NCBI RefSeq assembly: GCF_039654945.1
Contig: NW_027361856.1
Coordinates: 4,774,001 to 4,838,000, forward strand
Direction of reading: 5' to 3'
DNA from: Dendrobates tinctorius
Taxonomy: Eukaryota
DNA length: 64,000 nt
How positions within the stretch are numbered: position 1 is the stretch's first letter; the number at the start of each line of letters is the position of its first letter. The notes below the pieces were generated by a model that made no database searches, was not told where the DNA came from, and saw nothing but the letters and a program-made list of their open reading frames with translations. This document shows positions 1 to 64,000 of this stretch, in pieces. Both the position numbers and the translations under genes were made by a program.

Positions 1-94
1 ATCCATCTGGAATAACGGCACATTATAAGTATGATGGACAACACGACATGTGAACCACAGCCCTACTATATCAGAACCCATATCCACACCTAGC

Positions 95-1720
95 ATCCCC
101 TTCTATGTGCTTGTCGTATCCCCGTCCTTCCCCATGTGTCTCTCGTATCCCCATCCTCCCCATGTGCCCCTTGTATCCCTGTCCTCTGCTTTGTTCCCTC
201 GTATCCCCTTCCTCCTTCATATAACCTTCGCGTTCCCTTTCTTCCTCATGTGCCCCTCACATCCTAGTCCTCTATCCTGTGCGCCTCATCCCCGTCCTCC
301 CCCTTGTGCCCCTCGTATCCCCATACTCCTCATGTGCCCCTTGTATTCCTATCCTCTGCCCTGTTTCCCTCGTATTCTCATTCTCTCCCGTGCCCCTCGC
401 ATCCCCTTCCTCCCTCCCTCATATGCCCCTCGCATCCCTTCTCCCTCATGTGCCCCTTCACGTCCCCACCCTTCGTGTCCCTCGCATCCCTGTCCTCTCC
501 CGTGCCATTTGTATCCCATTTCTCTCAATGTGCCCCTCGTATACTTATCCTCTCCCGTGCCCCTCGCTCCCCTTCTTCCTCATACGCTCCTTGTATCCGT
601 CCTCCGTCATGTGCCCCTCATATACCCATCCTCTCCCCTGTGCCCCTCGTGTCCCTTTCCTCCATTGTGTGCCCCTCATGTCCCCTTCTTCCTTCATATG
701 CCCCTCGCATCCCTTCTCCCTCATGTGCCCCTTCACGTCCCCACCCTCCGTGTCCCTCGCATCCCTGTCCTCTCCCGTGCCATTTGTATCCCATTTCTCT
801 CAATGTGCCCCTCGTATACTTATCCTCTCCCATGCCCCTCGCTCCCCTTCTTCCTCATACGCTCCTTGTATCCGTCCTCCGTCATGTGCCCCTCGTATAC
901 CCATCCTCTCCCCTGTGCCCCTCGTGTCCCTTTCCTCCACTGTGTGCCCCTCATGTCCCCTTCTTCCTTCATATGCCCCTCGCGTCCCCTTTCTTCCTCA
1001 TGTGCCTCTCGTATCCACGCCCTTCCCCATGTGTCTCTCATATCCCTGACCTCCCCCATGTGCCCTTAAAATCCATGTCCTCCACCCTGTGCCCCTCAAA
1101 TCCCTGTCTTCCGCCCTGTATACCATCCTTTCCTCTCTGGCCCTCGTGTCCCCTTCCTCCCTTGTGTGCCCCTCACATCCACTTCCTCCCTCATATGCTC
1201 TGAGCGTCCCTCTTCCCCCCCCCATGTGCCCCTCGCATCTCCATCCTCTCACCTGTGCCCCTCGTATCCTTATCCTCCGCCCTGTGCTCCTCTTATTCTA
1301 ATCCTCTTCCATGCCCCTTACGTCCTCTTCCTCCCTTCTATGCCCCTTGTATCCTCATCCTCCACCCATCGTATACTTATCCTTTCCCGTGCCCCTCGCA
1401 TCCCCTTCCTCCTTTGTGTGCCCCTTGCGTCCCTGTTCTCCCCGTGTGCCCGTCATATCCCCATTCTCTCCCCTGTGCCCCTCATATCCCCATCCTGTGC
1501 CCCTGGTGTGCCACTCGAATGCCAGTCCTCCCCCTGTGCCTCCTTCCTCTCTGGCGTCCTCATCCTCCATCTGTGACAGTCGTATCCCTGTCCTCTCCCC
1601 GTGCCCCCTTCCTCCCTCTTGTGCCCCTCTCCTCCATATGTGCCAGTTGTATCACGGTCCTCCCACCTGTGCCCCTTGTCTACCCATCCTCCCCCATGCC
1701 CATCGTATCCCCTCCTCCGC
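95..1720. repeat. Degenerate C/T-rich minisatellite (~27-30 bp unit, TGTGCCCCTCGTATCCCCATCCTC-like) with an internal 275-bp higher-order duplication
   Basis: TGTGCCCCTCG recurs throughout. The block starting ATATGCCCCTCGC occurs at 421, 696 and 971 (275-bp spacing). Overlapping Pro/Cys-rich ORFs are artefacts. Confidence 0.9.
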
Positions 1721-2025
1721 TGTATATACCCCTCTTCTGTATACTCCTGTATATATCTTTCCTGTGTGTGTATATACACCTCTACTTCTCGCCTCCCCTG
1801 TGCATACACCTCTCGTATATAATCTCTCACCTCCCCTGTGTGTAAATATACACTTCTTACCTCCACCACTGCGGGGGCTTCTGGGAGTGCAGATGATGTG
1901 ACCAGGAATTGATGTCATGGTCATGTGACCAGTCACGAGAGAGGAGTGGGAGGAGTTATCTTCTTTCATTCATCTCTCTGGCAACCGGAATAGAGGCTGT
2001 CTGATTTACAACGTGTGGCATTGAC

Positions 2026-5000
2026 ATGATGAGAGGTGCAGGGATTACACAGTATAGGGGGAGATGATGAGAGGTGCAAGGGTTACACAGTATAGGGGGA
2101 GATGATGAGAGGTGCAGGGGTTACACAGTATAGGGGGAGATGATGAGAGGTGCAGGGGTTACACAGTATAGGGGGAGATGATGAGAGGTGCAGGGGTTAC
2201 ACAGTATAGGGGGAGATGATGAGAGGTGCAGGGGTTACACAGTATAGGGGGAGATGATGAGAGGTGCTGGGGTTACACAGTACAGGGCAAGATGATGAGA
2301 GGTGCAGGGGTTACACAGTATAGGGGGAGATGATGAGAGGTGCAGGGGTTACACAGTATAGGGGGAGATGATGAGAGGTGCTGGGGTTACACAGTACAGG
2401 GCAAGATGATGAGAGGTGCAGGGGTTACACAGTATAGGGGGAGATGAGAGGTGCAGGGGTTACACAGTATAGGGGGAGATGATGAGAGGTGCAGGGGTTA
2501 CACAGTATAGGGGGAGATGAGAGGTGCAGGGGTTACACAGTACAGGGCGAGATGATGAGAGGTGCAGGGGTTACACAGTATAGGGGGAGATGATGAGAGG
2601 TGCAGGGGTTACACAGTATAGGGGGAGATGATGAGAGGTGCAGGGGTTACACAGTATAGGGGGAGATGATGAGAGGTGCAGGGGTTACACAATATAGGGG
2701 GAGATGATGAGAGGTGCAGGGATTACACAGTATAGGGGGAGATGATGAGAGGTGCAGGGGTTACACAGTATGGGGTGAGATGATGAGAGGTGCAGGGATT
2801 ACACAGTATAGGGGGAGATGATGAGAGGTGCAGGGGTTACACAATACAGGGCAAGATGATGAGAGATGCAGGGGTTACACAGTATAGGGGGAGATGATGA
2901 GAGGTAGAGGGGTTACACAGTATAGGGTGAGATGATGAGAGATGCAGGGGTTACACAATACAGGGCAAGATGATGAGAGGTGCAGGGGTTACACAGTATA
3001 GGGGGAGATAATGAGAGGTGCAGGGGTAACACAATACAGGGCAAGACGATGAGAGGTCCAGGGGTTACACAGTATAGGGGGAAATGAGAGGTGCAAGGGT
3101 TACACAGTATAGGGGGAGATGATGAGAGGTGCAGGGGTTACACAATACAGGGCAAGATGATGAGAGATGCAGGGGTTACACAGTATAGGGGGAGATGATG
3201 AGAGGTGCAGGGATTACACAGTAAAGGGGGTGATGAGAGGTGCAGGGGTAACACAATACAGGGCAAGATGATGAGAGGTGCAGGGGTTACACAGTATAGG
3301 GGGAAATGAGAGGTGCAAGGGTTACACAGTATAGGGGGAAATGAGAGGTGCAGGGGTTAAACAACACAGGGCAAGAAGAGGAGAGGTGCAGGGGTTACAC
3401 AGTATAGGGGGAGATGATGAGAGATGCAGGGGTTACACAATATAGGGGGAGATGATGAGAGGTGCAGGGATTACACAGTATAGGGGGAGATGATGAGAGG
3501 TGCAGGGATTACACAGTATAGGGGGAAATGATGAGAGGTGCAGGGATTACACAGTATAGGGGGAGATGATGAGAGGTGCAGGGATTACACAGTATAGGGG
3601 GAGATGATGAGAGGTGCAGGGGTTACACAGTATAGGGGGTGATAATGAGAGGTGCAGGGGTAACACAATACAGGGCAAGATGATGAGAGGTGCAGGGGTT
3701 ACACAGTATAGGGGGAGATAATGAGAGGTGCAGGGGTAACACAATACAGGGCAAGACGATGAGAGGTCCAGGGGTTACACAGTATAGGGGGAAATGAGAG
3801 GTGCAAGGGTTACACAGTATAGGGGGAAATGAGAGGTGCAGGGGTTACACAATACAGGGCAAGATGAGAGGTGCAGGGGTTACACAGTATAGGGGGAGAT
3901 GATGAGAGATGCAGGGGTTACACAGCATAGGGGATGATAATGAGAGGTGCAGGGGTAACACAAAACAGGGCAAGATGATGAGAGGTGCAGGGGTTACACA
4001 GTATAGGGGGAGATGAGAGGTGCAGGGGTTACACAATACAGGGCGAGATGATGAGAGATGCAGGGGTTACACAGTATAGGGGAAATGAGAGGTGCAAGGG
4101 TTACACAGTATAGGGGAAATGAGAGGTGCAGGGGTTACACAATACAGGGCAAGAAGATGAGAGGTGTTACACAGTATAGGGGGAGATGATGAGAGGTGCA
4201 GGGGTTACACAGTATAGGGGGAGATGGGAGGTGCAGGGGTTACACAGTACAGGTCCCGATGAGAGGTGCAGGGGTTACACAGTACAGGACGCGATGATGA
4301 GAGGTGCAGGAGTTACACAGTATAGGGGGAGATGATGAGAGGTGCAGGGGTTACACAGTATAGGGGAAGATGATGAGAGGTGCAGGGGTTACACAGTATA
4401 GGGGGAAATTATGAGAGGTGCAGGGGTTGCACAGGTATAGGGGGAGATGATGAGAGGTGCAGGGGTTACACAGTATAGGGGGAGATGATGAGAGGTGCAG
4501 GGGTTACACAGTACAGGGCGCGATGAGAGGTGCAGGGCTTACACAGTACAGGGCGATATGATGAGAGGTGCAGGGGTTACACAGTATAGGGGGAAATGAT
4601 GAGAGGTGCAGGGGTTACACAGTACAGGGCGCGATGATGAGAGGTGCAGGGGTTACACAGTATAGGGGGAGATAATGAGAGGTGCTGGGGTTACACAATA
4701 CAGGGCGAGATGATGAGAGATGCAGGGGTTACACAGTATAGGGGGAGATGAGAGGTGCAAGGGTTACACAGTATAGGGGGAAATGATGAGGTGCAGGGGT
4801 TACACAATACAGGGCAAGAAGATGAGAGGTGCAGGGGTTACACAGTATAGGGGGAGATGATGAGAGGTGCAGGGGTTACACAGTATAGGGCTAGATGATG
4901 AGAGGTGCAGGGGTTACACAGTATAGAGGGAAATGAGAGATGCAGGGGTTACACAGTATAGGGGGAAATGATGAGAGGTGCAGGAGTTACACAGTACAGG

Positions 5001-8000
5001 GCAAGATGATGATAGGTGCAGGGGTTACACAGTATAGGGGGAGATAATGAGAGGTGCAGGGGTAACACAATACAGGGCAAGATGATGAGAGGTGCAGGGG
5101 TTACACAATACAGGGCGAGATGATGAGAGATGCAGGGGTTACACAGTATAGGGGGAGATGATGAGAGGTGCAGGGGTAACACAATACAGGGTGAGATGAT
5201 GAGAGGTGCAGGGGTTACACAGTATAGGGGGAAATGATGAGAGGTGCAGGGGTTACACAGTATAGGTGGAAATAATGAGAGGTGCAGGGGTTACACAGTA
5301 TAGGGGGAGATAATGAGAGGTGCAGGGGTTACACAATACAGGGTGAGATGATGAGAGGTGTGGGGGTTACAAAGTATAGGGGGAGATGATGAGAGGTGCA
5401 GGGGTTACACAATACAGGGCAAGATGATGAGAGGTGCAGGGGTTACACAATACAGGGTGAGATGATGAGAGGTGCGGGGGTTACACAGTACAGGGGGAAA
5501 TGATGAGAGGTGCAGGGGTTACACAATACAGGGCAAGAAGATGAGAGGTGCAGGGGTTACACAGTATAGGGGGAGATGATGAGAGGTGCAGGGGTTACAC
5601 AGTATAGGGGGAGATGATGAGAGATGCAGGGGTTACACAGTATAGGGGGAGATGATGAGAGGTGCAGGGGTAACACAATACAAGGTGAGATGATGAGAGG
5701 TGCAGGGGTTATACAGTATAGGGGGAAATGATGAGAGGTGCAGGGGTTACACAGTATAGGTGGAAATAATGAGAGGTGCAGGGGTTACACAGTATAGGGG
5801 GAGATAATGAGAGGTGCATACAGGGTGAGATGATGAGAGGTGCAGGGGTTACACAGTATAGGGGGAGATGATGAGAGGTGCAGGGGTTACACAGTATAGG
5901 GGGAGATGAGAGGTGCAAGGGTTACACAGTATAGGGGGAAATGATGAGGTGCAGGGGTTACACAATACAGGGCAAGAAGATGAGAGGTGCAGGGGTTACA
6001 CAGTATAGGGGGAGATGATGAGAGGTGCAGGGGTTACACAGTATAGGGCTAGATGATGAGAGGTGCAGGGGTTACACAGTATAGAGGGAAATGAGAGATG
6101 CAGGGGTTACACAGTATAGGGGGAAATGATGAGAGGTGCAGGAGTTACACAGTACAGGGCAAGATGATGATAGGTGCAGGGGTTACACAGTATAGGGGGA
6201 GATAATGAGAGGTGCAGGGGTAACACAATACAGGGCAAGATGATGAGAGGTGCAGGGGTTACACAATACAGGGCGAGATGATGAGAGATGCAGGGGTTAC
6301 ACAGTATAGGGGGAGATGATGAGAGGTGCAGGGGTAACACAATACAGGGTGAGATGATGAGAGGTGCAGGGGTTACACAGTATAGGGGGAAATGATGAGA
6401 GGTGCAGGGGTTACACAGTATAGGTGGAAATAATGAGAGGTGCAGGGGTTACACAGTATAGGGGGAGATAATGAGAGGTGCAGGGGTTACACAATACAGG
6501 GTGAGATGATGAGAGGTGTGGGGGTTACAAAGTATAGGGGGAGATGATGAGAGGTGCAGGGGTTACACAATACAGGGCAAGATGATGAGAGGTGCAGGGG
6601 TTACACAATACAGGGTGAGATGATGAGAGGTGCGGGGGTTACACAGTACAGGGGGAAATGATGAGAGGTGCAGGGGTTACACAATACAGGGCAAGAAGAT
6701 GAGAGGTGCAGGGGTTACACAGTATAGGGGGAGATGATGAGAGGTGCAGGGGTTACACAGTATAGGGGGAGATGATGAGAGATGCAGGGGTTACACAGTA
6801 TAGGGGGAGATGATGAGAGGTGCAGGGGTAACACAATACAAGGTGAGATGATGAGAGGTGCAGGGGTTATACAGTATAGGGGGAAATGATGAGAGGTGCA
6901 GGGGTTACACAGTATAGGTGGAAATAATGAGAGGTGCAGGGGTTACACAGTATAGGGGGAGATAATGAGAGGTGCATACAGGGTGAGATGATGAGAGGTG
7001 CAGGGGTTACACAGTATAGGGGGAGATGATGAGAGGTGCAGGGGTTACACAATACAGGGCAAGATGATGAGAGGTGCAGGGGTTACACAGTACAGGGGGA
7101 AATGATGAGAGGTGCAGGGGTTACACAATACAGGGCAAGAAGATGAGAGGTGCAGGGGTTACACAGTATAGGGGGAGATGATGAGAGGTGCAGGGGTTAC
7201 ACAGTATAGGGGGAGATGATGAGAGATGCAGGGGTTACACAGTATAGGGGGAGATGATGAGAATGAGAGGTGCAGGGGTAACACAATACAAGGTGAGATG
7301 ATGAGAGATGCAGGGGTTACACAGTATAGGGGGAGATGATGAGAGGTGCAGGGGTAACAATACAAGGTGAGATGATGAGAGGTGCAGGGGTTACACAGTA
7401 TAAGGGGAAATGATGAGAGGTGCAGCGGTTACACAGTATAGGGGGAGATGATGAGAGGTGCAGGGGTAACACAATACAGGGTGAGATGATGAGAGGTGCG
7501 GGGGTTACACAGTATAGGGGGAGATGATGAGAGGTGCAGGGGTTACACAATACAGGGCAAGATGATGAGAGGTGCAGGGGTTACATAGTATAGGGGGAGA
7601 TAATGAGAGGCGCAGGGGTTACACAATACAGGGCAAGATGATGAGAGGTGCAGGGGTTACACAGTATAGGGGGAGATGATGAGAGGTGCAGGGGTTACAC
7701 AGTATAGGGGGAAATGATGAGAGGTGCAGGGGTTACACAGTATAGGTGGAAATAATGAGAGGTGCAGGGGTTACACAGTATAGGGGGAGATAATGAGAGG
7801 TGCAGGGGTTACACAATACAGGGTGAGATGATGAGAGGTGCGGGGGTTACAAAGTATAGGGGGAGATGATGAGAGGTGCAGGGGTTACACAATACAGGGC
7901 AAGATGATGAGAGGTGCAGGGGTTACACAATACAGGGTGAGATGATGAGAGGTGCGGGGGTTACACAGTACAGGGGGAAATGATGAGAGGTGCAGGGGTT

Positions 8001-11000
8001 ACACAATACAGGGCAAGAAGATGAGAGGTGCAGGGGTTACACAGTATAGGGGGAGATGATGAGAGGTGCAGGGGTTACACAGTATAGGGGGAGATGATGA
8101 GAGATGCAGGGGTTACACAGTATAGGGGGAGATGATGAGAGGTGCAGGGGTAACACAATACAAGGTGAGATGATGAGAGGTGCAGGGGTTATACAGTATA
8201 GGGGGAAATGATGAGAGGTGCAGGGGTTACACAGTATAGGTGGAAATAATGAGAGGTGCAGGGGTTACACAGTATAGGGGGAGATAATGAGAGGTGCATA
8301 CAGGGTGAGATGATGAGAGGTGCAGGGGTTACACAGTATAGGGGGAGATGATGAGCGGTGCAGGGGTTACACAATACAGGGCAAGATGATGAGAGGTGCA
8401 GGGGTTACACAGTACAGGGGGAAATGATGAGAGGTGCAGGGGTTACACAATACAGGGCAAGAAGATGAGAGGTGCAGGGGTTACACAGTATAGGGGGAGA
8501 TGATGAGAGGTGCAGGGGTTACACAGTATAGGGGGAGATGATGAGAGATGCAGGGGTTACACAGTATAGGGGGAGATGATGAGAGGTGCAGGGGTAACAC
8601 AATACAAGGTGAGATGATGAGAGATGCAGGGGTTACACAGTATAGGGGGAGATGATGAGAGGTGCAGGGGTAACAATACAAGGTGAGATGATGAGAGGTG
8701 CAGGGGTTACACAGTATAAGGGGAAATGATGAGAGGTGCAGCGGTTACACAGTATAGGGGGAGATGATGAGAGGTGCAGGGGTAACACAATACAGGGTGA
8801 GATGATGAGAGGTGCGGGGGTTACACAGTATAGGGGGAGATGATGAGAGGTGCAGGGGTTACACAATACAGGGCAAGATGATGAGAGGTGCAGGGGTTAC
8901 ATAGTATAGGGGGAGATAATGAGAGGCGCAGGGGTTACACAATACAGGGCAAGATGATGAGAGGTGCAGGGGTTACACAGTATAGGGGGAGATGATGAGA
9001 GGTGCAGGGGTTACACAATACAGGGCAAGATGATGAGAGGTGCAGGGGTTACACAGTATAGGGGGAGATGATGAGAGGTGCAGGGGTAACACAATGCAGG
9101 GTGAGATGATAAGAGGTGCAGGGGTTACACAGTATAGGGGGAAATGATGAGAGGTGCAGGGGTTACACAATACAGGGCAAGATGATGAGAGGTGCAGGGG
9201 TTACACAGTATAGGGGGAGATAATGAGAGGTGCAGGGGTTACACAATACAGGGCAAGATGATGAGAGATGCAGGGGTTACACAGTATAGGGGGAGATGAT
9301 GAGAGGTGCAGGGGTTACACTGTATAGGGGGAGATAATGAGAGGTGCAGGGGTTACACAATACAGGGCAATATGATGAGAGATGCAGGGGTTACACAGTA
9401 TAGGGGGAGATGATGAGAGGTGCAGGTGTAACACAATACAGGGTGAGATGATGAGAGGTACAGGGGTTACACAGTATAGGGGGAAATGAGAGGTGTAGGG
9501 GATACACAGTATAGGGGGAAATGATGAGAGTTGCAGGGGTTACACAGTATAGGGGGAGAAGATGAGAGGTACAGGGGTTACTCAGTCTGGGATGGAGATA
9601 ATGAGAGGGTCTAGTGTTACTCAGTCTGGGGTGGAGATGATGAGAGGGTCTGGGTTACTCAGTCTGGGATGGAGATGATGAAAAGTGCAGGGATTACATA
9701 ATAAGGGCAGTGATGAGAGGTGCAGGGGTTACACAGTATGGGGGGAGATGAGAGGTGCAGGGGTTACACAGTATAAGGGGAAATGATGAGAGGTGCAGGG
9801 GTTACACATTATAGAGGGAGATGATGAGAGGTGCAGGGGTTACACAGTATAGGGGTGAGAAGATGAGAGGTGCAGGGGTTACACAGTCTGGGGTGGAGAT
9901 GATGAGAGGGTCTGGGGTTACTCAGTCTGGGATGGAGATGATGAGAGGGTCTGGGGTTACTCAGTATGGGGTGGAGATGATGAGAGGGTCTAGTGTTACT
10001 CATTCTGGGATGGAGATGATGAGAGGGTCTGGGGTTACTCAGTATGGGGTGGAGATGATGAGAGGGTCTAGTGTTACTCATTCTGGGATGGAGATGATGA
10101 GAGGGTCTGGGGTTACTCAGTCTGGGGTGGAGATGATGAGAGGGTCTAGTGTTAGTCTGGGATGGAGACGATGAGAGGGCCTGAGGTTACTCAGTCTGGG
10201 ATGGAGATGATGAGAGGGTCTGGGGTTACTCAGTCTGCGATGGAGATGATGAGAGGGTCTGGGGTGGAGATGATGAGAGGGTCTGGGGTTACTCAGTCTG
10301 GGATGGAGATGATGAAAAGTGCAGGGATTACACAATAAGGGGGGCAGTGATGAGAGGTGCAGGGATTACACAGTATGGTGGGAGAAGAGAGGTGCAGGGG
10401 TTACACAGTTTGCGGGAAGATGAGAGGTGCAGGTGTTACACAGTATGGTGGAGATGATGAGGGGCTGTGGTTACACAGTATGGTGGAGATGATGAATGAG
10501 AGGAGCTGGGGTTACACAGCATAGGTGATGATTAGCAGTGCAAGGGTTACACAGTACAGGGGGAGATGATGAGAGGTGCAGGGGTTACACAGTATAGGGG
10601 GAGATGATGAGCGGTGCAGGCGTTACACAGTATAGGGGGAGATGATGAGAGGTGCAGGGGTTACACAGTATAGGGGGAGATGATGAGAGGTGCAGGGGTT
10701 ACACAGTATAGGGGGAGATGATGAGAGGTACAGGGGTTACACAGTATAGGGGGAGATGATGAGAGGTGCAGGGGTTACACAGTATAGGGGGAGATGATGA
10801 GCGGTACAGGCAGGGCCGGACTGGATATCTGGCAATTCTGGCAAATGCCAGAAGGGCCTGTCTGGTTGTGGGCTGCCTTGTCTGTTACGTTGCTAACAGA
10901 ATCTGTGTTCTTAAGACTCCCATACTATTAAGAGTTGTGATGGAGCACAACGTCGCTGACACAATCACTTACCCCAGCAGGCCACGGGTATTATTAGAAA

Positions 11001-14000
11001 TAATGGGCTTGTAGTATATCTTGCTTTCCTCCATCCAGGGTAATATTAGTAATACATCCCCATCTGGTGCTTGGGGACGGGGACGGCCTGGGCCTGTGTG
11101 ATTTCAAATGCCAGGGCTGAATTTCAGCCCCAGGCCGTACCTGGGTACAGGGGTTACACAGTCTGGGGTGGAGATGATGAGAAGGTCTGGGGTTACTCAG
11201 TCTGGGATGGAGATGATGAGCGGGTCTGGGGTTATTCAGTCTGGGGTGGAGATGATGAACGGGTCTGTGTTACTCAGTCTGGGGTGGAGAATATGAAAAG
11301 TGCAGGGGTTACACAATAAGAGGGGCAGTGATGAGAGGTGCAGGGGTTACACAGTATGGGAGGAGATGAGAGGTGCAGGGGTTATACAGTATGGTGGAGA
11401 TGATGAATGAGAGGCGCTGGGGATACAGTATAGGTGATGATTAGCGGTGCAGGGGTTACACAGTACAGGGGGAGATGATGAGAGGTGCAGGGGTTACTCA
11501 GTCGGGTGGAGATGATGAGAGGGTCTGGGGTTACTCAGTCTGGGGTATAGATGATGAGAGGGTCTGGGGTTACTCAGTCTGGGGTGGAGATGATGAGAGG
11601 GTCTGGGGTTACTCAGTCTGGGGTGGAGATGATGAGAGGGTCTGGGGTTACTCAGTCTGGGGTGGAGATAATGAGGGTCTGGGGTTACTCAGTCTGGGGT
11701 GGAGATGATGAGAGGGTCTGGGGTTACTCAGTCTGGGGTGGAGATGATGAGAGGGTCTGGGGTTACTCAGTCTAGGGTGGAGATGATGAGAGGGTCTCGG
11801 GTTTCTCAGTCTTGGGTGGAGAAGATGAAAAGTGCAGGGGTTACACAATAAGAGGGCAGTGATGAGAGGTGCAGGGATTACACAGTATGGGGGGAGATGA
11901 GAGTTGCAGGGGTTACACAGTTTGCGGGAAGATGAGAGGTGCAGGTGTTACACAGTATGGTGGAGATGATGAGGGGCTGTGGTTACACAGTATGGTGGAG
12001 ATGATGAATGAGAGGAGCTGGGGTTACACAGTCTGGGAGGGGGATGATGAGAGGGGCAGGGGTTTACACTGTATAGGGGGAGATGATGAGAGGAGTTGGG
12101 GGTTACAAGGTGTTGTGGAGATAATAAGAGGTGCAGGTGTTACACAGTATGGGGTGTAAATAGAGGGGCTGGGGTTACTCAGTTCGTGGCGGAGATGATG
12201 AGAGGTGTGGGGGTTACACAGTATGGTGGAGATGATGAGAAGTGTGAGGGTGACACAGTATAGGGGTAGAAGAGAGGTGTGGTACTGATGCACTATGGGG
12301 GGGGTGATGAGGTGGCCGAGGTTACACCGTATGGGGGGCGATAATGAGATGTGCAGGGTTACACATTATGGGGTGGACATGATGCTGGGGTGACAAAGGG
12401 GGTTACACAGTATGGTGGAGATGATGAGAGGTGCAGGGGTTACAAAGTATATGAGGTGAGATGATGACAGGTTTAGGGGTTAAACAGTATGGGGGGATGA
12501 TGAAAGCTGCATAAGTGAGAGTATAGGAAGGAGATTATGAGGGGATAGAGGTTACAGAGTATGGGGGAGATGATGAGAGGTCCAGGGCTTACAGTATGGG
12601 GAATGATGAGAAGTGTGGGAGTGACACAGTATGGGAGGGAGATGAGGAGGCAGGGGTTACACAATATGGGCGGAGATGATGAGGTATGGGGTGACACAGT
12701 AGGGAGATGAGAGGTGCAGGGGATACACAGTATAAGGGAGATGATGAGAAGGTTACACAGTATAGGATTGAGAAGATGAGAAGGTGTGGGGGTGACAGAG
12801 TATGGGAGGAGGATATAATGAGAGGTGCAGGGATGACACAGTATGGGGGGAGGATATGATGAGAGGTGCGGGGGTGACACAGTATAGGGTGGAGATGATG
12901 AGTGGTTGGGGTTTACACAGTAATGGGGGGAGATGATGAGAGGTGAAGGGGTTACACAGTACGGGGAAAGATGATGAGAGGTGCTGGGGTTACACAGTAT
13001 AGGGTGGAGATGATGAGAGGTTTTTGTGATTACACAGTATGGTGGAGATGATGATAGGTGCGGGGGTTACACAGTATGGGGGGTGTTGAGAGGTGCAGGG
13101 GTTACACAGTATAGGGTGGAGATGATGAGAGGGGCTGGGGTTACACAGTATAGAATGGAGATGATGAGAGGTGCAGGGGTTACACAGTATGGGGGAGATG
13201 AGAGGTGCGGGGGTTACACAGTATAGGGGGATGAGAGGTTTGGTAATTACACATTATGGGGAAATGATGAGGGGCTGCGGTTACACAGTATGGGGAGATG
13301 ATGAGAGGTACGGGCGTTACACAGTATAGAGTGTAGATTATGAGAGGTGTGTTGATTACACAGTATGAAGGAGATCATGAGAGGGGCTGGGGTTACAAAG
13401 TATGGGGAGATGATGAAAGGTTCGGGGATTACACAGTATGGGGGGAGATGAAAGGTGCAGGGGTTACACAGTATGGGGGAGATGAGAGGTGCAGGGGTTA
13501 CACAGTATGGGGGAGATGAGAGATGATGGGGTTACACAGTATGCGGTGGAGATGATGAGATGTGTGGGGATTACAAAGTATGAGATGATGAGAGGGGCTA
13601 GGATTACACAGTACAGAGTGGAGATGAGGACATGTGCGGGGATTACACAGTGTTGGATGGAAATGATGAGAGGTGCAGGGGTTGCACAGTATGGGGGAGA
13701 TGAGCGGTGCGGGGGTTACACAGTATGGTGGAGATGATTTGAGATGCGGGAATTAAACAGTATAGGGGGAGAGGTTGAGAGGGCTGAGGTTACACAGTAT
13801 GGGGGGAGATGATGAGATGTACAGGCATTACACAGTATACAGTAGAGATGATGAGACATGCAGGGATTACACTGTGGGATGGAAATGATGAGAGGTGCAG
13901 GGGTTACACAGTTTGGTGGAGATTATGTGAAAAGCAGGGATTACACAGTATGGGGGAAATGAGAAGATGATCAGGCATTACACAGTATAGAGTAGAGATG

Positions 14001-14860
14001 ATGAAACGTGCGAGGATTACACAGTATAGGATGGAAATGAGAGGTGCGGGGGTTACACAGTATGGCGGGAGATGATGAGAGGTTCAGACATTACACCGTA
14101 GAGTGGAGATGATGAGAGGTGCTGAGGTTACACAGTATGGGGGGATGATGGGAGGTGCAGGGGTTATACAGTATGGGGGAGAGGATGAGGTGGAGGAGGT
14201 TGAAGAGGATGGAATGGAGATAAGAGTTGCGGGGCTAACGCAGGATTTGGAGAAATTATGAGGGGGCAGAAGTTACACAGTATGGGGTGGAGATGATGAG
14301 AGGTTTGGGGTTGACACAGTATGGGGGGACATGAGAGGTGCAGAGCTGACGTATAGGGGACAGATGATGAGGGGGCAGAAGTTTCACAGTATTGGGAGCA
14401 GAAGGGGTTGGTTATATAGTTTGAGTGGAGGAGATAGTGAAGGGTGCGGAGGTCATACAGTATGGGAGGATTATGAGAGATGTGGGAAGATACAGTATAC
14501 GGGGGAGATGAGAGGGCGGAGGTTACACAGTATTGGGAGGAGATGAGACATGGTTGTTTATATAGTATGGGTGAAGGAGATGAGTGGTACAAGGGTGACA
14601 CAGTATGGAGGAGATGAGAGATTTGGAGCTGACGAAGTATGGGAGTGAGATGATGAGGGGTGAAGGTCACACAGTGTGGGGGGAGATGAGTGGAGGAGGG
14701 TACACAGTACAGGGTGCTGATAAGAGGTGTGGGATTAAAGCAGGAGGGGTGATGCCCACAGAGGTTAGAGAGAATGATGAGGGGGCAGAGGTTTACAGTA
14801 TGAGGGGGATAAAAGGTGCAATGGTTACAGAATGTGGTGGAGGGAGATGAGAGATGTGGT
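2026..14860. repeat. 38-bp G-rich minisatellite ATGATGAGAGGTGCAGGGGTTACACAGTATAGGGGGAG, ~12.8 kb, downstream of SYT11
   Basis: Unit read directly. Fairly homogeneous at 2026-9550, a CTCAGTCTGGGGTGG variant at ~9580-11850, then increasingly degenerate to ~14860. Confidence 0.95.
10811..11143. mobile_element. Non-autonomous hAT-type DNA transposon (MITE), 333 bp, inserted in the 38-bp satellite
   Basis: Imperfect TIRs CAGGGCCGGACTGG / CCAGGCCGTACCTG. Perfect 8-bp target-site duplication GGTACAGG at 10803-10810 and 11144-11151; an 8-bp TSD is typical of hAT. Confidence 0.85.
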
Positions 14861-15030
14861 GGTGGTGGTTAAGGGTTGCAGTTTGGGTGTGAGCATTTTG
14901 CATGTTCCTTAGTACAGGGATAGTATTACAGCTGTGAAATAGTGTCAGTGATTTACAGTAAGGTGGGACTGCAGGCGGGTGATGTCACTCAGTACAGATA
15001 ATGATGTCATACTGTTCCAGTGAATCAGTC

Positions 15031-15036
15031 TTTATT
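15031..15036 (-). terminator. Candidate polyadenylation signal (AATAAA) ending a long SYT11 3' UTR
   Basis: TTTATT on the + strand in unique sequence next to the 38-bp satellite. It is the first canonical AATAAA I could find downstream of the SYT11 stop; an ATTAAA variant lies near 18127-18132. Confidence 0.45.
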
Positions 15037-15627
15037 TTGTGTTAACAGATCCAGGGTACAATTTAGCAGTACAGAGCAGTAATATGGTAGCACATTGCTG
15101 TATGCAGGGTCACATAGCACAAGTACAGGGTCTACCGACCTCACATACAGGGGCATACACTGGAACATAAACCCTTCTTACTCATAAACACCCTAAGAGC
15201 AACTGCATAGTCTGCAGCAGTCAGGTCATCCCAATAAGAAGGGAGGGGGCAAGTATAATACTCCACTGCTCACTGCCTTTCTCAAGGGACCCAAACCATA
15301 TGGCCGGGTATCTAAGCCTTATATGAGGTGACCTCCGCACCTCTTAACCTAGTATTGGGAAGGCTCAGAGCTTAGAATGGATACATTGGGGAGGGGGGAG
15401 AACTAAGACTTATCAAAGGCATTAAGGTGGGGATGAAAGCATAATCAATGGGTTCCAAACCATTTAAAGAGAGGAGGAAATGATCAGAGCTTTGAAGTAA
15501 ACAACCTTATCAAAGAGGATCAGGGCCATATAAGCGGAATCCAAGCCTTGAGATTCAACAGATCCGGATCTTCTCAGACAATGCCAATCCTAAAGTATAT
15601 GAGAGCAGGGTCTGGACCAAATACCAA

Positions 15628-16716
15628 CTAGAGGGGCCTCAGTGCCATACAGGGAACGCTGCTAGAGGAGCCTCAGTGCCGTACAGGGAGCACTGCTGGA
15701 GAAGCTTCAGTGATGTACAGGGAGCGCCGCTTGAGTGGCCTCAGTGCCGTACAGGGAGCGCTGCTAGAGGAGCCTTAGTGCCGTACAGGGAGCGCCGCTA
15801 GAGGAGCCTCAGTGCTGTACAGAGAGCACCGCTAGAGGGGCCTTGGAGCCATACAGAGAGCGCCACTAGAGGGGCCTCAAAGACATACAGGGAGCGGTGC
15901 TAGAGGAGCCTCGGTGCACAAGGATCGCCGCTAGAGGGGCCTCAAAGCCATACAGGGAGCGCTGCTAGAGGAGCCTCGGTGCCGTACAGGGAATATCGCT
16001 AAAAAGGCTTGGGTGCCGTACAGGTAGCGCCACTGGAGAGGCCTCGAAGCGATACAGCGAGCACCACTAGTGCCGTATAGGGAGCGCCGTTAGAGGAGCC
16101 TCAGTGCCGTATAGGGAGCGCTGCTAGAGTTGCGTCAGTGCTGTACAGGGAACGCCACTAGAGGGGCCTCAGTGCCGTACAGGAAACGCTGCTAGAGTTG
16201 CATCAGTGCTGTACAGGGAGCGCCACTAGAGGGGCCTCAGTGCCGTATAGGAAGCGCTGCTAGAGGAGCCTCAGTGCCGTACAGGGAGCGCTGCTAGAGG
16301 AACCTCAGTGCCATACATGGAGCGCCGCTTGAGTGGCCTCAGTGCCGTACAGGGAGCACTGCTAGAGGGGCCTCAGTGCCATATAGGGAACACCGCTAGA
16401 GGAGCCTCAGTGCCGGACAGAGAGCAACGCTAAAGGGGCTTCGGAGCCATACATGAAGCGCCGCTAGAGGGGCCTCAAAGCCATACAGGGAGCGCTGCTA
16501 GAGGAGCCTCGGTGCACAAGGAGCGCCGCTAGAGGGGCCTCAAAGCCACACAGGGAGCGCTGCTAGAGGAGCCTCGGTGCCGTACAGGGAGCCCCACTGG
16601 AAGGGCCTCGAAGCCATACAGGGAACGCTGCTAGAGGGGCCTCAGTGCCGTACAAGGAGCGCCACTGGAGGGCCCTCGAAGTCAAATAGGGAGCGCTGCT
16701 AGAGAGGCCTCAGTGC
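15628..16716. repeat. 34-bp minisatellite CTAGAGGGGCCTCAGTGCCGTACAGGGAGCGCTG, ~32 copies
   Basis: 34-bp period (CTAGAGG at 15628 and 15662). Confidence 0.92.
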
Positions 16717-18130
16717 CTAGTATAATAGTATGGATAGATCAGAGGCTTTTATGTTGGAGATCTGAGCCTAGTAGCAGAGTATGGCGAGATCAGAGCCTTT
16801 TATGTTGGATATCTAAGCCTAGTAGAAGAGTACAGAGGGCTCTGAGCCTAGTAGCAGAGTACAGAGGGATCAGAGCATTCTATGCTAGGGATCTGAGTCT
16901 ACAAGCATAGTATGGATGGTTGAGAGCCTTTTATGATGGAGATCTGAGCATACCATAATAGTATGGATAGATCAGAGCCTTTTATGATGGAGATCTGAGC
17001 CTAGTAGCAGAGTATGGCGAGATCAGAGCCTTTTATGTTGGATATCTGAGCCTAGTAGAAGAGTACAGAGGGATCTGAGCCTAGTAGCAGAGTACAGAGG
17101 GATCAGAGCTTTTTATGCTAGGGATCTGAGTCTACTAGCATAGTATGGAGGGATGAGAGCGTTTTAAGTTGGAGATCTAAGCTTACTGTAATAGTATGGA
17201 GAGATCAGAGCCTTTAAATTGGTGATCTGAGCCAAGTAGCATAGTATGGAGGGATTAGAGCCTTTTATGTTGGGGATCTGAGCCTAGTAGCAGAGTGTAG
17301 AGGGATCAGAGCCTTTTATGTTGGAGATCTGAGCCTAGTAGCAGAGTACAGAGGGATCAGAGCCTTTTATGTTAGGGATCTGAGTCTACTAGCATAGTAT
17401 GGAGAGATGAGAGCCTTTTATGTAGGGGATCTGAGCCAAGTAGCATAGTATGGGGGGATCAGAGCCTTTTATGTTGGAGATCTGATCCTAGTAGCAGAAT
17501 GTAGCGAAATCAAGAGATTTTTATGTTAGAGATCTGAGCCTGGTAGCAGAGGACAGAGGAATCAGAGCTTTGTATGTTAGGGATCTGAGTCTACTAGCAT
17601 AGTATGGAGGGATGAGAGCCTTTTATGTTGGAGATCTGAGCCTAGTAGCAGAGTATGGAGAGATAAGAGCATTTTATGTTGGCGATCTAAGCCAAGTAGC
17701 ATAGTATTGAGAGATCAGAGCCTTTTATGTTGGAGACCTGAGCCTAGTAGCGGAGTGCAGAGGGGTCAGAGCCTTTTATGTTGGGGATCTGAGTCTACTA
17801 GCATAGTATGAGTATAAAGGGATGAGAGCCATTTATGTTGTAGATCTGAGACTAGTAGCATAGTATGGAGGGATCAGAGCCTTTTATGTTGGGCATTTTA
17901 GCCTAGTAGCAGAGTACAGAGGGATCAGAGGCTTTTAAGTTAGGGATATGAGTTTACTAGCATAGTATGGAGGGATGAGAGCCTTTTATGTTGGAAATCT
18001 GAGCCTAGTAGCAGAGTATGGAGAGATCAGAGCCTTTTATGTTGGAGATCTGAGCATAGTATAGAGGGATCAGAGCATTTTATGTTGGAGATCTGAGCCT
18101 AGTAGCAGACTATGGGGTCAGAGCCTTTTA
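16717..18130. repeat. 51-bp minisatellite GATCAGAGCCTTTTATGTTGGAGATCTGAGCCTAGTAGCAGAGTATGGAGA (internal GATCAGAGCC/GATCTGAGCC dimer)
   Basis: 51-bp period (GATCAGAG at 17304 and 17355). Directly abuts the 34-bp array. Confidence 0.92.
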
Positions 18131-19796
18131 ATCCTATTTCTGGCAAATAGAGCATAATAACATCGAGATCTAAACCCTACTTCTCCCCATCATTACAGAA
18201 CATAGGGAATATAAACCTATTACAGCATTTCTAGCGCTAAAGTGCAGCAATTTTGACCCTAGTATTAGAAACTCAGTATAGGGTATTGAAGGCATTAAGA
18301 GAAAATTGGGAACATTTCAGATGCTGTGCAGTAAGATTATTTTAGGAAGTGCATGTTACTCATGGGGCAGGCCAAATCCATATCTTTCCTCTAGGAGAAG
18401 TCGCGCAGAAATGTTGTGAAGACAGCCTCTGCTGGAGGCATTCAGCTTCCTGGCCTTATAGCTGACCACAGAAGAAAGTTAGGTACCCTGCTGAACAACG
18501 CAGATGCATTCCCCAAAGCGCATTAAGGGTGCCAATGTAGATGATGCTCATCCTCTAAGAACCCGATCACACAAGTCAAAGGACAACGTGAACCAGAAAG
18601 GGGAATTTCTTTCTTTGGTTCTTAGCCAGTAGGAAGGTTCATCGTATATAATGGCAATGTGTGTGAGGCACCACTGCATCTCCTTCCTTATGTCATACAA
18701 GACAACTGTGGACTGACAGGAATTCAGCTATATTTACTAGAAGGAAGAGGCTGGGTGTGCATACACCTGATACGGGGGATGACAGCACAGAATCTGCACA
18801 CGAGGTCTTCAGAATGTTTGTCAACATCTACAACCTGTGGTCCTCTTCAATGCCAGGTTTCTTTGAAGGTGGCAAGGATCTCTGTGTACGTTCTACATAT
18901 CTCCAAACTTACATCTTCCAGATCAGAGCGGTGGTAACTGCACAAACAACACTGACAACAGTCCATGCTGGAAGCAAGAGTAAGCTTACAGAAGGACGAC
19001 TTGATTGAGGAGGATTTCCCTTCAGGTCAGTACAGTACATTGTGGAGACACGAGGGTCATTGGGTGTTCTCATCCGCTGGCCTGGCTGCCTTTAGAAAAA
19101 AATTGTGGACCAGGGCTCATTCCACTGAACTCCTGCACTCCTTGACTGTGGGTAGAATACTACTCAGACCTACTGAAAATATATGTCTGGCATAACTATG
19201 ATTAAATGCTGTGTCGTCACAGGTATGTTTATCTGGACTGAGGTGTGGGCCATGGTCCAGGAGAAATTAAGCCAACATCAGCTGCTTGCATGCACTCACA
19301 TGACTCATGGAGAAGAAGACGAAAGTTGATCCTCTCCACCAGCAAAACTTTAGCTATCATAACCTATGACAGAAGAACCTCCAATATCACAAGTCCAACC
19401 TTAAGGATTCTCATGACCAAGAGTTAGGGATGTGGACCTCACATGCACAAGGCTTGTAAAGACACAGCGGACACAAGTGTCTGTCGTATACATGCAAACG
19501 AAGGGTTATACTCTGTATATATATATTATACAGATGTGTTACCATGTGGCTTAGTATTTAGTATTAGTGTCTTGGAAAACATCAGAACTGACTGCTTACA
19601 AAAGTTTGATCTACCACTAAAACGAGGCTAACACCTTCAGCATTTGGCAGACCTAAGGTACAAAGTGTAATGGGTGCTCGGTCACTGGAGGGTTAAACTG
19701 GATAATACAAAATAATGGATATCTCCTGCCCATCAGGTTCCAGCTCTCCTCCCATCTCTATGACATGTGTTACCTCTTCACCCTGCTTAATAGCCT

Positions 19797-20107
19797 CTAG
19801 TACTCACTCAAACTGTGCCACTTGGCAATCAGCTTACGGGGGTTATCGCACACCTCCTGCCAATGTTCAATGCCGTCAGCTGTTACACTGTGCGCCCCTA
19901 GGATTAGCCGGCCCACCACCTGGTTCTTGGTGGTACGATCAAAGTCGATGACAAGGAACTCAATGCTGATGTCCGGCAACAGGTCTATGGGTATGTCATA
20001 GATGAAGGACTCGTTGAAGACTGGGCTGAGCGTGCACTTCTTCACGTGAGTTTTCTTCTTTGCTATCCTTTTTCGACCATAATAGACGTTCACTTTTACA
20101 TAAGGAT
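19797..20107 (-). CDS. SYT11: Synaptotagmin-11, last coding exon (C2B C-terminal part and stop)
   Basis: Acceptor TTCTTCCACAG|AT. Encodes PYVKVNVYYGRKRIAKKKTHVKKCTLSPVFNESFIYDIP...KWHSLSEY*, matching the SYT11 C-terminus and not the SYT4 ending. TAG at 19799-19797. Confidence 0.97.
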
Positions 20108-20144
20108 CTGTGGAAGAAGAACTCACACATTACCCTGGCCATGG

Positions 20145-23100
20145 AAGAAGAGATCTAAAGAGACTGGAGACTGATGAGAGAGGAAAGATCTATAGAGGCC
20201 AGAGACTGATGAGAGAGGAGAGATCTATAGAAGCCAGAGACTGAGGAGAGCTATAGAGGCCAGAGACTGATGAGAGAAGCAATCTGCAGAGGATGGAGAC
20301 TGATGAGAGAGGAGAGCTACAGAGGCCAGAGACTGATGAGAGAGGAGATCTATAGAGGCTGGAGACTGATCAGAGAGGAGAGCTATAGAGGTTGGAGACT
20401 GATGAGAGAGGAGAGATCTATAGAGGCTGGAGACTGAAGAGAGAGGAGATCTATAGAGGCTGGAGACTGATGAGAGAGGAGAGCTGTAGAGGCTGGAGAC
20501 TGAGGAGAGAGGAGATCTATAGAGACCAGATACTGATGAGAGAGAAGAGATTTAGAGAGGCCAGAAACTGATGAGAGAGAAGATTTATAGAGGCTGGAGA
20601 CTGATGAGAGAGGAGATCTATAGAGACTGGAGAATGATGAGACAGGACATCTATAGAGGCTGGAGACTCATGAGAGAGGAGATATATAAAGGCTGGAGAC
20701 TGATGAGAGAGGAACGCTATAGAGACTGGAGACTGATGAGAGAAGAGTTCTATAGAGGACTGAGACTGATAAGAGAGGAGAGCTATAGAGGCTGGAGATT
20801 AATGAGATCTAAAGAATCTGGAGACTGAAGAGAGAGGCGATGTATAGAGTCTGGAGACTGATCAGAGAGGAGAGCGCTATAGAGGCTGGAGACTGATGAG
20901 AGAGGAGAGATCTATAGAGGCTGGAGACTGAAGAGAGAGGAGATCTATAGAGGCTGGAGACTGATGAGAGAGGAGAGCTATAGAGGCTGGAGACTGAGGA
21001 GAGAGGAGATCTATGGAGACTGAAGAGAGAGGAGCGCTATAGAGACTGGAGACTGATGAGAGAGGAGAGCTATAGAGGCCAGAGACTGATGTGAAAGGAG
21101 AAGATGAGAGCTGTAGAGGCCAGAGACTGAGAAAAAGAGAAGAACTATAGCGGCAAGAGACTAAGAGAAAGAAGAGGAGAGCTATAGAGACTCATGAGAA
21201 AGGAGACGAGGAGAGCTACAGTGCTTTGCAAAAGTATTCGGCCCCCTGGAACTTTTCAACCTTTTCCCACATATCATGATTCAAACATAAAGATACCAAA
21301 TGTAAATATTTGGTGAAGAATCAACAACAAGTGGAACACAATTGTGAAGTTGAACGAAATTTATTGGTGATTTTAAATTTTTGTGGAAAATCAAAAACTG
21401 AAAAGTGGAGCGTGCAATATTATTCTCAGAGACTGAGAGAGAGAGAAGAGGAGAGCTATAGAGGCCAGTGATAGAGAGGGAAAATAAGAGTTATAGAGGT
21501 CAGAGACTGAGAGAAAGGAGAGCTATAGAGGCCAGTTACTAATGAGAAAGGAGAAAAGGAGAGCTATAGAGGCCAGAGACTGAGAGAGAGAAGAGAAGAG
21601 CTATAAAGGGCAGAGACTGATGAGAGAGAAGAGAAGAGCTATAAAGGCCAGTGACAGAGAGAGAAGATGAGAGCTACAGAGGCCAGCGACTGATGAGAGA
21701 GAAGAGGAGAGCTATAGAGGGCAGAGACTGATGAGAGAGAGACAATGAGAGCTATAGAGGACAGAGATGAGAGAGTGAAGAGGAGAGCAATAGAGGCCAG
21801 AGACTGAGACAGAGAAGATGAGAGCTATAGAGGTCAGTGACTGACAGAGAAAAGAGGAGAGCTACAGAGGCCAGAGACACAGAGACAGAACATGAGCGCC
21901 ATAGAGGCCAGTTACTGAGAGAGGGAAGAGGAGAGCTATAGGGGCCAGAGACTGAGAGAGCAAAGAGGAGAGCCATAGAGGCCAGAGACTGAGACAGCGA
22001 AGAGGAGAGCTACAGACGCCAGAGACTGAGAGGAGAGCTATAGAGGCCAGAGACTGAGACAGCGAAGAGGAGAGCTACAGAGGCCAGAGACACAGAGACA
22101 GAACATGAGCGCCATAGAGGCCAGTTACTGAGAGAGGGAAGAGGAGAGCTATAGGGGCCAGAGACTGAGAGAGCAAAGAGGAGAGCCATAGAGGCCAGAG
22201 ACTGAGACAGCGAAGAGGAGAGCTACAGAGGCCAGAGACACAGAGACAGAACATGAGCGCCATAGAGGCCAGTTACTGAGAGAGGGAAGAGGAGAGCTAT
22301 AGGGGCCAGAGACTGAGAGAGCAAAGAGGAGAGCCATAGAGGCCAGAGACTGAGACAGCGAAGAGGAGAGCTACAGAGGCCAGAGACACAGAGACAGAAC
22401 ATGAGCGCCATAGAGGCCCGTTACTGAGAGAGGGAAGAGGAGAGCTATAGGGGCCAGAGACTGAGAGAGCAAAGAGGAGAGCCATAGAGGCCAGAGACTG
22501 AGACAGCGAAGAGGAGAGCTATAGAGGCCAGAGACTGAGAGGAGAGCTATAGAGGCCAGAGACTGATGAGAAAGAAGAGGTGAGCTATAAAGGCCAGAGA
22601 CTGAGAGGAGAGCTATAGAGGCCAGAGACTGAGACAGCGAAGAGGAGAGCTATAGAGGCCAGAGACACAGAGACAGAACATGAGCGCCATAGAGGCCAGT
22701 TACTGAGAGAGGGAAGAGGAGGGGCTATAGGGGCCAGAGACTGAGAGAGCAAAGAGGAGAGCCATAGAGGCCAGAGACTGAGACAGCGAAGAGGAGAGCT
22801 ATACAAGCCACAGACTGAGAAGCAAAGAGGAGAGCTATAGAGGCCAGAGACTGATGAGAAAGAAGAGGAGAGCTATAAAGGCCAGAGACTGAGAGGAGAG
22901 CTATAGAGGCCAGAGACTGATGAGAAAGAAGAGAGAGAATATGAGCACCATAGAGGCCAGTTACTGAAAGAGGAAAGCTATAGAGAGAGACCAGTGGAAG
23001 AGAGAGAAGAGTAGAGCTATAGAGGCCAGAGACTGAGAGAGAAGAGGAAAGCTATAGAGGCCAGAGACTGATGAGAAAGAAGAGGAGAGCTACAGAGGTC

Positions 23101-25335
23101 AGAGACTGAAAGACAGAAGATGAGCGCTATAGAGGCCAGATACTGATGAGAAAGGAGAAGAGGAAAGCTATAGAGGCCAGAGACTGAGAGAGAGAAGAGG
23201 AGAGCTATAGAGGCCAGAGACTGAGAGAGAGAAGAGGAGAGCTATAGACGCCAGAGACTGAGAGAAATAAGAACAGAGGCATAGAGGCCAGAGACTGAGA
23301 GAGAAGAGGAAAGCTATAGAGACCAGAGACTGAGAGAAAAGAGGAGAGCTATAGAGAACAGTGACTGAGCGAGAAGAGGAGAGCTATAGAGGCCACAGAC
23401 TGAGAGAGAGAAGAGGAGAGCTATAGAGGCCAGAGACTGAGAGAGAGAAGAGGAGAGCTATAGACGCCAGAGACTGAGAGAAATAAGAACAGAGCCATAG
23501 AGGCCAGAGACTGAGAGAGAAGAGGAGAGCTATAGAGACCAGAGACTGAGAGAGAGAAGAAGAGAGCTATAGAAGCCAGTGACTGAAAGAGAAAAGAGGA
23601 GAGCTATAGAGAACAGTGACTGAGCGAGAAGTGGACAGCTATAGAGGCCAGAGACTGAGAGAGGAGAGCTATAGAGGCCAGAGAATGAGGCCAGACACTG
23701 AGAGAGAGAAGAGAAGAGCTATAGAGACCAGATACTGAGAGAGAAGAGGAGAGCTATAGAGACCAGAGACTGAGAGAGAAGAGGAGAGCTATAGAAGCCA
23801 GTGACTGAAAGAGAAAAGAGGAGAGCTATAGAGAACAGTGACTGAGCGAGAAGTGGACAGCTATAGAGGCCAGAGACTGAGAGAGGAGAGCTATAGAGGC
23901 CAGAGAATGAGGCCAGACACTGAGAGAGAGAAGAGAAGAGCTATAGAGACCAGATACTGAGAGAGAAGAGGAGAGCTATAGACGCCAGAGACTGACAGAA
24001 ATAAGAACAGAGCCATAGAGGCCAGAGACTGAGAGAGAAGAGGAGAGCTATAGAGACCAGAGACTGAAAGAGAAAAGAGGAGAGCTATAGACAACAGTGA
24101 CTGAGCGAGAAGTGGACAGCTATAGAGGCCAGAGACTGAGAGAGGAGAGCTATAGAGGCCAGAGAATGAGGCCAGACACTGAGAGAGAGAAGAGAAGAGC
24201 TATAGAGACCAGATACTGAGAGAGAAGAGGAGAGCTATAGAGACCAGAGACTGAGAGAGGAGAGCTATAGAAGCCAGTGACTGAAAGAGAAAAGAAGAGA
24301 GCTATAGAGAACAGTGACTGAGCGAGAAGTGGACAGCTATAGAGGCCAGAGACTGAGAGAGGAGAGCTATAGAGGCCAGAGAATGAGGCAAGAGACTGAG
24401 AGAAAGAAGAGGAGAGCTATAGAGGCCAGTAACTGAGAGAGAGAAGCTGAGAGCTATAGAAGCCATGACTGAAAGAGAAAAGAGGAGAGCTATAGACCAG
24501 TGACTGAGCGAGGAGAAGAGGAGAGCTATAGAGGCCAGAGAATGAGGCCAGAACCTGAGAGAGGAGAAGAGGAGAGCTATAGAGGCCAGATACTGAGACA
24601 GGGAAGATGAGAGCTATAGAGGCCAGATACTGAGACAGGGAAGATGAGAGCTATAGAGGCCAGTGACTGACAGAGATGAGAGCTACAGAGGCCAAAGACT
24701 GAAGAGAAAGGAGAAGAGGAGAGCTCTAAAGGCCAGAGACTGAGAGAGCAAAGAGGAGAGCTATATAGGCCAGAGAGACAACATGAGCGCTATAGAGGCC
24801 AGTTACTGAGGGAGGGAAGAGGAGAGCTACAGAGGCCAGTGGAAGAGAGAGAAGAGTAGAGCTATACAGGCCAGACAGATAGAGGAGAGCTGTAGAGGCC
24901 AAAGACTGATGAGAAAGAAGAGGAGGACTACAGAGGTCAGAGACTGAAAGAGAGATGAGAGCTACACAGGCCAGAGACTGATGAGAAAGGAAAAGAGAGC
25001 TATAGAGGCCAGAGACTGAGAGGAGAAGAGGAGAGCTATAGATGCCAGAGACTGAGAGAGAAAAGAGGACAGCTATAGGGAGAGCTATAAAGGAGAGCTA
25101 TAGAGGCAAGAGACTGGGCGAGGAGAAGAGTAAAGTTGCAAAGGCCAGAGACTGAAGAGAAAGGAGAAGAGGAGAGCTATACTGTAGAGGCCAGGGACTG
25201 ATGAGAAAGGAGAGCTATAGAGACCAGAGACTGATGAGAGGGAAGATCTACAGAGACTGATGGGAGAGAAAAAGAGATCTATAGAAACCAGAGACTAATG
25301 AGATAGGAGGAGAAGAGGTCAGAGACTGATGGAAG
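20145..25335. repeat. AG-rich minisatellite (variable ~30-37 bp unit, GAGAGCTATAGAGGCCAGAGACTGA core) filling SYT11 intron 3
   Basis: Core repeated across ~5.2 kb. 148-bp higher-order repeats near 21750-22800 (near-identical ORFs offset by 148). Confidence 0.93.
21219..21425. mobile_element. Solitary Tc1/mariner terminal inverted repeat (~207 bp)
   Basis: TA|CAGTGCTTTGCAAAAGTATTCGGCCCCC start, typical of Tc1-like IR/DR ends. Inserted at the TA of a GAGAGCTA unit, AT-rich body, ends at ...GCAATATTATTC. No partner TIR seen. Confidence 0.8.
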
Positions 25336-25406
25336 AGGATAGGACAGAGGACAATATTGCGATGAGGTACGATATACAGAACCCAGGGTAGATAAATAGC
25401 TGCTAC

Positions 25407-25527
25407 CTGAGAGGCCAGTGATGTCCATTCTGGGCAGGTGTTTGGCTTTCAGCACCACGACCGTCATTCTTTGTGCCACCGGCTGATACGACAGCGACAC
25501 CTGCAGTTCACCACGGCTGACACATTT
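25407..25527 (-). CDS. SYT11: Synaptotagmin-11 coding exon 3 (start of C2B)
   Basis: Acceptor CAG|AAATGT. Encodes KCVSRGELQVSLSYQPVAQRMTVVVLKAKHLPRMDITGLS. Donor TCAG|GTAGCA (phase 1, in frame with exon 4), with a possible GC donor 3 nt further on. Confidence 0.95.
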
Positions 25528-25618
25528 CTGTGACAAGAATGCAAAATTAACCCTTCATGTGCAGTCAGCGGGACATGAGATATGCTGAGCTCTCCACATT
25601 ACACCTGTCATCCATTAC

Positions 25619-26409
25619 CTGGATGTTCCTCTTCACGATGTGCCGGGTGATCTGCACGCGCCCTGTACTAGGATCGACTCCTGACAGCGGCACTATCACC
25701 TCACCAATCACGTCATCCCGTGAGAAGCGGTCAAAGCTCAGCACCAGAAAGTGAAGAAGAAGGTCCTGGAGCTGGCTGTAGGGGATGCCATAGAAGGTGA
25801 AAGTCTCATCAAACACGGGATCCAGGGTTCTCCGTAAGACTCGAGTTTTCACCCGATGCTTCTTGTCTGGCAGAATGGTCATTTTGATATAGGGGTCAGA
25901 GCCATGGGCTTGCTCGTCCATCACTGGGAGCCCATGAGCTTCTTGTATGGTCACCACCAAGGCTTTCTTAGGGAAGTTATAGTCCACAGAGATGGTTAGC
26001 GTCCCCAGCGTCACCTCCTCCTCGGGGGTTGATAACGATGATGTCTTGCTAGCACTGGAGCTTGTGCTCACACTTGGACTCACCTCTTGCTCATAGTGTG
26101 GGCTGATAGGCAGCTGGGTAACAGCAGTGGCCAAACCGTTAGGACCTTTCTCAGATACCATCAGACCAGCCTCAGCGCTGCCATCGTCTGCATGTGACTT
26201 ATCTCTGCGTACACGGAAGGTCTTCTTCTTGTTGCTGAGGGTCTCTGGGTAGATGCTGATCCCTTTCAGCATATGGATGAACTTGTATGGGGGGGTCTTA
26301 TACTTATTCTCCATACGGCTGTGGCAACAGCTCCAGATAAAGACTGCCACCAAGACGGACACTACCAAGACCGCAGCGCCAATGAAACCTGCTGCAATCG
26401 GAGACATGT
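25619..26409 (-). CDS. SYT11: Synaptotagmin-11 coding exon 2 (TM helix, linker, C2A)
   Basis: Acceptor TTTTATAG|AC. Contains TM FIGAAVLVVSVLVAVFIWSCC, motif PPYKFIHMLKGISIYPE, and C2A with the SYT4/SYT11 Asp-to-Ser change (VLSFDRFSRDD). Donor CAG|GTAATG, followed by a 91-bp intron. Confidence 0.97.
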
Positions 26410-26469
26410 CTATAAAACAGAACAGAAGATGCAAGTCACACGTGTACCACGCCAATTAATCACGTCACC

Positions 26470-27072
26470 ACGCGAGGACCTGTCGACCGGCACAGACCTA
26501 GTGTCATCCTCCGCTCAATCCTCCATGACCAGAAATCACCGTGTCCGTCACTACACAAGGAACTGGAGACCAGCAAGGACTTATAAAAGTCATCCCCCGG
26601 TTCATCTACCATGACCATAAACCAGTGCCCCGTCACTACGCAAGGAACTGCAGACTGGCATGGATCTACACAGGCCATCCGCCTTTCCATCCTCCATGAA
26701 CAGAAACCACCGTGTCCCGTCGCTACGCAAGGAACTGCAGACCAGCATGATCCTACACGGGTCATCCCCCGCTCCATCCTCCATAATCAGAAACCACCGT
26801 GTCTCATCTATACGAAATAAACTGCAGACCAGCACGGACCTACATGGGTCATCCGTCGCCCCATCCTCCTTGACCAGAAACCACTGTGTTCTGTCACTAC
26901 GCAAGGAACTGCAGACTGGCACGGACCTACATGGGTCATCCCCCGCTCCATCCTCCATGACCAGAAACCACTCTGTCCCATCACTATGCAATGAACTGCA
27001 GACCGGCATGGACCAACATGGGTAATCCACCGCTCCATCCTCCATGACCAGAAACCACCGTGTCCCGTCGCC
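26470..27072. repeat. 87-bp tandem repeat, ~7 copies, in SYT11 intron 1 next to exon 2
   Basis: GCAAGGAACT at 26640, 26727 and 26901 (multiples of 87). Confidence 0.9.
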
Positions 27073-27089
27073 ACACTGCCAGTCCTCTA

Positions 27090-28090
27090 TGTGTAACGTC
27101 CGATTTATGTGTCCTGTGTGTGTAACACCGGAACACATCCTTTCCTGTAAATCAGACTCCTGTACGTGCCCCCTTCTGTGTGTGAAACACCTGTAAACGT
27201 CCCCTCCTGTGTGTGTGAGGCCCATACATGTCCCTTCCCGTTTGTGTCACGCCGGTATAACACCCCTCATATGTGTGTGATGTATGTATGTGTCCCCTCC
27301 TGTATGTGTGACACCTGAACCTGTCCTATAATAATAATCTTTATTTATATTAGTATATGTGTGTCACGCCCGTACATGTCCCCTCCTGTGTGTGTGTGAC
27401 GCTCATACATGTACCCTCCTGTGTGTGATGCCTGTACACAAGCCCTCCTATGTGTGACGCCTGTACACGTCCCCTCCTGTGAGTGTGACGCCCATATATG
27501 TCCCCTCCTGAGTGTGTAGCGCCCGTACACGTGCCCTCCTGTGTATGTGTGTAATGCCAGTATGTGTCCCCTTCTGTGTGTGACACCTGTACTTGTCACC
27601 TCCTGTGTGACGCCTGCACACGTCCTCTCCAGTGCGTGACACTCGTACACATCCCCTCCAGTGTGTGCGATGCCTGTACACGTCGCTCCTGTGTGTGTTT
27701 CTCATACACGTCCCTTGCAGTGTGTGTGATGCCTGTACACGTCCCTCCAATGTGTGTGATGCCTGAACACAACCCCTCCTTTGTGTGTGATGCCCGTACA
27801 CGTCGCCTCCAGTGTGTGACGCCTGTACGTATCCCCTCCTATGTGTGTGATGCCCATAAGTGTCCCCTCCAGTGTGTGAAATGCCTGTACACGTTCATTC
27901 CTGTGTGTGTGACACCCGTATACTTCCCCTCCTGTGAGTATGACGCTCGTACACGTCCCCTCCTGTCTATGCAAAGCTTATAAGTGTACCCTCCTGTGTG
28001 TGTGGCGCCCGTACAAGTCCCCTCCTGTCTATGCGAAGCTTGTAACTGTACTCTCCTGTGTGTGTGTGACATGTATATGTCCCCTCCTTT
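27090..28090. repeat. Degenerate copy of the 29/31-bp TGTGTGATGCCCGTACACGACCCCTCC minisatellite
   Basis: Same motif as the 30771-40370 array but heavily mutated. Confidence 0.85.
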
Positions 28091-28109
28091 GTATGTTGAG
28101 AGAAAAAAT

Positions 28110-28370
28110 ATTGGCCTGCACACTGTCCGGTGGTGAGGTGCTGATGTAACGGGCAGTGGACCCCAGATCAGTCTAATCAAAATTCACCGCACACTCTAAT
28201 ATTTTAGGTGATACAAAAGACATTTATTCACGTCAGTGACGAATGGAAAAAAAGAAAGCAAATCACAGGAAAAGTTTAAAACATTACAAAGCGCCTGTAT
28301 TCAGAAGAAGACGTTTCGGCCTGTCCAGGACTTATTCATTACGCCGCTGTAAGAGAAAACATTCAATAAG
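28110..28370 (-). mobile_element. Probable Penelope-like element terminal fragment with a decayed hammerhead-type motif
   Basis: The minus strand reads ...ATGAATAAG TCCTGGACAGGCC GAAACGTC..., then AATAAA, GAGTGTGCGGTG and CAGCACC...GTGTGC. This order resembles my recollection of amphibian Penelope termini; family assignment needs a repeat-library search. Confidence 0.4.
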
Positions 28371-28444
28371 TGACAAATCCACACGTACAAAACTAAAATC
28401 ACAAAGAGCTGGTTACATGAAATAACTAAGGAATACATGCTTAA

Positions 28445-29032
28445 AGGGAATCTGTCACCTCATTTTTGGCCTATCAGCCGCCGGCACCGCCATCAAGGGG
28501 TTATCTACAGCATTCTGTAATGCTGTAGATAATCCCCGATGAAACCTGAAAGATAAGAAAAGCGAGTTAGATTATACTCACCGGGGGGCAGTCCAGTCCA
28601 ATGGGTGTTGCGGTCCGGTCCCTCCCATCTTCATACGATGATGTCCTCCTCCTTACTTCTGCCGCGGCTCCTGCGCATGCGCACTTTATCTGCCCTGTTG
28701 AAGGCAGAGCAGAGTACTGCAGTGCGCAGGCGCCGGAGAGGTCAGAGAGGCCCGGCGCCTGCGCACTGCAGTACTGTACTCTGTCCTCAACAGGGCAGAT
28801 AAAGTACGCCTGCACAGGAACCGCGGCAGAAGAAGGAGGACGTCATCTCTAGAACATGGGAGGCGCCGCAACGCCCACCGGACAACGCCCCCCCGGTGAG
28901 TATAATCTAACTCGTTTTTCTTCTCTTTCAGGTTACATCGGGGGCTTATCTACAGCATTACAGAATGCTGTAGATAAGCCCTGATGGCGGTGCCGGCAGC
29001 TGATAGGGCAAAAATGAGTTGACAGATTCCCT
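28445..29032. mobile_element. T2/Kolobok-type fold-back MITE (~590 bp) with TTAA target sites
   Basis: TTAA|AGGGAATCTGTCA ... TGACAGATTCCCT|TTAA (TTAA at 28441-28444 and 29033-29036). Long imperfect arms around a centre near 28740. Confidence 0.9.
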
Positions 29033-29104
29033 TTAAGCATGTATTCCCTAGTTATTTCATGTAACCAGCTCTTTGTGATTTTAGTTTTGTACATGTGGAT
29101 TTGT

Positions 29105-30428
29105 CAGAGCGGTACACCGGAAGTGATGTACTGCCCTTATGCAGTCCCCTGTATTGAGGACACTGTGGGCAGAGCGGTACACCAGAAGTGACGTACTGCC
29201 CTTATGCAGTCCCCTGTATTGAGGACACTGTGGGCAGAGCGGTACACCGGAAGTGACGTACTGCCCTTATGCAGTCCCCTGAATTGAGGACACTGTGGGC
29301 AGAGCGGTACACCGGAAGTGACGTACTGCCCTTATGCAGTCCCCTGTATTGAGGACACTGTGGGCAGAGCGGTACACCGGAAGTGACGTACTGCCCTTAT
29401 GCAGTCCCCTGTATTGAGGACACTGTGGGCAGAGCGGTACACCGGAAGTGACGTACTGCCCTTATGCAGTCCCCTGTATTGAGGACACTGTGGGCAGAGC
29501 GGTACACCGGAAGTGACGTACTGCCCTTATGCAGTCCCCTGTATTGAGGATACTGTGGGCAGAGCGGTACACCGGAAGTGACGTACTGCCCTTATGCAGT
29601 CCCCTGTATTGAGGACACTGTAGGCAGAGCGGTACACCGGAAGTGACGTACTGCCCTTATGCAGTCCCCTGTATTGAGGACACTGTGGGCAGAGCGGTAC
29701 ACCGGACGTGACGTACTGCCCTTATGCAGTCCCCTGTATTGAGGACACTGTGGGCAGAGCGGTACACCGGAAGTGACGTACTGCCCTTATGCAGTGCCCT
29801 GTATTGAGGACACTGTGGGCAGAGCGGTACGCCGGAAGTGACGTACTGCCCTTATGCAGTCCCCTGTATTGAGGACAATGTGGGCAGAGCGGTATGCCGG
29901 AAGTGACGTACTGCTCTTATAAAGTCCCCTGTATTGAGGACACTGTGGGCAGAGCGGTACACCGGAAGTGACGTACTGCCCTTATGCAGTCCCCTGTATT
30001 GAAGACACTGTGGGCAGAGCGGTACACCGGAAGTGATGTACTGCCCTTAAGCAGTCCACTGTATTGAGGACACTGTGGGCAGAGGGGTACACCGGAAGGG
30101 ACGTACTGCCCTTATGCAGTCCCCTGTATTGAGGACACTACGGACAGAGCGGTACACCGGAAGTGACGTACTGCCCTTACGCAGTCCCCTGTATTGAGGA
30201 CACTGTGGGCAGAGTGGTACACCGGAAGTGACGTACTGCCCTTAAGCAGTACCCTGTATTGAGGACACTGTGGGCAGTGTGGTACACCGGAAGTGACGTA
30301 CTGCCCATATGCAGTCCCCTCTATTGAGGACACTGTGGGCAGAGTGGTACACCGGAAGTGACGTACTGCCCATATGCAGTCCCCTGTATTGAGGACACTG
30401 TGGGCAGAGTGGTACACCAGAAGTGACG
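29105..30428. repeat. 65-bp minisatellite, ~20 copies, most units carrying ACCGGAAGTGACGT
   Basis: Unit CAGAGCGGTACACCGGAAGTGACGTACTGCCCTTATGCAGTCCCCTGTATTGAGGACACTGTGGG. GAGGAC at 29221 and 29286. Confidence 0.95.
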
Positions 30429-30468
30429 CGTCGCTGGGAAAAGCCCTGTAGTATTCTGTGCTGCACCG

Positions 30469-30482
30469 GTTGCCATGGGGAC
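30469..30482. promoter_or_regulatory. RFX X-box-like motif GTTGCCATGGGGAC
   Basis: The reverse complement GTCCCCATGGCAAC fits the RFX consensus. It lies about 40 bp from the end of the ETS-CRE array. Confidence 0.5.
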
Positions 30483-30770
30483 ATTGTATGCGATTTTGTT
30501 TGTGAGGGATCCGGGACTTTTATCACAGTGTGCATATGTAATTTTAAAGGGGAAATCAGAATGTGGTCCTACTGTGATAAAAACGGACCATTGTGAACAT
30601 GTAGACCAACCAAATTATATTAAATAAAGAACCCCAGTATAGGACAGGAAAACATAAACATAAGGTCATTCATATCAGCAAGAATGTTGCTAAAATAAAG
30701 GGTATGTGGAATGGGAGCAAATGAAAAATCTGGGATAATAAAAAATGATGGACAGCCCCCAGACCTCCAA

Positions 30771-33700
30771 TGTGTGTGTGTGATGCCCATACACGACCCC
30801 TCCTGTGTGTGTGATGCCCGTACATGACCCTCCCTGTGTGTGTGATGCCCGTACACGACCTCTCCTGTGTGTGTGATGCCTGTACACGACCCATCCTGTG
30901 TGTGTGATGCCCGTAGACAACCTCTCCTGTGTGTGTGATGCCCGTACATGACCTCTCCTGTGTGTGATGCCCGTACACGACCTCTCCTGTGTGTGTGATG
31001 CCCGTACACGACCTCTCCTGTGTGTGTGATGCCCGTACACGACCTCCCCTGTGTGTGTGATGCCTGTACATGACCCCTCCTGTGTGTGTGATGCCCGTAC
31101 ACGACCACTCCTGTGTGTGTGATGCCCGTACACGACCTCTCCTGTGTGTGTGATGCCCGTACACGACCTCTCCTGTGTGTGTGATGCCCGTACATGACCT
31201 CTCCTGTGTGTGATGCCCGTACACGACCTCTCCTGTGTGTGTGATGCCCGTACACGACCCCTTCCTGTGTGTAATGCCCGTACACGACCTGTCCTGTGTG
31301 ATGCCTGTACACGTCCCCTCCTTTGTGTGTGATGCCCGTACACGACCCCTCCTGTGTGTGATGTTAGAAAGTCACCTCCCCTATTTGTGTGACGACCGTA
31401 CACGTCCCCTCCTGTGTGTGATGCCTGTACACGACCCCTCCTGTGTGTGTGATGCCCGTACACGACCTCTCCTGTGTGTGATGCCCGTACACGACCTCTC
31501 CTGTGTGTGATGCCCGTACACGACCCCTCCTGTGTGTGTTGCCCGTACACGACCCCTCCTGTGTGTGTGACGCCCGTACACGTCCCCTCCTGTGTGTGTG
31601 ATGCCCGTACACGACCCCTCCTGTGTGTGATGTTAGAAAGTCACCTCCCCTATTTGTGTGACGACCGTACACGTCCCCTCCTGTGTGTGATGCCTGTACA
31701 CGACCCCTCCTGTGTGTGTGATGCCCGTACACGACCTCTCCTGTGTGTGATGCCCGTACACGACCTCTCCTGTGTGTGATGCCGAGTACATGACCCCTCC
31801 TGTGTGTGTGACGCCCGTACACAACCCCTACTGTGTGTGTGATTCCCGTTCACGACCTCTCCTGTGTGTGTGTTGCCCGTACACGACCCCTCCTGTGTGT
31901 GTGTTGCCCGTACACGTCCCCTCCTGTGTGTGTGATGCCTGTACACGACCCCTCCTGTGTGTGTGATGCCCGTACACGACCCCTCCTGTGTGTGTGTTGC
32001 CCGTACACGACCCCTCCTGTGTGTGTGATTCCCGTACACGACCCCTCCTGTGTGTGTGATGCCCGTACACGACCCCTCCTGTGTGTGGTATGCCTGTACA
32101 CGACCCCTCCTGTGTGTGTGATGCCCGTACACGACCCCTCCTGTGTGTGCGTTGCCCGTACACGACCCCTCCTGTGTGTGTGATTCCCGTTCACGACCTC
32201 TCCTGTGTGTGTGATGCCCGTACACGACCCCTCCTGTGTGTGGTATGCCTGTACACGACCCAACCTGTGTGTGTGATGCCCGTACACGACCTCTCCTGTG
32301 TGTGTGATGCCCGTACACGACTCCTCCTGTGTGTGTGATGCCCGTACACGACCTCTACTGTATGTGTGATGCCCGTACACGTCCCTTCCTGTGTGTGTGA
32401 TGCCTGTACCGACCCCTCTTGTGTGTGTGATGCCCGTACACGACCCCTCCTGTGTGTGTGTTGCCCGTACACCTCCCCTCCTGTGTGTGATTCCCGTACA
32501 CGACCTCTCCTGTGTGTGTGTTGCCCGTACACGACCTCTCCTGTGTGTGTGCTGCCCGTACACCTCTCCTCCTGTGTGTGTGATGCCCGTACACGACCTC
32601 TCCTGTGTGTGTGATGCCCGTACACGTCCCCTCCTGTGTGTGTGATGCCCGTACGCGACCCCTCCTGTGTGTGTGATGCCCGTACGCGACCCTTCGTGTG
32701 TGTGTGTTGCCCGTACACCTCCCCTCCTGTGTGTGTGATGCCTGTACACGACCCCTCCTGTGTGTGTGATGCCCGTACACGACACCTCCTGTGTGTGTGT
32801 TGCCCGTACACCACCCCTCCTGTGTGTGTGATGCCCGCACACGACCCCACCTGTGTGTGTGATGCCCGTACACGACCCCTCCTGTGCGTGTGTTGCCCGT
32901 ACACGTCCCCTCCTGTGTGTGTTATGCCTGTACACGACCCCTCCTGTGTGTGTTATGCCCGTACACGACCCCTCCTGTGTGTGTGTTGCCCGTACACCTC
33001 CCCTCCTGTGTGTGTGATGCCCGTACACGTCCTCTCCTGTGTGTGTGATGCCCGTACACGACCCCTCCTGTGTGTGTTGCCCGTACACGACCCCTCCTGT
33101 GTGTGATGCCCGTACACGACCTCTCCTGTGTGTGTGATGCCCGTACACGACCCCTCCTGTGTGTGTGATGCCTGTACACGACCCCTCGTGTGTGTGATGC
33201 CCGTACACAACCTCTCCTGTGTGTGATGCCCGTACATGACCCCTCCTGTGTGTGATGCCCGTACACGACCTCTCCTGTGTGTGTGATGCCTGTACACGTC
33301 CCCTCCTGCGTGTGTGATGCCCGTACACGACCCCTCCTGTGTGTGATGTTAGAAAGTCACCTCCCCTATATGTGTGACGCCCGTACACGTCCCCTCCTGT
33401 GTGTGTGATGCCTGTACACGACCCCTCCTGTGTGTGATGCCCGTACACGACCTCTCCTTTGTGTGATGCCCGTACACGACCTCTCCTCTGTGTGATGCCC
33501 TTACACGACCCCTCCTGTGTGTGTTGCCCGTACACGACCCCTCCTGTGTGTGTGACGCCCGTACACGTCCCCTTCTGTGTGTGTGATACCTGTACACGAC
33601 CCCTCCTGTGTGTGTGTGATGCCCATACACGACCCCTCCTGTGCGTGTGTTGCCCGTACACGACCCCTCCTGTATGTGTGATGCCCGTACACGACCCTTC

Positions 33701-36700
33701 CTGTGTGTGTGATGCCCGTACACGACCTCTCCTGTGTGTGTGATGCCCGTACACGACCCCTCCTGTGTGGGATGCCTGTACACGATCCCTCCTGTGTGTG
33801 TGATGCCCGTACACGACCCCTCCTGTGTGTGTGATGCCCGTACACGACCTCTCCTGTATGTGTGATGCCCGTACACGTCCCCTCCTGTGTGTGTGATGCC
33901 TGTACACGACCCCTCCTGTGTGTGATGCCCGTACACGACCTCTCCTTTGTGTGATGCCCGTACACGACCTCTCCTCTGTGTGATGCCCTTACACGACCCC
34001 TCCTGTGTGTGTTGCCCGTACACGACCCCTCCTGTGTGTGTGACGCCCGTACACGTCCCCTTCTGTGTGTGTGATACCTGTACACGACCCCTCCTGTGTG
34101 TGTGATGCCCATACACGACCCCTCCTGTGCGTGTGTTGCCCGTACACGACCCCTCCTGTATGTGTGATGCCCGTACACGACCCTTCCTGTGTGTGTGATG
34201 CACGTACACGACCTCTCCTGTATGTGTGATGCCCGTACACGTCCCCTCCTGTGTGTGATGCCCGTACACGACCTCTCCTGTGTGTGTGTGTTGCCCGTAC
34301 ACGACCTCTCCTGTGTGTGTGTTGCCCGTACACCTCCCCTCCTGTGTGTGTGATGCCCGTACGCGACCTCTCCTGTGTGTGTGATGCCCGTACACGTCCC
34401 CTCCTGTGTGTGTGTTGCCCGTACACGACCCCTCCTGTGTGTGTGATGCCCGTACACGACCCCTCCTGTGTGTGTGATGCCCGTACACGACCTCTCCTGT
34501 GTGTGTGATGCCCGTACACGACCCCTCCTGTGTGGGATGCCTGTACACGACCCCTCGTGTGTGTGATGCCCGTACACGACCCCTCCTGTGTGTGTGATGC
34601 CCGTACACGACCTCTACTGTATGTGTGATGCCCGTACACGTCCCCTCCTGTGTGTGATGCCTGTACACGACCCCTCCTGTGTGTGTGATGCCCGTACACT
34701 GCGCTCTGCAAACGACTTTCGACTAACCTCTGCACTAATCCGTATCTCCCACTCCCGACTCCAAGACTTCTCCCGTGCTGCTCCTATCCTCTGGAATGCT
34801 CTACCCCAAGAAATCAGGACTATCCACAATTTGCATAGTTTTAGGCGCTCCCTCAAAACACACCTGTTCAGAGCGGCCTATCACATTCACTAATCAAAGT
34901 CATTCTCTGTGTAAGTGTGCGTGCGTAGCCCATTCACTATCTCCATCCATCCTTCACTCCTGCAAGATGGCTGGACCTTCATTGTAAATACACCATTGTA
35001 AATACACACCTGTACTCTGTATCTCCCTCACCTCATTGTAGATTGTACGCTCTCACGAGCAGGGTCGTCTTATTTCGTCTTATTTTGCTTTAATTATTGT
35101 ATTGTTAGCGTTGTTACTTATGACTTGTGTTTTGAAACTGTTAAACTGTAAAGCGCTGCGGAATATGTTGGCGCTATATAAATAAAGATTATTATTATTA
35201 TTATTATTATTATCCCACACACAGGAGGGGTCGTGTACGGGCATCACACACACAAGAGGGGTCGTGTACAGGCATCACACACACAGGAGGGGTCGTGTAC
35301 GGGCATCACACACACAGGAGGGGACGTGTACGGGCATCACACACACAGGAGAGGTCGTGTACGGGCATCACACACACAGGAGGGGAGGTGTACGGGCAAC
35401 ACACACACAGGAGAGGTCGTGTACGGGCAACACACACACAGGAGAGGTCGTGTACGGGCAACACACACAGGAGGGGAGGTGTACGGGCATCACACACACA
35501 GGAGGGGTCGTGTACGGGCAACACACACAGGAGGGGAGGTGTACGGGCAACACACACACAGGAGGGGTCGTGTACGGGCAACACACACACAGGAGAGGTC
35601 GTGTACGGGCATCACACACACAGGAGGGGAGGTGTACGGGCAACACACACACAGGAGAGGTCGTGTACGGGCAACACACACACAGGAGAGGTCGTGTACG
35701 GGCAACACACACAGGAGGGGAGGTGTACGGGCAACACACACACAGGAGGGGTCGTGTACGGGCATCACACACACTGGAGAGGTCGTGTACAGGCATCACA
35801 CACAGGAGGGGACGTGTACGGGCATCACACATACAGTAGAGGTCGTGTACGGGCATCACACACACAGGAGGGGTCGTGTACGGGCATCACACACAGTGGG
35901 ATGCCTGTACACGACCCCTCCTGTGTGTGTGATGCCCGTACAAGACCCCTCCTGTGTGTGTGATGCCCGTACATGACCTCTCCTGTGTGTGTGATGCCCG
36001 TACACGACCTCTCCAGTGTGTGTGATGCCCGTACACGACCCCTCCTGTGTGTGTGATGCCCGTACAAGACCCATCCTGTGTGTGTGATGCCCGTACATGA
36101 CCTCTTCTGTGTGTGTGATGCCCGTACACGACCGCTCCTGTGTGTGTAATGCCCGTACACGACCCCTCCTGTGTGTGTGATGCCCGTACATGACCTCTCC
36201 TGTGTGTGTGATGCCCGTACACGACCCCTTCTGTGTGTGTGATGCCCGTACATGACCTCTCCTGTGTGTGTGATGCCCGTACACGACCCCTCCTGTGTGT
36301 GTGATGCCCGTACACGACCCCTCCTGTGTGTGTGATGCCTGTACACGACCCCTCCTGTGAGTGTGATGCCCGTACACGACCTCTCCTGTGTGTGATGCCC
36401 GTACACGACCCCTCCTGTGTGTAATGCCCGTACACGACCTCTCCTGTGTGTGTGATGCCTGTACACGTCCCCTGCTTTGTGTGTGATGCCCGTACACGAC
36501 CACTCCTGTGTGTGATGTTAGGAAGTCACCTCCCCTATATGTGTGATGCCCGTACACGTCCCCTCCTGTGTGTGTGATGCCTGTACACGACCCCTCCTGT
36601 GTGTGTGATGCCTGTACACAACCCCTCCTGTGTGTGTGATGCCCGTACACGACCTCTCCTGTGTGTGATGCCCGTACACGACCTCTCCTGTGTGTGATGC

Positions 36701-39700
36701 CCGTACACGACCCCTCCTGTGTGTGTTGCCCGTACACGACCCCTCCTGTGTGTGTTGCCCGTACACGACCCCTCCTGTGTGTGTGACGCCCATACACGTC
36801 CCCTCCTGTGTGTGTGATGCCTGTACACGACCCCTCCTGTGTGTGTGATGCCCGTACACGACCCCTCCTGTGTGTGTGTTGCCCGTACACGACCCCTCCT
36901 GTGTGTGATTCCCGAACACGACCCCTCCTGTATGTGTGATGCCCGTACATGACCTCTCCTGTGTGTGTGATGCCCGTACACGACCCCTCCTGTGTGTGTG
37001 ATGCCCGTACACGTCCCCTCCTGTGTGTGTGATGCCCGTACGCGACCCCTCCTGTGTGTGATGCCCGTACACGACCCCTCCTATGTGTGTGCTGCCCGTA
37101 CACCTCCCCTCCTGTGTATGATGCTGCCCGTACACGACCTCTCCTGTGTGTGTGTTGCCCGTACACGTCCCCTCCTATGTGTGTGATGCCTGTACACGTC
37201 CCCTCCTGTGTGTGTGATGCCCGTACACGACCCCTCCTGTGTGTATGATGCCCGCACACGACCACTCCTGTGTGTGTGCTGCCCGTACACCTCCCCTCCT
37301 GTGTGTGTGATGCCCGTACACGACCTCTCCTGTGTGTGTGTTGCCCGTACACGTCCCCTCCTGTGTGTGTGATGCCTGTACACGACCCCTCCTGTGTGTG
37401 TGATGCCCGCACACGACCCCTCCTGTGTGTGTGTTGCCTGTACACGACCCCTCCTGTGTGTGTGATGCCCGTACACGACCCCTCCTGTGTGTGTTGCCTG
37501 TACACGACCCCTCCTGTGTGTGTGATGCCCGTACACGTCCCCTCCTGTGTGTGTGATGCCCGTACACGACCCCACCTGTGTGTGTGATGCCCGTACACGA
37601 CCCCTCCTGTGTGTGTTGCCTGTACACGACCCCTCCTGTGTGTGTTATGCCCGTACACGTCCCCTCCTGTGTGTGTGATGCCCGTACACGACCCCTCCTG
37701 TGTGTGATGCCCGTACACGACCCCTCCTGTGTGTGATGCCCGTACACCTCCCCTCCTGTGTGTGTGATGCCCGTACACGACCCCTCCTGTGTGTGTTGCC
37801 TGTACACGACCCCTCCTGTGTGTGTGATGCCCGTACACGTCCCCTCCTGTGTGTGTGATGCCCGTACACGACCCCTCCTGTGTGTGTTGCCCGTACACGA
37901 CCCCTCCTGTGTGTGTTGCCCGTACACGACCCCTCCTGTGTGTGTGACGCCCATACACGTCCCCTCCTGTGTGTGTGATGCCTGTACACGACCCCTCCTG
38001 TGTGTGTGATGCCCGTACACGACCCCTCCTGTGTGTGTGTTGCCCGTACACGATCTCTCCTGTGTGTGTGATTCCCGAACACGACCCCTCCTGTATGTGT
38101 GATGCCCGTACACGACCTCTCCTGTGTGTGTGATGCCCGTACACGACCCCTCCTGTGTGTGTGATGCCCGTACACGTCCCCTCCTGTGTGTGTGATGCCC
38201 GTACGCGACCCCTCCTGTGTGTGATGCCCGTACGCGACCCCTCGTGTGTGTGCTGCCCGTACACCTCCCCTCCTGTGTGTGTGATGCCTGTACACGACCC
38301 CTCCTGTGTGTGTGATGCCCGTACACGACCCCTCCTATGTGTGTGCTGCCCGTACACCTCCCCTCCTGTATATGATGCTGCCCGTACACGACCTCTCCTG
38401 TGTGTGTGTTGCCCGTACACGTCCCCTCCTGTGTGTGATGCCTGTACACGTCCCCTCCTGTGTGTGTGATGCCCGTACACGACCCCTCCTGTGTGTATGA
38501 TGCCCGCACACGACCACTCCTGTGTGTGTGCTGCCCGTACACCTCCCCTCCTGTGTGTGTGATGCCCGTACACGACCTCTCCTGTGTGTGTGTTGCCCGT
38601 ACACGTCCCCTCCTGTGTGTGTGATGCCTGTACACGACCCCTCCTGTGTGTGTGATGCCCGCACACGACCCCTCCTGTGTGTGTGTTGCCTGTACACGAC
38701 CCCTCCTGTGTGTGTGATGCCCGTACACGACCCCTCCTGTGTGTGTTGCCAGTACACGACCCCTCCTGTGTGTGTGAGATGCCCGTACACGTCCCCTCCT
38801 GTGTGTGTGATGCCCGTACACGACCCCTCCTGTGTGTGTGATGCCCGTACACGACCCCTCCTGTGTGTGTTGCCTGTACACGACCCCTCCTGTGTGTGTG
38901 ATGCCCGTACACGACCCCTCCTGTGTGTGTGTTGCCCGTACACGACCCCTCCTGTGTGTATGATGCCCGCACACGACCACTCCTGTGTGTGTGATGCCCG
39001 TACACGACCTCTCCTGTGTGTGTGTTGCCCGTACACGTCCCCTCCTGTGTGTGTGATGCCTGTACACGACCCCTCCTGTGTGTGTGATGCCCGCACACGA
39101 CCCCTCCTGTGTGTGTGTTGCCTGTACACGACCCCTCCTGTGTGTGTGATGCCCGTACACGACCCCTCCTGTGTGTGTTGCCTGTACACGACCCCTCCTG
39201 TGTGTGTGATGCCCGTACACGTCCCCTCCTGTGTGTGTGATGCCCGTACACGACCCCTCCTGTGTGTGTGATGCCCGTAAACGACCCCTCCTGTGTGTGT
39301 TGCCTGTACACGACCCCTCCTGTGTGTGTGATGCCCGTACACGTCCCCTCCTGTGTGTGTGATGCCCGTACACCTCCCCTCCTGTGTGTGTGATGCCCGT
39401 ACACGACCCCTCCTGTGTATGATGCTGCCCGTACACGACCCCTCCTGTGTGTGTGATGCCCGTACACGACCCCTCCTGTGTGTGATGCCCGTACACGACC
39501 CCTCCTGTGTGTGATGCCCGTACACCTCACCTCCTGTGTGTGTGATGCCCGTACACGACCCCTCCTGTGTGTGATGCCCGTACACGACCCCTCCTGTGTG
39601 TGATGCCCAGTACACGACCCCTCCTGTGTGTGTTGCCTGTACACGACCCCTCCTGTGTGTGTGATGCCCGTACACGACCCCTCCTGTGTGTGTGATGCCC

Positions 39701-40370
39701 GTAAACGACCCCTCCTGTGTGTGTTGCCTGTACACGACCCCTCCTGTGTGTGTGATGCCCGTACACGTCCCCTCCTGTGTGTGTGATGCCCGTACACCTC
39801 CCCTCCTGTGTGTGTGATGCCCGTACACGACCCCTCCTGTGTATGATGCTGCCCGTACACGACCCCTCCTGTGTGTGTGATGCCCGTACACGTCCCCTCC
39901 TGTGTGTGATGCCCGTACACGACCCCTCCTGTGTGTGATGCCCGTACACCTCACCTCCTGTGTGTGTGATGCCCGTACACGACCCCTCCTGTGTGTGATG
40001 CCCGTACACGACCCCTCCTGTGTGTGATGCCCAGTACACGACCCCTCCTGTGTGTGATGCCCGTACACGACCCCTCCTGTGTGTGATGCCCAGTACACGA
40101 CCCCTCCTGTGTGTGTTGCCTGTACACGACCCCTCCTGTGTGTGATGCCCGTACACGACCCCTCCTGTGTGTGATGCCCGTACACGACCCCTCCTGTGTG
40201 TGATGCCCGTACACCTCCCCTCCTGTGTGTGTGATGCCCGTACACGACCCCTCCTGTATGTGATGCCCGTACACGACCCCTCCTGTGTGTGATGCCCGTA
40301 CACCTCCCCTCCTGTGTGTGTGTTGCCCGTACACGTCCCCTCCTGAGTGTGTGACACCCTGTACACGACT
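30771..40370. repeat. 29/31-bp minisatellite (TG)nATGCCCGTACACGACCCCTCC, ~9.6 kb, in SYT11 intron 1; contains an L2 insertion and an inverted block (35214-35896)
   Basis: Unit length varies by nested TG dinucleotides. The marker variant TGTTAG(A/G)AAGTCACCTCCCC recurs near 31362, 31631, 33347 and 36516. Source of the very long GITHTGGVVY ORFs. Confidence 0.95.
34700..35213 (+). mobile_element. 5'-truncated L2-clade LINE (end of ORF2, 3' UTR, (ATT)n tail)
   Basis: Encodes LRSANDFRL...FSRAAPILWNALP...FRRSLKTHLFRAAY, a typical L2 ORF2 C-terminus. 3' stem-loop GCGCTGCGGAATATGTTGGCGC, then AATAAA and (ATT)n. Confidence 0.88.
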
Positions 40371-40530
40371 CCTCTACAACACGTGATGTCACTTGTTATA
40401 AGAACGTCACTAAGATTGAGTAACTAGTCAGGTGACGTCATGACAACAATCTGGCCAGTTACGTCATGCAGGATGCTGACACCGCACAGCGGGGCCACAT
40501 CCCGGATCCGGGCCTCTGCTGACCACTTAC

Positions 40531-40564
40531 CGAAGCTGGGGACGAGGCTGGTGATCTCCGCCAT
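40531..40564 (-). CDS. SYT11: Synaptotagmin-11 coding exon 1 (MAEITSLVPSF; not in the ORF track)
   Basis: ATGGCGGAGATCACCAGCCTCGTCCCCAGCTTCG|GTAAGT, 34 nt, phase 1. Joins AC of exon 2 to give Asp, and resembles the mammalian start MAEITNIRPSFD. Confidence 0.93.
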
Positions 40565-40860
40565 GATGACCGTGTGCGCTGAAAGCAGTAGCCGTCACTT
40601 CATGTCCCGGCGGCGGCCGAGAGAACGATGCTGCGACTGTGGTCCTGAAGAAACTGGGTTCCGCCCAGAGCACGGAAACAGCCGAAACCTAAGCCCCGCC
40701 CAGTGCACGGAAACAGCCGAAATCTAAGCTCCGCCCAGTCGGCGGGAAAAGTCGAACTCTCAGCCCCGCCTATTGCGCGGAAAAAGCCGAAGTCTCAACC
40801 CAGCTCACAACACGGAAACATAGCTATCGTGCTCGGTTGAAGGAGAATGCCAAGCAACCA
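40565..40860 (-). promoter_or_regulatory. SYT11 5' UTR / CpG-rich promoter containing 4 x 35-bp GC-box repeats
   Basis: CpG-rich unique sequence upstream of the ATG. CCGCC at 40661, 40696, 40731 and 40766, each followed by (C/G)GGAAA. Full CRE TGACGTCA at 40433-40440 just inside intron 1. Confidence 0.65.
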
Positions 40861-40869
40861 AGGCTGGGA

Positions 40870-43800
40870 AATATATAGAGCACTGACCTCTGTATACAGA
40901 GTATTGACCTCTATTTACAGAGTACTGACCTCTATATACAGTGCACTGACCTCTATATACAGAGCCCTGACCTCTATATACACTGCACTGAGCTCTATAT
41001 AGAGTACTGATCTCTATATACAGAGCACCGACCTCTATATACAGAGCACTGACCTCTATATACAGAGTACTGACCTCTATATACAGAGCCCTGACCTCTA
41101 TATACAGAGCCCTGACCTCTATATACAGAGAACTGACCTCTATATACAGAGCCCTGACCTCTATATACAGAGCACCGACCTCTATATACAGAGCACTGAC
41201 CTCTATATACAGAGTACTGACCTCTATATACAGAGCCCTGACCTCTATATACAGAGCCCTGACCTCTATATACAGAGCACTGACCTCTATATACAGAGCA
41301 CTGACCTCTATATACAGTGCACTGACCTCTATATACAGAGCACTGACCTCTATATACAGAGCACTGACTTCTATATACAGAGCACTGACCTCTATATACA
41401 GAGCACTGACCTCTATATACAGAGTACTGACCTCTATATACAGAGCACTGGCCTCTATATACAGAGTACTGACCTCTATATACAGAGCCCTGACCTCTAT
41501 ATACAGAGCCCTGACCTCTATATACAGAGCACTGACCTCTATATACAGAGCCCTGACCTCTATATACAGAGCACTGACCTCTAAACAGAGCACTGACCTC
41601 TATATACAGTGCACTGACCTCTATATACAGAGCACTGACCTCTATATACAGAGCACTGACCTCTATATACAGAGTACTGACCTCTATATACAGAGCACTG
41701 ACCTCTATATACAGAGCACTGACCTCTATATACAGAGCACTGACTTCTATATACAGAGCACTGACCTCTATATACAGAGCCCTGACCTCTATATACAGAG
41801 TACGGACCTCTATATACAGAGCACTGACCTCTATACAGAGCACTGACCTCTATATACAGTGCACTGACCTCTATATACAGAGTACTGACCTCTATATACA
41901 GAGTACAGACCTCTATATACAGTGCACCGACCTCTATATACAGAGTACTGACCTCTATATACAGTGTACTGACCTCTATATACAGAGTACTGACCTCTAT
42001 ATACAGTGCACTGACCTCTATATACAGAGCACCGTCCTCTATATACAGAGTACCGACCTCTATCTACAGTGCACTGACCTTTATATACAGAGCACTGACC
42101 TCTATATACAGAGCCCGGACCTCTATATACAGAGCTCTGACCTCTATATACAGAGCCCTGACCTCTATATACAGTGCACTGACCTCTATATACAGAGCAC
42201 TGACCTCTATATACAGAGCACTGACCTCTATGTACAGAGCACTGACTTATATACACAGAGCCCTGACCTCAATACACAGAGTGCTGACCTCTATATACAG
42301 AGCCCTGACCTCTATATACAGTGCACTGACCTCTATATATAGAGTACTGACCTCTATATACAGTGTACTGACCTCTATATATAAAGCCCTGACCTCTACT
42401 GAGAACTGACCTCTATATACAGAGCACTGACCTCTATATACAGAGTACTGACCTCTATATACAGAGCCCTGACCTCTATATACAAAGCCCTGACCTCTAT
42501 ATACAAAGCCCTGACCTCTACAGAGAACTGACCTCTATATACAGAGCACTGACCTCTATATACAGAGTACTGACCTCTATATACAGAGCCCTGACCTCTA
42601 TATACAGTGCACTGACCTCTATATACAGAGTACTTACCTCTATATACAGAACACTGACCTCTATATACAGAGCCCTGACATCTATATACAGAGCCCTGAC
42701 CTCTATACACAGAGACCTGACCTCTATACACAGAGACCTGACCTCTATATACAAGTACTGACCTCTATATAGAGCCCTGACCTCTAAATACAGAGTACTG
42801 ACCTCTATATACAGAGTACTGACCTCTATATACAGAGCCCTGACCTCTATATACAGAGCACTGCACTGACCTCTATATAGAGCACTGACCTCTATATACA
42901 GAGCACTGACCTCTATACACAGAGTACTGACCTCTATATACAGAGCCCTGACCTCTATATACAGTGCACTGACCTCTATATACAGAGCACTGACCTCTAT
43001 ATACAGAGCACCGACCTCTATATACAGAGTACTGACCTCTATATACAGTGTACAGACCTCTATATACAGAGTACTGACCTCTATATACAGAGCACTGACC
43101 TCTATATACAGAGTACTGACCTCTATATACAGAGCACTGACCTCTATATACAGAGCACTGACCTCTATATACAGAGTACTGACCTCTATACACAGAGCAC
43201 TGACCTCTATATACAGAGCCCTGACCTCTATATACAGAGTACTGACCTCTATATACAGTGTACGGACCTCTATATACAGAGTACTGACCTCTATATAGAG
43301 CCCTGAACTCTATATACAGAGCGCTGACCTCTATATACAGAGCGCTGACCTCTATATACAGAGCACTGACCTCTATATACAGAGCCCTGACCTCTATATA
43401 CAGAGTACTGACCTCTATATACAGAGCACTGACCTCTATATACAGAGCACTGACCTCTATATACAGAGCAGTGACCTCTATATACAGAGCCCTGACCTCT
43501 ATAAACAGAGCCCTGACCTCTATACACAGTGTATGGACCTCTATATACAGAGTACTGACCTCTATATACAGTGTACTGACCTCTATATAGAGCCCTTACC
43601 TCTACATACAGAGTACTGACCTCTATATACAGAGTACTGACCTCTATATACAGAGCACTGACCTCTATATACAGAGCCCTGACCTCTATATACAGTGGCA
43701 CTGACCTCTATATACAGAGCACTGACCTCTATATACAGAGCACTGACCTCTATATACAGAGTACTGACCTCTATATACAGTGTACAGACCTCTATATACA

Positions 43801-46800
43801 GAGCACTGACCTCTATATACAGAGCACTGACCTCTATATACAGAGTACTGACCTCTATATACAGAGCCCTGACCTCTATACACAGAGCCCTGACCTCTAT
43901 ATACAGAGCACTGACCTCTATATACAGAGCCCTGACCTCTATATACAGAGTACTGACCTCCTATATACAGAGCACTGACCTCTATATACAGAGCCCTGAC
44001 CTCTATATACAGAGTACTGACCTCTATATACAGTGTACGGACCTCTATATACAGAGTACTGACCTCTATATACAGTGTACTGACCTCTATATAGAGTACT
44101 GACCTCTATATACAGTGTACTGACCTCTATATACAGTGTACTGACCTCTATTTACAGAGCCCTGACCTCTATACACAGAGTAGTGAGCTCTATATACAGT
44201 GTTCTGACCTCTATATACAGAGCCCTGACCTCTATATACAGAGCACTTTCCTCGATATACAGAGCCCTGACCAGTATATACAGAGCACTGACCTCTATAT
44301 ACAGTGCACTGACCTCTATATACAGTGCACTGACCTCTATATACAGAGCACTGACCTCTATATACAGGGCACTGACCTCTATGTACAGAGCACTGACTTC
44401 TATACAGAGCCCTAACCTCTATATACAGTGCACTGACCTCTATATATAGAGTACTGACCTCTATATACAGTGTACTGACCTCTATATAGTGTACTGACCT
44501 CTATTTACAGAGCACCGACCTCTATATACAGAGTACTGACCTCTATATACAGAGTACTGACCTCTATATACAGAGCACTGACCTCTATATACAAAGCACC
44601 GACCTCTATATACAGTGCACTGACCCCTATATACAGAGCCCTGACCTCTATATACAGAGAACTGACCTCTATATACAGAGCACTGATCTCTATATACAGA
44701 GTACTGACCTCTATATACAGAGCACTGACCTCTATATACAGAGCCCTGACCTCTATATACAGAGAACTGACCTCTATATACAGAGCACTGATCACTATAT
44801 ACAGAGTACTGACCTCTATATACAGAGCACTGACCTCTATATACAGAGCCCTGACCTCTATATACAGAGTACTGACCTCTATATACAGAGTACTGACCTC
44901 TATATACAGAGCACTGACCTCTATATACAGAGTACTGACCTCTATATACAGAGCACTGACCTCTATATACAGAGCCCTGACCTCTATATACAGAGCCCTG
45001 ACCTCTATATACAGAGCACCGACCTTTATATACAGAGTACTGACCTCTATATACAGAGCACTGACCTCTATATACAGAGCACCGACCTCTATATACAGAG
45101 CACCGACCTCTATATACAGAGCACCGACCTCTATATACAGAGCCCTGACCTCTATATACAGAGCACTGACCTCTATATACAGAGCACTGACCTCTATATA
45201 CAGAGCACCGACCTCTATATACAGAGCACTGACCTCTATATACAGAGCACTGACCTCTATGTACAGAGCACTGACTTATATACACAGAGCCCTGACCTCA
45301 ATACACAGAGTGCTGACCTCTATATACAGAGCCCTGACCTCTATATACAGTGCACTGACCTCTATATATAAAGCCCTGACCTCTATATACAGTGCACTGA
45401 CCTCTATATATAAAGCCCTGACCTCTACTGAGAACTGACCTCTATATACAGAGCCCTGACCTCTATATACAGAGCACTGACCTCTATATACAGAGCACTG
45501 ACCTCTATATACAGAGTACTGACCTCTATATACAGAGCACTGACCTCTATATACAGAGTACTGACCTCTATATACAGAGTACTGACCTCTATATACAGAG
45601 CACCGAGCTCTATATACAGAGCACCGACCTCTATATACAGAGCACTGACCTCTATATACAGAGTACTGACCTCTATATACAGAGCCCTGACCTCTATATA
45701 CAGAGCACTGACCTCTATATACAGAGCACCGACCTCTATATACAGACCTCTGCACTGACCTCTATATACAGAGCACTGACCTCTATATACAGAGTACTGA
45801 CCTCTATATACAGAGCCCTGACCTCTATATACAGAGCACCGACCTCTATATACAGAGCACCGACCTCTATATACAGAGCACTGACCTCTAGAGTACTGAC
45901 CTCTATATACAGAGCCCTGACCTCTATATACAGAGCACCGACCTCTATATACAGAGCACCGACCTCTATATAGAGCACTGACCTCTATATACAGAGCACT
46001 GACCACTATATACAGAGCACCGACCTCTATATACAGAGCACCGACCTCTATATACAGAGTACTGACCTCTATATACAGAGCACCGACCTCTATATACAGA
46101 GCACCGACCTCTACATACAGTGCACCGACCTCTATATACAGTGCACTGACCTCTATATACAGAGCACTGACTTCTATATACAGAGCACCGACCTCTATAT
46201 ACAGTGCACTGACCTCTATATACAGAGCACTGACCTCTATATACAGAGCACTGACCTCTATATACAGAGCACCGACCTCTATATACAGAGCACCGACCTC
46301 TATATACAGTGCACCGACCTCTATATACAGTGCACTGACCTCTATATACAGAGCACTGACTTCTATATACAGAGCACCGACCTCTATATACAGTGCACTG
46401 ACCTCTATATACAGTGCACTGACCTCTATATACAGTGCACTGACCTCTATATACAGAGCACTGACTTCTATATACAGTGCACCGACCTCTATATACAGTG
46501 CACCGACCTCTATATACAGTGCACTGACCTCTATATACAGAGCACCGACTTCTATATACAGAGCACCGACCTCTATATACAGTGCACCGACCTCTATATA
46601 CAGTGCACCGAACTCTATATACAGTGCACTGACCTCTATATACAGAGCACTGACTTCTATATACAGAGCACCGACCTCTATATACAGTGCACTGACCTCT
46701 ATATACAGAGCACCGACCTCTATATACAGAGCACCGACCTCTATATACAGTGCACCGACCTCTATATACAGTGCACCGACCTCTATATACAGAGTACCGA

Positions 46801-47785
46801 CCTCTATATACAGTGCACCGACCTCTATATACAGTGCACTGACCTCTATATACAGAGCACCGACCTCTATATACAGAGCACCGACCTCTATATACAGTGC
46901 ACTGACCTCTATATACAGAGCACTGACTTCTATATACAGAGCACCGACCTCTATATACAGAGCACTGACCTCTATATACAGTGCACTGACCTCTATATAC
47001 AGTGCACTGACCTCTATATACAGAGCACTGACTTCTATATACAGTGCACCGACCTCTATATACAGTGCACCGACCTCTATATACAGTGCACCGACCTCTA
47101 TATACAGAGCACTGACTTCTATATACAGAGCACCGACCTCTATATACAGAGCACCGACCTCTATATACAGAGCACCGACCTCTATATACAGTGCACCGAC
47201 CTCTATATACAGTGCACTGACCTCTATATACAGAGCACTGACTTCTATATACAGAGCACCGACCTCTATATACAGTGCACCGACCTCTATATACAGAGCA
47301 CTGACTTCTATATACAGAGCACCGACCTCTATATACAGAGCACCGACCTCTATATACAGAGCACTGACTTCTATATACAGAGCACCGACCTCTATATACA
47401 GAGCACCGACCTCTATATACAGAGCACCGACCTCTATATACAGAGCACTGACTTCTATATACAGAGCACCGACCTCTATATACAGAGCACCGACCTCTAT
47501 ATACAGAGCACCGACCTCTATATACAGTGCACCGACCTCTATATACAGTGCACTGACCTCTATATACAGAGCACTGACTTCTATATACAGAGCACCGACC
47601 TCTATATACAGAGCACCGACCTCTATATACAGTGCACCGACCTCTATATACAGTGCACTGACCTCTATATACAGAGCACTGACTTCTATATACAGAGCAC
47701 CGACCTCTATATACAGAGCACCGACCTCTATATACAGAGCACTGACTTCTATATACAGAGCACCGACCTCTATATACAGAGCCCT
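40870..47785. repeat. 21-bp satellite GACCTCTATATACAGAGCACT, ~330 copies, between the SYT11 and GON4L promoters
   Basis: 21-bp period, giving 7-aa repeat ORFs (LYIEVSA / VYRGQCS). Confidence 0.97.
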
Positions 47786-47829
47786 GCAGTGCACTAATGT
47801 GTCTCCTGTGCTTAACAGACATGTATAGC

Positions 47830-48050
47830 TCCGCCTACTGAGCAAGTTTCTTGCGTATCCGAGATGGGTAGGTTAAAGGAAGTGACGTCATGTGATCGCG
47901 ATATCATTTTTCGGCTGCTGCGCGTGCGCATTTGAGGAGGTGTCTGTGTTTTTATATCATAGAGTGAACCGGAGCCAAGCGGGAAACATCGGCTGTATCC
48001 CGAGAGCGCAGAGGACTGCACGGTATCTATGCGTTACCGCAGAGGTATTG
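47830..48050 (+). promoter_or_regulatory. Putative GON4L promoter and non-coding first exon
   Basis: CpG-rich unique island between two satellites. ETS-CRE GGAAGTGACGTCA at 47878-47890, NRF1-like TGCGCGTGCGCA at 47919-47930, ATCGCGAT core near 47894, candidate donor GAG|GTATTG at 48044/48045. Confidence 0.6.
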
Positions 48051-48055
48051 TACCG

Positions 48056-51000
48056 AAATATACGGGGCTGTATAGTGTAGATGTGTGCTCATTATACAGG
48101 AATATACGGGGCGGTATAGTGTAGATGTGTGCGTATTATACAGGAATATACGGGGCTGTATAGTGTAGATGTGTGCTCATTATACAGGAATATACGGGGC
48201 GGTATAGTGTAGATGTGTGCTCATTATACAGGAATATACGGGGCGGTATAGTGTAGATGTGTGCTCATTATACAGGAATATACGGGGCGGTATAGTGTAG
48301 ATGTGTGCGCATTATACAGGAATATACGGGGCGGCATAGAGTAGATGTGTGCTCATTATACAGGAATATACGGGGCGGCATAGTGTAGATGTGTGCGTAT
48401 TATACAGGAATATACGGGGCTGTATAGTGTAGATGTGTGCTCATTATACAGGAATATACGGGGCGGTATAGTGTAGATGTGTGCTCATTATACAGGAATA
48501 TACGGGGCGGTATAGTGTAGATGTGTGCTCATTATACAGGAATATACGGGGCGGTATAGTGTAGATGTGTGCTCATTATACAGGAATATACGGGGCGGTA
48601 TAGTGTAGATGTGTGCTCATTATACAGGAATATACGGGCCTGTATAGTGTAGATGTGTGCTCATTATACAGGAATATACGGGGCGGTATAGTGTAGATGT
48701 GTGCTCATTATACAGGAATATACGGGGCGGTATAGTGTAGATGTGTGCTCATTATACAGGAATATACGGGGCGGTATAGTGTAGATGTGTGCGCATTATA
48801 CAGGAATATACGGGGCGGTATAGTGTAGATGTGTGCGCATTATACAGGAATATACGGGGCGGTATAGTGTAGATGTGTGCGCATTATACAGGAATATACG
48901 GGGCGGTATAGTGTAGATGTGTGCGCATTATACAGGAATATACGGGGCGGTATAGTGTAGATGTGTGCGCATTATACAGGAATATACGGTGCAGTATAGT
49001 GTAGATGCGCATTATACAGGAATATACGGGGCGGTATAGTGTAGATGTGTGCGCATTATATAGGAATATACGGGGCGGCATAGTGTAGATGTGTGCGCAT
49101 TATACAGGAATATACGGGGCGGCATAGTGTAGATGTGTGCGCATTATACAGGAATATACGGGGCGGCATAGTGTAGATGTGTGCTCATTATACAGGAATA
49201 TACGGGGCGGTATAGTGTAGATGTGTGCGTATTATACAGGAATATACGGGGCCTTATAGTGTAGATGTGTGCGCATTATACAGGAATATACGGGGCTGTA
49301 TAGTGTAGATGTGTGCGCATTATACAGGAATATACGGGTGGTATAGTGTAGATGTGTGCGCATTATACAGGAATATACGGGGCGGTATAGTGTAGATGTG
49401 TGCTCATTATACAGGAATATACGGGGCGGTATAGTGTAGATGTGTGCGCATTATACAGGAATATACGGGGCGGTATAGTGTAGATGTGTGCTCATTATAC
49501 AGGAATATACGGGGCGGTATAGTGTAGATGTGTGCGCATTATACAGGAATATACGGGGCGGTATAGTGTAGATGTGTGCGTATTATACAGGAATATACGG
49601 GGCTGTATAGTGTAGATGTGTGCGTATTATACAGGAATATACGGGGCTGTATAGTGTAGTTGTGTGCTCATTATACAGGAATATACGGGGCGGTATAGTG
49701 TAGATGTGTGCTCATTATACAGGAATATACGGGGCAGTATAGTGTAGATGCGCATTATACAGGAATATACGGGGCGGTATAGTGTAGATGTGTGCGCATT
49801 ATACAGGAATATACGGGGCTGTATAGTGTAGATGTGTGCGCATTATACAGGAATATACAGGGCGGTATACGGGGCGGTATAGTGTAGATGTGTGCGCATT
49901 ATACAGGAATATACGGGGCGGTATAGTGTAGATGTGTGCGCATTATACAGGAATATACGGGGCGGTATAGTGTAGATGTGTGCTCATTATACAGGAATAT
50001 ACGGGGCTGTATAGTGTAGATGTGTGCTCATTATACAGGAATATACGGGGCGGTATAGTGTAGATGTGTGCTCATTATACAGGAATATACGGGGCGGTAT
50101 AGTGTAGATGTGTTCTCATTATACAGGAATATATGGGGCGGTATAGTGTAGATGTGTGCTCATTATACAGGAATATACGGGGCGGTATAGTGTAGATGTG
50201 TGCTCATTATACAGGAATATACGGGGCGGCATAGTGTAGATGTGTTCTCATTATACAGGAATATACGGGGCGGTATAGTGTAGATGTGTGCGCATTATAC
50301 AGGAATATAAGGGGCGGTATAGTGTAGATGTGTGCGCATTATACAGGAATATACGGGGCGGTATAGTGTAGATGTGTGCATTATACAGGAATATACGGGG
50401 CGGTATAGTGTAGATGTGTGCTCATTATACAGGAATATACGGGGCGGTATAGTGTAGATGTGTGTGCATTATACAGGAATATACGGGGCGGTATAGTGTA
50501 GATGCGCATTATACAGGAATATACGGGGCGGTATAGTGTAGATGTGTGCGCATTATACAGGAATATACGGGGCGGTATAGTGTAGATGTGTGCGCATTAT
50601 ATAGGAATATACGGGGCGGTATAGTGTAGATGTGTGCGCATTATACAGGAATATACGGGGCGGTATAGTGTAGATGTGTGCGCATTATACAGGAATATAC
50701 GGGGCGGTATAGTGTAGATGTGTGTGCATTATACAGGAATATACGGGGCGGTATAGTGTAGATGCGCATTATACAGGAATATACGGGGCGGCATAGTGTA
50801 GATGTGTGCTCATTATACAGGAATATACGGGGCGGTATAGTGTAGATGTCTGCTCATTATACAGGAATATACGGGGCAGTATAGTGTAGATGTGTGCGCA
50901 TTATACAGGAATATACGGGGCTGTATAGTGTAGATGTCTGCTCATTATACAGGAATATACGGGGCGGTATAGTGTAGATGTGTGCTCATTATACAGGAAT

Positions 51001-54000
51001 ATACGGGGCTGTATAGTGTAGATGTGTGCACATTATACAGGAATATACGGGGCGGCATAGTGTAGATGTGTGTGCATTATACAGGAATATACAGGGCGGT
51101 ATAGTGTAGATGTGTGCGCATTATACAGGAATATACAGGGCGGTATAGTGTAGATGTGTGCGCATTATACAGGAATATACGGGGCGGTATAGTGTAGATG
51201 TGTGCGCATTATACAGGAATATACGGGGCGGTATAGTGTAGATGTGTGCGCATTATACAGGAATATACGGGGCGGTATAGTGTAGATGTGTGCGCATTAT
51301 ACAGGAATATACGGGGCGGTATAGTGTAGATGCGCATTATACAGGAATATACGGGGCGGCATAGTGTAGATGTGTGCTCATTATACAGGAATATACGGGG
51401 CGGTATAGTGTAGATGTGTGCTCATTATACAGGAATATACGGGGCAGTATAGTGTAGATGTGTGCGCATTATACAGAAATATACGGGTCTGTATAGTGTA
51501 GATGTGTGCGCATTATACAGAAATATACGGGGCTGTATAGTGTAGATGTGTGCGCATTATACAGGAATATACGGGTGGTATAGTGTAGATGTGTACGCAT
51601 TATACAGGAATATACGGGGCGGTATAGTGTAGATGTGTGCGCATTATACAGGAATATACGGGGCGGTATAGTGTAGATGTGTGCGCATTATACAGAAATA
51701 TACGGGGCTGTATAGTGTAGATGTGTGCGCATTATACAGAAATATACGGGGCTGTATAGTGTAGATGTGTGCGCATTATACAGGAATATACGGGTGGTAT
51801 AGTGTAGATGTGTACGCATTATACAGGAATATACGGGGCGGTATAGTGTAGATGTGTACGCATTATACAGGAATATACGGGACGGTATAGTGTAGATGTG
51901 TGCGCATTATACAGGAATATACGGGGCGGTATAGTGTAGATGTGTGCGCATTATACAGGAATATACGGGGCGGTATAGTGTAGATGCGCATTATACAGGA
52001 ATATACGGGGCAGTATAGTGTAGATGCGCATTATACAGGAATATACGGGGAGGTATAGTGTAGATGTGTGCGCATTATACAGGAATATACGGGGCTGTAT
52101 AGTGTAGATGTGTGCGCATTATACAGGAATATACGGGGCGGTATAGTGTAGATGTGTGCGCATTATACAGGAATATACGGGGCTGTATAGTGTAGATGTG
52201 TGCGCATTATACAGGAATATACGGGGCGGTATAGTGTAGATGTGTACGCATTATACAGGAATATACAGGGCGGTGTAGTGTAGATGTGTGCGTATTATAC
52301 AGGAATATACGGGGCGGTATAGTGTAGATGTGTGCGCATTATACAGTAATATACGGGGTGGTATAGTGTAGATGTGTGCACATTATACAGGAATATACGG
52401 GGCGGCATAGTGTAGATGTGTGCGCATTATACAGGAATATACAGGGCGGTATAGTGTAGATGTGTGCGCATTATACAGGAATATACAGGGCGGTATAGTG
52501 TAGATGTGTGCGCATTATACAGGAATATACAGGGCGGTGTAGTGTAGATGTGTGCGCATTATACAGGAATATACGGGGCGGTATAGTGTAGATGTGTGCG
52601 TATTATACAGGAATATACGGGGCGGTATAGTGTAGATGTGTGGTCATTATACAGGAATATACGGGGCGGTATAGTGTAGATGTGTGCGTATTATACAGGA
52701 ATATACGGGGCTGTATAGTGTAGATGTGTGCTCATTATACAGGAATATACGGGGCCTTATAGTGTAGATGTGTGCTCATTATACAGGAATATACGGGGCG
52801 GTATAGTGTAGATGTGTGCTCATTATACAGGAATATACGGGGCGGTATAGTGTAGATGTGTGCTCATTATACAGGAATATACGGGGCGGTATAGTGTAGA
52901 TGTGTGCTCATTATACAGGAATATACGGGGCGGTATAGTGTAGATGTGTGCGCATTATACAGGAATATACGGGCGGCATAGTGTAGATGTGTGCTCATTA
53001 TACAGGAATATACGGGGCGGTATAGTGTAGATGTGTGCTCATTATACAGGAATATACGGGGCGGTATAGTGTAGATGTGTGCTCATTATACAGGAATATA
53101 CGGGGCCTTATAGTGTAGATGTGTGCTCATTATACAGGAATATACGGGGCGGTATAGTGTAGATGTGTGCTCATTATACAGGAATATACGGGGCGGTATA
53201 GTGTAGATGTGTGCTCATTATACAGGAATATACGGGGCGGTATTGTGTAGATGTGTGCGCATTATACAGGAATATACGGGGCTGTATTGTGTAGATGTGT
53301 GCGCATTATACAGGAATATACGGGGCTGTATTGTGTAGATGTGTGCGCATTATACAGGAATATACGGGGCTGTATAGTGTAGATGTGTGCTCATTATACA
53401 GGAATATACGGGGCGGTATAGTGTAGATGTGTGCGCATTATACAGGAATATACGGGGCTGTATAGTGTAGATGTGTGCTCATTATACAGGAATATACAGG
53501 ACGGTATAGTGTAGATGTGTGCGCATTATACAGGAATATACGGGGCAGTATAGTGTAGATGCGCATTATACAGGAATATACGGGGCGGTATAGTGTAGAT
53601 GTGTGCGCATTATACAGGAATATACGGGGCTGTATAGTGTAGATGTGTGCGCATTATACAGGAATATACGGGGCAGTATAGTGTAGATGCGCATTATACA
53701 GGAATGTACGGGGCGGTATAGTGTAGATGTGTGCGCATTATACAGGAATATACGGGGCTGTATAGTGTAGATGTGTGCGCATTATACAGGAATATACAGG
53801 GCGGTATAGTGTAGATGTGTACGCATTATACAGGAATATACAGGGCGGTGTAGTGTAGATGTGTGCGTATTATACAGGAATATACGGGGCGGTATACGGG
53901 GTGGTATAGTGTAGATGTGTGCGCATTATACAGGAATATACGGGGTGGTATAGTGTAGATGTGTGCACATTATACAGGAATATACGGGGCGGCATAGTGT

Positions 54001-54731
54001 AGATGTGTGCGCATTATACAGGAATATACAGGGCGGTGTAGTGTAGATGTGTGCGCATTATACAGGAATATACGGGGCGGTATAGTGTAGATGTGTGCGT
54101 ATTATACAGGAATATACGGGGCGGTATAGTGTAGATGTGTGGTCATTATACAGGAATATACGGGGCGGTATAGTGTAGATGTGTGCGTATTATACAGGAA
54201 TATACGGGGCTGTATAGTGTAGATGTGTGCTCATTATACAGGAATATACGGGGCGGTATAGTGTAGATGTGTGCGTATTATACAGGAATATACGGGGCTG
54301 TATAGTGTAGATGTGTGCTCATACAGGAATATACGGGGCGGTATAGTGTAGATGTGTGCGCATTATACAGGAATATACGGGGCGGTATAGTGTAGATGTG
54401 TGCGCATTATACAGGAATATACGGGGCGGTATAGTGTAGATGTGTGCGCATTATACAGGAATATACAGGGCGGTGTAGTGTAGATGTGTGCGCATTATAC
54501 AGGAATATACGGGGCGGTATAGTGTAGATGTGTGCGCATTATACAGGAATATACGGGGCGGTATAGTGTAGATGTGTGCTCATTATACAGGAATATACGG
54601 GGCTGTATAGTGTAGATGTGTGCTCATTATACAGGAATATACGGGGCTGTATAGTGTAGATGTGTGCTCATTATACAGGAATATACGGGGCTGTATAGTG
54701 TAGATGTGTGCGCATTATACAGGAATATACA
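48056..54731. repeat. 44-bp minisatellite GGAATATACGGGGCGGTATAGTGTAGATGTGTGCGCATTATACA, ~150 copies (putative GON4L intron 1)
   Basis: 44-bp period (TACGGGG at 48061 and 48105). Confidence 0.96.
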
Positions 54732-57538
54732 TAGAATCATAGAATCGTAGAGTTGGAAGGGACCTCCTGGGCCATCTGGTCCAACCCCCTGCTCAAAGCA
54801 GGATTCGCTAAATCATCCCAGTCAGATGTCTGTCTAGCCTCTGTTTGAAGACTTCCATTGAAGGAGAACTCGCCACTTCTCATGGCAGCTTGTTCCACTC
54901 ATTGATCACTCTAACTGTCAAAAAGTTTTTTCTAATATCTAATCTGTGTCTCCTCCCATTCAGTTTCATCCCATTGCTTCTAGTCTTTCCTTGTGCAAAT
55001 GAGAATAAAGTTGATCCTTCTACAATGTGACAGCCCTTTAGATATTTGTAGACAGCTATTAAGTCTCCTCTCATTCTTCTCTTTTGCAAACTAAACATTC
55101 CCAAATCCTGCAACCTTTCCTCATAAGACAGGGTTTGCAGACCGGTCACCATTCTGGTCGCTCTTTTCTGAACTTGCTCCAGTTTGTTGATGTCTTTTTT
55201 AAAATGTGGTGCCCAAAACTGGACACAGTATTCCAGATGAGGTCTGACCAAAGAGGAGTAGAGGGAAATAATGACTTCACGTGATCTAGACTGTATGCTT
55301 CTGTTAATACATCCTAGAATTGCATTTGCCTTTTTTGCTGCTGCATCACACTGTTGACTCATATTCAGTCTGTGATCTATTAGTATGCCAAAGTCTTTTT
55401 CACATGTGCTGTTGCTTAGCCCTTTTCCTCCCATTCTGTATATGCTTTTTTCATTTTTATTGCCCAGATGTAGTACTTTGCATTTTTCCCTGTTAAAAAC
55501 CATTCTGTTTGTTGCTGCCCACTTCTCCAGTTTATTTATATCTTTTTGAATCCTCTCTCTCTCTTCTCTAGTATTAGCTATCCCTCCTAACTTTGTGTCA
55601 TCAGCAAATTTAATCAGTTTACCCTCAATTCCTTCATCTAAATCGTTGATAAAGATGTTGAACAATACAGGGCCCAGGACAGAGCCCTGTGGTACCCCAC
55701 TTGAGACATTCTTCCAACTTGATGTGCAGCCATTTACGACCACTCTTTGGGTCCGATCACTAAGCCAGTTATGAATCCACCTAACAGTTGCCTTGTCCAT
55801 TCCATACTTAGTCATTTTTTGTATAAGGATTGTATGAGATACTTTGTCAAATGCTTTGCTGAAGTCAAGATATACTATATCTACAGCATTTCCTTGATCC
55901 ACCCAATCAGTGATTCCATCATAGAAGGAAATTAAGTTAGTCTGACATGACTTATTAGTTACAAACCCATGCTGACTCTGTTTAATCACTTCATTCTTAT
56001 CCAGGTACTGACATACATGTTGTTTAATAATTTGTTCAAAGATCTTTCCTGGTATAGAAGTCAGACTCACCGGCCTATAGTTGCCTGGGTCCACCTTCTT
56101 CCCCTTTTTGAAGATAGGAACAACATTTGCTCTTCTCCAGTCTTCTGGGACTTCTCCTGTTCTCCAAGAATTTTCAAAGATTATGGAGAGGGGTTCAGAA
56201 ATTTCTTCTGCTATCTCCTTCAGTACTCTGGGGTGTAATTCATCTGGACCTGGTGACTTGAATTCATTTAGGTTAGCTAAGTGTTTCCTCACTATCTTTC
56301 TGTTTATAGATATCCTGGGTTCTTCTATTCCCTTAATAGGACAGTGAAGAACAGTTGATGTTACATTTCCTTTCTGAGAGAAAACAGATGCAAAATAGGA
56401 ATTTAAAAGTTTGGCCTTCTCAACATCCTGTCTTACCATTTCATCATTTTCATCCTGTTAAAATCCTATAGCATCTTTGACTTTTCTTTTACTTTTGACA
56501 TATCCCCAAAATCCTTTATTATTGCTTTTGACATCTCTTGCAAGCCTCAATTCATTGTCAGCTTTAGATAATCTGATTTGTTCCCTGCAGGTTCTGCAGA
56601 CAGCATTATATTCTTCTTTAGATATGCCTCCCTCTTTCCATTTTATAAACATTTTTTTCTTCCTTTTTAGCATGTGCTTAAGTTCTGTGTTCATCCATCC
56701 TGGCCTCCTTAAATGCTTCCTATTCTTCCCTCTTTTTGGAATTGTTAACAATTGTGCTTTGAGAATTTCATTTTTCAAGATTTCCCATCCTTCCTGGACA
56801 TTTTTGTCTTTAAGGATATCCAGCCATTGGATCCCTCCAATTCTCTTTCTGAATCCCTTAAAATCTGCCTTTCTGAAATCTAACCTTGACGTCTGAGCCT
56901 TCACAGGTCTTCCGCCTCTAGTTATCCAAAACTCTAAAATAGCATGGTCGCTACCTCCTAGGGTCCCAGCCACTTTTACCTCCTCAACCATTTCCTCCCT
57001 GTTTATAAGGATTAGATCCAAGGTAGCAGTTCCCCTTGTTTTCTCCCCTACCTTTTGGAAGATAAAGTTGTCAGCAAGAGAGGATAAGAATTTCCTTGAC
57101 CTGTTAGTTTTGCCTGAGAGAGATTCCCAACAAATGTCTGGATAGTTGAAATCTCCCATGACCACTATGTCATATTTTTTGGAGAACTTGGCCATTTGAT
57201 GCAGAAAGAGTTCATCCATATCTTCAGCTTGCACAGGCGGCCTGTAGTAAATGCCTACAATGGTGTCCTTTCCATTGTTCTGTCCTTGTATTCTTACCCA
57301 AACAGTTTCCACAGAACTCCCAGTCTCTGAAGCTTCAATCTCTGTGCAGATATACGCGTTTCTAACATACAATGCGACACCCCCTCCTCGTTTATCAAGT
57401 CTGTTTCTTGCAAATAAGTTGTATCCTTCTAGTCTTGTATTCCAATCATGTGTATTGTCCCACCAAGTTTCAGTGATTCCAATGACATCATATTTCTTTT
57501 CCTGTGTTAGTAGTTCCAATTCTCCTTGTTTGTTGCCC
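54732..57538 (-). mobile_element. Young 5'-truncated CR1 LINE: near-complete ORF2 (APE endonuclease + reverse transcriptase) with two nonsense codons
   Basis: EN motifs ITETWW, GDFN and GSDH; RT motifs LDFSKAFD, GVPQGSVLGP and FADD. The two ORFs are in frame across one TAA (56458-56460); a second premature TGA is at 54880 and the natural TAG at 54808-54810. CR1-type ATTCTATG tail. ATACA on both sides (54727-54731, 57539-57543). Confidence 0.95.
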
Positions 57539-58200
57539 ATACAGGGCGGTATAGTGTAGATGTGTGTGCATTATACAGGAATATACGGGGCGGTATAGTG
57601 TAGATGTGTTCTCATTATACAGGAATATACGGGGCGGCATAGTGTAGATGTGTGCTCATTATACAGGAATATACGGGGCGGCATAGTGTAGATGTGTGCT
57701 CATTATACAGGAATATACGGGGCGGTATAGTGTAGATGTGTGCGCATTATACAGGAATATACGGGGCGGTATAGTGTAGATGTGTGCGCATTATACAGGA
57801 ATATACGGGGCGGTATAGTGTAGATGTGTGCTCATTATACAGGAATATACGGGGCGGCATAGTGTAGATGTGTGCTCATTATACAGGAATATACGGGGCG
57901 GCATAGTGTAGATGTGTGCTCATTATACAGGAATATACGGGGCGGCATAGAGTAGATGTGTGCTCATTATACAGGAATATACGGGGCGGCATAGTGTAGA
58001 TGTGTGCTCATTATACAGGAATATACGGGGCGGCATAGTGTAGATGTGTGCTCATTATACAGGAATATACGGGGCGGTACAGTGTAGATGTGTGCGCATT
58101 ATACAGGAATATACGGGGCAGTATAGTGCAGATGTGTGCGCATTATACAGGAATATACAGGGCGGCATAGTGTAGATGTGTGTGCATTATATAGGAAAAT
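57539..58200. repeat. Continuation of the 44-bp minisatellite (~15 copies), decaying rightwards
   Basis: Same unit resumes in register after the CR1. Confidence 0.93.
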
Positions 58201-58666
58201 ATGGGGTGGTTTCGTTTAAGGTTGTATAATACGGTGCAGTATAGTGTAGTGGATGTATAGTATAGTACATGGGTGTGTAATTCCAAGGTGCAGTGTATAC
58301 ACTATACGAGGGGGTTTATAATATACGGTGACAGCAAATACTTTATACAGTGGAATTATATACATTATACGGGGCGGTGTATGATTTCGGGGACAGTTGT
58401 ATACCTTATACGGGGGTGTATAATCTGTTGGACAATATACGTTCTACAGTGGGTATATAATGAGGCAGTGTAGTGCAGAGAGTGTATTTACTATACGAAT
58501 GCAGTATAGTACAGGGGTGTGCATAATTCACGAAGATCAGTGTGTACATTATACTGGGGTATATAATATACGGGGCAGTATATACATTATATGTTGGGGT
58601 GTCTTTCCTGTGTATCTTTATATGACGGCTATACTGACTCCTGTTTGTGTCTCCTTGCAGCCGGTG

Positions 58667-59159
58667 ATGGAGGACCTCTCCAGCGCTGATCTTTTTGATC
58701 TCCGTGGTCTTCGGAGGTCTGGATCTGCTGGTCCTGCTCCTCGTCCCCCTTCCTGCTCGCTACGTGGCTTTGCTGTTGATGGACTTTCCATTTTGCAGAA
58801 ACCCCTTAGTGCTGATGCTGTAGCCAGCACGGAGCATTGCAGGAGACCCACCAGCCCCACAGAAATACTTTCCATTAGTTCTACACCCCAAGGTCCTCCT
58901 GACTCCCCTCACTGTCCTAATAAAGGCAGAGCCCAGTGTTGTCCTACCACATTGCGGCCAAGACTGGACTCTGTACAGAGACCCACTAACACAGATTCCC
59001 CCGGTGTAACACACATTGACCCCAATGTTGTGGGGGAAGAGCTACACTCTGATTCACATCGGAAGTCCACGACTGGGGGTCTGACTGTCAGCACAATGTC
59101 CAATGCCAGTGTCAGCAGGACTACCAAGTCACAACTGGAGATGGAGGGAATCGATACTG
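58667..59159 (+). CDS. GON4L: GON4L probable first coding exon (divergent low-complexity N-terminus)
   Basis: Acceptor CTCCTTGCAG at 58660, ATG in good context (GTGATGG), open frame to donor ACTG|GTGAGG. Frame-compatible with the downstream conserved exons, though the peptide itself is not recognisable. Confidence 0.65.
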
Positions 59160-59228
59160 GTGAGGACTGTATATACTCATCCCTTGTGTAACCAAACCTC
59201 TCTTGGTACTAAGACGTTGTATTCTCAG

Positions 59229-59324
59229 GTGTCCAACATCCCCCTGACACAGAAGTGGTCCATGGTGTGTGCCCACATGTTTCCCAAGACGAGGAGGGTG
59301 ATGCGGAGCTGGTGATCCCTTATG
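59229..59324 (+). CDS. GON4L: GON4L coding exon (GVQHPP...EGDAELVIPY)
   Basis: TTCTCAG|GT ... TATG|GTCAGT, 96 nt, phase 1-1, open frame. Confidence 0.7.
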
Positions 59325-59409
59325 GTCAGTTACCACATCCTACTTTTGTTATAGTGCATGGAGTTGAATTGACTGATGGCTGCACTGTCTGAGAGGTTAG
59401 TGGCCCAAA

Positions 59410-61500
59410 GTGCAGTTCTTCCTCCTCCCGGGTTTTTGGTTGGGCTGTGGATGCGGCTCTGCCTCCTCCCGGGTTTTTGGTTGGGCGGGCTGTGGATGTG
59501 GCTCTGCCTCTTCCCGGGTGGTTTTTTGGGCTGTGGATGCGGCTCTGCCTCTTCCCGGGTGGTTTTTTGGGCTGTGGATGCGGCTCTGCCTCTTCCCGGG
59601 TGGTTTTTTGGGCTGTGGATGCGGCCCTGCCTCTTCCCGGGTGGTTGGTTGGGCTGTGGATGCGGCTCTGCCTCTTCCCGGGTTGTTGGTTGGGCTGTGG
59701 ATGCAGTTTTGCCTCCTCCCGGGTTGTTGGTTGGACTGTGGATGCGGCTCTTCCTCCTCCCGGGTTGTTGGTTGGACTGTGGATGCGGCTCTTCCTCCTC
59801 CCGGGTTGTTGGTTGGACTGTGGATGCGGCTCTTCCTCCTCCCGGGTTGTTGGTTGGACTGTGGATGCGGCTCTTCCTCCTCCCGGGTTGTTGGTTGGAC
59901 TGTGGATGCGGCTCTTCCTCCTCCCGGGTTGTTGGTTGGACTGTGGATGCGGCTCTTCCTCCTCCCGGGTTGTTGGTTGGACTGTGGATGCGGCTCTTCC
60001 TCCTCCCGGGTTGTTGGTTGGACTGTGGATGCGGCTCTTCCTCCTCCCGGGTTGTTGGTTGGACTGTGGATGCGGCTCTTCCTCCTCCCGGGTTGTTGGT
60101 TGGACTGTGGATGCGGCTCTTCCTCCTCCCGGGTTGTTGGTTGGACTGTGGATGCGGCTCTTCCTCCTCCCGGGTTGTTGGTTGGACTGTGGATGCGGCT
60201 CTTCCTCCTCCCGGGTTGTTGGTTGGACTGTGGATGCGGCTCTTCCTCCTCCCGGGTTGTTGGTTGGACTGTGGATGCGGCTCTTCCTCCTCCCGGGTTG
60301 TTGGTTGGACTGTGGATGCGGCTCTTCCTCCTCCCGGGTTGTTGGTTGGACTGTGGATGCGGCTCTTCCTCCTCCCGGGTTGTTGGTTGGACTGTGGATG
60401 CGGCTCTTCCTCCTCCCGGGTTGTTGGTTGGACTGTGGATGCGGCTCTTCCTCCTCCCGGGTTGTTGGTTGGACTGTGGATGCGGCTCTTCCTCCTCCCG
60501 GGTTGTTGGTTGGACTGTGGATGCGGCTCTTCCTCCTCCCGGGTTGTTGGTTGGACTGTGGATGCGGCTCTTCCTCCTCCCGGGTTGTTGGTTGGACTGT
60601 GGATGCGGCTCTTCCTCCTCCCGGGTTGTTGGTTGGACTGTGGATGCGGCTCTTCCTCCTCCCGGGTTGTTGGTTGGACTGTGGATGCGGCTCTTCCTCC
60701 TCCCGGGTTGTTGGTTGGACTGTGGATGCGGCTCTTCCTCCTCCCGGGTTGTTGGTTGGACTGTGGATGCGGCTCTTCCTCCTCCCGGGTTGTTGGTTGG
60801 ACTGTGGATGCGGCTCTTCCTCCTCCCGGGTTGTTGGTTGGACTGTGGATGCGGCTCTTCCTCCTCCCGGGTTGTTGGTTGGACTGTGGATGCGGCTCTT
60901 CCTCCTCCCGGGTTGTTGGTTGGACTGTGGATGCGGCTCTTCCTCCTCCCGGGTTGTTGGTTGGACTGTGGATGCGGCTCTTCCTCCTCCCGGGTTGTTG
61001 GTTGGACTGTGGATGCGGCTCTTCCTCCTCCCGGGTTGTTGGTTGGACTGTGGATGCGGCTCTTCCTCCTCCCGGGTTGTTGGTTGGACTGTGGATGCGG
61101 CTCTTCCTCCTCCCGGGTTGTTGGTTGGACTGTGGATGCGGCTCTTCCTCCTCCCGGGTTGTTGGTTGGACTGTGGATGCGGCTCTTCCTCCTCCCGGGT
61201 TGTTGGTTGGACTGTGGATGTGGTTCTTCCTCCCGGGTTGTTGGTTGGACTGTGGATGTGGTTCTTCCTCCCGGGTTGTTGGTTGGACTGTGGATGTGGT
61301 TCTTCCTCCCGGGTTGTTGGTTGGACTGTGGATGTGGTTCTTCCTCCCGGGTTGTTGGTTGGACTGTGGATGCGCCTCTTCCTCCTCCCGGGTGGTTGGT
61401 TGGGCTGTGGATGCAGTTCTGCCTTCTCCCGGGTGGTTGGTTGGGCTGTGGATGCAGTTCTGCTTCCTCCCGGGTGGTTGGTTGGGCTGCCGACGCCGCT
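59410..61500. repeat. 41-bp minisatellite GGATGCGGCTCTTCCTCCTCCCGGGTTGTTGGTTGGACTGT, ~50 copies, in a GON4L intron
   Basis: 41-bp period. The core at ~59720-61220 appears invariant and the edges are diverged. Confidence 0.97.
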
Positions 61501-61588
61501 CTGTCTCCTGGGGTGGTTGGTTGGGCTGTCGACTCCGCTCTGCTTCCTCTGGAGTGATTTATGTTTTCAGCCCATCTGATTCTTTTAG

Positions 61589-61752
61589 ATGACAATCAGA
61601 AGAGCAGAAAAAAGAAGAAACTTGTAGGGAAGAGGAAGCGAGAAGATGCCGAGCCGCTCACCTGTGACCTGGATGAGGACCTGGACCGAACACTGGAGGA
61701 CGGAGCCAAGCAGCACAACCTTACAGTGGTCAACGTCCGCAACATTCTCCAT
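61589..61752 (+). CDS. GON4L: GON4L coding exon (basic NLS-like stretch, [24 protein letters not shown])
   Basis: TTTTAG|AT ... CAT|GTGAGT. Conserved GON4L motif. Confidence 0.92.
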
Positions 61753-61833
61753 GTGAGTGACTCCACCAGTGAGGGCTCATGCTGGGAGTTGTAGTACCTG
61801 TCCTCATCGCTACCTGTGCTGCTTGCATTGCAG

Positions 61834-61908
61834 GAGGTGATCACTAATGAGCATGTTGTGGCCATGATGAAGGCCGCCATCACAGAAAGCCAAGGCCTGC
61901 CGCCCTTC
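61834..61908 (+). CDS. GON4L: GON4L coding exon (EVITNEHVVAMMKAAITESQGLPPF)
   Basis: TTGCAG|GAG ... TTC|GTAAGT, 75 nt. Conserved motif. Confidence 0.95.
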
Positions 61909-62026
61909 GTAAGTAATCGCCCTGCTGGCGTTCACCGGCCAATGACGAGCGAGTCCCTTCATTTGGCTGATAACAGGGAGCAAGAGCAGCAGAGGGATGT
62001 GTGACTGCCCCGCTTCTGTCTTACAG

Positions 62027-62077
62027 GAACCCAAAATGACTCGATCAAAGCTAAAAGAGGTGGTGGAGAAAGGTGTG
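62027..62077 (+). CDS. GON4L: GON4L coding exon (EPKMTRSKLKEVVEKGV)
   Basis: TTACAG|GAA ... GTG|GTGAGT, 51 nt. Confidence 0.95.
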
Positions 62078-62192
62078 GTGAGTGTCCGCCCACTGACTGG
62101 CGTCGTCCGTTCATTTGTCCGCCCGCTGATTGTGGCCCTGTTTGTCTGCCCATCTACGACCCCCGTTTGTTGACTAAGGCCCTTACTCTTAG

Positions 62193-62243
62193 GTCATCCC
62201 TACCTGGAACCTGTCTCCAATCAAGAAGAGCAGCCAGCAGCAG
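62193..62243 (+). CDS. GON4L: GON4L coding exon (VIPTWNLSPIKKSSQQQ)
   Basis: CTCTTAG|GTC ... CAG|GTGAGC, 51 nt. Confidence 0.93.
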
Positions 62244-62493
62244 GTGAGCAGTTGGGGGACCTGAGCCTCGGTAGAAGATTTGCTTCGGATACGTTGTAGT
62301 TGGGGATCACACTAAACACTTTGGGGTAGGGGGTTTGCTGGATGTGACCCCAGACTCCTGGAGCCTGGATTATGGGGGTGAGGGGTTCAGTGCTTGGGTC
62401 TGGGGTGGTGGGATTGCCGATCATCCCCTGGCTAATGACCCCCATCCTCTTACATGTGCTCACTACTCCCCCTTCCTGCCTATCTTACATCAG

Positions 62494-62589
62494 GTACCTC
62501 AGTTTGTTGACATCCCCCTGGAAGAAGAGGATTCATCAGATGAGGAGTATCGGCCAGAAGAGGAGGATGAAGATGAGACAGCTGAAGAG
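62494..62589 (+). CDS. GON4L: GON4L coding exon ([32 protein letters not shown])
   Basis: CATCAG|GTA ... GAG|GTGAGG, 96 nt. Conserved acidic motif. Confidence 0.94.
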
Positions 62590-62692
62590 GTGAGGGTGTG
62601 CACTATGGGGCGGGGACCCTGCTGGCTGGGGGGTACGCGATGGGGCCCTGCTGGCCGGGGTTCAGGTCACTCATGCTGTGTCTTGTCTGCAG

Positions 62693-62806
62693 AGTCTGCT
62701 GGAGAGTGATGTGGAGAGCACGGCGTCCTCCCCACGTGGGCACAAGCGTATGAGAGGCCATTATTTCTTGGAGTCGCAGGCTGAGGAGCGTATGGATGGC
62801 CGGCAG
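62693..62806 (+). CDS. GON4L: GON4L coding exon ([16 protein letters not shown]...)
   Basis: CTGCAG|AGT ... CAG|GTAAGT, 114 nt. Confidence 0.93.
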
Positions 62807-62880
62807 GTAAGTTACCACATGTGGCCGGGGCAGACGTGGCTCAGGTGTGCATTAATTATGGGTGTTATCTGTCCATTCAG

Positions 62881-63036
62881 CAGGGCGCTGTGAATATCAT
62901 CACTACGGAATCTGTTCCCATGGGGCCTCCTCCACCCCCCAAATTAAAGGACACCCCTGACAGTGCCTTCATGGATAAACTGCACGCCGTGGATGAGGAG
63001 CTGGATAGCCATCCAGTCACTATTGGGTCCTTCCAG
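62881..63036 (+). CDS. GON4L: GON4L coding exon (PMGPPPPPK...FMDKLHAVDEEL); NAGNAG acceptor (62881 or 62884)
   Basis: TTCAG|CAG|GGC ... CAG|GTACGC. Conserved motif. Confidence 0.92.
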
Positions 63037-63175
63037 GTACGCCCTGCCCCTCTGTCTGTAGTTCCCAGGTATGCCCTGCCCCGTGGGTCCCAGGTACGCC
63101 CTCCCCCTCAGCCCATGGTTCCCAGGTTCCACTATCCTCTGAGGTGACACTGGTTGATGCTTCTAATCCTGACAG

Positions 63176-63368
63176 TCCCTGGAAGAAAATCTCATCGCCT
63201 GCCGCACACGTTCCAAGAGGCCGCTGAAGAATGTGCCCATCGGTCAGCTGGAGGCCGAACTACAGGCCCCGGACATCACCCCCGACATGTATGAAGCAAA
63301 CACCGCTGATGATGACAACTGGAAGAACTGGCTACGCGGCCTGATGCACGACGACGTGGGAAACGATG
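63176..63368 (+). CDS. GON4L: GON4L coding exon ([33 protein letters not shown]...)
   Basis: TGACAG|TCC ... GATG|GTGAAT, 193 nt. Conserved motif. Confidence 0.95.
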
Positions 63369-63373
63369 GTGAA

Positions 63374-63508
63374 TGCTGGGGCTCTCGCACCCACCACCGC
63401 CTTCCCCAGTGCTGGGGCTCTCGCACCCACCACCGCCTTCCCCAGTGCTGGGGCTCTCGCACCCACCACCGCCTTCCCCAGTGCTGGGGCTCTCGCACCC
63501 ACCACCGC
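63374..63508. repeat. 36-bp tandem repeat, ~4 copies, starting just after a GON4L donor
   Basis: TGCTGGGGCTCTCGCACCCACCACCGCCTTCCCCAG repeated exactly, last copy partial. Confidence 0.93.
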
Positions 63509-63620
63509 GTTGGCGTTCCCCCAATGCTGCGCCGTCTGGCTCCCCCCACACTACCCTCTCTGATCGAGCCATCCAGGCGCCCCACTGTCCTGTCTCTGAT
63601 CGTGCCATCTCTTGTTTCAG

Positions 63621-63722
63621 ATGAAGCAGACGATGATGATGACCCAGAATACAACATTCTGGAGGACTGGGATGAGCCGGACACAGAGGACCTGCGCAAT
63701 GATCGTGCCGTGCGAATCACCA
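63621..63722 (+). CDS. GON4L: GON4L coding exon ([34 protein letters not shown])
   Basis: TTTCAG|AT ... ACCA|GTAAGT, 102 nt. Confidence 0.95.
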
Positions 63723-63815
63723 GTAAGTGGGTGAACTGAGGAAAGGGGAGTGGTGGGGGGGGGGGGGTCCTTGGAGGATGGAGCTTCATCTTCTTCTCAT
63801 TATTCTGATTGGCAG

Positions 63816-63856
63816 AAAAAGAAGTGAATGAGCTGATGGAGGAGCTATTTGAGACA
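63816..63856 (+). CDS. GON4L: GON4L coding exon (KKEVNELMEELFET); gene continues beyond the window
   Basis: GGCAG|AA ... ACA|GTGAGT, 41 nt. Confidence 0.94.
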
Positions 63857-64000
63857 GTGAGTACAGCCCCCTCTCCTTCTGCCGCCCCTCTCTCTCTCTT
63901 CCTGCCCCCGCTCTCTTGCCGCCGCTGCCCCCCGGTGGAGACACGAAGGGGGGTCAGTGGGTGCTCTAGACTGCTAGCCAAAACCGCATTGACCAGGGAT

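What the first reader, a model, noticed from the sequence alone, without database searches (positions are those of the whole stretch)
25400..25412. Overlapping GT/GC donors could toggle a Ca2+-ligand position in SYT11 C2B (GLS-D-PY vs GLS-GN-PY)
Seen: exon 3 ends CTC TCA G GTA GCA GCT and exon 4 begins AT CCT TAT. The canonical GT donor (25406) gives GLSDPYVKV. A GC donor 3 nt later (25403) gives GLSGNPYVKV. Knowledge: the SDPY Asp is one of the conserved Ca2+-coordinating aspartates of synaptotagmin C2B, and mammalian SYT11 as I recall reads GLSGNPY, the shifted form. Inference: splice-site choice rather than codon change may control this acidic ligand in a synaptotagmin regarded as Ca2+-independent. 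The mammalian oddity may already be documented, but usage in this species is open.
Basis: partly seen in the sequence, partly recalled or inferred. Interest (0 to 1): 0.7.

Follow-up and report, generated by a model that had tools for sequence, protein, structure and literature searches.

The report
SYT11 exon-3 GT/GC tandem splice donor
The frog synaptotagmin-11 gene has two overlapping splice donors three bases apart; the unusual downstream GC one is the one seen in RNA, replacing a calcium-binding aspartate with Gly-Asn, but the event was catalogued in human, mouse and probably rat in 2006 and is annotated for this species.

Summary
On the minus strand, SYT11 exon 3 ends CTC TCA G|GTA|GCA GCT. 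The GT is at 25406-25405 and the GC at 25403-25402. Exon 4 starts at 20107 (AT CCT TAT).

A spliced RNA contig from the same organism joins 25404 to 20107 with no mismatch. It therefore uses the GC donor and reads GLSGNPY.

The two conceptual proteins are letter-identical to RefSeq Dendrobates tinctorius SYT11 X1 (GN form) and X2 (D form).

The donor GTAG[C/A]AGCTATTT is invariant in 11 tetrapod loci except for one base.

The event is not new. Hiller et al. 2006 list human SYT11 exon 3, pattern GTAGCA, "GN vs. D", with 13 against 1 transcripts. They also list the mouse gene and a rat accession, NM_031667, that I take from memory to be rat Syt11. Craxton 2010 notes C2B variants.

The idea that donor choice toggles Ca2+ binding remains untested. 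The D form is probably a minor by-product of U1 docking on the GT, and the fifth Ca2+ ligand position is Q/E in every orthologue.

A side observation: six sauropsid loci carry GA at the +3 site, and four of them are annotated GN, which implies GA-AG introns.

Interest is low to moderate.

The parts
40531..40564 (-). SYT11 exon 1 coding part (MAEITSLVPSF + first base of the Asp codon), followed by a GTAAGT donor
   Evidence: The N-terminus is the same as in RefSeq D. tinctorius SYT11.
25619..26409 (-). SYT11 exon 2: transmembrane segment, linker and C2A domain, including the Asp-to-Ser position in LSFDRF
   Evidence: Pfam C2 hit, E 5.6e-24. The RNA contig joins 25619 to 25527.
25404..25527 (-). 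Exon 3 as found in RNA (124 nt, GC-donor form), encoding the start of C2B up to ...MDITGLSG + first base of the Asn codon
   Evidence: In contig record 17, 25404-25527 equals 124 letters with 0 mismatches. The joint 20107->25404 has ends CT..GC on the + strand and 'both' = 0.
25404..25406 (-). The facultative GTA. It is exonic when the GC donor is used (GN form) and intronic when the GT donor is used (D form).
25405..25406 (-). Upstream GT donor (Hiller's 'i' donor). It gives GLSDPY, which is RefSeq isoform X2.
   Evidence: It has the best U1 complementarity (6 Watson-Crick pairs plus wobbles, -7.7 kcal/mol).
25402..25403 (-). Downstream GC donor (Hiller's 'e' donor). It gives GLSGNPY, which is RefSeq isoform X1, and it is the one seen in RNA.
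25394..25406 (-). Extended conserved donor element GTAG[C/A]AGCTATTT. It is invariant in 11 tetrapod loci except at the C/A position, which is window 25402.
   Evidence: (alignment A1)
20108..25403 (-). Intron 3 (5,296 nt in the GC form, 5,299 nt in the GT form), ending in a CAG acceptor at 20108-20110
20146..25339 (.). A 33-37-nt satellite that fills nearly the whole of intron 3, interrupted by an interspersed repeat at about 21213-21425
   Evidence: The depth pile-up at 21108-21507 appears in all four runs.
19797..20107 (-). Exon 4 coding part (AT CCT TAT ... KWHSLSEY, stop), the rest of C2B
   Evidence: The RNA contig covers 19733-20107.

Best explanation
This is the exon-3 three-base (Delta3, GYNGYN-class, pattern GTAGCA) tandem 5' splice site of synaptotagmin-11. 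The frog is almost certainly Dendrobates tinctorius.

The main mRNA is cut at the downstream GC (exon ends at 25404). The split codon G|AT therefore becomes GGT A|AT, and C2B loop 1 reads GLS-GN-PY instead of the ancestral GLS-D-PY. The Asp that corresponds to Syt1 D309, a Ca2+ ligand, is replaced by Gly-Asn without any change in exon sequence. Cutting at the upstream GT (exon ends at 25407) gives the D form, annotated as isoform X2.

I commit to the reading that the D form is a minor by-product rather than a regulated switch.

Inferred mechanism: U1 snRNP docks on CAG|GUAG, the only good U1 site. After hand-over, U6 pairs with the invariant downstream CUAUUU (+6U, +7A, +8U in the +3 register). 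This sets cleavage three bases downstream, whatever base stands at +2 (C in amphibians and mammals, A in sauropsids).

Shown here: the sequence, the GC-donor junction in RNA, identity to both RefSeq isoforms, the conservation, and the prior publication.

Inferred: the U1/U6 mechanism, the minor status of the D form in this frog, and the loss of Ca2+ binding in the GN form.
For: RNA and annotation:
- one 675-nt spliced contig (run X3, same organism, 0 mismatches) joins 20107->25404 and 25527->25619.
- the two conceptual products are contained letter for letter in XP_073408395.1 (X1, GN) and XP_073408396.1 (X2, D) of D. tinctorius.
- GN occurs in 56 of 120 orthologue clusters. All five full-length GN proteins with RNA-assembly (Logan) support come from salamanders or mammals. 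X1(GN)/X2(D) pairs are annotated in Dendrobates, Phyllobates, Ranitomeya, Hyla, Pleurodeles, Anolis and Onychomys.

Conservation:
- the donor element is invariant but for one base in 11 loci. The annotated models need GC..AG in Ranitomeya, X. laevis and Cricetulus.

Prior publication:
- Hiller 2006 Table S1 lists NM_152280 (SYT11), exon 3, GTAGCA, donor e annotated, 'GN vs. D', 13 e against 1 i transcripts.
- mouse NM_018804 (Syt11) and rat NM_031667 (taken from memory to be rat Syt11), exon 3, GTAGCA, are listed as confirmed.

Mechanism:
- U1 duplex energy is -7.7 kcal/mol in the GT register against -1.0 in the +3 register. U6 A41/U40/A39 can pair only in the +3 register.
- in the STAT3 Delta3 donor, U1 binds upstream, the downstream site is preferred, and U6 plus a downstream region set the cut.
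- the FGFR GA donor depends on a GT 6 nt upstream and on downstream intronic elements.

Protein context:
- HMMER aligns GLSGNPY to Syt1 C2B GLS-DPY.
Against: Only one contig of depth 6 in one run shows the junction. Contigs drop minor variants, so the GN:D ratio in this frog is unknown. Three other runs gave nothing on the exons.

The U6 pairing scheme comes from textbook and literature knowledge applied by hand, not from an experiment on this site. +5 is C, which is poor for U6 C42.

The wide RefSeq annotation of the D isoform (31 or more clusters) could mean that it is more than noise.

Loss of Ca2+ binding in the GN form is inferred from Syt1 ligand knowledge. No SYT11 C2B structure exists in the PDB.
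Confidence: 0.8

Rival explanations
1. Regulated Ca2+ toggle. Cells choose between the GT and GC donors to make either a C2B with the loop-1 Asp (Ca2+-responsive) or one without it, giving SYT11 a conditional Ca2+ sensitivity.
For: Both isoforms are annotated in many tetrapods, including this species. The whole tandem donor is under strong constraint, so the GT has been kept next to the GC or GA for over 300 My. The Asp aligns with a known Syt1 Ca2+ ligand. A 2025 study of Syt11 lipid binding never mentions splicing, so nobody seems to have tested it.
Against: The GT is needed anyway as the only U1 docking site, which explains its conservation without any function for the D form. Human transcripts run 13 GN to 1 D. 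All five full-length proteins with RNA-assembly support are GN. The position of Syt1 D371 is Q in frogs and E elsewhere, never D. C2A also carries the inactivating Ser. From general knowledge (Dai et al. 2004, not read here), rat Syt4 C2B has the ligands yet does not bind Ca2+.
Confidence: 0.12
2. An ordinary GT-AG intron. The GT donor is the real one, and the GN forms are alignment or annotation artefacts.
For: The GT register has by far the better U1 match. Several annotations give D only (Spea, sharks, many bird projections).
Against: The spliced contig contains 124, not 121, exon-3 letters, with no mismatch and no ambiguity at the joint. cDNA-based zebrafish syt11 reads GLSGNPY. Human ESTs and mRNAs run 13:1 for the GC form. 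The D-only annotations are what canonical-site gene predictors would produce.
Confidence: 0.02
3. The conserved GTAG[C/A]AGCTATTT is conserved because it is coding sequence of a read-through (intron-retaining) truncated isoform (GLS-GSSY...), not because of splice-site mechanics.
For: Read-through models exist (Engystomops P0012, X. tropicalis P0110...GLSGSSYL/F...).
Against: Conservation stops abruptly 13 nt into the intron. The read-through tails differ and soon hit stops. The one variable base changes the codon (Ser AGC to Arg AGA), so protein constraint is not evident.
Confidence: 0.05

Closest known systems
Human, mouse and probably rat SYT11 exon-3 GTAGCA tandem donor (Hiller et al. 2006, Genome Biol 7:R65, Suppl. 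Tables 1 and 3; the TassDB class of GYNGYN donors)
   Same: It is the orthologous site with the same hexamer GTAGCA, the same intron phase 1 and the same protein event, 'GN vs. D'. In both, the downstream GC donor is the annotated and dominant one.
   Different: The species is a dendrobatid frog. Here the evidence for the D transcript is only a RefSeq model, not a transcript that I could see. The rat accession NM_031667 was assigned to Syt11 from memory, not checked here.
STAT3 exon-21 Delta3 tandem donor (Kramarek et al. 2024, NAR, PMC11162779)
   Same: The two donors are 3 nt apart. U1 fits only the upstream one, yet the downstream one is preferred. There is a conserved downstream intronic region, and U6 pairing is proposed to set the cut.
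   Different: In STAT3 both sites are GT and the event is a Ser indel. Here the downstream site is GC (GA in sauropsids), and no mutagenesis exists for SYT11.
FGFR1-3 GA-AG 'parasitic' donor (Brackenridge et al. 2003, as summarised in Parada et al. 2014, PMC4176328)
   Same: A weak or non-canonical downstream donor depends on a canonical GT a few bases upstream and on conserved downstream intronic sequence. The sauropsid SYT11 models need exactly such a GA donor.
   Different: The spacing is 6 nt in FGFR and 3 nt here. In the window itself the donor is GC, which is a recognised minor class.
SYT4/SYT11 'evolutionary inactivation' of C2A by Asp-to-Ser (von Poser et al. 1997, from general knowledge; restated in PMC12819558)
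   Same: Loss of a Ca2+-ligand Asp in a synaptotagmin of the 4/11 subfamily.
   Different: That change is a codon substitution in C2A. Here the C2B ligand is removed by moving the splice site 3 nt, while the exons still encode Asp if the GT is used.

Membership tests
GYNGYN (Delta3) alternative tandem donor | GYNGYN hexamer directly at the exon-intron boundary | tested here: met
   CAG|GTAGCA at 25406-25401
GYNGYN (Delta3) alternative tandem donor | Transcript evidence for the downstream (e) donor | tested here: met
   Spliced contig with joint 20107->25404
GYNGYN (Delta3) alternative tandem donor | Transcript evidence for the upstream (i) donor in the same species | tested here: inconclusive
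   The only evidence is RefSeq model X2, XP_073408396.1. In human it is confirmed by 1 transcript.
GYNGYN (Delta3) alternative tandem donor | In-frame, subtle protein change | tested here: met
   D versus GN, with both forms in frame to the stop
Typical GC-AG intron | GC at +1/+2, compensated by a near-consensus match to U1 at the other positions | tested here: not met
   GUA|GCAGCU gives only a -1.0 kcal/mol U1 duplex. The GC site seems to depend on the adjacent GT register, so it is not a standard stand-alone GC donor.
Synaptotagmin-11 orthologue | N-terminal transmembrane segment, tandem C2A and C2B, four coding exons, C2A Asp-to-Ser (LSFDRF), close identity to named SYT11 | tested here: met
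   Pfam C2 hit. The C2B part matches Syt1 and Syt4 C2B with E about 1e-50. It is 96% identical to Ranitomeya SYT11 and exactly identical to D. tinctorius SYT11 X1/X2. The LSFDRF motif is seen.
Ca2+-binding C2B of the Syt1 type | Five acidic ligands (Syt1 D303, D309, D363, D365, D371) | tested here: not met
   GN form: D, (G)N, D, D, Q. D form: D, D, D, D, Q. The fifth position is E or Q in all 146 orthologues scanned. Binding itself cannot be tested with these tools.

The most novel reading that the evidence does not exclude
Donor choice at this site is a regulated switch that has been conserved since early bony vertebrates. The rare GT-spliced isoform restores the loop-1 Asp and gives SYT11 C2B a Ca2+-responsive state in particular cells or conditions. 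In that case a synaptotagmin held to be Ca2+-independent would have a hidden Ca2+-sensing isoform. A linked point is that the +3 cut is specified by U6 pairing to CUAUUU, so that sauropsids splice a true GA-AG intron here.
Probability: 0.1. Interest if true: 0.7.

Novelty: already known. Interest (0 to 1): 0.3.

Why it matters
SYT11 is a Parkinson's-risk and endocytosis-regulating synaptotagmin that is treated as Ca2+-insensitive. Its C2B loop-1 Asp is removed by a 3-nt splice shift rather than by mutation, and a minor Asp-containing isoform is encoded in every tetrapod examined. This is a neat, little-noticed fact and it gives a cheap experiment: compare the two C2B forms.

The site is also a natural test case for how the spliceosome cuts 3 nt away from where U1 binds, and in sauropsids apparently at a GA.

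The splice event itself, however, is published and annotated. The frog window adds only another orthologue.

Tried and rejected
1. Reads. Four runs were laid, and only X3 had exon contigs. X1, X10 and X7 gave only an intronic interspersed repeat at 21213-21425, possibly because conserved exonic contigs are filtered as human-like.

2. Loci that could not be fetched. The look-up of encoding contigs had no record for Chelonia X3 or X. tropicalis X2, because only the longest product of a gene is stored. The ancestral donor state outside tetrapods is known only from proteins: sharks D, bichir and zebrafish GN.

3. RNA evidence for the sauropsid GA donor. A second homologue search was meant to find RNA-assembly (Logan) proteins from sauropsids, and none surfaced. 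The GA-AG claim therefore rests on annotation models alone.

4. Literature. Searches for SYT11 with 'tandem donor', 'splice variant' plus C2B, or aspartate plus C2B found no functional study of the two isoforms. Absence from this library is not proof of absence.

5. Rejected ideas. U12-type intron: the donor does not match /RTATCCTT. Coding conservation of a read-through isoform: conservation stops at +13.

6. Steps left out. Structure prediction of the two C2B forms was not run, because the tools return no coordinates from which ligand geometry could be judged. The large representative protein search was not needed.

Full report
**What is there.** The window carries a four-exon SYT11 gene on the minus strand.
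- Exon 1 coding part: 40564-40531.
- Exon 2: 26409-25619. It has a Pfam C2 hit, E 5.6e-24.
- Exon 3: starts at 25527.
- Exon 4: starts at 20107, with the stop at 19799-19797.

Exon 3 ends ...GGC CTC TCA G and is followed by GTAGCAGCTATTT. The GT is at 25406-25405 and the GC at 25403-25402. Joining 25407 to 20107 gives MDITGLSDPYVKV. Joining 25404 to 20107 gives MDITGLSGNPYVKV.

**Which donor is used.** Two searches for sequencing runs separated two kinds of run. DNA-like runs hold 60-73% of the words of 19708-25700. Runs that hold only about 11-12% are what is expected if only exons are present.

Laying four runs of the second kind gave one informative record. In run X3 (same organism label as the best DNA holders), a 675-nt contig of depth 6 covers 19733-20107, then 25404-25527, then 25619-25700. 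It has no mismatch and no gap. The joint 20107->25404 has ends CT..GC on the plus strand, which is GC..AG on the gene strand, and no ambiguous letters.

The contig thus carries 124 exon-3 letters rather than 121, which is the GC-donor (GN) form. It also proves that the run contains spliced RNA.

Contigs drop minor variants, so the absence of a 25407 joint says nothing about a minor D form. The other three runs showed only an intronic interspersed repeat.

**Identity of the gene and the species.** Exon 2 finds SYT11 of Ranitomeya imitator at 96% identity, followed by other frogs. The 90% cluster of that protein holds RefSeq models of Dendrobates tinctorius, Phyllobates terribilis and Ranitomeya variabilis, each with isoforms differing by one residue.

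The window's two conceptual products are contained letter for letter in D. tinctorius XP_073408395.1 (X1, 419 aa, GN) and XP_073408396.1 (X2, 418 aa, D).

**Distribution of the two forms.** The 120 best SYT11 clusters read as follows at this position:

| Form | Clusters | Notes |
|---|---|---|
| GN | 56 | |
| D | 31 | plus a few with V/I before the Asp |
| AD | 5 | birds |
| GRN | 3 | reptiles |
| read-through into the intron (GSSY...) | a few | |

- Many species carry X1(GN)/X2(D) pairs, among them Anolis, Onychomys, Ascaphus, Hyla and Pleurodeles.
- All five full-length proteins with RNA-assembly (Logan) support read GN. They come from salamanders and mammals, and four are Logan-only.
- Polypterus syt11a reads GN, and so does the cDNA-based zebrafish syt11 in Craxton's table. 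Two sharks are annotated D only.

**Genomic donors elsewhere.** I fetched ten non-human loci and located the exon-3 end in each.
- Frogs (window, Ranitomeya, X. laevis S, Spea) and hamster have G|GTA|GCA|GCTATTT.
- Six sauropsids (Anolis, Zootoca, Gekko, Mauremys, Ciconia, Passer) have G|GTA|GAA|GCTATTT.

In the alignment, the last exon bases and the first 13 intron bases are invariant except for that single C/A column. Conservation then stops.

Rebuilding each annotated protein from its own locus shows the following intron ends.

| Intron ends implied | Species | Protein form |
|---|---|---|
| GC..AG | Ranitomeya, hamster, X. laevis | GN |
| GA..AG | Anolis, Gekko, Mauremys, Passer | GN |
| GC donor at +6 | Zootoca | GRN |
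| GT | Spea | D |
| GT plus the upstream CAG of a CAGCAG acceptor | Ciconia | AD |

The sauropsid GA donors rest on annotation only. I could not get RNA evidence for them.

**Prior knowledge.**
- Hiller et al. 2006 defined alternative GYNGYN donors. Their Supplementary Table 1 lists NM_152280, upstream exon 3, pattern GTAGCA, annotated donor e, phase 1, 'GN vs. D', with 13 e and 1 i transcripts.
- NM_152280 is SYT11.
- Their file 3 lists mouse NM_018804, which is synaptotagmin 11, and rat NM_031667, each with exon 3 and GTAGCA. That NM_031667 is rat Syt11 is my recollection. No paper held here names it.
- By the paper's own counts, SYT11 is one of only six of 29 GT/GC tandems in which the GC site is the annotated one.
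- Craxton 2010 states that Syt11 variants of chicken, mouse and human differ in the C2B domain.

The splice event is therefore known. I found no paper that tests the two proteins. A 2025 study of Syt11 C2B lipid binding calls the domain Ca2+-insensitive and never mentions splicing.

**How it probably works (inferred).** U1 complementarity is good only in the GT register: CAG|GUAG has 6 Watson-Crick pairs plus wobbles and -7.7 kcal/mol. The +3 register gives -1.0 kcal/mol. Yet the cut is made at +3.

In the +3 register the invariant CUAUUU places U, A, U at +6, +7 and +8. There they can pair with U6 A41, U40 and A39. In the GT register no such pairing exists.

This parallels the STAT3 Delta3 donor. 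There U1 binds only the upstream site, the downstream site is preferred, and U6 plus a downstream region define the cut. It also parallels the FGFR GA donor, which depends on a GT a few bases upstream and on downstream intronic elements.

On this model the GT is conserved because it is the U1 landing site. Occasional cleavage at it yields the D isoform as a by-product.

**Protein consequence.** HMMER aligns GLSGNPY with GLS-DPY of Syt1 C2B. From established knowledge of Syt1, that Asp is D309, a loop-1 Ca2+ ligand.

| C2B form | Residues at the five Syt1 ligand positions |
|---|---|
| GN form | D, N (after an inserted G), D, D, Q |
| D form | D, D, D, D, Q |

The fifth position is E in 108 and Q in 37 of 146 orthologues scanned, and never D. 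C2A carries the Ser of the SYT4/11 subfamily. No SYT11 structure is in the PDB. The nearest solved domains are Syt1 C2B and Syt4 C2B, 1w15 and 1w16. Whether the D form binds Ca2+ is open, and the odds are modest.

**Verdict.**
- The ligand is indeed set by splice-site position, and both forms are encoded.
- The GC donor is the main one.
- The event is already published and annotated.
- A regulated Ca2+ toggle is unproven, and I consider it unlikely (about 0.1).

The more original by-products of this check are three: the 13-nt invariant donor element, the apparent GA-AG introns in sauropsids, and the U1/U6 register model. All three need read-level and minigene tests.

Noticed in passing
L002:9616-9630, L010:26173-26187, L009:24261-24275, L007:8930-8944 (also L003 and L008): All six sauropsid SYT11 loci read G|GTA|GAAGCTATTT. 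The annotated GN proteins of Anolis, Gekko, Mauremys and Passer can only be rebuilt with an intron that starts GA (GA..AG). Zootoca is annotated with the GC at +6 (GRN). This may be a conserved non-canonical GA donor 3 nt after a GT, like the FGFR case. The evidence is at annotation level only.
   Followed up: partly
L003:9700-9730 (Ciconia); bird and turtle proteins P0046, P0061, P0156: Birds and some turtles have a CAGCAG tandem acceptor at exon 4. It gives a further variant, GLS-AD-PY, when combined with the GT donor, so the same loop residue is also varied from the acceptor side.
   Followed up: partly
window 20146-25339: Intron 3 (5.3 kb) is almost wholly a 33-37-nt satellite (consensus roughly AGAGGAGAGCTATAGAGGCCAGAGACTGATGAG, about 100+ copies in two blocks). 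The orthologous intron is 411 nt in Spea and 717 nt in hamster. Only about 70 nt at the donor end and about 40 nt at the acceptor end are non-satellite.
   Followed up: partly
window 21213-21425: An interspersed repeat inside the satellite draws very deep contig piles in all four RNA-like runs, including those of a second organism (up to about 4,800 summed word depth). It is probably a transcribed SINE or transposon fragment.
   Followed up: no
window 20130-20160 and the acceptor-proximal 25-45 nt of L002-L010: A short conserved stretch lies 25-45 nt upstream of the exon-4 acceptor (CTGTGTTATTGG in sauropsids, GGGTAATGTGTGAG in dendrobatids, TTTAATGTGGGAG in Xenopus). It is probably the branch-point region.
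   Followed up: no
P0012, P0110 (Engystomops, X. tropicalis): These annotated truncated products read through the exon-3 donor (…GLSGSSYL/F…) and would lack most of C2B. Several RNA-assembly proteins likewise read through the exon-2 donor (…KRNIQV…). This suggests frequent intron retention in SYT11 transcripts.
   Followed up: no
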